A stretch of 64,000 nt of DNA from Basidiobolus meristosporus CBS 931.73 (taxonomy: Eukaryota > Fungi > Basidiobolomycota), in contig MCFE01000036.1 in assembly GCA_002104905.1 (NCBI GenBank), positions 124,001 through 188,000 on the forward strand, read 5' to 3'. Below, piece after piece: positions 1 to 64,000 of this stretch (position 1 is the first letter of the stretch; each line of letters starts with the position of its first letter). Position numbers and translations under genes: made by a program. The notes beneath the pieces were generated by a model, which was not told where the DNA came from, did no database searches, and worked only from the letters and a program-made list of their open reading frames with translations.

Positions 1-259
1 GGAAGCATAAGAAAAATGTGGCAGTTCTTGCCAATAAACACCATAAGCCCAGAACAGACTGAATCCCATCTTAGCCAAGATAAATTACCAATAAGAAAAT
101 AGCTATTTTCACAAGAGTTGTAAGTGCAGCCAGTTGAGCTACACTCCAGTGAGATAGATGAGTTTGCAGAGAAAGGCAATTTGCTTACCTCTGCCTCCAT
201 ATCTTCCATTGCTGATAGAGTGGGGATCCCACCAACAGACAAAGTAACAATGTTAAGAA

Positions 260-2170
260 CCCAGATTATCAAGAATCTGAAGCAGCCCCATAGCATATCA
301 GATCTCAGAACATTCCTTGGAATGGTTTCCTATTATTGGAGAATTGTCAAGCCCTTTGCAAGTATTGCAGCCCCTTTAAACTGATATCCTCAAGACAGAC
401 AACACCTATAAGTGGGACATAGCTTGTGAGACTGTCTTTCAGATACCCAAGAATGAAGTTGCTAAACTACAAAGCTTAAGAATACCTGACTTCAGAAAAG
501 AGTTTACTCTGTGCACGGATGCTTCAGATTATGCAATTGGTGGAGTGTTGAGCCAAGAACACAAGGGAAAGGACTACCCTGTTGCCTTTGAATCCAAGAA
601 ACTGAACTCAGCAGAGCAAAACTATCCAGTCCACAAGAAGGAGATGCTTGCAATAATACACTGTTTGAAGACATGGAGATGCTATATTGAAGGAGTCAAA
701 TGCACTGTGAAGACTAATCATGCCTCCCTCAAGTGTATATTTACTCAGAAGGCACTCTCCTGAAGAATGACAAGATGGAGTGAATACATTCAGCAATTTG
801 ACTTAGAGATTGTCTACAGCCCTGGAAAAAACAACATGGTTGCTGATGCCTTATCAAGATTAGATCAAGTTGCACAACTCAACTTGGTGCATGAATCAGA
901 TTGGCCTAGCCTATTACCAAAGTACTTGGAGGACCAAGCCATTCCTAATCAGGTGGATGAAGATATCAAGAAGATAATCCGGGATGAAGCCAGCAAATTT
1001 GTAGTACAGGATGAAACTCTCAACCAAATTATTGATGGAAGCCCTATTGCCTATTGCCCTTATGTTTTTTGCCTGGATTTAATACATACACTACACAATG
1101 GATATGGACATCTTGGGATTGAAGGAACCTATAGCCTTGTGAAAGCCAGAGCATGGTGGCTCAGAATGAAACAATATATTGAGAAGCTAGTGAAAACATG
1201 CCCAAGCTGCCAAATCAATCAAGGCCAGCCACAAAGAAATGCCAAACTCTTCCCTTTGAAGCCTGTAAGACCATTTGAGAGATGGGGAATTGACTTTATT
1301 GGAAGACTGCCAACCACCAGGAAATGCAACTGTTGGATCCTAGTAGCAATTGACCATGCCACTAAATGGCCAGTTGCTAAAGCTGTACCAATAGCCAGTG
1401 AATAAGAAGTTGCAAGTTTCATTTACCATGAGACTCTGATGAAGTTTAGATGCCCTGTGGAGATCCTATCTGATAGAGGAGCAAATTTTATGGCAAAGAC
1501 ATTGGAGGCTTACCTGGAAATGCAGCAGATTAAACACTTGAAAACCTTGGCATATCACCCCAGAACTAATGGAGTCACTGAACGCTTCAATGGATTATAT
1601 GGCAAAATACTGACCAAGTATGCAAATGGGGCTGTCAGTAGATGGGATGAGTATATAGATCAAGCACTTTTTGCCTGCAGAGTTAGAGTGCACAACACTA
1701 CCCAACAATCACCATTTTACTTAGTGTATGGATGTGAACCAAGGATTCCAGGAGATCCCACACAACCCAAGCTTACAGATGCCTTGGAAGGCAAACTTAG
1801 TCAGCCCAGTAGACACCAGCAATTGGAATAAAGACATCAAGAGGCACAGACCAAAGTATCTCAAAGTGCAGAGAAAATGAAGCAGAGATTTGATAAGACT
1901 ATAGCACCAGAAGCATTGACAGTTGGGAACTTTGTTCTACTAAGAAACAACACTCAGAAGAAGTTTGAGCCACAATGGACAGGATCATTCAAGATCATCA
2001 GAGAATGTCCATTTGCAATTTACCAATTAGTAGACAAATAAGGCAATATCTGCGAAGCCTTAGTGCATAGGGACAGACTCAAGCTTGCAAGACTTGCTGA
2101 TAATACTGAACCATCAAGATATTGGCATCACAAGAAAAGAGATTCAGGAGAACCAACTCAACTTTAGTAG
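260..2170 (+). mobile_element. Ty3/Gypsy LTR-retrotransposon pol remnant (RT thumb, RNase H, integrase); 5' part missing, interrupted by stops and frameshifts
   Basis: Fragments LRTFLGMVSYYWR (RT C-terminus), DASDYAIGGVLSQ and YPVAFESKKLNSAEQNY (RNase H), HNGYGHLG...CPSC (integrase zinc finger), WGIDFIG, ILSDRG, YHPRTNGVTERFN (integrase core). The order RT-RH-INT is Ty3/Gypsy. Confidence 0.93.
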
Positions 2171-2175
2171 GTGAA

Positions 2176-2546
2176 TGTTATGATCTGCCGCTTGAATGTT
2201 TAAGTTAGATCAGCTTTTAGTCAAGTCAATTAGTTATATGCTTAGGTTATTAGTATATCAGTATTATCTATGAAATCAGTAGCATTAGTCAGCAAATGAA
2301 TAAGTAGATCCTTATCAGACAGAAATGGATATATTAAGTAGGATCTTATTGGGTGAGGATGATGCAATCAAATGAGTCATCAGCCACCGTCTACATTAGG
2401 AAATACATTTAGTCAGCAATTGATCTGGCAAAATGTATATAAGGAGCTGCTGGAACCTCAATAAAGATCAGTTCAAGTTTTAGTGAATACAATACTAGCT
2501 AAGCTCCCTATTCCTCTACAACTCTTTTACCAAGATTTGTAATACA
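2176..2546 (+). repeat. Probable 3' LTR of the Gypsy remnant
   Basis: Starts TGTTA just after a purine-rich tract (AGTAGGTGAA) following the integrase; contains TATATAA (~2437) and AATAAA (~2460); ends ...TGTAATACA. About 45 bp of this 3' end recurs at ~2785-2829, ending TGTAACA. Confidence 0.6.
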
Positions 2547-3189
2547 GGAACACAAGGCCAACTGAATGCACTTGATTGTTCCATGAGCATTTTTGTAGAC
2601 GCAAACAAGCAAACAAATCTTGAGCCAGAATGTTATGCTAAGAAAGAAGCTCAAAAATAGCAGACTATCAATGGCAGAAGTACAAGGGTGAAATGGCTAA
2701 ACACTAGGGGCTTCTTCAAGAGCCTGTTAAAATCAGGGCCAAAAGCTCCAAACAAGCAACAAAGAGCTATCAGGTAGCTTGAGGATTACTCCCTAATCCT
2801 CTACAACTCTTATACCAAGACTTGTAACAGAGCTTAATATAAGAATAGAATATAGGGATATATATAGGCAAATACAATTGCAATTGTGGAACAACTGAAG
2901 TTTCATTGGAAATGAATGAATTTGTATGCATGAAAAGTAGGAGAAGTAGTTTAGTCAGGAAGTTAGGAGTGTGAAAAAGAGGCAATAGATAATCAATCCA
3001 CACATATGTAGAAGGTGATAGAGTGTCTAGGATCAGAAAGTCAGCAAATTGGCAGCAAACAAATCAAAAGCCACTTTTGTAGTTGCTGCGATGAAAATTT
3101 TTGACCAAATTTTTTGTGAGATTTGGAGAGCAATTCTTTTGATGGTCTTTGCATAATGTCCTGGTGGCATCAATACCTCTTTGTCATAA

Positions 3190-4110
3190 TGTGGTGGGGT
3201 CACAGTGACATCCACTGACTAATGTGCCCATTCCCATATATTTTATTTCCCTATTTCTCTACTACCCATATTCTAGGTTTATACCATTTGGCTAATCTGA
3301 TCAGTACTGTCCCATTGGTTGGCTTACTACAATACCTGCGTATTGATTTCATAAGTTATCCCTCACTTTATGTAAGATTCCTAGTTGTAAGTGCTCCAAT
3401 ATTAGGCAGGTACCTGTGCCACGACCTGTGATATGTAATCAACCCATGCCACCATCCCTACATTATTATTCTCTATATGATATCCCTATATTAGCCAGTG
3501 AGAAAAGTATCTAAGGGAGGTAATCCTTGAGCAATAATTCATCATCCCTTTTATCAATATACTGACTTACTGATTAGTGTGATCACTCCTACCTGCTGCT
3601 ACCTGCTGCTACCTGAACTTCCAGTCCCAGACCACAGGGCACTCCCAGCAAACTGTGCTGACAGCCAACTGATCATGGAGGCACTACTTGTGTGAAATAC
3701 TCAGAGTAGGTATCTTTTATTAGATTTGATTTTTGCCCAAGCTTGTTTTTGTACCAGCAAATATACTTTTCTGCTTTTTTAGCTATTGACCAAAGCTGCA
3801 TTCTTATCAAGTCACAACTGATGGAGTTAAAGTTGTTTTGACTTTGGAAGCTTTAGTATATTGTCATCTCAAAGGATGCTGAACCTAGCACATACTTTTG
3901 TTAAGATGCCAACTAAGTTGGGGATTGTAGCTTAATAGTTTTCCCTTGACAAGCTTGTGGCTTTGTTGCACTTCACATTATAGTAGAGACAGAGCCCAAG
4001 TATCCCTATCAAGCTTTTGCTAGAGGTTATTGCACCCAGTGAACACCCCACACACAAAACATCTGGGAAGTGTTGGACATATCTCCCCCTTGGACATATA
4101 CACCACCACA
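3190..4110. mobile_element. Solo LTR-like element (TG...CA), copy 1; inverted homolog of 18736-19806
   Basis: Termini TGTGGTGG...CCACCACA; flanking 4-mers ATAA/ACAA (near-TSD). The flanks rejoin to match the uninterrupted repeat at ~10495-10570. Confidence 0.8.
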
Positions 4111-4189
4111 ACAAGACTCTAAATTTGCAACAGCCTTTTGATGAAATCATCACAATAATTTAGCATAGGGTAGCAAAGGCAGAAGAATG

Positions 4190-5160
4190 AGGATGCAATG
4201 GCTAAAACCAATGGTTTCCTCTGGAGCTCATCACATCCAGGGCCAAAAGCTTGAAACAATGGCTAAGAAATGTCAGGTGGCAAGCAGTGTGCTGGCAAAA
4301 TATAACTGGCAGAAAGGGATGTGCCAGTGCTGCATTTATCAAGAAAAATGAATATAAGTAATTAGGAGGCATTCATGTGAAGTAGCAGTGAAGGACTTTC
4401 CAGGGATAAAAGCAAGCAGCTTCCTCCAGAGCCCATCTCAATAAGGCTGAAAGTTAAAACAGGTGGCAAAGACATTTCAGGAAGCTGGAAGAGTGCTGGT
4501 TAGGAATTAGTAGTCAGAAATGGATGCACCAGTGCAGTATTCATCAAGCAGAAAGCACAGTAAGTCTTAGGAAGCACTCAGCTGCCATAGCAGCAAAAGC
4601 CCTGGTAGCAATAAAGGTAAAGATACTGGGAGAAAAATCTACCCAAGCCAGAGAAGAGTTGGATAAGTTACTGCTGGTGCCAATTATTCCTCTCAGCCTA
4701 AAACTGTTTGAATCCCTAGTAGCCAAGAGCAGTTACAAACAAGACAACAGCCCTTTGGATAAGAGTTGGAAGCACAGCCAGTTTAGCTGTACTCCTGTGA
4801 GATAAGTAAGTTTGCAGCAAAAGGCACTCTGGCTACTGCAGCCTTCATGCTCTCAGTTGTTGACAGTGTGAAGATCCTGCAGACAGGCAAGGCAACAGCA
4901 TCAACAAATAGGAGGACTCTCATAATGCCTACAGTGGAGCTTTGAGCATCATTAGGCACACCAAGAGGTTGCAATACTACTTCAAGAACAGTGCTCAAGA
5001 AAGTGTACTTGAATCTTGCAAGGATCTTTTGCAAACACTGGCAGATGAGGTGCTGCACCTTGCAGTTCTAGCCAGAGACCAGGACAGGTATGAACCAGAG
5101 AATGAACAATAGCATCAAAGCATGGGGTACCTGCTTAAGTTGTGGGTAAAGGGCATTGTG
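4190..5160 (+). repeat. Unclassified dispersed repeat 'family X' fragment
   Basis: Aligns by eye with ~9120-10100 (e.g. ATGGCTAAA...CAGGGCCAAAAGCT, CAAAGATT/TGGCAGATGAGG) and with 1-258 and 2548-2780. Confidence 0.7.
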
Positions 5161-5699
5161 ATAGCTGTCATGATCACATGACATCTTTGACCTTTCATAG
5201 TTTGACTTAAATCAAGTTGGTGAAGAAATCCCAGTTCCTTCAAGAAAGTTCTACTACATTCTAGCAGCTACTGGAAAGCTCCAAGTCAACATTGCACCAT
5301 GGAACATTTCATGGAAGCTTCACTTTGGAATTTATGTAGCTCAATACCATATATGATAATTGGATGTCACATAACCTAGCCACATGATCTGCTGATGCTT
5401 GGCATATCCCCATGTGATTCTCTAGTCTGTTCTTGAGTATATTTCTATCTTGGCACACTTACAGTGCCTCATCATTGAGCTCCTTGAGTATTGGCTAATA
5501 TCTCTTAGCATGATATTGCCAAAAATTATAAATTGTTCTATCCCCCCTTATATATTCCTTAGTCTGATAAAAACAGGTCTTGAATATACAGCTTTGCCTT
5601 AGAAATCCACCTTGCCATGTTGATCCACACCTAAGTCCTTTCCTGGACCTACCTTACTTAGCTCTACTATCCAGCCTTGTGTCTATTCATAACAGTTTT

Positions 5700-6190
5700 A
5701 TTAGACTGCTCTTGACTCACCTGCATCTATATATGCCTCTGAATTCTGGCTATTAGCCAGTGATTGAGCCTCTGGGGTGATGCTGCCCTATTTAGTCAGT
5801 TTAAAGATGGACTCACTGATGAAGTCATTGATCTACTACTCACATTCCCTGAAACACCATCTTGGGTGAAGCTATACGTCAAGCAATGCAATGTGACAAT
5901 TGCCTTTTCTAGAAGAAACAGAAGTTCCAACTTACTTATCAGCCAACCACATTTGCAATAATCTAGTCACCCAGTACTAAGCTGGATGATCCTATTCAAA
6001 TTGACAGTGGCAAATACAAGAAATTTGCAAAAGAATAAAGATCTAGACATCAAGAAGCAAATCTCTGCCTTTACTGTGGCAAGTCTTGTCTCAACAAGAA
6101 GTCCAGCTTCAAACTCCTGCAATCATCCAGTGAACAGCCTGCTCCAGCATTGTTGGGAAACTCCAGCCTCCAGTGACACCCTATGAAAAC
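5700..6190 (+). mobile_element. Ty3/Gypsy gag remnant; candidate 5' LTR at ~5166-5515
   Basis: WGDAALFSQFKDGLTDEVIDLL (retrotransposon gag motif) and NLCLYCGKS (start of a zinc knuckle). The upstream TGTCATG...CATGATA could be LTR termini, but this is weak. Confidence 0.65.
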
Positions 6191-6199
6191 TAATTTTGT

Positions 6200-8440
6200 C
6201 CCGCAGGTGGATCCAATCTTGATCAGCTTTTGGGATCCCATCTGGAGACTGTCACAATACTAGCAGCTTAGAATTAGTGTCCCCCTTGACAATCTTACGG
6301 CAGGATTACAACAGTGTTTTGCTAATTTTACTGCCAAATAAAGCTATAAATCTTGACAGGGTTTGATTGGTGCTGTGACAATAATTGGATGGCATTGTTG
6401 CAGTCTGAATGTGCACTAAAACTAATTTAAATTGATCTAACTAGTCAGTACATCCAATTACCATGTATGGCAAAAGACTTGCTAGTGTTTTCATGGCCTC
6501 ACAGCAAGTCTCTGATGGCATTATTACAGCAGTATGGCAGCCTACAGCTAGTTCTGTATAATGCTACCAAACCAATTTACCAAATGGTATATCACTTTTC
6601 TACCTACCCTTGCGCAATTCATATATTTCCTGTAAAATACCCTCCTTTATTTGCTTACCCACTACTACCTTGGATACTCCACATACAGTTTGAATCAAAA
6701 AATACTGTGGCCTCCTTCTAACTAACCTCTACAAACAAGCCCTGGGTAGCAGTTACTCTGTAATATCTTGCTAATTCTTTCAAATTTCTCTGGTATCTTA
6801 AAGGGCTCATTCAGCTTGAAATGCCCCATGTACAATTTGGTCATTACAGTTGGGATACTGTTGAAAAGCAAAGGCATTGCTCCCAGTGGAAAGCTTTTGC
6901 TCCAGCAGATACCCTCTATCTTAAGTATCCCCAGTTTCTGATCTATTCATATTCCAGCTGATGGCTGATAGCTTGCCAACTCTGCTGCAATTGCATGCTA
7001 ACTTCTGTATGTTTTCTCTATGGGAGGATGATGTCCTTAGTGTGGGTGTTTGGGTAATGATGATGTGTGTTAGTTATTGACTAAGTCCCCTAGATCTCAC
7101 ACATTCAACAGCAATACTGTCCATTGTGCCTAGAAAAGCAGGCTATCTTGCTGATGGCCAGGGTATTGCCAATGCAGATAATAATAAGCATTTTTAGATG
7201 ACGGCCATTTACTCTTATCCTGCTAGAAAGCATAAAAATTCATCTGGCAATGGATGCAGGCAGCTATCCAGGTTGGATGGTGATTTGGCCCAGATACCAG
7301 TGAGACTACCATCAGATTTTGGCTCTGATACTGTAAGATAGGTGGCAGATTCAGGTTAATGAGAATCAGTAGCCAGCAGTATTTGCTGGTAGAGTACTTA
7401 TCTAATGAGTATTCATCAAGTCCTAAGGTAAAGGCATGGTCATACATACCTTCAAAGTAGCCCTTGCTTCTCAGCTGTTGGTAATGTTTGTCATCAAATA
7501 TTTTGGATGCATTTGCACTTGATTGCTACTGAGTGTGGTACTGTATAGCTTTACAATATTTGCTGGACTGCATGAGCCTCTTTAGACAGTGTATGACTAG
7601 AATATATCTGAAGTGTGAACAATGTTTTTCCTCAATAATGGTGGATTCCTGACAATTTCAACATGTTGCAATGGTAGCATTTTTGGATGTGAATGCAATG
7701 CAACTGTTAACGCATGCTGGAATCAGGACAGCATCTGGGTCATTTGTTGCTAGCCACAAGACACTTGTCCAGTTGTACCATGTACATGGTGAGTTGCATC
7801 CCAGAATGATTGTGGCAAGAAGTAGTAATAAGTTCTCAAAGCCCCCATCTCTGATATTAGTGGAAACCCACTACTACTCTAGCCACAACATTACATCATT
7901 CACCAGTAGATGGATTATTGGGCTCACTTGGCTCCATAAAGTATCCTTGGCAATTGTTTCAACAGGTTTTATCTCATTGCATTTAGGGACTTGACCTGGC
8001 TCATGTGTGGTAGTGTTATTAGGGGAGATAGGCTCACAATCCATCAACAAGCCTTCTTTGCCAGAGCTATTACTCTGTGTGCCATATTCAGAAGGCTGCG
8101 GTGAGCCTAAAAGTGTTACAAACTCACCTGACTCAGCTTGTGCAAGGTGACAAAGATGGCTAGGTGTTATTATAGAAGTATCAACTGGCTGGCAAGATAA
8201 TGTTGCTACAGTAGGGACTGATGAATGGTCAAATATGACTTGTGTGGCAAAGCACTGGCCATGATCCTTAAAGTATTCCTATGCTGTTTGCATACTTCAT
8301 GGCTGAGAGGCTTGCTACAATAGCTACATGGTGATATTCCTCTTCTCTGATGGCATTGAATCAAAGTAGCCTTGTCCATGGGGCAAACAGTTTGACCTTC
8401 AACTGCAAAAACTACTATATCACTTTTGCTCAAAACTCAC
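6200..8440 (-). mobile_element. Degenerate CACTA/EnSpm-like (Tnp2/Transposase_21-type) DNA transposase relic
   Basis: Minus strand reads AFTLGLDEY..KYCWLLILINLNLPPILQYQSQNLMVVSLVSGP (cf. LGLSTDG..SCWPIILINYNLPP..R...N....G..PGP) and WSKSFPLGAMPLLF..KLYMGHFK (cf. SFPIDxMHLLF..LWTG.FK); Cys/His-rich N-terminal piece at 8206-8433. No termini found. Confidence 0.7.
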
Positions 8441-8448
8441 GTGAATTT

Positions 8449-8796
8449 TGTTGTAAAATTTGTAATTCCACCTGAATATTCACCTAGCTTAGTCACTTAA
8501 ATCATTACCTTCAAATCCTAGAGAATACTGACCAAATTCCTTGTTGGGATTTACTTAGAATATTTTCACCAAAATACCAGGTACCCAGAACATGAAAATT
8601 CTCAAAGTTGTCCAAACAGCCCCAAACTTTGTACACATGTTCTTGGGATCTTCCTTAGCCTATTCTACATGCTTGTTATGCCAAGACCATGTAAAAGTAT
8701 CAATACTATTTTTACATTCAATAAATCATTAAGTGAAAGCCACATAATCTACTTGTCCTCCCAATCACTTCCAATATCTCCAAGACTCTTACAACA
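8449..8796 (+). mobile_element. Solo Ty1/copia LTR (348 bp)
   Basis: TGTTGTAA...TTACAACA terminal inverted repeats; homologous to 16709-17056; flanking 5-mers AATTT/AACTT (TSD with one C/T change). Confidence 0.9.
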
Positions 8797-8799
8797 AAC

Positions 8800-10570
8800 T
8801 TAAGACAGTCTTGTATTTGAGACATTGCACCTACATGAATGTAGATTCAATGATGACTTGCCATAGTAAGCATTCCATGAAGCTGTTGTGTGCAATAATG
8901 AGGAGTAGCTCAAAATTCAAGAGGCCATCAGAAGACAAGTATGCCATCACCTTAGGGCTGGCATACCATGAGACCATCAGAATTCAAGGCCAAGCAAAAT
9001 GCACTTGACTTGCTCCATGAGCATTATCTTGAATTTAAACAGGCAAATGGATTTTGGGCCATCATTGGTATGCTAAGAAAGTATCTTAAAAATAGCTGAA
9101 ACTATCAAAGGCAGAAGAACCAGGGTGCCATGGCTAAAAACCAGCGGCTTCCTCAAGAGCCTGTTACAAGCAGGGCCAAAAGCTCTAAACAAGCGTCAAA
9201 AAGATGCCAGGTAGCTGGAAGAGTGCCAATAAGGGACAAGTAGGCATACACAGATGCACCAGCACAACATTCATCAAGGAAAACCATAGTACCACCCAAG
9301 GAGCACTCAGTCAAAGTAGCAGTGTGCAACCAGGCTGTGATAAAAATCAGGGACTTTCACAACAGTTGGTCACAACTACAGATGAGAGCTCGAAACAAGT
9401 GGAAAAGAAATTTGAGGTTGCCGGAAGAGTGCCAGCAAGGGACAAGCAGGCCAAAACTGATGTGTCAGAGCAAATTTATCCAGGAGAAAATATAGTTCAT
9501 TGCAGGAAGCACTCAGACAAAGTAGCAGTGAGATACCTGTCAGTGATAAAGGAAAAGGTAAAGGGAAGAATATCTGCCCAGGCCTGAGACAGGGAAGCAT
9601 ACAAAAAAAACTGCAGCACTTGCCAATTAACAATGCATGCCTGAAACAGACTGAATCCAATCATAGCCAAGAAGAATTACCAACAAGAAAACTGCTGCTT
9701 TCACAAAAGCTGGCAGCACAGCCAGTTGAGCTACACTACAGCAAGGTAGGTGAGTTTGCAGAAAAAGACTATTTGTCTACCACAGCCTCTACTTCCTCCA
9801 TTGTTGACAGAGTGGAGATCCCACTGACAGACAAGGCTACAATGTCAAGAGCTCAAAAGACTATCACAACGCCTTCAGTGGAATTTTGAAACATTGATAG
9901 GCACACCAAGAGGTTGCAGTACTTCTTCAGGAGCAGTGCCTATCAATGTGCACTTGAATATTGCAAGGATTCATTGCAAAGATTGGCAGATGAGGAGCTA
10001 GACCTTGCAGTGCTGGCTGAAGACCAGGACATGTGGGAACCAGTTTATGAACAGTGGCATAAAGCCATTGGGTTCCTGCCAAAGTCATGGAACCAGTGGG
10101 TTACAGCAGAAATATTTATTGAGTAGTGGAAGTTAATGGAGTTACTTGTTGAGTGTGGGGCTAGGCTTAATGTTAGTGTAGGGTATAGGGACTTGTATAG
10201 GTCCATACAATTGGCAATTGAGGTACAACTGAAATTTCAACAGAAATAAATCAATTTGTATGCATTCAAAGTAAGAGAAAAGGTTGAGTCACAAAGTAAG
10301 GATTGTGATAAAGAGACAATAGCCAATCAATGTACACAAGCATAGGAGGTGATTGAGTGTCTGGGATCAGAAAGTGAGCAAATTGGCAGGGAAACAATCA
10401 AAAGCTGTTAATATATTGTTGTAATGAAAAGTTTTGACCAAGTTTTTTTTGAAATCTGGGTTGCAATCATTTTTCAACAGTCTCTGCACATTGTCCTGAA
10501 GGGGTCAGTACTGCTTATTCATGGGACTTTAAATTTGTAATGGCCTTTTGATGGGATCATCACAATAATT
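8800..10570 (+). repeat. Longest copy of unclassified repeat 'family X'
   Basis: Segments match 2548-2780, 2832-3189 plus 4111-4165, 4190-5160 and 1-258. Carries broken S/K/Q-rich ORFs (9204-9889) and CALEYCKDSLQRLADEELDLAVLAEDQDMWEP (9914-10126). Confidence 0.7.
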
Positions 10571-10574
10571 TCTC

Positions 10575-12495
10575 AATGGGTACAATTACAGGCTTGCAAC
10601 AGGACCCTCCAATGAAAATTCTACATGTTGAAGAAATATCATACACTAAAAAGTCCATCCAGTCCTTAAGAATGACTGTCAACATCCATATCTCTGAATC
10701 CAGTCCTGTCCATATCCTTGCCCTCATTGATTCTGGTGCTTCCTCCTGTTTCAATACCCAGTCCCTTGTCCTGAAGCACAAAATCCCTACTTTCCTGGTA
10801 TCCTGTCCTTTTTAGACCCTATAATTGCCCCATTGACCTTGAAGATGGAAAAACCCACCTTTTGGCTCTATCTACAACCTCTCACAGCCTGAGTTGGAAG
10901 AACTTCATAGTTGCATCAAAGAAAACCTCCAGAAAGATTTATTCAGCACTCCAAGTCCACAAGGCCAAGTGGACCTATACTTACAATGCACACCTATTGC
11001 CAGAGGATCAAGATAGTGCCATGCATTTTTGTGACATGTTACTAGCTGCAGAAGCTAGATTCAGAGTGCCATGAGTATTGAGTACCAGATACATATCTTC
11101 AGTCCTTCTGTGATCTTACATATCCTGCATAATAGTGATCCCAAAAAACAGGTCATAAAATGAGTTTTCTCCTGCATAATGGGTGAAACACAGGGGCTGC
11201 TCTACATGAACATGAAGAACTATCTTTGACACTCAGTGGCCTAATTTAGGTGTGCTATGCCTCTCTGGCACACAATAGCACTAATTGGCACTCATGGCTC
11301 AATGCAGCACTATCTAATGGAACAAGTCTAATTCCCATGTGAAGAATTTCTTGACCAAACATGACACTGCTGGCCTTTATGCCAGACTGGAAAAATGCTA
11401 GTTTGACCAGAAAAAAGTTGAGTTCCTAGGTTATCTTATAAGCTCAAATGGAACAAGAATGGACCCTAAGAAAGTAGAAGCCATCCAGTCCAGGAAAACC
11501 CCCTGTTCTGTAACTGTAGTGCAATCCTTCCTTGGGCATGCCAGCTTCTACTGTAGATTCATTACCAACTACTCCGGGATAGTCACTCCCTTGACAAAGA
11601 TCACCTAGAAAAATCTGCCCTTTGACTAGAATGAGCAACAGTCTGAGTTATTTGATTCTATCAGGATATCCTACTTGTGTGCCCCTCTACTTGCCTACCC
11701 TGACCTTGAGAAACCTTTCATCATAGAAGCCAATGCCTCTGACTTTGCCCTTGGTGCCATCTTTTCCCTGTATGATGACAAGAATGTGCTATGCCCTATT
11801 CCATTTTATTCTCAAAAATTTACTCCAGGTGAAGTAATCCATGATATCTATGACAAGAAACTACTTGCAATCATTGTTGCCTTTGAACAATGGAGCCATA
11901 CATTGATGGAGCAGCTCAAAAGATAAAGATTTTCTGTGACCACATAACCTTTGTACTTCACCACCTTAAAAGTATCAGGCTGGCAACAAGACAGATGGTC
12001 CCTCTTCCTGTCTAGCTTTGACTTTGTCATCACCTATAGACCAGGTGTAAAACAAAGAAAATTGATGCCCTGTCTAGAAAGATGGAGTGTTCCCTTGAAG
12101 AAGGGGATGATGCCTGTTACCAAATCAAAAACCCTGTACTTAACAAGAGACACTTTGAGCTCCTTGCAACCTAGTTCTCTGGTATAGTAGCTCTTTTACT
12201 CATTAAGAAAGTCAAGACCAGCCAAGCCACCAACTCCAAAGTGGCAACAATCAAGAAATATCTCAAATCTCCCACTAACCCACCACTCAAGTTCCCAAAC
12301 CTCAGTACCTACATCTAGTGAAAGACATCATCTATCACAAGCACCAACTGTTTGTCCTAGACCTTGATACCCAGTTGGATATCATCCACCCTTGCCATGA
12401 CTCAATGGCTGCAGGACATTTTGGTACAGCCAAAACCATGAATGCCATCAAGAGAGACTTCTGGTTACCCAAGATGATATCTTTTGTCAAGGAGT
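10575..12495 (+). mobile_element. Second Ty3/Gypsy pol remnant (protease, RT ends, RNase H, integrase zinc finger); RT core deleted
   Basis: HILALIDSGASSCF (aspartic protease), LYARLEKC.FDQKKVEFLGY (RT), IIEANASDFALGAIFS and YDKKLLAII.AFEQW (RNase H), HDSMAAGHFGTAKT..RDFW.P (integrase). Confidence 0.9.
10995..11328. repeat. Single diverged arm of the foldback element at 17623-18354, located where the Gypsy RT core is missing
   Basis: Aligns with 18009-18354; ends ...GGAACAAGTC followed by TA. Confidence 0.8.
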
Positions 12496-12496
12496 A

Positions 12497-15400
12497 CCAT
12501 ATTTTCACCAAACTATCAGGAACCTGGGACATGAAATTAGAGAAGTTGTCAAAATAGCCCTAAACTTTGCACACATGCTCTTGGGACCTCTCTAAGCCTA
12601 TTCTATGTGCCAGCTATGCCAAGATCATGTAAAAGTATCAGTACTACTTTACACTCAATAAATCATCAAGTGAAAACCACATAATCTACTTGATCTCACA
12701 ATCACCTCCAATATATCCAGGACTCTTACAGTAGGTTTGGAGCCCCAAGCAGTCACTCTCTGCAATGTCTACTTCTGCTATTACTGGAATCTTTTCCTCT
12801 GCTGAAAAGCTGAATGCATTTAACTAACAAGTGTGGAAGGTGAAGAGGAAGAAGCTACTACAGCAAAGAGGCCTTTGGGATATTGTCATGAAAGAAGAAT
12901 GCCCTCCTAAAAACATGGGAGAGGAATCCTTAAAGTACCAGAAAAAAGAATAAAGTGCCTTTGGCAGCATTTGCTTTATGTCAATGACAAGTTGCTAATT
13001 CAATGCTCAAGAGCAAAAACAGCTAAGAATGACTGGAAGGTATTAGAAGACATTTGCCAGTCATGTTCAGCTGCCAAGAAAATGTAACTAAGATGAAAAT
13101 TCTTTACCATAAAGATGATGCCAGGAGAAGAAACAAGAAATCTTATTAACAGAATTACCCTGCTGATGGATGAGATGGAATCTGTAGACATACCTACTAC
13201 TGATGAAGATGCAGCAGAAGCCATCTTGAATAGCCTCACAGACAATCTTCAGGGCCTTGTATCTGCCTTAGAGTGCAGAACTGAAGATTTCACCTTGAAT
13301 TATAAATATGTAAGGCTCCAGGATGAAGAATTAAGAAAATCAAGTTCCAATAAGAAGGATGAAGAAAATGCTTTAATAAGCCATGATAACCAACAAAAAA
13401 GATACCCAAGATATTTTGAAGACAATGGCAACTTGTTTTGCAACTACTGCAAAAGGAAAGGAAACACATCAGACCAGTGCTTCAGCAAATGAGATAGTCA
13501 ACAGAAAAAGCCTGAATATGGAAATGCTGCAACAACTGAAGATAAAATATTCATATCTGTACTAATATGACCACTAACAAGGATTCTCAGACATGGTATA
13601 TTGACTCTGGAGCATCTCAGCACATTATGCAACAGAAGAACTTTTTTCCCAATATCAAGAAATTCCAATCAAGAAGGTTTTATGGGTGACAATTGAACAC
13701 TTGATGCAGTGGTAGAAGGAACTATCCAAGTAAACCTTAGAAGCAGTGAAGGAAGCCATACACTGACCTTTGAAGAAGTACTCTATGTACAAGAAATAGC
13801 CAAGAACCTACTATCTGTAAGCAAGGCCACAGCAGAAGGACTCAATTTCAGTTTTGACAATTCTGGGTGCAGGATCACTGATCAAAATGGTGCTCATATT
13901 GCTTTGGGTATCACGGATCAGAATCTGTATAAATTGACTTCTATTCCATCATATCTGTAAGCCAATATAAGTAACTTGAATGAAGAAACACCAATGCTTT
14001 GACACAGGAGATTTTGACACATCAATTTTGATTATATGCACTAACTGATCAAAGATCAGCTAGTTTCTGTAGTTAAAATTGATCCCCCAGCAAATTTGTA
14101 GCACTGTTAAGCCTGCATATATGGAAGCTAGCCAGACAACTGTTCAAGAGCTCTTGGTTAGTCAAAACTAAGAAGAAATTAGATCTAATTCACTCAGATC
14201 TGTGTGGACTGATGCAAATTTTCTCCTTGACCAGGATGAAGTTGTTGATCACTTTTACTGATGATTACACAATATACACATAGGGCTACTTCACAGATAG
14301 TAAGGAAGTATTTCTGTCTAAGCTCAGGGAGCTTAAAACCATGGTGGAGAGAGAAACTGGTGAAAAAATCAAGAAAATACACGCTGACAGTGGTAAAGAA
14401 TATAACTCAAAGCTCTTCATCCACTTCTGCCAAATTCATGAGTTAAGCTAGAGACTACTGTACCATACTCCCCACAGCATATGGATTAGCAGAATGTGCT
14501 AACAGATCAATAATTGATATGGCAAGATCTGTAATCCATGATCAGAAGTTATGCTATCAACTTTAGGCTGAATCAGTCACCACAGCTGTATACCTTAAGA
14601 ATTGGAGTTATTGCAGAATACCTCAAGGTTCTACTCCATTTGAATCATGGTATGGATACAGACCAAGTGCAGAACATTGGAGAATATTTGGGTGTACAGC
14701 ATATGCCAAGAAACCACCCAGAAATCAGTTGAAACTTGAGCTACAAGTGTAAAATGCATATTTTTGGGCTACTGCAATGAGAGTAAAGCATTCAGACTCT
14801 ACAATATCAAGTCAAAAAAGCTTATTAAGTCTAGGTATGTGTTGTTTGATGAAAATTAAAATTTCTCATAAATAATGACATCAGACTATTACAAAAATCT
14901 GATCTGAAGTCCATCAATTATCAGGATTGCATTAGAGCAAAGCAATGAAGACTTTTTCACTCCAGAAGACTCTGTAACCATGGTTCAGCCTGAAACAGTG
15001 TCCAGGAGTATCCCAGAAGTGCTCATTCCAGTATAACAAGCCAGGAGTTTCAACTGGACAAGAAATAGCTCAGATTACTATATCAATTAAGGTGCAAATG
15101 TAGTCTATGCCTTTTCAGTCCATATTGATGAGACCCAGACTGTAAAAGAGGCCCTATATAGCCCTCAGAGAAAGTTTTAGAGATCTGCAATGACTGAGGA
15201 ATATCAAGCACTGATGGGAAATCAAACTTGGGACTTGGTCAAATTTGCAATCAACAGAGAATCAATTGGATGCTGATGGATCTTTAAGAGAAAATACAAG
15301 GCTGATGGTACAATTGAAAGACACAAAGCAAGACTTGTGGCCAGGGAATACTCTCAAACAAAAGGACTTGACTACACTGAGACCTTTTCACTGGTAGCCA

Positions 15401-17056
15401 AGCTTAATTCTGTCATATTAATATTGGCTATTGCAGCCAAATAGAGGTTTTTTACACATCAAATGGATGCAAAAGCTGCATTCTTGAACAAAGAGCTGAT
15501 GAGGACATGTATTTGGACCTGCCTGATGGGCTTGTTGACCTAGACAACCCCCATTTGGTCTGCAAGCTTGAAAAATCTCTATATGGACTCAAACAATCAC
15601 CAAGAGCCTGGAACTGCAATGTAGACTCTTACTTGAAATCCTTGGGTTTCAAATGGAGTAATGCTGACTATAGTATATACTATGAGCCAGATAGAGCAAA
15701 TCCAGCTCTATTAGCTCTATATGTGGATGATCTTATTATAGCCACCAATAATCTTGAAACACTGGAAGAGACTATGTCCAGCCTATCAAGAAGTGCAAGA
15801 TGTCCAATCTAGGAGAAGTCAGTTACTACTTAGGGATAAAGCTCTCCATAGACAGAAGTACCCACACTATCAACCTAAGCCAATCCAAGTATATTCAGGA
15901 TACACTAAAGAAGTATCAAATGGAAGACTGTTAACCAGCAGATATTCCAATGGAGACAAACCTTAACTTAGTCAAAGCTCACCCAAATCAAGAGAACTTG
16001 GTGTTGTCTGAAAGCCCTGACTTTCTTTATCAGTCTATGGTTGGCAGTCAGATGTATATCATGCTTGGAACATGTCCAGATATCTCATATTCAGTTGGAG
16101 TTGTTATCCAGCATAATCTGAACTAAGGATCTGATCACATTGTAGCAGTCTGGCAGATTTTTAGATATCTAAAAGGAACTGTGGATATCTGCTTAAGGTA
16201 CACCTACAAGGAATTAGAGCAAGATCTTCTGAGATATTCTGATGTTGATTGGGGACAAAACTTAGAGGACAGAAGATTCACCTCAGGATACACCTTTCTT
16301 TACTGTAAAGGATTAATTTATGAAACTCAAGAAAGCAACCTGCTGTAGCACTTTCTACCACAGCAGCAAAGTATATGGCATTCTGTGAAGCTATAAAAGA
16401 AGCAATGCCATTAGAGATACTTTTTGAAGATTTAGGCTTATGTTGACAAGTGCCAATCACTTTATTTCAAGATAATCAAGGATGTAAACAATGAGATTGA
16501 AATCCAACTTTCATGCTAGAACTAAGCAGATAGATATTTGACACCATTTCATACATGAAGCTATGGAGAATAACTTGACTAACTTAACTTACTGTCCTAC
16601 AGATGAAATGACTGCAGACATATTCACCAAACAGTTAGTTAGAGACAAGTTTGAAGATCATGGGTCAAAATTAGGACTAGTCAGCATGAACATTTAGTTG
16701 AATGGGAGTGTTGTAAGAACTTGTAATTCCACCTAAATAGTCACCTTACTTAGTCACTTAGCTCATACCTTGCAACCCTAGAGAATACTGACCATACTCC
16801 TTGTTGGGATTTACTTAGAATAGTTTCACCAAACTATCAGGTACCTGGAACATGAACATTGGATAAGCTGCCAAAACAGCTCTAAACTTTGCTCACATGT
16901 TCTTGGGACCTTCCTAAACCTACTCTAAACATTTGTTATGCCAAGATCATGAAAAAGTATAAATACAATTTCTACATTGAATAAATCATTAAGTTGAAAC
17001 CACATAATCTACTTGTTCTCCCAATCACTGCTAATATCTCCAAGACTCTTACAACA
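12497..17056 (+). mobile_element. Ty1/copia retrotransposon copy A (5' LTR truncated, ~12497-12733; 3' LTR 16709-17056), non-functional
   Basis: Gag zinc knuckle FCNYCKRKG, protease WYIDSG, integrase LIHSDLCG, RT LYGLKQSPRAWN and LYVDDLII, RNase H; PR-INT-RT-RH order; purine tract GAATGGGAG before the 3' LTR; many stops. Confidence 0.95.
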
Positions 17057-17622
17057 ATAGCAAGAGTTGTTGGTTTTGTGAGACTTAGAATTTGGCTGAT
17101 TTTATGATGGTATTCTGCTGGCCTATTCTTAATTTTTCTCTTAGGGTTAGGTTTTATGCATGACTTAGGTGTAGGCAAATATTTACAACATATATTGCAC
17201 GTCACTTTTCCAATATTGGGTGAATATGCTGTAACAGCTCTGAAGATATTGGAAGTGATCAGGAGAACTAGCAACCATCTGGCTTTTCATTCAAGGCTTG
17301 ATAGAATGTATAAGTTGTTGTAAGAGTCTTTGGAGATATTGGAAGTGATTTGGGAGAGCAAGTAGATTATGTTGCTTTCACTTAATGATTTATTAAATGT
17401 AAAAGTAGTATTTAACTTTTACATGGTCTTGGTATAAAGACACCTAGATTGGGTTAAGGAAGGTCCCAAGAGCATTTGTGCAAAGCTTGGGGCTGTTTGG
17501 ACAATTTTGAGAGTTTTCATGCTCTGAGTACCTGATATTTTGGTGAAAATATTCTAAGTAAATCCCAACAAGGAATTTGGTCAGTATTCTCTAGGATTTG
17601 AAGGTAATGATCTAACTAACTA

Positions 17623-18354
17623 GACTTGTTCCGTTGGATAATGCCACATTGAGCCATGAGTGCCAAATAGTGCCATAGTATGCCTGAGAGTCATAGCAGA
17701 CCTAAATGTGGCCACAGAGTGTGACATATAGTTATGCATGTTCATGCAAAGCAGCCCTTATGTTTCACCTACGGTGCAGGAGAAAATCAATTTTTTAACC
17801 TTCTTTTTGGGATCAAAATTGCGCATGACATAAAAGAGCACAGACAGACTGAAGATATGCATCTGGTACATAATACCCATGGCACTCTAAATCTAGCCCC
17901 ACAGGCTTGTAGCATGTCACAAAAATGCATGGCACTATCTTGGTCCACTGGTACTATCTGGCACTATAAGTGCTTTGTATAGGTTCTACTTTAGGGCTAA
18001 TATTTAAATATAGTGCCAGATAGTACCAGTGGACCAAGATAGTGCCATGCATTTTTGTGACATGCTACAAGCCTGTGGGGCTAGATTTAGAGTGCCATGG
18101 GTATTATGTACCAGATGCATATCTTCAGTCTGTCTGTGCTCTTTTACATCATGCACAGTTTTGATCCCAAAAAAAAGGTTAAAGAATTGATTTTCTCCCG
18201 CACCGTAGGTGAAACACAGGGGCTGCTTTGCATGAACATGCATAACTATATGTCACACTCTGTGGCCAAGTTTAGGTCTGCTATGACTCTCAGGCACACT
18301 ATGGCACTATTTGGCACTCATGGCTCAATGTGGCACTATCCAACGGAACAAGTC
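17623..18354. mobile_element. Foldback / long-TIR non-autonomous DNA element (346-bp inverted arms, 40-bp spacer) inserted in the 3' LTR of copia B
   Basis: Arm 17623-17968 is the near-perfect reverse complement of 18009-18354; TA dinucleotide on both sides; repeated GGCACT/AGTGCC motifs; LTR sequence resumes on both sides. Confidence 0.9.
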
Positions 18355-18735
18355 TAATAAGTTAGGTGAATATTTAGGTGGAATTACAAACTCTTACAAC
18401 ACTCCCACTCAGCAATATACTAATACTAACTAGTCCTAATTTTGGCCTAAGATATCCAAATTGTCTGTAGCTAATGGGTTGGTAAATATGTCTGCAATCA
18501 TCTCATCTGAAGGATATTAAAATAAGCTAACTAAGCTATTCTTTATTGATTCATGTTTGGAATGATGTCTAATATCTATGTGCTTAGTTCTAGCATGAAA
18601 AGTTGGATCTCTACCCAATTGTATACATCCTTGATTATCTTGAAATAAAGTAATAGGAGTTTTTTGAAATAGGCCTAAATCTGTAGAAAGCTTTCTTAAC
18701 CACATTGCTTCTTTAGTAGCTTCACAGGCTGCCGT

Positions 18736-19806
18736 TGTGGTGGTGTATAGGTCCAAGGGAGAGATACGTCCAACACTTCTCAAGTGTTTTGTGTGTGGGG
18801 TGTTCACTGGGTGCGATAACCACTGGCAAAAGCTTGCTAGGAATACTTGGGTTCTGTTTCTAATCTAATGTGAAGGGGAATAAAGCCACAAGCTTGTCAA
18901 GGGAAAACTATTGAGCTACAATCCCCAACTTAGTTGGCGTCTTGACAAAAGTATGTGCTGGGTTCAGCGTCCTTTGAGATGACAATGTACTAAAGCTTCC
19001 AAAGTCAAAACAACTGTAAACTCCACCAGCAGGGACTTGATAAGAATGCAGCTGTGGTCAATAGTTACAAAGACAGAAAAGTATCTTTGCCTGTACAAGA
19101 ACAAACTTGGGAAAGAATCAAATATAATAAAAGATACCTACTCTGAGTATTCCTCACAAGTAGTGCCTCCAAGGTCAGTTGGCTGTCAGCGCGGATTCCT
19201 GGGAGTGTCCTGTGGTCTAGGGTTGGAAGTTCAGGTAGCAGCAGGTAGCAGTGATCACACCAATCAACAAGTCGGTATATTGATAAAAGGGATGATGATT
19301 TATTGTTGAGGGATAGCCTCCCTTATATGCTTTTCTCACTGGCGAAGTGATTACTAATCATGGTGTTCCAGAAGGTTCCGGAGATCAATAGAAATCTTAA
19401 TGACATCAGAATGACCTAAGAATGTTCTAAGTAGGTGCTGGAAGGTTCTAAGAGGCACAGCACATCCAACCAATCAGGAATCAGTATTCTGAAACCTGTG
19501 TAACATGGGAATACCATATATGGTATGGAAATGATAGGGATGGTGACATGGGCTGATCATGTGTCACGGGTACTGGCGCAGGTACTTGCCTAATATAGAA
19601 GTACTTATAGCTAGTAATCTTACATAAAGTGAGGGGCAACTTATGCAATAAGGTAAGCAGGTGTGATAGTCAACCGGCTTATGGGATAGTACTGATTGGG
19701 TAAGACAAATGGGATAAAACTAAAATAAGTGTAGTAGTGATATAGGGAAGTAGAAAATAAGGGAATGAGCACATCTGTCAGTGGGTGTCACTGTCACCCC
19801 ACTACA
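18736..19806. mobile_element. Solo LTR-like element, copy 2, inserted in the RNase H coding region of copia B
   Basis: Termini TGTGG...CTACA; exact 4-bp TSD CCGT (18732-18735 and 19807-19810); removing it restores the frame ...ATEAEY-TAACEATKEAMW. Confidence 0.92.
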
Positions 19807-22800
19807 CCGTATACTCTGCCTCTGTGGCAGAAAGTGCTACAGTTGGTTGCTTTCTTGAGTTTCATGAAATTGCTCCTTTACAGTAAAGAAAGGTGTATTT
19901 TGTGGTGGATCTTGTGTCTTCCAAGTTTTGTCCCCAATCAGCATAAGAGTATCCCACAAGATCCTGTTCTGAATCCTTATAAGTATATCTTAAGCAGATA
20001 TCAGCAGTTCCTTTTAGATGTCTAAAATCCACTTAACTGCTGCAACTTGATCAGATCCATAGTTCTGATTATGTTGGCTGACAGCTCCCACTGAATATGA
20101 GATACCTGGACATGTTCCAAGCATGATATACATCAGACTGCCAACAATAGATTGATAAGGAGAGTCAGGGCTCTCAGATGGCACCAAGCTCTCTTGATTT
20201 TGTTGAGTTTTGACCAAGTTAAGGTTAGTCTCCATTGGGGTGGCTGCTGGTTTACAGTCTTCCATTTGATACTTCTTTAGTATATCTCAAATATACCAGG
20301 GTTGGCTTAGGGTGATAGTCTGGGTACTTCTGTCTACGGAGAACTTAATCCCTAAGTAGTAACTGAGTTCTCCTTGATTGGACATCTTGAACTTCTTAGA
20401 TAGGCTGAATATGATCACTTCCAGTGTTGGTAGATTATTGGCAGCTATAATAAGAGCATCCACATATAGGGCTAATAGAGCTGGATTTGCTCTATCTGGC
20501 TTATAGTATATACTGCAGTCAGCATTACTCCTTTTGAAACTCAAAGATTCCAAATAAGAATCTATCTTGCAATTCCAGGCTCATGGTGATTATTTGAGAC
20601 CTTATAGTGACTTTTTAAGCTTGCAGACCAAACGGGGGTTATCTTGATCAGCAAACCCATCAGGCTGGTCCATATACATGACCTCATCATGTTCTCCATT
20701 CAAAGATGCAGTTTTTACATCCATTTGATGTATGAAAAACCTGTATTTGGCTGCAATAGCCAATATTAGTCTTATGGAATTAAACCTGGCTACCAGTGCA
20801 AAGGTCTCAGTATAGTCAAGTCCTTTTGTTTGAAAGTATCCTTTGGCTACAAGTCTTGCTTTGTATCTTTCAATTGTACCATCAGCCTTGTATTTTGTTG
20901 TGAAGACCCATCTGCATCCAATTGATTTTGGTTGATTGGCAATTTGACTAAGTCCCAAATTTGATTTTCCATTGGGGCCTGATATTCCTCAGTCATTGCA
21001 GATCTCCAAAACTTTGTCTGAGGGCTATTTAGGGCCTCTTTTACAGTCTGGGGCTCATCAATATGAACTTAATAGGCATAGGCTAAGTTTGTACCCTCAT
21101 TGGCTATTTCTTGTCTGATTAGATCTCCAGGCATTTGATACTGGAATGATCACTTCTGGGATATTCCTGGGCACTGTTTCAGGCTGGACCGTGGTTGTAG
21201 AGCTCTCTGGAGTGAAAATTCTCATTGTTTTGCTCTGATTCAATCCTGACAATTGGTGGACTTGAGCTCAAATTTTTGTCATCATCTGATGTCATTTTTT
21301 GTTAAAATCTTGAATTTTGATCAAACAACACATCCCTGGACTTGTCAGCTTCTTTTCTTTGGTAATGTAGAGTCTGTGTGCCTTACTCTCAATGCAGTAG
21401 CCCAAAAATATGCATTTTACACTTTTTGGCTCAAATTTTGACCAATTTCCAGGCAGTTTCTTGGCATATAATGTATTCACCAATATTCTTAGATGCTTTG
21501 CACTTAGTCTGTACCTATGCCATGCTTCAAATGGAGTAGAATCATTAAGTATTCCTTTATAACTCCTATTTTTAAGGTATACAGCAGTGGCAACTAATTC
21601 TGCCCAACAATTATAAGATAATTTTTGATCATGGATCATAGATCTTGCTGTATCAATTATTGATCTGTTAGCATGTTCTGCTACTCCATTTTGCTGTGGG
21701 GAGTATGGTACAGTAGTCTCTTGCTTTATCCCATGAATTTTGCAGAAGTGGATGAAGAGTTTTGAGGTATATTTTCCACCATTGTCAAAGTGTATTTTCT
21801 TGATTTATTCACCAGTTTCTCTCTCCATCATGGCTTTAAACTCCCTGAGCTTAGACAGAGATTCTTTCTTTCTCTCCATGGAGTAGACCCACATATATCT
21901 TGCATAATCATCAATAAAAGTGATTCAATACTTCATCCCACCTAAGGATAAGTTTTGCATAGGTCCACACAGATCTGAGTGAATTAGATCTAATTTTTTC
22001 TTGGTTTTGATTAACGCAGAGCTCTTGAACAGTTTTTGGGCTTGTTTCCCATATATGCAGGCTTCACAGTGCTCCAAATTAGCTGGCAGATCAATTTTTA
22101 TTCCAGAAATTAGCTGATCTTTGATCATTTTGCACATATAATCAAAATGATGTGTCCAAATCTCCTGTGCCAAAGCATTGGTGTTTCTTCATTTAAATTA
22201 CTTATATTGGCTTCCAGATATGATGGAATATAAGTTAACTTGTATAGATTTTGGTCTCTGATACCTGAAACAATATGGGCACCATTTTGATCAGTGATCC
22301 TGCATCCAGATTTGTCAAAGCTGAAACTGAGTCCTTCTGCTGTGGCCTTACTTACAGATAGTAGGTTCTTGGCTATTTATAGTACATAGAGTACTTCTTT
22401 GAAGGTCAATGTATGGCTTCCTTCACTGCTGCTAAGGTTTACTTGGATAGTTTCTTCTCCCACTGCATCAAGTGTTCTATTGTCATCCATGAAAACCTTC
22501 TTAATTGGAATTTCTTGAAATTGGGTAAAAAGTTCTTTTTGGTGTGTAAAGTGTTGACATGCTCCAGAGGCAATATACCACATCTGAGAATCCTTTTTTG
22601 GGGTAATACTTCATGTAGATAGGAATAGTCTATCTTCAGTTGTTGCAGCATTTCCATATTCAGGCTTCTTTTGCTGATTATCTCTCTTTTTGAGACACTG
22701 GTCTGATGTGTGTCCTTTCCTTTTCAGTAGTTGCAAAACAAGTTGCTGTGGCCTTTGTATGGTCTTGGGTACCTCATTTGTTGGTTATCATTGCTTATTA

Positions 22801-23428
22801 AAGCATTTTTCTCTTCCTTGTTATTGGCACTGGATTTTCTCAATTCTTCATCCAGGAGCCTTCCATATACGTAATTTAAGGTCAAATCTTCAGTTCTGGA
22901 CTCTAGGGCTGATACAAGGCCCTGAAACTTTTCTGTCAGGCTATCCAGGATGGTAACTATCACATCCTCATCAGTAGTTGGTATGCCCACAGATTCCATC
23001 TCATCCACCAGCATGGTAATTCTGTTAATTAGATTTTTTTGTTTCTTCTCCTGGCAGCATCTTTGTGGTAAAGAATTTTGTCTCAGATACACTTTCTTAG
23101 CAGCTGAACATGACTGGTAGGTGTCTTCTAATGCCTTCCAGGAATTCTTTGCTGTTTTTGCTCTTGAGCATTGATTTAGCATTTTGTCTTTAACATTAAA
23201 GCAAATGCAGTTAAAGGCACTTTGTTCTTTCTTCTGGTACTTCAAGGCTTCCTCTCCCACTTCTTTAGGATGGCATTCTTCTCCCATGGCAATATCCCAA
23301 AGGCATCTTTCTTGAGCAGCATCTTCATCTTCACCTGCCACACTTGGTAGTTGGATCCATCCAACTTTTTGGCAGAGGGAAAAATTCCTGTAATAGCAGT
23401 AGTAGACATTGCAGAGAGTGAGAGCTTG

Positions 23429-23440
23429 GGGCTCATAACC
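23429..23440 (-). promoter_or_regulatory. Primer-binding site of copia B, GGTTATGAGCCC
   Basis: Immediately follows the 5' LTR; complementary to the initiator-Met tRNA anticodon arm (GGGCUCAUAACC). Copy A has a degenerate version, GGTTTGGAGCCCC, at 12734-12746. Confidence 0.8.
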
Positions 23441-24349
23441 TGTTGTAAGAGTCTTGGAGATATTGGAAGTGACTTGGGAGAACAAGTAGATTGTGTGGCT
23501 TTCACTTAATGATTTATTGAATGTAAAAGTAGTATTTATACTTTTACATGGTCTTGGCATAAAAGACACCCAGACTAGATTAAGGAAGGTCCCAAGAGCA
23601 TGTGTGCATAGCTTGGGGCTGCTTGGACAACTTATCTAATTTTCATGTTCTGGGTAAATATTCCAAGTAAATCTCAACAAGGAATTTGGTCAGTATTCTC
23701 TAGGATTTGAAGGTAATGATCTAAGTGACTAAGCTAGGTGAATATTTAGGTGGAATTACAAATTCTTACAACAATAGTCGTACTTCTACTTTTAAATGGT
23801 CCTGACAAAACAAACACATTGAATGTGTTTGGGAAGGTCCCAAGAACATTAGATTTGGAGGCAACAATCCAAATGACTAGGTTAATGTTAGACCATGTCA
23901 GCTGGATTCTCCATCCCCCCTGCCAATTGCAATGATTGTCTTATAGATGAGAGGTACAAATCATGCTTGATGTTGGTATCTGACACTCAAGTTACCCAAA
24001 TATTTACATATGTACGTATCTACTACGTGACCGCCATGGCCTTCAATTGTTAGTGTCATTTGTATCCAATTGGCCCCCTACAATAGGGATCTTGATGGCC
24101 CAGGCGGAACATGATCTGACGTGATAGCCAACCCATATTTAGTTAGCCGCTTGAAATTCATCGCTTTCGTTTGGAATGGTACAAGTATATAGGATGAGAG
24201 CTGCCAGCCGAAAGCTACTATTCTTATGCAGCACTTGCGGTGCATGTGAATGGGTGCATCCTTCGCTTAGCAGAAGATGTATGCCATGAGCAGTAGCGAA
24301 TCCTTAATCTCAAGGTAACCGCTGCTGACGCTCAGGTACTTGCCAATGC

Positions 24350-25105
24350 TTAGCGTGTGGTATACCCACCATTGGCAAAGGTGGTCTGGCCAGTAATCCA
24401 CCACCCCTCCGTAGCAAGGAACTTGATGAGCGGAGCAATGTCTTCGATCTTGGTCAACTCCCCGCTCATGCCATTAGCCTTGTGATAGGCAACTGCATCA
24501 GCACCCTCCATGGGATAGAAGAATGGCGTGTCCATAGGCCCCGGGGCAACATTGGTGACGGAGATTCCTCGACTACCAAACTCCTTGGCTGCAGCACGAG
24601 TGAAGTGCTCCACAGGTGCCTTGGCTCCAGCATAGGTGGAGTAGAGTCCAGTGAATGCGGCAAGGAGAGCTGTCACCACCGTGTTGATCTTGCCGCCTTG
24701 ATTCAGTCGCTTCCCTGCCTCCTGAATGAAGAAGTAGGCGGACTTCGAGTTCACGGCAAACATCTCATCGTACTGCTCCTCACTGGTGTCCACAATGGGC
24801 TTTTTGAGCACTTTGCCAACCGTGTTGATGGTGATATCCACGCCACCATACTTCTCGACGGCTGTATCGAATAGACGGGTCACTTCCGAGACCTTGGTTA
24901 GATCGCCTTGGAAGCCGATGGCATCTCCTCCACTGTTCTTGATCGCTTCAATGGTCTTCTCGGCATCTTGCTGGGCACTCTGACTGTGGTAGTGGACAAC
25001 CACCTTCGCCCCCTGCGCCCCGAAATCTCTGCTGACCAGGCCACCTAGATTTTTAGCACCTCCAGTTACAACGATCACCTTGTTCCTGAGCGAGGAGCGA
25101 GACAT
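24350..25105 (-). CDS. Classical short-chain dehydrogenase/reductase, intronless, 251 aa
   Basis: TGGAKNLG nucleotide-binding loop, YAGAK (YxxxK) catalytic motif, NVAPGPMDT, C-terminus WITGQTTFANGGYTTR; likely start MSRSSLRNKV at 25105. Confidence 0.93.
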   Translation of the reverse strand: MSRSSLRNKVIVVTGGAKNLGGLVSRDFGAQGAKVVVHYHSQSAQQDAEKTIEAIKNSGGDAIGFQGDLTKVSEVTRLFDTAVEKYGGVDITINTVGKVLKKPIVDTSEEQYDEMFAVNSKSAYFFIQEAGKRLNQGGKINTVVTALLAAFTGLYSTYAGAKAPVEHFTRAAAKEFGSRGISVTNVAPGPMDTPFFYPMEGADAVAYHKANGMSGELTKIEDIAPLIKFLATEGWWITGQTTFANGGYTTR

Positions 25106-26562
25106 TCTTGATATACGGGCCTCACACTCAAGCAAATGCGCTTATACATCTTTCGGCGGGTATGTCGCTAGCCTTTGAAGCCTCCCTTCCGCAGTTCACC
25201 CACCTACAGGGAACCGACCTTCTCCCAGGGCATTTTCCATCCTTTCAGTTTGCTCGGGTGATTGGTGTGCGGCCTGTTGTCATATCGCTCCATTCGGGGT
25301 CTTCGCTGCCTGAACCAGATTCCAAGGTTTGCTGGACAAGGCTAGGGAAGTTTCTGCATGACCATTTGCCGCCACCGGCCTGAGCTAAATCCACTTCTGG
25401 TCGATAAGGACTCGCTGGTCCAAAACGTCGGGAGAAGCGTGGGTCGGTGCGTAATACAATGCGTCACGACTGAAGATCCTGATACATTGATCGGTTCATG
25501 CTGAGAATCCCGCCGCAATGAACCATCCGTCACTGGAAACTTGGATTCACTCGTCTCTGTCAACGTATGCTCTGCTCGCCATGCCAGCTGCACGTGACCT
25601 TGCGGACGGGTATCGTTTTCTCTACCGTATATATGATGCGCCGGATGGCCTTGTCGTGAATACAAAGGGGCAAATCTCGCCGAAGGAGGCAGCTTGTATG
25701 GCAAAGTGTATGTCAGCCATGGGTACACTGCGTTTGCCAATACGCCTCCCATGGAATCCCCAAAGTGGGCGGAAATATGGAACCCAAGCATTCCACCGTT
25801 TGATCCATTTAAGCTCACCTACCAAGCCAAGCCGTACAGCGGATTTCATCGGGATTTGGAGTGCCAAGGACAAGCGGCGACATTGAAACACGTCGAATTA
25901 CACCTACTTGGTTGGCCATAGGATTTAGGTCGTTTCATCCAGAAGACGGAGTGGTTCGGTTTACTCAAGCCAAATTACGATCCTCGACTCGTGGAAGATC
26001 TGGATTAGCAGGAGATCGGGATCATCTGGCTAATATATGTCACTCAATCCTGGCAAAAAGAACCACCACAATCAATCTCCAACTATCTACAGGAAAGAAC
26101 GATTTATTGAACAACCGATGTGGAGCCAGTGATGGGCCACTTGGGTAACATATCAATGGGCTCCTCCATGAATTTCCTATCCGTGAACGAAAGAGTCCGT
26201 ACACAGCATGACCCATTCCCAATCAAGTAGCCAGAGCACCGAAGCCTGGAAAGATCTGACCACACAGGGGTCATACGAAGGCATCGAAAACTGGTGGCAC
26301 AGCCGAACACAGGTGATGCCGAGGTGCGACACTGGAATTGGATTCGCCAAGAACGATCCTAATCGGTATCCCCGCAAGCGCGTTCTCAGGAAACCAGCAA
26401 CCGTATGACGGAAGTTAAATCTCCCTCCATAAGAGTGGTGTGGCAGAGGAGGGCACAGTCTCAAACGAGCCCGGTTTCTTTCGGATTTGGCTAAATTGGC
26501 CGCTCACTCGATCAGCTGCGTAATATAAATCTCCCAGTGGGCCACTTCGCCGTGAGCCTGAC

Positions 26563-27867
26563 ATGTTGAAGACCTCGCTAGGACAACTGATAGTTCTATC
26601 CCTCACCTTTTGCTTCATCCAGGGCACCTACAACATCTACTATGGCTCGGGGACCCTGGGTGGCATAAACGTCTCCACCTCAGTTGGAAACAACGTGGCC
26701 CTGTACTCGACGTTCTCGATCGTCTCCGTCTTCGCCGGCAGTGCTCATAACGGCCTGGGGCCCCGGGTGTGCATCATCATCGGCGGGATCACCTACATGA
26801 TCTACGTAGCCAGTCTTTGGTATTATCTTTATACGGGAAACACCTTCCTCTCCATTATCGGAGCGTCCATGGTGGGCTTTGGTGCCTCCCTGTCTTGGGG
26901 CGCTGCAAACACGATCCTTATGGCCTATCCTATGGAAAACCAGAAGGGCCGATTCTTCGGGATCTTCTGGATTCTCTTCAACCTTGGCTCTCTAATCGGG
27001 GGATTCCTCCCACTCATGCAGGTTGAGCTGAACTATGTTACCATTGGGTTTCTGTGCCTGATGCTGGTTGGAGTGTCTGTCGCGTGGCTTCTGGTCCCGC
27101 CGGCTCTGGTGATTCGAGAGAACTCGACGTACGTTTCGGATCCATGCAGGTTCAACCTCTTCGATGAGCTCTACCAGATCTACAACTCCTTCCGGTGCCA
27201 GTACCTGCTGTTGCTGTTCCCCCTCTTCTTCTACTCGAACTTTTTCTACGCATACCGACTTGGCCATTTGATCCACGATAGCTTCACCGATCGCACGCAC
27301 ATGTTTAACACCGTTACCTACTGGGCGGCCCAGATGCTTGGCGCGTTTACCTTCGGCCAGTTCTTGGACTGCTCACTGATCACCAGATCGAAGAGAGGGA
27401 ATGTAGGCTTGATATTCGTTGGGGCCTTTAGCTCGCTGACTTGGATAGGCTGTTTGGTTTTAGAGCTAAATCGATCCCACGGCCTGACCGCGCCAACGGA
27501 CCTGGTCGACAGTAACTACAGCTCAGCTCTAGTGCTGATGTTGCTGTGCGGGTTTGCCGATGCTATAGTCCAAAGCTACTGCTGTTGGATCCTCGGGGCC
27601 AAAACTAACAATGCAAGTATCTTGTCAAGATACGGGGGAATCTACAAGGCAGTGCAGAGCGCCGGCGCCGCAACAGCCTGGTTCATCTCCACCACCAGCA
27701 TCCCCTCCTGGCTGGTTATCGTGATCAACTTCTCCCTGTTCTGCATTGCTCTGCTTCTCGCCTACTTCGTCGCGAGAGGCATTACCAACACAAACTACCA
27801 CCTGGTCCTCGGGTCACATGACGAGGACCTGATAGCCCCCATGAACACCCGGAAGTCACGCAACTAA
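26563..27867 (+). CDS. UNC-93-like MFS membrane protein, intronless, 434 aa
   Basis: About 12 hydrophobic segments; motifs GPR..L..GG..Y, MAYP.E.QKGRF..IFW..FNLG..IGG, LLFP.FFYSNFFY.Y, RY.G.YKAVQSAGAA.AW. Confidence 0.85.
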   Translation: MLKTSLGQLIVLSLTFCFIQGTYNIYYGSGTLGGINVSTSVGNNVALYSTFSIVSVFAGSAHNGLGPRVCIIIGGITYMIYVASLWYYLYTGNTFLSIIGASMVGFGASLSWGAANTILMAYPMENQKGRFFGIFWILFNLGSLIGGFLPLMQVELNYVTIGFLCLMLVGVSVAWLLVPPALVIRENSTYVSDPCRFNLFDELYQIYNSFRCQYLLLLFPLFFYSNFFYAYRLGHLIHDSFTDRTHMFNTVTYWAAQMLGAFTFGQFLDCSLITRSKRGNVGLIFVGAFSSLTWIGCLVLELNRSHGLTAPTDLVDSNYSSALVLMLLCGFADAIVQSYCCWILGAKTNNASILSRYGGIYKAVQSAGAATAWFISTTSIPSWLVIVINFSLFCIALLLAYFVARGITNTNYHLVLGSHDEDLIAPMNTRKSRN

Positions 27868-28200
27868 AGCCGAAACCGCCTGGTCACACTTGATCCCATT
27901 CGGATTTCAACCACTGTGGATCAGCGCAGCCCAGACAGCCGACGGAGATTCCATTACTCATACTGCTGAACCCAGTACACCGAACCATTGAGTATACGTT
28001 TGGCCGTGTGGGTGAAAATTAAGCCCACACGGCGAATCCCTTGATCCTGCCCCAATTCACATGTACCTCCAAGAGAATCGAAGCAAACCACACTGAAGTA
28101 ATATAAAGTTTATAATGTTCCCGCACAGATATATCTCTTTCTTTTTCTCTCTCGCATGAAGTGTACACTACCATAGCATCATTCTAAGAACGAGGTGGAG

Positions 28201-28604
28201 TCAATACTCCTCGTCCTCGTCTTCGTCATAGCGCTTACGAGGCCGGCGGTCAACGGGCGAGCCGGAGGCCTCACGTTCGTTGGTCTCTTGGTTAATCTTG
28301 TCACAAGCGTCAATCCACTCGCTGTAAACGTCAATGGGCTCACTCAGGTAGTTGATCATGCACTGGAAGCTTGCCGAGCAGATACGGCAGCTAAGGTGGC
28401 CTATCTTACTATCCTTCTCACTACATGGAAACAATATGGAGGCTTGGTCAACGAAAAGGTGGAAACTTGTATATAGTGGGTGGGCTTCTCTTACAGTCGA
28501 CAGGATATAGACTTCTCGTGGTTGCAAAACAGGCAGTTGAACGTGGTGTCCAGTACGACTTTTCTCTTCGCCGGGGCTTTACTGCTGGATTTACGCTTCC
28601 CCAT
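28201..28604 (-). CDS. ELF1: Transcription elongation factor Elf1 (exons 28495-28604 and 28201-28420)
   Basis: Spliced [72 protein letters not shown]; GT-AG intron keeps the frame. Confidence 0.95.
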
Positions 28605-28756
28605 TTCCTATTGAATGTAAGTCACAACGGGCTAGACTAACCACCGGTGGACTAAAACCCAATCGGCCACCCCCTGTCTTTTTATACGCCTGGCCTGCAT
28701 TGTCAAAGGCATATTCTTCAAAAGTAGGTTATTTGTTGTATTTAATGGGCCCGAGC

Positions 28757-28764
28757 CACGTGAC
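28757..28764. promoter_or_regulatory. E-box GTCACGTG (bHLH, Cbf1/USF-type) in the ELF1-TDP1 divergent promoter
   Basis: CACGTGAC at 28757-28764, midway between two ATGs about 260 bp apart. Confidence 0.4.
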
Positions 28765-28862
28765 AGGGAGGGAAAATCCTGCCCCCCTCCCCACTTATTC
28801 GTTGGATCAATGAAAGATCGAATGGCAGCTTGATTCAGCCCCGTCTACCTGACCGAAACTCG

Positions 28863-31360
28863 ATGAATAATAGAAAGCAGACAAGACGTCTGGATCCAGT
28901 GAAGGAAAACCAGATCAGAGAGGACGAGCTCCTCGCGCTGGAGTTGCAGGTTTGAGGTGGATCAACCACCGAGCTTTAGTTGAAAACCGGGGAAGTGGAC
29001 TCAGACGTAACCGCAAGTTTTCTCCCCACCTCACTGTAGAAACAATTCGATCTCGAAGAGCGTGAATATTTGGCGAGAACCGGAGGCCCAACCATTCCCC
29101 CCTCCGTCTATTCTGAAAAAAACTCCCCCTCGACCTCACGAGCCCCTCTCGGCTCAGAGGCCAACTCCTCCACCTTATTTAGTCTTCTCCAGGTCCAGGA
29201 TGCACCTGCTGAACAAAATAGAGGGCGGATTAGTTTAGAGCAGTTACTGCAGGTGTTTGGTTGTTTTTGAGCTGGTATTAACTCCAAACTTCAAGAGGCT
29301 AACTCTGTTGTTTCAAAGGGAGGTTTGAAGGCCAGTGTGCAGTTTAATTACCTGGTAGACGTTGACTGGTTCATGTCAAAACTACCGGCAAACAACCGGG
29401 AGATCCCAATTCTTTTTGTCCACGGGATGTCGGGAGCCAATTCAGGCGTTTTAATGGTAGTTGGCTTGTTACGAAAGTTTGGCCGGGCGGTTTTTCTAAG
29501 CGAAGGGTTCCCTAATCTGATTATTTCGCACCCGCTTAGGAACAAGTGCGGCGTTATAGCAACCTCAAAACACACCTACCTCAATTGCCACCCTATGGAA
29601 CCCACCACAGTAAGGTTGTGAACAACCCTTGATTTCTCTGGAAACCAGCTACTCAACCAGAGCCCAGGTCATGATCCTGTTTTATGAGGAGCATGTGAGA
29701 ATCGTGATCCACACCGCGAACTTGGTTCCTCAGGATTGGAGGTAGGTGGATTCCCGCTAGGAGGAGTTGATTCGAGTGATTGATCTTGCTCGCCTTCGCT
29801 TTAGAAACAAAACCCAGGCGGCCTACGTGAGGTAAACGAACCGAAGCATCATACAAACTTGGCCGGACCCACCATAACCTCTCAACTAGCCCGCTGCTAC
29901 AGAAGAAAACGGACATCGGACGATCCACCGTGTTCGAGCGAGATTTTTTGAGCTATCTGGCTGCTTATGGGAATATCCTGAACAGCACTCGCGACAAACT
30001 CTCGAAATACGACTTTTCCCCGTGCAAGGTTAGCAACTCCGGAGTGCGTCAGGCGGACGAATGTTCTAATGGTTTGTGGGGGGCGTTGCTAGGGCACCAT
30101 CATCGGCTCCGTTCCCGGACGACACGCCGGCACCGAGCTGCATAAATGGGGCCATATGAGGGTCCGAGAAATCTTATCCACGATGGCACTGGGAAAGCAA
30201 TTTCAATCGAGCAGCCTGATACTTCAAGTAGGTCCATTCCGCACCCCACCCCACCATCGGGACAACGCAGGAGTAAGCTGAACCCCGACAGTTTTCGAGC
30301 ATTGGCTCGCTAGGGAAAACGCCAGATTGGCTGACCAAAGAACTCGGCGAGAGCTTCTCCAGATACCAGCCGGATGACCAGCCTAATCAGAGCAAAAGAA
30401 GAAAGATGGAAGAGCGTAGCATCCGAGCTGATCAATTCACCCCGCCGGACATTAAATTGATTTTCCCTACTGTCGAGGAAGTCAGGAACAGGTAGGGACT
30501 GGCGGGACTGGCGGAAGAGGTGGACACTGGCTTACTTCTCCATTCCATAGTTTCGAAGGATATGCCGCTGGAGGGTCCATTCCTTATGACCTCAAGAATT
30601 TCCTGAACCAGCAGCACTATTTGCAGAAGCACATGTGCCATTGGAAGGCTAACGACCAAGGCTTGAACCGGGCAATGCCACATATCAAGGTGGGTAGTCC
30701 TTGACCAGCCTCTCTGACGAATCGGAATCCCACATCTCCCAATCCTTTAGACGTATGCTCGAGTCACGGACAGCGGAGAGGAGCTTGCGTGGTGTATGGT
30801 CACCTCCTCAAATCTTTCGAAAGCGGCTTGGTAGTTGACGTGGCCTGATATCACAATGGCATTGCTTCCTAATCCCGATCCATCCACTTCCAGGGGAGCC
30901 CTCGAAAAGAAATCCACGGCCAACCCTCAGCTCCACATTCGCTCTTTCGAGCTGGGAGTGCTGTTTTCCCCGCAGAGTGTTGAGGTTTCTAGCCACCCCA
31001 AATGAATCAGTACGGCATAGGTTCTTACGTTCCATTCTAGCCCGAGAGTGGTGCCGAGATCTGCTTAACCCCCAAAAAGCGCCTCATGGACAAAGCCTCG
31101 GGAATCCAGCGATACTGGTGTCCTTTGCCGTACGATTTGCCGCCTTCGCCATACAGCACATCAGGTATGTTCGGCCACCTTGCACCAAGCTACGGAAACC
31201 ATGCTCACACGGTTTACATGGGGATCATCAACACAGATAAGCCTTGGGTACGTGAGTTCATAGCAGCAGCACACATGGCGCATTAGCTAATCATGCCTTG
31301 TAGGTGTGGAACGACAAATATCCAGAAAGCGATTTATTTGGACGAACCTGGCCGCATTAG
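28863..31360 (+). CDS. TDP1: Tyrosyl-DNA phosphodiesterase 1, multi-exon
   Basis: QFNYLVDVDWF, first HKD-type motif THHSK..RIVIHTANL, QFSSIGSLG, LIFPTVEEVR, second motif MPHIKTY..TSSNLSKAAWG, IRSFELGVLF, LPYDLPP. Confidence 0.93.
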
Positions 31361-31889
31361 TATCTATCTCGTACAGCAATCCCGAACAGCAGACAGTACA
31401 TCTCGCCTAGGATACACGGAAATAAACAGTTGAAATGGGATTTGTTTGGCAATTAGCAGTTGAAATGGGATTTGTTTGGCATCCAATGCAGATTGTATAA
31501 ATTGACCAATGTTACAAAAGCCAATGGTATAATCAAACTCATCAATCATCGTACATTGGAGTTGGTCAGGAGAACAGTTATGCCAGTGAGTTCCCAGGAT
31601 TCCCAGAATGCCCTCAATTCCCTTAATTCCCTTAATTATGATTGAACAGCAGGGGTATTCACGCCTAAATTCTAGCTTGCGATGGCCGCTGGGCGAGATT
31701 GGCTAGACGCGACCGATTGTAATCCAGAGTGGTGATAGGAACAATTTATCCTAGGGGTGAGCGCAACCTATACTGCAACTCCTCCCCCAATGGTTTATTA
31801 CTCATACCCATATTAATCATCACCGCACCACTCTAAATCCTTCTTTTTCCTTCCTAAGCCGTCCTTCCCCCGTTTACCGTACATTCCCG

Positions 31890-32680
<791 letters not shown>

Positions 32681-32940
32681 GGCGCCGCCTGGCCATCTTT
32701 GTCCGATCGATCTTCCACATCGCATCCCCCCTTTTTGCTTGGACTTCCACCGCTACTGTTTAAATACTTTCTAATTTATTTCTTAATTCTCACTGGCAAT
32801 TCTAATAAACGTCCGTCAACTGGAGACTGCGGGGGTATTCGGGCGCTGGTCCCAACGTATTTATTCCTATCCACATTCAATCATGCATTCTAAGCCAACG
32901 AAATTTATTAACAGGGCCATTCCGGTCTTGAATTCGAAAA

Positions 32941-33423
32941 CTAGATCAAGGTCTCGTAAGCGATGGGGTAGATGGTGGTGGGAGCGTTGTCCTTGGTGGA
33001 GACGTGGCGAGCGTCACGGGGTTGGGCGGGAAGACGCTTGAGATGAATGGTTTGGCCGGAGGCCTTGGCGTCCTTCTTCTTTTGGGCGTTTTCCTTGACA
33101 CGACGCAAGAAATCGTCACGGCACTTGGAGTGCTTGATGTGCTCCACACGGATGTTCACACGCTTCTCCATGTAGCGGTTACCGACACGCTTGTTCACGA
33201 TGACTCCGACGGAGGTCTTGGTGACGTTGTAGACGATACCGGTTCTGCCGTGGTAGAACTTGTGGGGCATGCCCTTCTGGATGGAGGCGTTGGCCTTGAT
33301 GTCGACAATGTCTCCGACCTTGTAGGTCTTCAAGTAGGTGGACAGCTTGACGGGGCCATGTTCACGGAATTTCTGAGAGAACAGGTGGCGGGTACGAGCA
33401 CGATAACCGAAGGAGTGGGGCAT
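32941..33423 (-). CDS. RPL21: 60S ribosomal protein eL21 (probable 5'-UTR intron ~33430-33537)
   Basis: MPHSFGYRARTRHLF...KGMPHKFYHGRTG...RVEHIKHSKCR. Confidence 0.97.
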   Translation of the reverse strand: MPHSFGYRARTRHLFSQKFREHGPVKLSTYLKTYKVGDIVDIKANASIQKGMPHKFYHGRTGIVYNVTKTSVGVIVNKRVGNRYMEKRVNIRVEHIKHSKCRDDFLRRVKENAQKKKDAKASGQTIHLKRLPAQPRDARHVSTKDNAPTTIYPIAYETLI

Positions 33424-33784
33424 TGTTCACTAAAATAGAGACAAGAACTGGTTGAGTGAATGTGCCACCAAGTCTACACTACGCTAACTACCCCGCCCAA
33501 CCACAGCTGATAAGTACCTGACACTGGTTTCTACCTTTAAAGCGCGTGAAGGAGAAAAGGAGGGATCCCGATTTTGCTATGTCCATAGTTTTGTCGATTC
33601 TTTGGGCCGAAAAAAAATTCAAGATCTCACAGGGGTCCTTCCCGCGCAGATGATCCACTGATTATTGGGCAGGACAAGGGTGCTCCAAGGTTTTTTTTTC
33701 AAACAAGTCACCGTCACTTAAAAATGTGGACTTTGGTTTATGATGCCGCCTTTTCCCTTGGTCGGACTTAAGTAACGGCACATC

Positions 33785-34571
33785 ATGGCTCCCCCAAGAA
33801 ACTGTATTCAGCATGAACAGGAATAGGATGATTTCAAGCGGTTGCGGTTGGAAATTCCCTTTTATTTTTTTTTTCGTTTTTTCCTCACAGCGACCTGTTC
33901 TTATGAAGAGATACTTAGCATATTCTCTGGGCATGAACGAATAAGACAGTCTAGCTAAACGTTACCGGAAAGTTCCTGCTCGGTATGAGGCACTGGACTT
34001 TACCGAATTGTTCTATTTTCTAGGCTCCAAGACCTACAAGGTTCCCAGACGTCCTTTCGAGAAGGAACGTATTGACCAAGAGTTGAAGATCATTGGTGAG
34101 TACGGTCTCCGTAACAAGCGCGAGATTTGGAGAATCGGATACACCTTGTCCAACATTCGTCGTGCCGCTCGTGAGCTCCTCACTTTGGATCCCAAGGACA
34201 CCCGTCGTCTCTTCGAAGGTAACGCCCTTATCCGTCGTCTCATCCGCATCGGTGTCTTGGACGAGTCCAAGGCCAAGCTCGATTACGTCTTGGGTTTGAA
34301 GGTCGAAGATTTCTTGGAACGTCGTCTTCAAACCCAAGTCTTCAAGCTTGGTTTGGCCAAATCCATCCACCACGCCCGTGTCCTCATCAAGCAAAGACAC
34401 ATCCGTGTTGGTAAGCAAGTCGTCGACATTCCCTCCTTCGTTGTCCGTTTGGAATCCCAGAAGCACATCGACTTCGCTTTGACCTCTCCTTATGGTGGTG
34501 GTCGCCCTGGCCGCGTCAAGAGAAAGAGAATGGCTTCCGCCGGTGGTGACGCCGAGGAAGATGAGGAATAA
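33785..34571 (+). CDS. RPS9: 40S ribosomal protein uS4/S9 (exon 1 33785-33803, exon 2 34024-34571)
   Basis: Spliced [41 protein letters not shown]...[22 protein letters not shown]. Confidence 0.96.
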
Positions 34572-35031
34572 CTTCAGCAACCTTCTGTTCTATTTCACGA
34601 ACCCTCTGTCTCAATAAAAGACATGATGAATTAATCTTTTAATCAACATTCTTGTGGCTGCCTAATTTGTTGACTAAAGTTTGTTAATCGGCCCATCGTT
34701 GCCGGATCATGAGGAATGTTTACATATGCAGCCGCATCCAATGGGCATGATTGCCCTCGGTATCTCATGGAAGAGAATTGCCGAATCCCATTGATCACCA
34801 CAGCCATGATTGGGCATGGGAATGCAGAAAGGCTCTTTTTAATTCCCTGGAGCCGATTTGATTAGTCCATAGCACCAGGCAATATATGATAGAAATCTCC
34901 TTACACATGCCCATTTTCCCACCGATCGCTCCCCCATTTTTTTCAATTCATAATAAACCTGCATTCAACGGACTGGCATTTCCCAAAGCTCCCTTCTCTG
35001 TCTCCTTTCCTGCCGTCATCAAACTCACAGT

Positions 35032-35232
35032 ATGTCCTCCCTGACCGAAAAGCTCTCCCTGAAGTACTACCAGTACGAACTAGTCACCGCCCTTTACATG
35101 TTGGAGCCATGGGAGAAGGCCTGCTTCAACACTATCGTCGTTTTGGGCTTCTTGCTTACCCTCTACACCACCGTCATCTACGTTCCTGAGTACGCCTCCT
35201 CCGCTCTTACCAAGATCTCCGCATACTATTAA
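35032..35232 (+). CDS. Serine palmitoyltransferase small regulatory subunit (ssSPT-like), 66 aa
   Basis: YYQYELVTALYMLEPWEK..FN followed by a transmembrane segment is the ssSPT family signature. Confidence 0.85.
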   Translation: MSSLTEKLSLKYYQYELVTALYMLEPWEKACFNTIVVLGFLLTLYTTVIYVPEYASSALTKISAYY

Positions 35233-35505
35233 AAAGTATGTCTGAAGCCGAACAACCGTATAGCAAGCTAGAACCCCGGAAGTTTACTACGCTAGTTTAT
35301 TTCATAATACCTTCGTTAATAGAACCTTGACCCGTATCAACCTCTATCTTTATGATATTTGTACTTTAATACTTTCCTTTGTAGTAAACTAACTCAACTC
35401 ATAATTAAATATTTGGTGAACCACAGTAGTCAACCGGTTCTTTTCCCCTTTTCTTCTCTAGAGCGGGGGCCATGTTCAAGTCGAGAGAGTTCCTCGCCAG
35501 TCCGT

Positions 35506-38259
35506 TCAGCTCTTCTTGAAGACCGAGCCAAGTAACGTCTTGAACGAGTCGAATTGTCGCGGTTGGATGTATTTAGGCAGGGTGAAGTAGAACGAGCAAC
35601 CCTCCTGCGTCTCGGGTCGGACGAAGCGTAGATTCTCCAACATGAAACCTTTCATACATTTAAGGATCAACTCCGCCCTCTTGATCACCAGATTCTCCGG
35701 GAACAACCCGAGCTCGAGGTTTTCCGTCAGCAATAGCATCGGCAGTTGGAGGGTGTTCACATCGTACCGTTGACATGTCTTGAGAACGTTTCGAAGCCCG
35801 GTGATGAGCGGCGATCGTTGTGTGAGATTGATGTCTTTCGCCTCTGGGAGCTATGAGTTATGGAGATGTAATGGGATGTGGGACGAAGGCTTGTTCGCAA
35901 GTCACATAAAAAGATACGTTCAGGCCCAACGAACAAATGGAATACCAGATGAATCATGGGAAGGTTGGAATGCCGGGTGATGAAAAAGTCGCCTGTAGCA
36001 AGGTCACAGCGTTAGGACCAATACAGAGAGAGACCGACGTGATGCGTACCTGGCTGTGGCAAGTTGGGCTCCTGGAAGTCCTCTTCTATCGTTTTCATCT
36101 GGCCTTCAACATCCTCGAAATGGAACTCGGTTGTTTGCCGGCATTTGCGGAAAAATGCTGAGATATTATGGGCCCGGTTAGCAAGGCGTAGGGTTTGAAT
36201 GGAGCCAGGAAGGTTGGCTACCTTGGTTTGCGGACTTTCCCTTGATGTATTTCGGCCAGTCTTTAAGCTCCAACAGAAGCAGCGAGGCAGAGAGATTCTC
36301 TGAATAGAGCGATGTGGTGGTTTGCGCATGTATCTCTTGGTTATGCTCGGCCTCGGCTCCAGTTTGCATGGTGCTTTCCAAATCTGCTACCTGGAGTCTC
36401 AAGTTGTATCTGGATTTGACGTGAGTTCCAAGTGAAATGGTCAGATTCTCAACGAGCTCCGTCTCTTTAGTCAACCGACGCCTAAGAAGTGAAGAGAATG
36501 TAAGCACACCTTCGCCACAAACAGTCACACATGTAAAGCAGCCAACTCTGAGTCGTTTTCATCGAATTTAAGGTTCTCCATCGCTTTCCCCAGCCAGCCG
36601 CCCAGTTTCCGCATGGATGGATTGGAGTTGGATGACAGCTGGGCCTGACGCTGGTTTAAAAATGACATCGGGGACCAGGATTTGGTTTGTTTCGAGAACG
36701 ACTCGTTGCTGTTCACTCGACCGAAAAGCTTTTTACGGGACGGGTCAGCGCCACGATAGGAAGAGTCGTGCTCTTGCTTCCTGCTTTGAATCAGTTTCTT
36801 TTCGTGAAGTTTCACTTCGATGGCTTGGGGGTTTTCCAGCAGCAGCATGACTGCTTGTTCCTGTTGTGTTGATGCAGCTAAGGTCAGATCAATGGTCAGC
36901 AGCAGTAACTTCACAGTTGAACGTACAGTGTTTCTATTGGTGATTTCTAAGGCGCATGCCGCTTGGTCTCGACTGAAGCCCATTTCCTGAAGTTCCGCAA
37001 TCGTTCTGTCAAGGGCAGGGTCTTCTGGCTATAGTTCAGGGTTAGTCAACGTGCCAGAGTCTTATACGAGTGGGCTTTACAAACCGGTGGGGCGTTTGTG
37101 GTTTCGGCGGTTGGCATGAGGCTAGCTAGCTCCTGTGTTGGATGAGGGTATCTCTCGGTAAATTCCAGAAACGTGGCGTCCAAAATAGACTTGTCCACAT
37201 GATCCTCTGCTCTCAATTGATGGTTTTCATACTCGGCCAGCTTTTCTTGGTGCTTGCTGTAGAGGATACGTACGAAATTGGTGAATTCCTGGCGCTGGCT
37301 GGCCTTGGTCTCCTCTAGTGTGCTGCCCCAGGTAGCCTGGGCCACCTCCATTTCCTACAGAAATAAAATGAGCATTATCTCTGTGTAAACGCGCGAGCTT
37401 GACTAGCCTACCTCGACATGTCTTGACACTAGGTTGGTGAAGTCCTGCTCGTAGTTACCGCGTTCCACTGCTCGTTCCATCCGTATTGCATGTCTGTCAA
37501 CAACAGACACATGTTTAATGAGGGGCCACTTGTCAATAAATCGAGTATGTGTCTACCTGTCTTGGATTTCCGTTAGATTTCTTTCCATCTGTTTGTGTAT
37601 ATCCCGCATCTTCTTTGCATACTTCTTTTCCAATTCCAATAAATACGAATACACAGTAGAGAACGGGGAGAGCACCAAGGCCTGATACGCTTTCGGAAAA
37701 CTATCCTGGATGATCACATATCAATGCACATTAACGATTCCCATGATCGTCACAAGTACAAGGGCATGAAAATGGCGTGTACCTCCTCATGTTGCTTGGC
37801 AAAATTCGAGGTAAACTCTTCGTAGGAGAGCGTTAGCGCTTCAGAGGTTGCTTCAGACTCTAATTGTGACACGTCGAAAACCAGTAAGTATGCATTCGAG
37901 GGAAAGAATAGTACTGGTTGCAGACGGACGAAATCTCAGCCCGAACCTCCCTTGAAATACCTACCAGCCTTGGTTAGCCCTTCGAGATGAGCGTCCATTT
38001 TTAATTGGAGTAATGATAGGACCGTTGATAGTATGTGATGCTCAAGATAAACCGGTAATTTATGCTCCCTCATGAATCTCCTCACTACATCTAGGAAAAG
38101 CTGTCCCTTTAACATATGCAGAGTACATTTGGTGGGCACATTTTCTAGGCTGGTTCTCTCGTCGGATTCTTCGCTGGTATTCTGGACGGATTGAGGTAAT
38201 GTGAACGTGAGTGTGGCGGTTAGATCGCAAGGAGCCTTTATTAGTGACGAGCTCCACAT
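35506..38259 (-). CDS. C12orf4/FERRY3-like (DUF2362-type) protein with an internal UBA domain, multi-exon
   Basis: C-terminal GDFFITRHSNLP.IH.VFHL...LITGLRNVLK.C..YDV.TL.LP.LLL...KRAEL..KC.KGF matches the C12orf4 family; UBA LQEMGFSRDQA..AL..TN.N.EQAV.LLL at ~36830-36990. Confidence 0.8.
35844..35917 (-). other. Candidate U12-type (minor) GT-AG intron, 74 nt
   Basis: 5' splice site GTATCTTTT; branch-like CTCCATAAC; only the distal AG (CTCCCAG) restores the frame GPE-Q-AKDINL. Confidence 0.5.
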
Positions 38260-38430
38260 TACAATATCCTACTGACTAGAGAAGTAAAAGATGTATGAAT
38301 GGAAGGTTGGTGGTGGTGGAATAGTGATGATGGATCCAAATGAGGATGCACTCCGATTTTGGTAAAATTGTTTGTATAAATGCACCAATATCGATCCAAG
38401 TACCCCAGGATCTCAACTACCAGATGTTTA

Positions 38431-40014
38431 TTATTCGGTTTGGTATATGGAGGTGGTAGGTGAACGGTGTACGGTGGGTGAGAGCGCCATCTATACTGGC
38501 TTCTCGTCTGGTTTGATACCAAAGTGCTTCACCTGTTTGACGTGCTTCAGAACGAAGCTGACCGGAGAGTCGGTAGATTCCTTCAGGTGTTGGTAAAGCT
38601 GCAGAGGCTTTTCCTCTGGGGTCAAGGCTCTCTCTGTGAGAAATCTTTAGCACATGCGCCAACAAACCATCAAGTGAAACAATTACCGGAATTCCCAAAG
38701 CAAACAACCAGGCAGTAATTCTTCCACTCATCGTGGATCTTGTATTTCTTCAGTGCGCCAGCAATCACCTTCCGGCATGGATCGTCTAGTGAAATCCTGA
38801 AGCTCTTGTAGGCTTCATTTGCACGGTCCAGCATTTTGTCGCTGTAAACTCGAATCGCCCCCTCACCTGCGCTCTCCGTGTTGTGTGGGCTGTGCCCGGA
38901 GGGGTACATATTGTGCTAAGATTGGGTCAGTCAGTGCATTGAGGTCTGGGAAATAGATTCACTCACCACCGATCCGTTATCGCTGAGTGATGGTCGAGAT
39001 TGGGTGTGTCCGAGGTGACTCCCAGAACAATGGCTCTCACAGGGTGAAGACGGGGAGGGTGGAGTGTGAGATGAGTCTACATAGGCTCGCTGAGTACAAT
39101 GCTTGGAGCCAGGGGAAATGCTCGTATTGTTCTTGTGATTCGAACCACCTAGGAATTTGGTGATGATCGGTGCCGGCCGTCTTTGTGACGTATTTTCCTC
39201 CTAGTATATCAAATGTTAGAGCTGGTTCGAACCTGACAACAGTTCCAAGCAACCTTCTCTGGTTGGACCAGCTTCCACACTGGCCTTAGCTCCTCCCTTA
39301 ACGTGGACAGATCGCTAGTTAGCCGACCGATTTCCTGCTGTAAGCTTTGTATTAACAAGTCTATGCAACTGGGTTACTAAAGCGGAATTATACAATGGTA
39401 GCAAAACTCTCCCTACCCCGGTCTTTGAGTGCGGCGTGGAATTTTCGATATTCCTCCGAATAGTTGCCTCCCTCATCGTCCTGGTGTCGGAGTAAGAGAA
39501 TGGATTTAGCGAAATTAGCCGCATTCTATGGGTGTTCGTTGACGCGTTGGTCCGCAAAATATCACTCTTGTCCCTACCAGGTCATGTTCTACAGCTTGGT
39601 TTTCAACGAACGATAAGGAGAAAAAAGGGAATTAGATTCTACGAATCGACACCATAGAAGCTCGTCTAGACAGCTTACAAGGGGGTATGTAATCATCCGG
39701 CTCTATAGGGATTTGGTGCTCCGTCTTCAGGTGATAAATAGCTTTCAGCAATTGTAGTCGCTTCCCTACGGAACGTATAGAGAGTTCCTTCAATGCATCG
39801 TGGTCAAGATGTAAAAGAACAGAGCCGGTGATCAGATTATCTGAGGGTATTCAGAAGCACGAGAAGTAAGTCTGGTATGTACAGAGGGAAACGCAATAGG
39901 AGCAAGCTAATCGGAGAAATGATTACCTCGAAAGGGGCTCTCGTATGCTTCGTAACCCATTGTTCTCAACCATTCACATACTTCCTGGACTCCCCAGTTG
40001 GTCACATGATCCAT
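38431..40014 (-). CDS. STE50: Ste50-like MAPK adaptor (N-terminal SAM, C-terminal Ras-association domain), multi-exon
   Basis: SAM: NWGVQEVCEWL...LLHLDHDALKELSIRSVGKRLQLLKAIY; RA: YKSFRISLDDPCRKVIAGALKKYKIHDEWKNYCLVVCFG...EEKPLQLYQ. Confidence 0.85.
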
Positions 40015-40332
40015 ACTTGTACTTCCGCCGCTAGCGACCCGGTATTCTATATACTATATTATCTTCGTGCTGTACAAGACCTCCTCAAGAGAACTACGTA
40101 GCCACGATGTTCACCCAAGAGAAGAAGGTTTCAAGTTCGAGAACGCACCCAGTACCAGAGTAAAAATCGACACCCCTCCAACACAATAAATTACGATATA
40201 ATCACGATTTATTCAGGATCGCAGTGGGATCGCAGTGGGATCGCCTCTAGGCAGCAATCACAGAAATACACTCGACCGGCACGAATGGAAGTTGGATGAA
40301 TGTATTAAGAAATATTACAATGTCTACATGAA

Positions 40333-42255
40333 TCAGAATGGGGCATTCTCGTTGGCCCACAGTTTGAACGTGCGATCGAAGCCTGTGGAAGCGATCAAGT
40401 TGCCATCTAAAATGGAGTTAGAACGAGCGGGCAAATCGGACCTACAGGAGACCTTACCTGCGGCAATATCGACGCTCATGACTTTTCCTTCATGGCCCGA
40501 GAGAGACTTGATCAATTTCCAGGTGTCTGCTGACCATATCTTGATGGTCCCATCGTACGATGAACTTGCGAGGTACAGCCCTGACACGTTGGGTGTTCCC
40601 TCCATGCGGCTAGTCTCGTACGCCTCTGAAGCATGGAAAAAGCGCACGTCGGAAACAAGGGAGTTGTGTGCGGGGATCGTATACAACGGGCGCATGGTTC
40701 GAAGGTCGAAAATCTTCAGCGTGTTGTCCTCACTCCCCGTAACCACTTGATATCCGTTGGGGGAAAAGTCGATGCCCAGGATATCCTTGACGTGGCCCTC
40801 CAGAACCATGGCGCTTCTTCCAGTCCGAAGATCCCAGATACGGCCAATGGCATCCAAGCCGCTAGATGGATCGGAAAGTTGAGAAACAGAACATGCGATT
40901 CTTGAAGGATCATAACCTCACCCAGTAGCAGCCAGAGCACCGTCGTTCTGGAAAGCAATTGCATACACCTCGCGCGAATGCCCCTCCTGGAGTAAGAGCT
41001 CCTGTGTGGTCTCAACGTTCCACAGCCTCCATGTGCCATCAAAACTAGACGTGGGTTAGTACGATTTTACACAAGAGGGCGGTGTAAATGACTCCACCTT
41101 GCTGAGCCAAGGTACTGTCCCGATGGATGGAAGCCGACTCGAGAAACGCGCTGCGTATGGCCAAGCAATGAAGACACAGGGGTTTCACTTTCCAAGGACC
41201 ACAGATGAATATTCCCGTCCGCCCCGCCAGAAGCCAGGTTCACGGCACTACGACTCAATGAAAGGGTTGACTGCGGATGGAACGCAAGGCCGCCAACACG
41301 GTCGGTGTGTCCTACAAGCTTCTTGATTGGCGCACTGGTACACAAGGGAGTAAGCACAGGATACTAACCTCGCAGATTCAACGCGTTCGAGCAGTTTGGC
41401 ACGTTCCAGAGTTTGACCATTCCTGTCCAGGAGCCAGTGGCAAGGATCTTGGAGTCAGGAGAGAACCGGCCGATCGAAACTGGTCGATCATCACCAATCT
41501 GTGAGCTGTAGTTCGCGTAGCCCTAGTTCATGGATTTAAGTCCAAAGCCCAGTTCTACGGAGTGGTGAATATCGGCGTACCTGTATTTCTGTGTACAGCT
41601 CTTTGCGTGCCGACTTGATCTGCGCCAAGGGTGTCTCATGCTCTGAGCGTTGTCGTGCAAGGCGTTGCTTTGCCCTAAAAATCCCCTCGGTTAACAAAGT
41701 GCCCTCGTTTTCCCGTGGGTGCTTATATACCTTGGCAACGAATAATAGGCGATGTTTCGTCTCGCTACGAGCAGTTCAGTACTACCCTCGGTGAAGAACT
41801 CCTCCTCCTTGTCCGAGTCAGAGCCGCTATCGCTCTCAGCTCTGTCCGAGTCGGCGTCAGCGCCATCCAATTTAGACAGCAACACTCTCAAACGATCACG
41901 ACGCTCCGCAGGCTAGCAAATCAACACCGTCTAGTTAACGATTGACAAACAGATACAAGCTAGACATCATACCCCTTCAGCGAAAAGACATTGCGGCTCC
42001 CCTAACTCCCTAAGTTTGGCACGAACTCTGCCATCGTCGGTTGGTACGGCGAGAGAGCGAGCACGTCTCTTTCGTTCGAATTCATCGAGGATCATCTGAT
42101 GCTCCTCACGCGCTCTCAACGACGATTCTGAAAAGTCATAGTTGCTATCTTCCGCTGGTATCAAAGGAAATGCATGTCTCAGTTAGTCTTTGCATGGGGC
42201 AGATTGCCTTCGTCTTCTAAATACCCAAGTTTTCAAGATCGATTCCGTCGGACAT
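40333..42255 (-). CDS. PRP4: U4/U6 snRNP WD40 protein Prp4 (PRPF4), multi-exon
   Basis: [24 protein letters not shown] (PRP4/SFM region), [24 protein letters not shown] repeats [11 protein letters not shown] and [14 protein letters not shown]. Confidence 0.93.
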
Positions 42256-42822
42256 GTTGAAGTAACTGAGTGCCACTAAATTTCGTGGACCACCGCCGAA
42301 TATTATATAGGACTTAAGCACAAAATCGATTTTCAGGAAAAAAAGAGATTTAACTAAATAAACACATATTCATGACCCAAATGACCCAAATGACGGTGAT
42401 GCTAGGGATGCTTAGGCATCTTAGTGATCCAAAATACAAGCAGCTTTATATTAAACTAAGTAATCAATGGAAGGGTCGATTGAATATCTTGATGCTCTTG
42501 CTCTTTTTCGAATATTAGCCTCGAATGGAAGGCCAGAAAGACATGTAAATACTGGTGGGGGAGGGGAAAATTACATGGTGGGGACATCGAGCGGGAATGA
42601 GGATTAAAGAGAAAAAGGAAGAGACATTCAGATAGAAGTGAACGAGACGGCAACCGGAGTGGATAAGAAAAATAGGCCACAAGCCCTGAAACAAGCTATT
42701 AATAAATGTATTGAGTACTTCCCGTCCGGTGTACACACTGCCAGAGTTGGTCGGTAGGGAAACTGTATGAACCATGGACAGCATGATGACCATACATTAA
42801 GTTTGTTAGAATACTGATTCGC

Positions 42823-45800
42823 TTATCGGATCTCCTTGGCTGTCTGAGAGGTCGGCGTGGACACCACCGATGAGTTTGAGAGGGATCGGTTCAACGCCAA
42901 GCTGTTCAAGCTCGGCTTTCTGAGCTTCACGTAGTTCTCGCACCGTTTGAGGAGGTCTTTGGATGAGAGACCGCTGCTGCCCTCTATCAAGCCTTGCTCT
43001 TGCAAGATGTCAGCGACATTCGAGGGGATCTAGTGAGGGAGGAGATTTTAGCCGGATGTCGCGAGCAATTCCAATTGTGTTGTTCCGTACCTGCCACATC
43101 TCGTCCTGGTACTTGAGCAATGCGTACACCGTTTCGATGGACAAGAAAGACTCGTCCTTGACCGGGTCCTTCGAGTTGGTGTAGAGGATATTCGGAGCAA
43201 CCACCGTAGCCAGATTGGCCAGATCCATCTTACTGCCAGCGTCTTCACCGACATGGGAGAAGTTCGAAACCCATCGGAGGAAAATAAACAACGCCTCCAT
43301 CGTGTCGCGATGCGGCTTTGGCATCAGACAGCACGCCAAGTGGATGACTTTCCTTCTATCGTGCTCGTTGGGTAATTCTAGCATCGGAAGCAGCGTTAGT
43401 GCCAGTTTGGCGTTAGTGGTCGGTTGATAAGGGTGGACTTACTTTGCGCAGACACAAAGAGCTTTTGCAATTTGAATGTGAGCAGAGGATCTGGCAGTTC
43501 ACGAAGGTATTTCTTCAACAGCGCGGCAATCTGGATGGCATTATCCTTGGTCAGGTCAATATCGGATGGCTCCTTGTCGATAATCTCGGTGAGTTCACGG
43601 AGTCTTCGAATATTTCCATTCTTTCTGAAGATTCCTTCCACGGTCATATCTAAAGGAGGGTTACTCACGGGGTTCGTCCGATCGTCAAAGAGTGCTACTT
43701 ACCCATTTCACTTAGTGCCCGGATGCTCTTTTCAATGAAGATCGGGATTCGAATTCGCCCGGGAATAACACCGAGATCGGAATCCACGCCGTATTTCTCT
43801 ACCATTTGGTCCAGGCTAAGTCCAAACGTGCCATCCACTTGTGAAGATCGTTAGTGCATGGGCCAGCAATAGGCAGCAAGATGGTTGCGCGTACCTTTGA
43901 CTTTGCCCGGCTTCTTGTTTTGCTTCAGCCCGGTTTTGAACCGGTCCCATATTGTTACCTTTCGGGTGTCGACCAGGCTGAGTAGCTCGTCGAAACTGAT
44001 GAATTTCTCAATGAGCGGCGATAAATTGACGATTGCCAGATGCTTCACAATCAAGGTTTCTAGCTCAGATAACTCAGAAAGATAACGCTTCCGGCCACCA
44101 ACCGACGGAGGTGGGTGTGTGATAAGTGGCTTGGTATGCGCGCCAGAGATGGGCCTCTCTATGACGGTTCCGGATTTGATTTGGTGCTGTGTAAGCACAG
44201 GATACTCGCCAGAATTGGTTTGCTCCAGCTTGGGTGACTGGACCACCTTGATCTCATTATCCTTGTCAATGAACAGATTGACAAGGGAATGAATGGAGCT
44301 TGAGTGCTGGTGATGTTCTACGACCGTTTGTCTTCGGGCATGTGTCATGGATTCGGTCAACTTACGGTCAACCTTACGGCTAGGTATCTGCTTGACGGTT
44401 TCGTCCGTTTCGTTCTTGGGGCTAGACGGCTCGTCCAAGTCGTCCGACGTATCGGACTGGGTGAGCTTTTTATCGGAAAGGGTGGATGAGGCAGTAAGTG
44501 CATCTTCTGTAACGAGCGAGTTAGCACGTGTGCAGGCTGATTGTCAACGCATATGGAATTACCATTAACATTAAGTAGAGTATAGAGTCGCTTAAGAGCA
44601 ACGCGTAATAAGAAGGCGTATTGCTCCAGCTGAGTGACATAGCGAAAGCCATGCGCCCGGGCACTCTTCTTGGTGCAATTGGGACAGTATATAAGAGAAT
44701 GTTTTTCATCGAACGTTGCCTCAAAGAACCTGGCATGCAAGGGGGTGGAACACCTGTTACACTTGAAGCACTCGGTGTGCCAACGATAGGTTTCGTACTG
44801 AATACACTCCCCTTCTATCGTAGTGCGGCATCCAAAGCAAAGATCCGAAGTGATCTCGCTAACACGGATGTACGGCCTTCTTGTGGCGGCGTCATTTTCA
44901 CCGAACTCAACCAATTTGTTGAGGAAGGCGTAGATGGCCGTAGCACTACCGTACCGATTTTCCTGTCACGGCAAGAGAGGTTAGATGAGCCTTGAGAAAG
45001 GATTGGGCGCTCTGTGGCTACATACCAGTTTTAATGCGGCGGTTAAAGCGATTCTAATGAGGACTTTCAGGTAATGCGCTAGCCCAGCAACCAAGGTTAG
45101 AAGCTCCTGGGTAATGCCCATCCTCCGTACACCTGACTCCTGTGTATGTGAGAGCAGCGAAAAGAAGCTCACGATTTTTTTACATAAGAGCTTGGGTTCT
45201 TTGGAGTGCTCCATATCTAAGAAAAGTCGCTTGGTTAGACAGGCGAGCTACGTGGCATGGTTCCAGAGTCAAATCACCTGTATGATCGTCATAACGAGCC
45301 AACTGTTCTTCTAGATCATCCACAGCGGAAAATAAAATCTCGACGTGGTTGATAAAGTTCTCTGCCATCTTGACACCCTCTAGATACTCGCCATTAGATA
45401 CATGCAGCAGCATGTCGGAAATACACGCTGCAGAAGACTCTTCAAACGCAGATAGAATCGTCCATATTTGGTAGACTTTGTCCTCCATCCGTCGTTGGTC
45501 ATACTTCAGCTGCTCTGTTGTATGCGATTTGGAATCGACTGGAATAGAAAGCAAGTCTTTAGCAATTGAACGCTGCCATGCCTCATCAGGGTGGATTTAA
45601 CTTACAGGCCTCGTCATGCTCATCCTCGCTAATCCCGTTACTCGACGCAAGCTTGACGTTCCAGAACTGGATTAAGCCGCAGTTAGAAAGACATTCCCAG
45701 TCGAAGTAGCGTAACCGCCGCCATTACCTTATGAATCATATAACACTCTGGATGCCAATGTTCATTGAAACCGTTACGATTCAACTCCACAAATTGCTTT

Positions 45801-46550
45801 AGAATAGCAGTTTGACAACCGCAACAACGGACGGCGAATAGGACAGAGTAATGATAGTGACAATACACCTTTCCCTCATTTTCGTAGTACGAGTCTTGAG
45901 GACCGAACACTGTGGGACATACAGAACAAGTAAAATGCTCTACATGATACCGCTTGTCTAAAGCAGTGATGTACGAGCCGTAGAGAATTCCTCCACAAGC
46001 CTCGCATACCAAATTCAATCGGCGATAATAATCCTTTTCACATATAGGGTATTGCTTTCCATCTTGCCCTACAACTGGAAAGAATTTAGCTGCTACACTT
46101 TGATCGCAATCCTATTGTAAGTCGTAAGTGATCCTGTTCAATCAATGGCTCAAAAAAAGATTAAAAAGGGGAAAGGTAGATGATCAAGATCGTGGGTTTG
46201 CATCTGTGCCACACAGCCGCAGTGCGAAAACCAAGGCGATGAGACAAGTGTGCGTGGGATGCTATGCGCATTAGAAAGTAAACAAAAACTGTCTCTCTTA
46301 CCAAGCAACGGAAACAAGTTAGATGATAGGTTCCATTTAGCGCTCGTACAAATTGACCGGTCATTGGCTCCTCACATTTTGAGCAAGTCTGACTGATGCC
46401 ATTACTGGTTTCTACATTTTTTACGACGTCTTTAGGTGGCGAAATGCGTTGTGTCGATTCGTTAGGGATGGCTAAGTACGAAACATTTTCTGGCGAACTG
46501 ACGACCACATCCTTCGCATTACTGGTGGGGTTGCTTTCGGGATTATCCAT
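42823..46550 (-). CDS. LIM-domain Rho GTPase-activating protein (Lrg1/Rga1-like), multi-exon
   Basis: LIM motifs CSKCEEPMTGQFVRAL..YH..CF.C, CEACGG.L..SY..AL..RYH.EHF.C, and a third CFGC..; RhoGAP EGIFRKNGNIRRL, AALLKKYLRELPDPLL, KMDLANLATVVAPNIL. Confidence 0.9.
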
Positions 46551-47217
46551 GTGTGTAGGATAGAATGAACAAGGTCAAACTGGGAGCTAAACACACAGAC
46601 AAGTATAACTATTTTGACTGTTGAAGCTGTCTAAAAGTGACTGTAGCCGAAAGAAGTGATACTGGAAAACACGAAATTCAGGAGAAGAATAAAGGACAAT
46701 AATATCGTTTTCAATTCACCTTGGAATTCATGTTTTGCCCAGCAACATGCTGCCCAATCCTGGAACTCATTGATTGGCCCCCACCTTCATTTAGATCTAT
46801 ATCCCCAGTGACCACATATCGCATCTTGTGCAAATGTCAGAGCATCTAAATCCACCCATATTAAGGATATATAGAAATTATTAGTGGAAATCCGTTGCAT
46901 AGCTAAGCTACATCGACCACCATCACAAACACCAGCGCTAAACGAAAAAATTTCCTTCCTTGAGAGCTCTAGTCAGATTCATTAATCCGAATATGCTGTA
47001 AACATCCGTATTTGTGAGTGCACCAGCCAATGAAGTAGCGGCATTGCGTGGATCGAAAAAAATCCCCCATTGCACTACTAAACCACCATTTACCAGGGTT
47101 CTCCGTGAAAGGAGAATATTTTGACTAAAACAACGTCTACTTTTCATGGATCTTTCTTAATTGGTGTGTGGTGCTTGGTTGTGGCTTACAAGTAAACACA
47201 CCCACCCTCTTTACATA

Positions 47218-47400
47218 TCTCGCTCACTCACGCCCATTTGGTTACACGTAAACACGCACACTGCCTACACTTCTCCATTCACAAGCACACTTCACCACTC
47301 TCGCTCACTCGCGCCCATTTTGCTACACGTAAACACTCACACTCCCCACACTTCTCCATTCACGCATCGCAAGCACACTCTACTACCCTCGCTCACTAGC
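47218..47400. repeat. Degenerate tandem repeat, ~81-nt unit, about 2.3 copies, CA-rich
   Basis: TCTCGCTCACTC.CGCCCATTT.G.TACACGTAAACAC.CACACT...CACTTCTCCATTCAC starts at 47218 and 47299, with a partial copy at ~47388. Confidence 0.8.
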
Positions 47401-47776
47401 TCACCCACGTATCACAATTCGTGTCGCGGCCCTCAACAACGACGCCGGCGGGTATTCCTCATCAAAAGGATCCGATCGGTTTGTTCCGGTATGGCTTATG
47501 CTAAACACTGCGATTAAAGTTGGGTGGATTTGGGAGTGGATGTCACAGAGACGTACCCCACGGAGAATAGAGAGTGGTGGGGAACTGAAGACCAATCATG
47601 GGGAAATGGTCGGTATTCTATTTCATCATGGGTAACTTCGCTGGCATTGAATGGGGAATTGGTGGAGTAGACCAGGGTTGCTACGAAAATTCTACCCCAA
47701 GCCATAATAACAACTCCATCACTTAACCGAAACTGACAGTCAACCATCTTGCTCTGTTCTGTCTTGGTTAGGTAAA

Positions 47777-49667
47777 ATGCTTAGAAATACTGCCCTTCGC
47801 GTGGCTGCCCGTCAAGCTCTTGGTCGCAGCGCTGCCTCTATCGTAAGTGTCCTTTCACCCTTCCCACCTGCATCCCTGAGGCAATTCAGATAAACATAGA
47901 CAACCCAAATCATTTCTGCTTGTGCCCTCTACATATGCCCTAGGCCATTACGTAGCGTCTACACTTCCACATCCTTGTATTGTATAATAACCATCAACAA
48001 CAATCTGTAGGCTCGTCACAATGTCGGAGCTCTCTCCATGGCTTCCAGACTTTTCACTACTTCCTCCGTAGTTTCCGCCGGAGCCAAGCCAAGTAAGTGG
48101 TCTATCTATTGGAGCTGTTTGCACTGATGATGCTAACGTCTGGACAGCCACCTCCGAGGTTTCCTCCATCCTTGAGGAGCGTATCCTGGGTCTCTCCGAT
48201 TCTTCTGATATCAATGAGACTGGCCGTGTCCTCTCCGTCGGTGATGGTATCGCTCGTGTCTATGGTCTTAAGAATGTTCAAGCCGAAGAGATGGTGGAGT
48301 TCTCCTCCGGTGTTCAAGGAATGGCTCTTAACTTGGAACCCGACAACGTCGGTATTGTCGTCTTCGGTAACGATCGTTTGATCAAGGAAGGTGACACCGT
48401 TAAGCGTACCGGTAACATTGTCGACGTTCCTACCGGTGAGGGCCTTCTCGGCCGTGTTGTTGACGCTTTGGGTAACCCCATTGATGGCAAGGGCCCTATC
48501 CCTGGCGCCACCCGCCAACGTGTCCAAGTCAAGGCTCCTGGTATTATCCCTCGTCAATCCGTTCACGAGCCTATGCAAACTGGTATGAAGTCCATCGACT
48601 CCATGCTTCCCATTGGTCGTGGACAGCGTGAGTTGATTATTGGTGATCGTCAAACCGGTAAGACTGCCGTCGCCCTCGATACCATTCTCAACCAGAAGAA
48701 GTGGAACGATGCCGATGATGAGAGCAAGAAATTGTACTGTGTCTACGTCGCCATTGGTCAAAAGAGATCCACTGTCGCCCAATTCGTCAAGACCTTGGAG
48801 GAGAACGATGCCATGAAGTACTCCATCGTCGTTGCCGCCACTGCCTCTGAAGCTGCTCCCCTTCAATTCTTGGCTCCTTACTCTGGATGCGCCATGGGTG
48901 AGTACTTCCGTGATAACGGCAAGCACGCCCTCATCGTCTTCGACGATTTGTCCAAGCAAGCCGTTGCCTACCGTCAAATGTCTCTCTTGCTTCGTCGTCC
49001 TCCTGGTCGTGAGGCTTACCCTGGTGATGTGTTCTACCTCCACTCCAGACTTTTGGAGCGTGCCGCCAAGATGAACAAGAACTTCGGCTCCGGTTCCTTG
49101 ACTGCCCTTCCCATCATTGAAACTCAAGGTGGTGATGTGTCTGCTTACATTCCTACCAACGTTATTTCCATTACCGATGGACAGATCTTCTTGGAAGCTG
49201 AATTGTTCTTCAAGGGTATCCGTCCCGCCATTAACGTCGGTATTTCCGTCTCCCGTGTCGGATCTGCTGCCCAAACTAAGGCTATGAAGCAAGTCGCTGG
49301 TTCTCTTAAGCTCTTCCTGGCCCAATACCGTGAAGTCGCTGCCTTCGCCCAATTCGGTTCCGATTTGGACGCTTCCACCCAATTCTTGCTCAACCGTGGT
49401 GCTCGTCTCACCGAGTTGTTGAAGCAACCACAATACAAGCCTCTCCCTGTTGAGCAACAAGTTGCCATCATCTTCGCTGGTGTTAACGGTTTCTTGGATA
49501 AGGTTGATGTCAAGCGTATTGTCGAGTTCGAAGGTGCCTTCCTTCCTCACATGACTTCCAACCACGCTGACCTTCTTGAGGCCATCAAGAAGGACGGACA
49601 AATCACCGATGCCACTGATAAGAAGCTTCGTTCAGTTATCCCTGAATTCGTCAAATCCTTCATCTAA
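47777..49667 (+). CDS. ATP1: Mitochondrial F1-ATP synthase alpha subunit (nuclear gene with presequence, 3 exons)
   Basis: Arg-rich targeting peptide; [23 protein letters not shown] (P-loop), [24 protein letters not shown]. Confidence 0.98.
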
Positions 49668-49914
49668 ACTGGATTGATTTGAGTTCACATTTTGCATCTT
49701 GTTATATCTTTATTTTGGTGAGTTATCTTTGTAAGTTTAGCACCATCAACTTTCACTTACTACAATCAACAATAAAACCGCTCGTCTGCATGATTTGATG
49801 AAGTGACTTTATTCTGGATTGTTTCTACGCTTAATTGGCAATGATGCCTGGTTCATGGGGTCCATGCCAATTTTTCAACGACTAATGCTATATTCTATTA
49901 GATATGTTGGGGAT

Positions 49915-51882
49915 TTATAGTGATTTCGTGTCGGCAGGCTTGTGTGAAGTGTGGCTACCTTCCGAATCGTAGTGCTTGATGTCGTCTTCAGGGGAGAAGA
50001 GCGAGGGACTGTCAAGTGCTTCGTTCGCTATGGCGGACGTCCGTTCGTTGGAGTTGGGGAATGGACTGGGAATCAATTTTTTACGCGGTTTGTCCGCCGA
50101 TGACTCTGACTTGTCAGCAGGATGGAGTGTAGGGCTGGTGCGAGTGGGGTTTTTTCTTCCTTGCCATTCGGGAATCTCCTTCAAGTCGGTGTTCTGTGAA
50201 GTGGCATAGTTTCTGGTCACGTTAGTCACGTTTTTGAGTCCCTTTTCGGTAAGTTTCGAGAGTGAGTTGGGGCGTGAAAGATGGTTTCTTTCTTGTTCTT
50301 TGTCGTGTTGGAGATGGGCTTGCGGTGGTGGGGACAATAGATCGTTGGTGCTCAGAGGTTCGGGTGTAGGGTTAGAATCCATTTCCGGGGCTTCGCTTTC
50401 CTGGGTAGAGGTGTCGCCCTTGTCCTCAAACATCTCAGTGGGAGTTGTAAGCTCATCACGGCCCAAAGGAGTATGCTCCGCACTGTGAGGCAGGGCTTTT
50501 TCGTCTTCGGGAGACGGTGGACTAACCACAGTGTCGACGCGCGGGCTTGTTGGCCCTTGGGAGGGATCTTTCGGCTCCGCGGCATCATCAAATATTCCAC
50601 CGGTTCCATGTGAGGGGAAGAATGGGTAGTCATCCATGTTGGGGAGCACCAGGGCCTCATGAATCATGTCATGTATGCGGCGCTCAATTGCTTGAATGAT
50701 CATGCCGAACTTGAGTTGCTTGTCAGAAACAATCGGCTCGATGTTAAGGGACATCACTGGATCTTCACAAAACCCTAACCAAAATCGGTTGGTTGGCGGT
50801 GGTTTGACCTTCAGGTGCATTTTTCCAGAGAGCTTCTTGAGAGTAACGGCCAAAACCAGGTTGACCTTGAGTGGCTTTAACCTTGCAGTAACCGATATAA
50901 TAGCCTCGGTCTCCACCTCAACACTAAATCCCCCTGTGTAATCGATGCAGAACTCAGCAGTCATCTCTCCATTGGGTTGCAGGTCAAGTAGCTTTGGGTT
51001 GGTGATGGTTGGCATGCTATCTCCGACGTGAAGATCGCGTACCGCAATATCGCCTAGGAACGAGGGTTTTTTCACTTTCGAGCTCTTGAGGACTATTTTC
51101 CGAATGAAATAATCTTTGATGGATTGCGTTTTATAGATGCTGAGGAATAAGCGCCCAAGAAAGGCATTCAGCCACTGTGTCTGTAGGTGATGCTCGTCTG
51201 AATGAACTGTGCGGATCAAATGGTATATGGCTGCGTGATCGAAGTCGGTGGCGTTTCTCTCCACCTTGGATTCCTGAGAATTTTGGCCTATACGAGAAGC
51301 CCGAAGGAATCCCAGGAACCAGTCTTCCTTCTCCACGGGAGTTTTGGCAAAAACAAAATACTCTGAATGCGCGTTAACTTCTTCAGTTCGAAGTTTGAGC
51401 TGAATTGGCAAGTCTTTGTGGAACACTTCGTTATCAGGCAGCGAGGTAGGGTAGATGGAAACGTCGTATTTCATAAGGTTGATAATGCCCAGACACGTGT
51501 GCAGTTTTTCATCTGTGTATAGCCATATAGTTTCTCGATTCAGGATGACATAATAAAAGTCTTTACGGGTGCCGAGTCTTCCTTCTATAAATTGCTTCAG
51601 ACCTAGGATCAGCAGGGAGGAGAAATCGACAGGTGCATTTCTTGGGACCAGAGTATGGGGAGGGGTAATTCGCAGCCAGCCAACACGGCTGTCTTGCAGA
51701 ACATCTTTATCCACCAACAGAGGTTTCTCCATTTTTTCAAACTCACACTTCGGCGTGGATTTGGGCCATGTTGGTATTCCATTTATCCATAGATATAGCG
51801 GCACCAGAAGTAGCAGAAGCACCATGGGGGCTATGACAATGCCGCCTAAAAAGAAGGCCGACACATGTGCGATAAGGGACAT
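49915..51882 (-). CDS. Membrane-anchored PH + SMP-domain lipid-transfer protein (Nvj2/TEX2-like), intronless, 655 aa
   Basis: N-terminal TM segment; PH-like FAKTPVEKEDWFLGFLRAS; SMP TQWLNAFLGRLF...KPSFLGDIAV..LHVG..P; KVKPPPTNRFWLGF..DP; disordered tail. Confidence 0.85.
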   Translation of the reverse strand: MSLIAHVSAFFLGGIVIAPMVLLLLLVPLYLWINGIPTWPKSTPKCEFEKMEKPLLVDKDVLQDSRVGWLRITPPHTLVPRNAPVDFSSLLILGLKQFIEGRLGTRKDFYYVILNRETIWLYTDEKLHTCLGIINLMKYDVSIYPTSLPDNEVFHKDLPIQLKLRTEEVNAHSEYFVFAKTPVEKEDWFLGFLRASRIGQNSQESKVERNATDFDHAAIYHLIRTVHSDEHHLQTQWLNAFLGRLFLSIYKTQSIKDYFIRKIVLKSSKVKKPSFLGDIAVRDLHVGDSMPTITNPKLLDLQPNGEMTAEFCIDYTGGFSVEVETEAIISVTARLKPLKVNLVLAVTLKKLSGKMHLKVKPPPTNRFWLGFCEDPVMSLNIEPIVSDKQLKFGMIIQAIERRIHDMIHEALVLPNMDDYPFFPSHGTGGIFDDAAEPKDPSQGPTSPRVDTVVSPPSPEDEKALPHSAEHTPLGRDELTTPTEMFEDKGDTSTQESEAPEMDSNPTPEPLSTNDLLSPPPQAHLQHDKEQERNHLSRPNSLSKLTEKGLKNVTNVTRNYATSQNTDLKEIPEWQGRKNPTRTSPTLHPADKSESSADKPRKKLIPSPFPNSNERTSAIANEALDSPSLFSPEDDIKHYDSEGSHTSHKPADTKSL

Positions 51883-52399
51883 TTAGGAGGCCAAGGGAGT
51901 CGATGGGAATCCAATAATAGCAGGTAATGGAAAGAAAGCAATAAAAGGAAGGACACAGATCAACGCTTCAAGTCTTGTAAGTATATAAAGTAAAGAATAT
52001 ATATATTTAGTGGGTGGCAATCAGAAGTAAGGAACAGAGCTGACGATGCATTGAGTGAAATACCAAGGTTCAGGCAGGTATGGGAATTAGGGCCCAAAAA
52101 GGAAACACTCGATAACATAATGATGTATTCATTCCTCCATTACTCCATTTCTCCATTACTCCATTCCTCCCTTACCACTTTACCTAAATCCAGTTTAATT
52201 CACATCTGGGCTAGCAGTTATACCAACAGCTATGCCAAGTTGGATCCAAGAGAAATAGATTCCTGATGATTGGCCGAAGACAATTTGTTTATTGTTTTGC
52301 TGGAGTGACCAAAGGTTTTGTTTACATGGTTGAGTTAAAGTAATCAAGAATCATCGTTCTTGAACGTCTACTAATCTTTCTTCACCACCAAGTTCACTC

Positions 52400-55026
52400 A
52401 TGAGCTCGAACAGCGACATCGCTTCTGCGTTGGCGGAGAACGTACCGAGAATATTTCAGGAGGTTCAGAAAACCGTCGCGAATCATCGCAAGCTTGCCAA
52501 TGTTCTACGAAAGCTTCAAGAAAAGGCCTCCCAGGTCGGAAAACGAAAGCTCGACAACCAGTTCCTATCTGGAGAGCAGAGCTTCAACCTGGAATTCACC
52601 CGAAACCTGAGCAAAATCCTTCCAGTCAAAAAAAGGGAGCCTGCAGTGGACAGGGTCATCAAGTTCGTGCAAACCTTCATACAGTATAGCCAGGAGAAGG
52701 ACAATGCTGCTGATAGCGATGCCCAACAGGACCCGGAAGCCTCCGAAGAAACCCTGTCCTCGCGTTTTGTTGAGTATCTGATGAAATATCTTTTGGGGGG
52801 CGTGAATGCGAAAGATAAACCAGTGCGCCTAAGGGTTTGCCAGATGATTGCTCTCACCATCAACTCCCTTGGCGAGATAGACGAGGATCTCTACAACGAG
52901 CTCAAGTCAAAGTTGCTCGATTGTGCCAGGGACAAAGAAGCCAGTGTTCGTGTCCAGGTGGCTATCGCGCTTTCGCGACTTCAGGATACCGACGACGAGG
53001 TGGGAAGCGTGACGGAGAAGCTCATCGAGATGCTCAGAAATGATCCAAGTGCCGAAGTCAGACGCGCCGTATTCTACAATATCGAACTCACCGAGGCAAT
53101 TCTTCCATACATCCTGGAGAGAGCACGTGACGTGGATGCCACGAACCGCAAGTGTATTTACTTGAGATCAATGATTGAGATCGGCGACTTCAGAATCCTA
53201 TCCATCGACGACCGCGAGAAGCTTTTGAAATGGGGATTGTCGGATCGTGATGCCAACGTCAAGAAAGCATGCAGTAAGATGCTCTCCGAGCACTGGATTA
53301 GCCAGGCTGACAACAACCTCCTCGAGTTCCTGGAGAGACTCGATGTCATCTGCAGTGATGCTGCTGACAGTGCGCTCAGCTCATTCTTCGAGGCGAACCC
53401 AGAAGTGTGCGATAGTTTCTCCTTCAACGACCAATTCTGGGAGAATCTGACACCAGAGAGTGCATTCTTGGCGCGCGTGTTCTGCGACTACTGCAAGAAG
53501 CATAACGAAGAGAAGCTAGAAGAAACCCTGCCAAACGTCACTCAGCATGCTGTCTACCTTCAAGAATACAGCCAGCTCATGTTGGTAACCGAAGAGGGGG
53601 ACGCGGCAAAAACCGAGCTAGAGTTCATTGTGAACCAGCTGTTGTTAATGGCGGGACACCTTGATTTCGCAGACGAAATAGGTCGCCGACATATGTTCAC
53701 GCTGTTGAAAGAAACACTCATCTATACCGACGTGCCTGACAACCATCTCTCCAATGTTATCGCAATCCTGAAGAAGATCTCGGTCAGTGAAAAAGACTTC
53801 ACCCGGCTAATCATTGAGATCATCATTGATGTCCGCGAAAGCACCGAGGAGGCACTTAAAGAAAAGTATCAAGATCAAGATCTGGATGAAGACGAGGATA
53901 TGGAAAAACGAATCCTCGAGGCACTGGCCACCCTGAAATGCCTGAACATCGCCAAAAACATGTTGGAGCGCAGTAACGAAAGTCTACGCGACAACTCATC
54001 CATGTACGGTTTGTTGAATGAGCTCATCATTCCGGCCACACAAAGCTCGGAAGACATCTTGAAGGAAACGGCGATTCGTTGCTTGGGTCTCTGTTGCCTG
54101 CTCGACAAGAACCTTGCCGCCGAGAACTTCCAAGTCTTCATCCACTGCGTGCTCGAGGGCCATATTGAGCTGCAGGAACAAGCGTTGATGATTATATTCG
54201 ACTTGATCATGCTCTTCGGCATTGGCTCGCTCACCGCCAAGCTGGATGACCCCAACATCTTGGACCAATTGTTCCAAGAATGTATGGATTGTGATGTGCC
54301 AGAGATCCTGGCCATTGCCACTGAAGGGGTCTCTAAGCTGTTCATCTGCAAGGCGCTAACAGATACAGACCAGTACCTTCCGTACTTGGTCACCGGATAC
54401 TTCCATCCCAAAACGGCTGACAATCAACGCCTTCGCCAGTGCCTCAGCTACTTCTTGCCCGTTTTCTGCCACTCGTCACACAAAAACCAACAGGCGATGA
54501 TAAGGATTGCTCCCCAGGTGATATGCGACCTAGTTCAGGTACACAAGGAGCTCAATCTGGACGAAGAGATGGTATCTCCATTGCAGATAGGCCAGCAATT
54601 CGCCGATTGGACTGATTCCCACAAACTAGTCAGGTAAGTAAGCCAAGTGCTTGGTGGAGATCTCGTGGTTCTCGCTCTAACGATTCATTGATTGCCTGCA
54701 GATCCCAGTTCCCTCAAAGCGAAGAGACCGACCATGGCATGCATGCTGAACTGGTCAAGGAGTTGCTACAGTTGACGGAGAGCGAGGCAGCCGGTTCAAG
54801 AAAAACCCTGCTCCAGATTCTCACCAAGTTCAGAGTGGACGAAACCGCGGGCGAGGAACGTCTACAACGACTATTGAACGCCATCGAACGGTTCAAGAAG
54901 CAAAACCCAGTCATCGACGCTGTCTCGCGCAACGCGCTGAAGCGTTTGGAAACGTCGGTACTGACAGCGCTGGAAACTCTTCAACAACAAGAATCATCTG
55001 CTGATGAAGCGGCCACCTCGCCCTAG
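52400..55026 (+). CDS. YCG1: Condensin HEAT subunit CAP-G (Ycg1/Cnd3); one intron at ~54635-54700
   Basis: HRKL...L, KREP..DRV..F, AKDK.VR.RVCQ.I, DKEASVRVQ..IALSRLQ, NDPSAEVRR, RARDVD, LRQCLSYFLPVF. Confidence 0.92.
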
Positions 55027-55157
55027 ACTGACCAAACCACTCTTCTCACCCCTGTGTATATTCCTGCCCCACCCTTCCATTCCCTTCATCGTTTTGTTTG
55101 GTAGAATATTGTCGAATATTGTCGAATATTTTTATATATAAATGGATGAAACTGGCT

Positions 55158-56232
55158 TTATTTCACCAGCGGCGGTGGTTGGGATTTGTGGCTTTGCAGT
55201 GTATTCATGGCCTGCCAGAGCGTATCACATATCTTGATTCGTGTGGCTGTGTGCTCCCAATTGGCAGTTTTGGATTCCTCAAGCAGAGTGGACAAGTCGA
55301 TGGGGTCGCCGAACACCACCTTCAGGGTCTGACCCACCCGCGGAATCGGTATCCTCCTACCTTCAGGCATGATGTCGGACATCCCTTTGAAAACAATCAG
55401 CACCTACGACAACGGACGCCTCGGAGTTCTCCTACCTTTGTGCCAGAAAGGAACCACGATCGGGGGTTTCTTGGACTCCATGATAATCCTCCCCACTCCC
55501 CATTTGAAACGAATCAACTTGTCGGTCTGATTGACCTTGGCCTCGGGAAAAATATGAATCTAACTTTGGTTACTCTTCAATCCTGCCTGATACAGTGAAT
55601 CTCTTTGGACCCACCCATTTTCCGTCGTTCATCCGGTCTATCGCAAAATCGACTGCTGGCTGGTATATTCCATCCCCTCTAACGATCGGAACCGTCTGTC
55701 CAAGATAGAAAAACAACGAAAAAGCCCTAGCATCAATTGTGTTTGAAAATCCCCAATTTCAGTCTCCATATTTACCTGGACTTACTCATTGGTGAAGCAG
55801 ATCTCTCGCGCAGCTAGACACCATCTCATGTACTCTCTTTTCCAGAACGCTCTCAAGGGGAATACGTGAAACAACAACGGATCATCAAGTCTGGTCCAGC
55901 AGCAGTAGGCAAACAGTCGGATTAGCCAAAGATGTCTGCCTTCGATCCTTGCGGTCACTTACACTGAGGTGTGGTTTGCAACTATAGCAGGAGAATAGAA
56001 CGATTAAACAAATGCTTTTGTTCGAAATTACAGAGCAAGGGTCCTTACTTGTGATGATTGGTCTGTCTCTATTCGGATCGAAGAGTAGTTTTAGAAAAGG
56101 CTCGAGGTTGTGGACCTCAGTGGTGGTTGTACATTTGATGAACATTTTGCCAAGCAAGCCTACACTAGTCATCACCAGGCTGCTCCCAAGATTCCACAGT
56201 CGGCTGTTCTTCGGGATAACGCGAATACTCAT
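55158..56232 (-). CDS. TAZ1: Tafazzin (monolysocardiolipin transacylase), multi-exon
   Basis: RP.IT..NH.S..DDP acyltransferase motif, IHIFPEAKVNQT, IRFKWGVGR, P.VG..LKVVFGDPI, RIKICD. Confidence 0.9.
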
Positions 56233-56769
56233 GCTATATCAAGGGCTTCTGCTTGGACCAGGAAACTACTTTGCGTCCACCACCGACGAGGTTCACAAGT
56301 TGAATACTATACTTGCCATTGTACTAATTTATTTTGGCAGCCAGACAGATGTGCCTAATCACTGATTTGCTGCCCCTCCGTCCATCTAGCCATCCCCAGC
56401 AAGCGCAATCTACTTTTGGGGATGGAATCAGGAATATTGCTAAATATAATCGTAGGAGAGATCGTACTGAACACACTTATGGAAATTTCGGAATCTATTC
56501 TTGGCTGGCTCTTGTTTATTGTCTAGGAAAACCACGGAAGAGAATAGAGATGTGGCAGGTATAATATGGGGTGGATAAGCAAATGCGGCACACTACAAGC
56601 TATAAGCTAGAAGACCTGATGCGAAGAAGAATGTACACAAATATATGATGGAGAAACTAAGGAAGATTATTAACGTAATATCTATAATAAAGAAGAAACC
56701 ACGGAATCTAATGATGATGCAAAAAGTTCCTCACAGAGCAACGTCCGATCTCTTTGTACATGGCTGAGC

Positions 56770-58560
56770 TCATACTTTGAGCTGCAGTTCGTACTTGCCC
56801 TGCCTGGTCATGTCCAGAGAGATATGCTCCTTCGAGCCGTCGGGTCGTTGCACAGTAATCTAGAAAAAGAAAGATTTCAGCGTGCATGTCCAGGTTAATC
56901 ACTCATGTGCCAAACTGGTTACATACCACTTCTTTGTTCGCGGAAAGAAATTTGGCGTTGTATTTATCCGATTTGAAATCGTTCACCATGATCGCGTCCC
57001 CTTTTTTCAACCATTGGCCATAATACGACAATTTCCCGGACTCTGCGTATACTCGGATGATGCTATTTTCAAAGGGGAGACGACTCACTTTGCTTTGTGC
57101 TTGTGGAGACTGACGTTACTCTATGGTGCATGTGAAATAGTCCGCCTTAACGATGAGTACCTGTTGCAAGCTATTCAAGGGTTAATGACTTCCCCTAAGC
57201 ACACGGTCTTTCAAGAACATACCTGAATAAGGGCCAAATCTTCGCTGATTTCCGCTGGATCAAGGCTGGACACCAAATGTAGGCTAGTTAAGGATACTGG
57301 CGAGATGGCATCTGGATTATTCAAATCTTGACAGCGCAAAAAGGATATTAAACTCTGGCATCATGAGCTTGGCCGGGGTGAGATTTGTTTCATGCAACCG
57401 CGGTATCTTTCGACTTACAGGCTCTGTATCTAGTAGTTGACATTCGATATCAGTATTAGCGACCGCTGACCATGAACAAAGCTGATACTTACAAATCTCC
57501 TCGTCCAATCGCTCGTACTCTTTTTTGAGCCGGTGCTTCTTACTCACAGTGTCTTCTGATAGCGTCGCTTTGAGTGATTTCCTAGCATTCTGCATGTGAG
57601 GTACGATAAATACGTGCTACGCACATCATGCATTTCTCATTGTTTACCTCGAAGTCACAGCGAATCTGATATTCGGTTCCGATATTTATATTGTTAATCG
57701 TGAATAGCTGCGCATTTCGGAATGCATTGGCCATATCGATCACGGCTCTCCTTTTTCTTTCCACCTCTTCTAGCAAAGGTGTCAACTCTGGGTGATTTTC
57801 TAGCAATACAAAGTCGTTGGAATGGTGCTTAGCGAGAATACGATTCATAGAAAAGGAGCCTGTACCATTTTCAACCATCTTTATCTCATCCTCTAGTTCA
57901 TGCAAACGTTCACGGTATATCCTTGGGGCCGGTTAGAATCACTGCTTTCACCGTTTTTAAAGCTTATTATGTTATTTATACCTATCACGAAGTTTTGCAA
58001 ACTCCAACTCAATTTCGCGTAATGAATCCAATGCTTCATGATGCTGGTCTCGGACGACTACCCATTCGATGTATGAGAATAAGCAATTCGAAAAAACAAC
58101 AACTTGACGTGAGTGTTTACTGACCTTGATCTTCATCATCGTGTGTATGGGCCGGGGTCAAATCATCGAGTGTTGTGTCAACAGCGGCAGGAGGATCTAA
58201 TGGCTCTGAATGTTCGGAAGCCTCTGAGCCGTTTTGCTTGCCAGAAGCCGGTGAAGATGGACAAGAAGGCGTAGGTGACAGTAGTGGCGAGTTATTTTTA
58301 CTTTCCGTAGGCGAGTCCGGAGCATTCTCTTGATGATCGAGCTGCTTTTCGCCTTCTTGACTTTTTGCTGGGGTTAAATTCTCTGAGGGGATTTCTGAGG
58401 GTAGAACTGGATTATGTTCAACGCTCTTTGGCTCCTGTGCACAGGTTACGTTGGAAAGCGAGACATCAGAAGAAAGGACACTGGAAAAGGAGCTGGATAG
58501 ATTTGCTGTGGAGTCAGCCTCGGTTTTGGAACTGATTGAGGAAGCAATCTCTAAGGTCAT
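56770..58560 (-). CDS. Sds3/BRMS1-like Sin3-Rpd3L complex subunit, multi-exon, includes an AT-AC intron
   Basis: Disordered N-terminus; EALDSLREIELEFAKLRD..YRERL coiled coil; EHPEL; L...EISEDL..I motif; C-terminal GKL.Y.GQW..KGD.I.V domain. Confidence 0.85.
57279..57348 (-). other. U12-type AT-AC intron, 70 nt
   Basis: 5' ATATCCTTTTT; branch TCCTTAAC ending 8 nt before the terminal AC; removal joins PEF-N-LVSSLDPAEISEDL in frame and deletes an in-frame TAA. Confidence 0.9.
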
Positions 58561-59063
58561 ATGAACGAAGGCTATTGAGATTTAGAAGCAGCGGTATTTT
58601 CCTCGAGAACTTTAGAAGCAGTGCTTGGTGACAGAGAAGTACACGACGATAGAAAAGGAGCAATTTTCTTTGGACAGCGGAAACAACCGACCCACAAAAG
58701 AGAAACTATGGCTAAAAGTAGGCCTAGGAAAAAACGAACAGGACTATTGTGTGTTTACCGCACTATGAAGCCATGGTCAGGAAAACTTGGGAAAAAATAT
58801 ATATATTGATCACGGGGTTGGAATTCAATGGCGGACTGCTCTTTATTCAAAGCATATATTGATTAATTCTTCACCTAAGCTAGTCAAGTTCAAAAGTGCC
58901 AACCAATTGCCCAATCAGTGCATATCAACCTAAACCATATAGGCTACAACTTGATCGACTCGATGTATGATTTGTTTATTGGTGTGGTGGGTGGTGAGTG
59001 GGTGGTGAGTGGTATGTGGTATGTGGTATGTGGCATGTAGCACTGATGTTCAAAAAAATAAGC

Positions 59064-60144
59064 TCAGTACTGCTGATGCTCAGTGCGACTAACGCTTAAG
59101 AAACTCCATAGTGAGTTCAAAAAACTCCTTTGGTTTCTCGGCATGCACTAAGAATGTTGGAAAGCCGGTTAATGGCTGAGTCGGTAAGATAGTAAGATCT
59201 ACTTACCCCAATGTCCTGCATCAAGCTCGGCAAACTGTACGCTTGGGAAGAACTCCTGGATGGCACGATGGTGCTTTTGTTGGACGTAATGCGACTTGCT
59301 ACCAGATACAAACAGGGTAGGCCCTTCGAAGCGCTTTAGCCCTTCTTCAGTTGGAAACTCGCCAAGATCCTCAAGATGGTTCTTGATAATATCCAACGGT
59401 ATACGCCAGGAATAAGCTCCACTGGGATTCTTCCTAAGATTCGTCATCAAAAACATGCGAACCCCATGATCCTAAATACTGCACATCAGTACAATCATTA
59501 CCTCCATCAAGCCCTGTCTTACTCACTGGGATATAACTCATCAATTCATTGTCAGCAGCACTCTGCTTTGTATGCTTGCTCTCTTCAACCTGCTTCATGG
59601 CGCTTATAAAATGGCCGATGTCACCAGAAAGTTTAAGTGAAACTGGTGACATATCAACCACAACTAGTTTTTCAAGCTGCGCAGGTTCGTTTAGACTGAG
59701 AGTCATAGCAACTTTTCCGCCCCTTGGTATACGAAATGAAAACCGTCAATGAAGGTGTGTGTTTCCTTGAGGAAAGTTCGCTTACATTGAATGCCCCATG
59801 AGGTTCACTTTGTCAAGGCCATTCTGCTTTAAAAACTCGGACACATCTTCAGCCATGACTTCATAATTCAAGGGCTCAATATGGGGACTTTCACCATGAT
59901 CTCTCAAATCCAAGGCGTACACATCCGTATTGAGGCTACTGGAGTAGCTTTTTGCAAGTGTCTTCCAGTTTTGTTTAGAACCGAATAGTCCGTGAAGAAT
60001 CACTAAAGGTGTTTTTGCTTGCCCCTTTACTGGGTTAACGGCTTCATATCGGTCATGAACTAATTTAATGCTGGATCTTTGACTACAGAGGCTACCGTGG
60101 AAATTACGCTTGGCGAACAAAGTGAAAGAATTTCGCATGAACAT
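59064..60144 (-). CDS. ABHD11/Imo32-like mitochondrial alpha/beta hydrolase, multi-exon
   Basis: PLVILHGLFGSKQNW, LDLRDHGESPH, nucleophile GHSMGGK (spliced), LVVVDMSP, PTLFV.G..S.YV, GHWVHAEKP. Confidence 0.92.
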
Positions 60145-60472
60145 TTTCGCCAAGTGTACAGGTCGAGTGTGTGCTGGAACTGCCCGAATGAAGACCATGC
60201 TATCATAGACGTGAATTCCTTCCGAATAACCATATAAATACGCTGGAGCAGTCACATGATTGTTCAATAATAAAGATGGGAGGCTTGCCCAGAAGTTGGC
60301 ATAAATTAACAAGTCTCCAAGCAATTTTTCGGATAAAAAAGAAGGTCGAAATTTTTTGAAACTCTGGATCACAAGTAAAAAAGGTCGAAATTTTTACTGT
60401 TACCTTGCAAAGTGAAAATTTCGCGCTACCTGTACTTGCTCAACTTAGAACTAGAGGTTGTACGTTTTGAAA

Positions 60473-61185
60473 ATGGTTTTTCCCAACGCTATTAGAATTA
60501 TCAAGAACACAGCTCGTGGAAACTCTATCGGCAGCGTCTCCCTATATAACGTTGCCTATTTCCATCACCGACCAGCTGTCTATGCTAAGGATGGCCTCTT
60601 TGGCTTCTTCAAAAAGGACTCAGCTGACGCCCAAGTGACCGAAACTACGGAAGCTCAAGTAGAGTCTACCGTTGAAGAGTCGACCGAAGCTCCTGCTCAA
60701 AAAAGGAGGTATGGGCAGTCTCACACGTAAACTTGGCTAAATTTATCTATTCACAACTCTCGGCCTTATCAGAAAAGCGCCACTTACCCCCGAAGAACTT
60801 GAGAACACCATCAAAGACATTGTAAAGGAGTATACTCAGACTGATGATTCCAAATGGCGCCAGGTCAAATTCGACGACAAGAAGGTTAAGTACCAGGTAA
60901 GAGCCACACATATATGGTACACACGTCTATATAAGCATGAGCGTTAAGCTTTTTACATAGATTCTTCAAGAATGCATGCTCAAGTGCCAACGTGAAATCC
61001 CCAATGCCAGTCTAAACAACATGCAAAATATTCAAGATTTGTTACACTTCTACTTGCAAGAGGAAACACCATTTAAGTCGGTACATCCTGTTGCCGAATG
61101 GTTCCAGAAGAACAAGGCTCAGTTCCCACCAAATATGCACTTTGTCAAATATGATAAAAGAACGAAGAAGGCACACAATCACTAA
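60473..61185 (+). CDS. Mitochondrial ribosomal protein mL50-like (3 exons)
   Basis: Basic presequence; W..VKFDD..VKY.IL......REIPNA.L.....I.D...FY resembles the Ribosomal_L50 family. Confidence 0.65.
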
Positions 61186-61677
61186 TTGGAATACAGCATT
61201 CTCCGTCACTTCCAATACACAAACTTTCATATTTAGGCTTCACTATTTTCTTCAATAAACCTCTCGTCATTGCATCACAAACAACCTCTCTTCCTAGACT
61301 GCACTCTTGTCTCGATATTTGAAGAGTACCCCAACCCCGCCATACGCTGCCGGTATCGGAGGAATGATCTATAAACTAATGCTAATGCCTTCGGTAACAT
61401 CCAAAAGAGATATTCTGGAATGGATTATTATCATTTACTCTGTGGCGAATGTCGAATTCATGGATGAAAAAGTTTTAGTAGAAAAACAAGTGCAGTCAAG
61501 AAAAAAAAAGGGCCTGAGATGGAAAATCATGACAGCAGCAGTGAAGCATATACACAAATTATCGATTCTGCGTATTTTTTCTTTTCGACCACTCCTACAG
61601 GCCAAAGCACACGCTTTCTAACTCAGTACAGGCGTGTACGATAATTTAATTCCACTTTGGATTATTGAAAGTTGAAT

Positions 61678-64000
61678 ATGAAGGAACACGTCGTGGAGAG
61701 TGCACCCAAGAGAATGTAATCCCCCTTTACTAAGTCATCAAGCTAGTGTCTGGTTGAGTCAGCCAATAACCATTGATTTTATGAAATTAGTAAGCACATC
61801 CAATTCGGAGTGCTCTCTCCTCAACAAATGATGAAGCTTGCCGAGTTTGAAGTTACTCAGCGTGATCTTTACAACATCCCTGATCGCACTACTGTCAAAC
61901 ATGGTGTTCTAGATATGAGACTGGTAAGCCAATTCTTACCTAGTAGGCTGAATCTGAATCTACCTGCCTACCAATACTCACAAATTCGCTTCACTTGGTA
62001 GGGTACGTCAGATAAGACTGCACTTTGCGAAACTTGTGGCTTGAAAATGGCTGATTGTGTGGGTCATTACGGTTATGTCAAGCTTTGCCTCCCCGTATTT
62101 CATATCGGCTACTTTAGATCAATCATTACCATCCTACAGAATATCTGCAAAGTACGTATACTGCATCAGCTATAGCAGAATATTAATCCAGAGAATAACC
62201 GCTCTATAGACTTGTAGTAGGGTCTTACTCGAAGAGGGAGATAGGCGTATTTATCTGAAGAGACTTCGTGCTCCTCGCTTAGAGAATTTACAAAGGCGTA
62301 ACATTGTTAAAGCAGTAAACGATAAGTGTAAAAAGGTCGTTTATTGCACTTATTGCGGTGCTACAAATGGTAAAGATGGATTATTCTCGAATTCAGCGAA
62401 CCTGTTCTAACTGAACTTCTAACCACAGGTGTTGTAAAGAAGGTTGGTCCGTTGAAGATCACTCACGAAAAGTTCCGTGCGAAGAGAACTGCCTCAGAGC
62501 AAGAAGCTTTCAAGCAAACCTTTGAGAATGCAATTGCATTTACACCGGAGTTGAAGGCACATGTTGGAAAGGCCCAAGAAGATATGAACCCCTTGCGTGT
62601 GTTCCAACTTTTTGAAAAGATAACTTCAGAGGTATTTTATACCGATACTTCGCAATGTAATTTTTAAGTACTTACTTTGGTGCTCGACAGGATTGTGAAC
62701 TGCTTGGCTTAGATCCGGAAGAAGGAAGACCTGAGTCTTACCTTTGGAGGGCACTTCCTGTTCCTCCTGTTTGTATTAGACCTTCTGTTGCTCAAGACGG
62801 GGCAAGCACTGAGGATGATTTGACAGTCAAATTGACAGAAATCATCTTTACTAATGCCCTTATCAAAGCTGGGTTGGAGAAAGGCGGCTCTATCATGAAC
62901 CTGATGGAACAATGGGAATTCTTGCAACTTTCTGTCGGCATGTACATCAACAGTGACATTCCAGGTCTGGCTAACAATATGGGCGGAAAGCCTATTCGTG
63001 GCTTCTGCCAAAGACTGAAGGGTAAACAAGGTCGTTTCCGTGGAAATTTGTCCGGAAAGCGTGTCGATTTCTCCAGTAGAACAGTCATTTCCCCGGATCC
63101 TAATTTGCGAATTGACCAGGTACGCATTTATCTACACTTTAGCCAAAACCTTTCACGATACTTATTAAGCGTATGCTTAGGTTGCGGTGCCAGAGTATGT
63201 CGCCAAAGTACTCACCTTCCCTGAGCGTGTCTTCGAACATAACATTGAGCGCCTCCGCAAAAACGTTCTCAATGGTCCAGATGTTCATCCTGGTGCCAAC
63301 TTCATTGTACAAGGAAACGGTTTCAAGAAATACCTAAAATACGCCAATAGGGAGCAGATCGCGGCTGACCTTCGAATCGGTGATGTCGTCGAGAGACATC
63401 TGTCCGACGGAGATGTTGCTTTGTTCAATCGTCAACCATCACTTCATAAGCTCAGTATCATGGCGCATTATGTAAGGTTCTCTCGAATAGTCACCATTTT
63501 GAGTCAGTTGCTAAGCAGTTGTCATCTATAGGTTACTGTAAAGCCCTGGCGTACTTTCCGTTTCAATGAGTGCGTTTGTAGTCCTTATAATGCTGATTTC
63601 GATGGTGATGAAATGAATTTGCATGTGCCCCAGACAGAAGAAGCTAGAATGGAAGCCATTGAACTTATGGGAGTAAGGATGCATTTCTTACAATGCGAAT
63701 ATACTTATTCGCTGTTATGTAGTTATTTGTATTGACTTTTCCTCTCTATCTAGGTCAAGAACAACTTGGTAACTCCTCGTAACGGTGAACCACTGATTGC
63801 CGCCACTCAGGATTTTATCACTGCATCTTATCTACTCTCTAGCAAAGATCGTTTTTATAACAGAAGCCAGTTCGTTCAGATCTGCTCATATATGCAGGAC
63901 GCAAACATTCATATAGATATCCCACCACCAGCCATCCGTAAACCTGTCATGCTTTGGACCGGAAAGCAAATCTTCAACGTCTTGATGAGACCAAACAAGC
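61678..64000 (+). CDS. RPC1: RNA polymerase III largest subunit, 5' part (runs off the window)
   Basis: Start [13 protein letters not shown]; C..GHYG...L; [31 protein letters not shown]; [12 protein letters not shown]; catalytic [13 protein letters not shown]; [12 protein letters not shown]. Confidence 0.96.

Follow-up and report, generated by a model that had tools for sequence, protein, structure and literature searches.

A minus-strand gene order of alpha/beta-hydrolase, Sds3-like gene, acyltransferase and Cnd3-like HEAT protein was found at positions 55100-59700 of the window, the 64-kb stretch of Basidiobolus meristosporus DNA that was analysed, and the same gene order was found at locus L001 of B. 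ranarum (JASJQH010000018.1). The G+C content of the window is about 0.39 in the first 24 kb, about 0.49-0.52 between 24 and 56 kb, and 0.42-0.44 from 56 to 64 kb, with steps at 24001 and 56001. The Sds3-like gene is located just past the second step (56001). Elsewhere in the window, a copia-like retroelement fragment was located at 17444-18807 on the minus strand, with an RNase H-like ORF at 18517-18807, and it adjoins two near-identical inverted copies (about 17734-17982 and about 18004-18243). A ATATCCTT...TTCCTTAAC pair at 18517..17444 was considered as an intron and rejected as a chance match inside this fragment.

The window locus corresponds to the locus of K493DRAFT_311424 on contig MCFE01000036.1 of assembly GCA_002104905.1, with 0 mismatches in 5,791 nt. 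The public protein of this locus (P0006, 408 aa) matched the Pfam family Sds3 (PF08598) with 64.5 bits, above the gathering threshold of 25.4. When single exon pieces of the gene were searched, the best Pfam match reached only E=0.03, no meaningful match was obtained in PDB, and no usable match was obtained in the ESM Atlas. The best relatives of P0006 with a solved structure were the Dep1 subunits of the Rpd3L/Sin3 complexes of yeast and fission yeast, and BRMS1 was a weak match. The gene belongs to the Sin3/Rpd3 histone-deacetylase co-repressor subunit family. Its features are listed below.

56770..58560, minus strand: Sds3-like gene, locus K493DRAFT_311424, CDS from ATG to TGA, 10 exons, 408 aa
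57349..57429, minus strand: exon 6 (81 nt), ...YTEPVSRKIPRLHETNLTPAKLMMPEF plus the first base of an Asn codon; same length and likewise coding in B. ranarum (SISRKTPRIYDTNLTTARSMIPEL) and the paralog P0004
57284..57353, minus strand: annotated GT-AG intron, 70 nt, shifted 5 nt upstream and considered wrong; the model with this intron reproduces P0006 exactly
57279..57348, minus strand: probable U12-type AT-AC intron, 70 nt, phase 1, splitting the codon A|AT (Asn300)
57338..57348, minus strand: 5' splice site ATATCCTTTTT of this intron, an 11-nt exact run common to B. ranarum
57287..57294, minus strand: branch-site motif TCCTTAAC of this intron, 8 nt to the intron 3' end
57279..57280, minus strand: terminal AC of this intron; the B. 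ranarum intron has AC as well, at L001 4302-4303
57223..57278, minus strand: exon 7 (56 nt), LVSSLDPAEISEDLALIQ, the motif region adjoining the intron; the B. ranarum equivalent is MVSSLDQTEINEDLALIQ
57161..57170, minus strand: 10-nt micro-exon CTTGCAACAG, coding for L-A-T and the first base of an Ala codon; also part of the GenBank model

With the AT-AC intron removed, the exons of the Sds3-like gene are 436, 76, 56, 152, 97, 81, 56, 10, 173, and 90 nt long and form an open CDS. The micro-exon at 57161..57170 lies between a 52-nt and a 61-nt intron. Compared with B. ranarum, 9 of its 10 positions are identical and the sole change is synonymous, whereas identity in the two neighbouring introns is only 35-37%. 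A single intron of 113 nt after ALIQ, which would give SPQAQSK, was rejected, and the version with the 10-nt micro-exon is the conserved one. A further intron of 51 nt starting from GTAAGT at 57418, which the preliminary description had put forward as a possible U2 intron just upstream of the AT-AC intron, was refuted. The stretch is coding sequence within exon 6; both B. ranarum and the paralog P0004 conserve its residues (SRK.PR...TNLT...) as coding, and the corresponding place in B. ranarum lacks a GTAAGT.

The 3' portion of the 70-nt intron at 57348..57279 on the minus strand reads ...GTATCCTTAAC TAGCCTAC, and the intron lies between ...GAGTTTA upstream and ATTTGGTG downstream. When the segment was retained, the frame stopped at ...NILFALSRFE*. 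When it was removed, the frame continued in phase 1 as ...MMPEF-N-LVSSLDPAEISEDLALIQ. Both readings had been given in the preliminary description and both were reproduced. The 5' splice site expected for the AT-AC subtype, /ATATCCTT, is matched by ATATCCTTTTT at 57348..57338, and the expected branch site, TCCTTRAY at about 8-20 nt from the 3' end, is matched by TCCTTAAC at 57294..57287, 8 nt from that end. Membership of the AT-AC subtype was judged by a terminal AC, with no polypyrimidine tract needed; the terminal AC was found in both B. meristosporus and B. ranarum, and the last 25 nt contain no pyrimidine run.

The branch-site motif TCCTTAAC occurred 2 times in the 64 kb, which is about the number expected by chance, and the donor motif RTATCCTT occurred 10 times, compared with a shuffle mean of 4.4. 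The full donor and the full branch motif followed by AC or AG 4-18 nt downstream, within 400 nt and on one strand, were found together at a single place in the window, 57348..57279. Based on the shuffle means of the donor and branch motif counts, about 0.01 such composites were estimated to arise by chance per 64-kb window. The remaining RTATCCTT sites of the window were inspected, and none of them had the branch motif in range.

To compare the intron with that of a second species, the B. ranarum ortholog K7432_000922 (P0001) was identified by an exhaustive protein search. At L001 3001-4848, two gene calls joined through an AT-AC intron and the micro-exon form one CDS of 408 aa that is collinear with the window gene. 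The two species agree in the length of each of the ten exons, and each CDS is open. Identity between the two Basidiobolus species was 62-90% for the exons and 35-54% for the introns, indicating that the introns of this gene are essentially saturated. The B. ranarum intron (L001 4232-4303, 72 nt) has a diverged interior and conserved U12 signals. The AT-AC introns of the two species share an exact run of 11 nt from the first base (ATATCCTTTTT) and an exact block of 10 nt (TATCCTTAAC), while in the gene's eight U2 introns the shared runs are limited to 3-7 nt at the 5' end and to 4-6 nt close to the 3' end. The spacer after TCCTTAAC is 8 nt in B. meristosporus and 13 nt in B. ranarum, and both introns end in AC. 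In this comparison with one other species, signals that are kept while the body of the intron has diverged are the pattern expected under selection on the signals.

The public annotations of both species treat this junction differently. The GenBank model of K493DRAFT_311424 contains a U2-type GT-AG intron of 70 nt at 57353..57284 (GTTTAA...CTTAACTAG) with the junction ...CCAGA|CCTACATT... and the protein ...MMPDLHLVSS..., and its difference from the AT-AC model is confined to residues 298-300 (DLH versus EFN). If this model were right, the U12-like motifs would be coincidental. Beyond its exact agreement with the GenBank protein, the model carries the conserved 10-nt micro-exon, which suggests that it was guided by transcripts, and its junction would be real if it had been read from cDNA instead of being forced to GT-AG. 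However, the donor AGA|GTTTAA fits the U2 consensus at the GT only, and the AG is located 4 nt past the sole branch-like sequence. In B. ranarum, the equivalent sites lead to a frameshift and the annotated intron has no in-frame counterpart, and the conserved 11-nt and 10-nt U12 blocks are left without explanation. A transcript-guided predictor that forces GT-AG ends onto an AT-AC junction would be expected to draw just such an intron, equal in length and with each end displaced by 5 nt. We consider it very unlikely that the annotated intron is correct.

The preliminary description had tried AG acceptors from the GTAAGT donor at 57418 and reported that they did not restore the motif; as an account of the GT-AG alternatives this did not hold, since several GT-AG pairs keep the frame in B. 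meristosporus, from the weak GTTTAA donor at 57353. One of them is a longer U2-type intron of 88 nt at 57353..57266 (90 nt in B. ranarum, L001 4227..4316), with the junction ...CCAGA|CCTTGATCC... and the protein ...MMPD|LDPAEISEDL.... Its removal keeps the frame without introducing stops in either of the two species, and in B. ranarum an open frame can come only from this intron or from the AT-AC junction. TTAAC, about 22 nt upstream of the AG, would serve as the U2 branch, at a distance typical for U2 introns. The donors of the longer intron are nevertheless of very low quality (GTTTAA and GTTGAA, each with T at +3), the intron of the public model is 70 nt and not 88 nt, and the conserved ATATCCTTTTT is not explained. 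In addition, LVSS/MVSS would become intronic. In the 13 nt that this model assigns to the intron, 2 of the 3 base differences affect third positions of codons in the coding frame, and four coding residues (VLAS) are present at the corresponding place in the paralog P0004. The longer intron appears even less probable than the annotated one. The least probable reading is retention of the segment in a gene that is truncated or decaying at ...SRFE*, with the downstream exons as a separate gene or a relic. This is how the annotation of B. ranarum draws the locus, where the ortholog is split into K7432_000922 (313 aa, ending inside the AT-AC intron) and a call of 108 aa at L001 4306-4848. Yet conservation within the gene is highest in the downstream exons, which have equal lengths, an open frame and 81-86% identity and carry on the Sds3 architecture, and the signals for in-frame removal of the segment are conserved. 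The protein of K7432_000922 itself reads into the intron as ...MIPELNILFF... and then stops.

The segment at 57348..57279 on the minus strand of the Sds3-like gene is thus very probably a U12-dependent AT-AC intron, and as far as can be judged from the DNA it would be removed from the RNA by the minor spliceosome. The anatomy of the sequence, the restored frame, the selective conservation in a second species and the failure of the annotated alternative there were all observed directly. The AT-AC U12-type intron proposed at 57279-57348 in the preliminary description is upheld by the quality of its motifs, by the restored frame and, above all, by the fact that both U12 signals were selectively conserved in the ortholog from B. 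ranarum. The 5' splice site of a U12-type intron pairs with U11 and then with U6atac, and the branch site pairs with U12. Based on this established knowledge, the U11/U12 di-snRNP would recognise the donor ATATCCTTTTT and the branch site TCCTTAAC jointly, and U6atac would then take the place of U11 at the donor. The 3' site would be the first suitable dinucleotide, an AC about 9 nt past the branch adenosine. Joining of ...GAGTTTA to ATTTGGTG... would give the protein ...MMPEFNLVSSLDPAEISEDL....

Two public gene models are corrected by these results. The K493DRAFT_311424 model has three wrong residues beside the motif that follows the intron, which we take to be the Sin3-interaction motif. In B. 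ranarum, K7432_000922 is a truncated model and the C-terminal half of the protein was called as a separate gene. The expectation that predictors limited to GT-AG would mis-annotate this gene was borne out in the public models of both species, and the locus is a concrete illustration of how censuses of minor introns that are based on annotation miss AT-AC introns.

A paralog of the window gene, K493DRAFT_315728 (P0004, 183 aa, locus L002 3001-3872 on MCFE01000218.1), is also Sds3-like and is 41-44% identical to the window protein. In this paralog, an intron sits immediately upstream of the 11 residues in front of HDL, which corresponds to EDL in the window gene. Unlike the window intron, it is a U2-type GT-AG intron (GTAGGC...TCTAAC...TAG) in phase 0, offset by 2 nt from the homologous position of the AT-AC intron. 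It may have arisen by a U12-to-U2 conversion after duplication. By eye, the locus of K493DRAFT_315728 is more GC-rich than the window gene. A broader idea, which we regard as tentative and somewhat doubtful, is that three Sds3-family paralogs represent different fates of one ancient U12 intron, with the AT-AC intron kept in the window gene and U12-to-U2 conversion by splice-site sliding in K493DRAFT_315728, and that the published counts of minor introns are too low. In Calcarisporiella thermophila (Mucoromycota; P0007, locus L004 1001-2578 on MU987570.1), an intron was absent at the U12 position. The next intron, in phase 0, is shared and follows ...DDLELLR, which corresponds to ...EDLALIQ in the window gene. 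This common intron supports the alignment and indicates that the U12 intron was lost in Calcarisporiella.

The preliminary description had pointed to a minor intron near this motif in animal SUDS3/BRMS1-family genes, which was correct. U12 introns are listed for human SUDS3 (intron 7), BRMS1L and BRMS1 in the supplement of de Wolf et al. 2021 (PMC8280824), as follows.

SUDS3 intron 7: AT-AC, ...CCAG, then ATATCC (PMC8280824)
BRMS1L U12 intron: AT-AC, ...TCAG, then ATATCC (PMC8280824)
BRMS1 U12 intron: GT-AG, ...TCTG, then GTATCC (PMC8280824)

The flanking sequences put all three human introns in phase 1 (P-A-P-A^Q, V-V-S-G^P, and L-V-S-G^P, respectively), and the primer in exon 8 of SUDS3 encodes IMEDLRT, which places the EDL motif just downstream of the SUDS3 intron (PMC8280824). 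SUDS3 intron 7-8 was also used as a U12 lariat in work on RBM41 (PMC11039992). The spacer after the branch motif is 8-11 nt in the human introns and 8 nt in the window intron (PMC8280824). Like the window intron, the introns of human SUDS3, BRMS1L and BRMS1 are minor introns of the Pfam Sds3-like family, are in phase 1 and lie directly upstream of a motif of the ...EI.EDL type, and the AT-AC subtype is common to SUDS3, BRMS1L and the window intron. The human introns are about 1 kb long, whereas the window intron is 70 nt.

When the proteins are aligned on EDL without gaps, the split codon of Basidiobolus lies 11 residues before EDL. The corresponding distance is presumably 12 residues in SUDS3 and 13 in BRMS1 and BRMS1L. 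With 11 residues against 12 or 13, exact identity of the column would need an indel of 1-2 residues, so the window intron is at about the same spot as the human minor introns, to within such an indel. The same phase and the position directly upstream of the same motif argue that the window intron is old, and the minor intron at about this spot in all three human family members suggests that the intron predates the split of fungi and animals.

Minor splicing has been described before in this organism. B. meristosporus is the fungus with the highest published density of minor introns, 249 introns or 0.554% (Larue & Roy 2023, PMC10639083), and a second survey gives 237 minor introns, with U11, U12 and U6atac in the lineage and a low-confidence U4atac in B. 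meristosporus (PMC11347168). Phase 1 is the commonest phase among minor introns (PMC10639083). A search of the 64-kb window with Rfam at gathering thresholds gave no match of any kind, and no minor snRNA among them. The preliminary description had taken the intron to imply a functional U12 spliceosome; a working system in B. meristosporus is indeed published (PMC10639083, PMC11347168), but it is not newly implied by this intron. The window intron agrees with the minor introns catalogued for B. meristosporus in organism, class and consensus (PMC10639083, PMC11347168). Both catalogues classify annotated introns, and the window intron is annotated as a shifted GT-AG intron, so it most likely lies outside both of them. 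As a representative of a known class, the intron is real but unremarkable, and it leaves the knowledge of where minor splicing is present in fungi unchanged. Minor splicing in B. meristosporus is already known, and only the mis-drawn gene models and the location at about the spot of the human minor introns are new. Together with the introns of SUDS3, BRMS1L and BRMS1, the window intron provides one more well-supported candidate among the minor introns common to fungi and animals.
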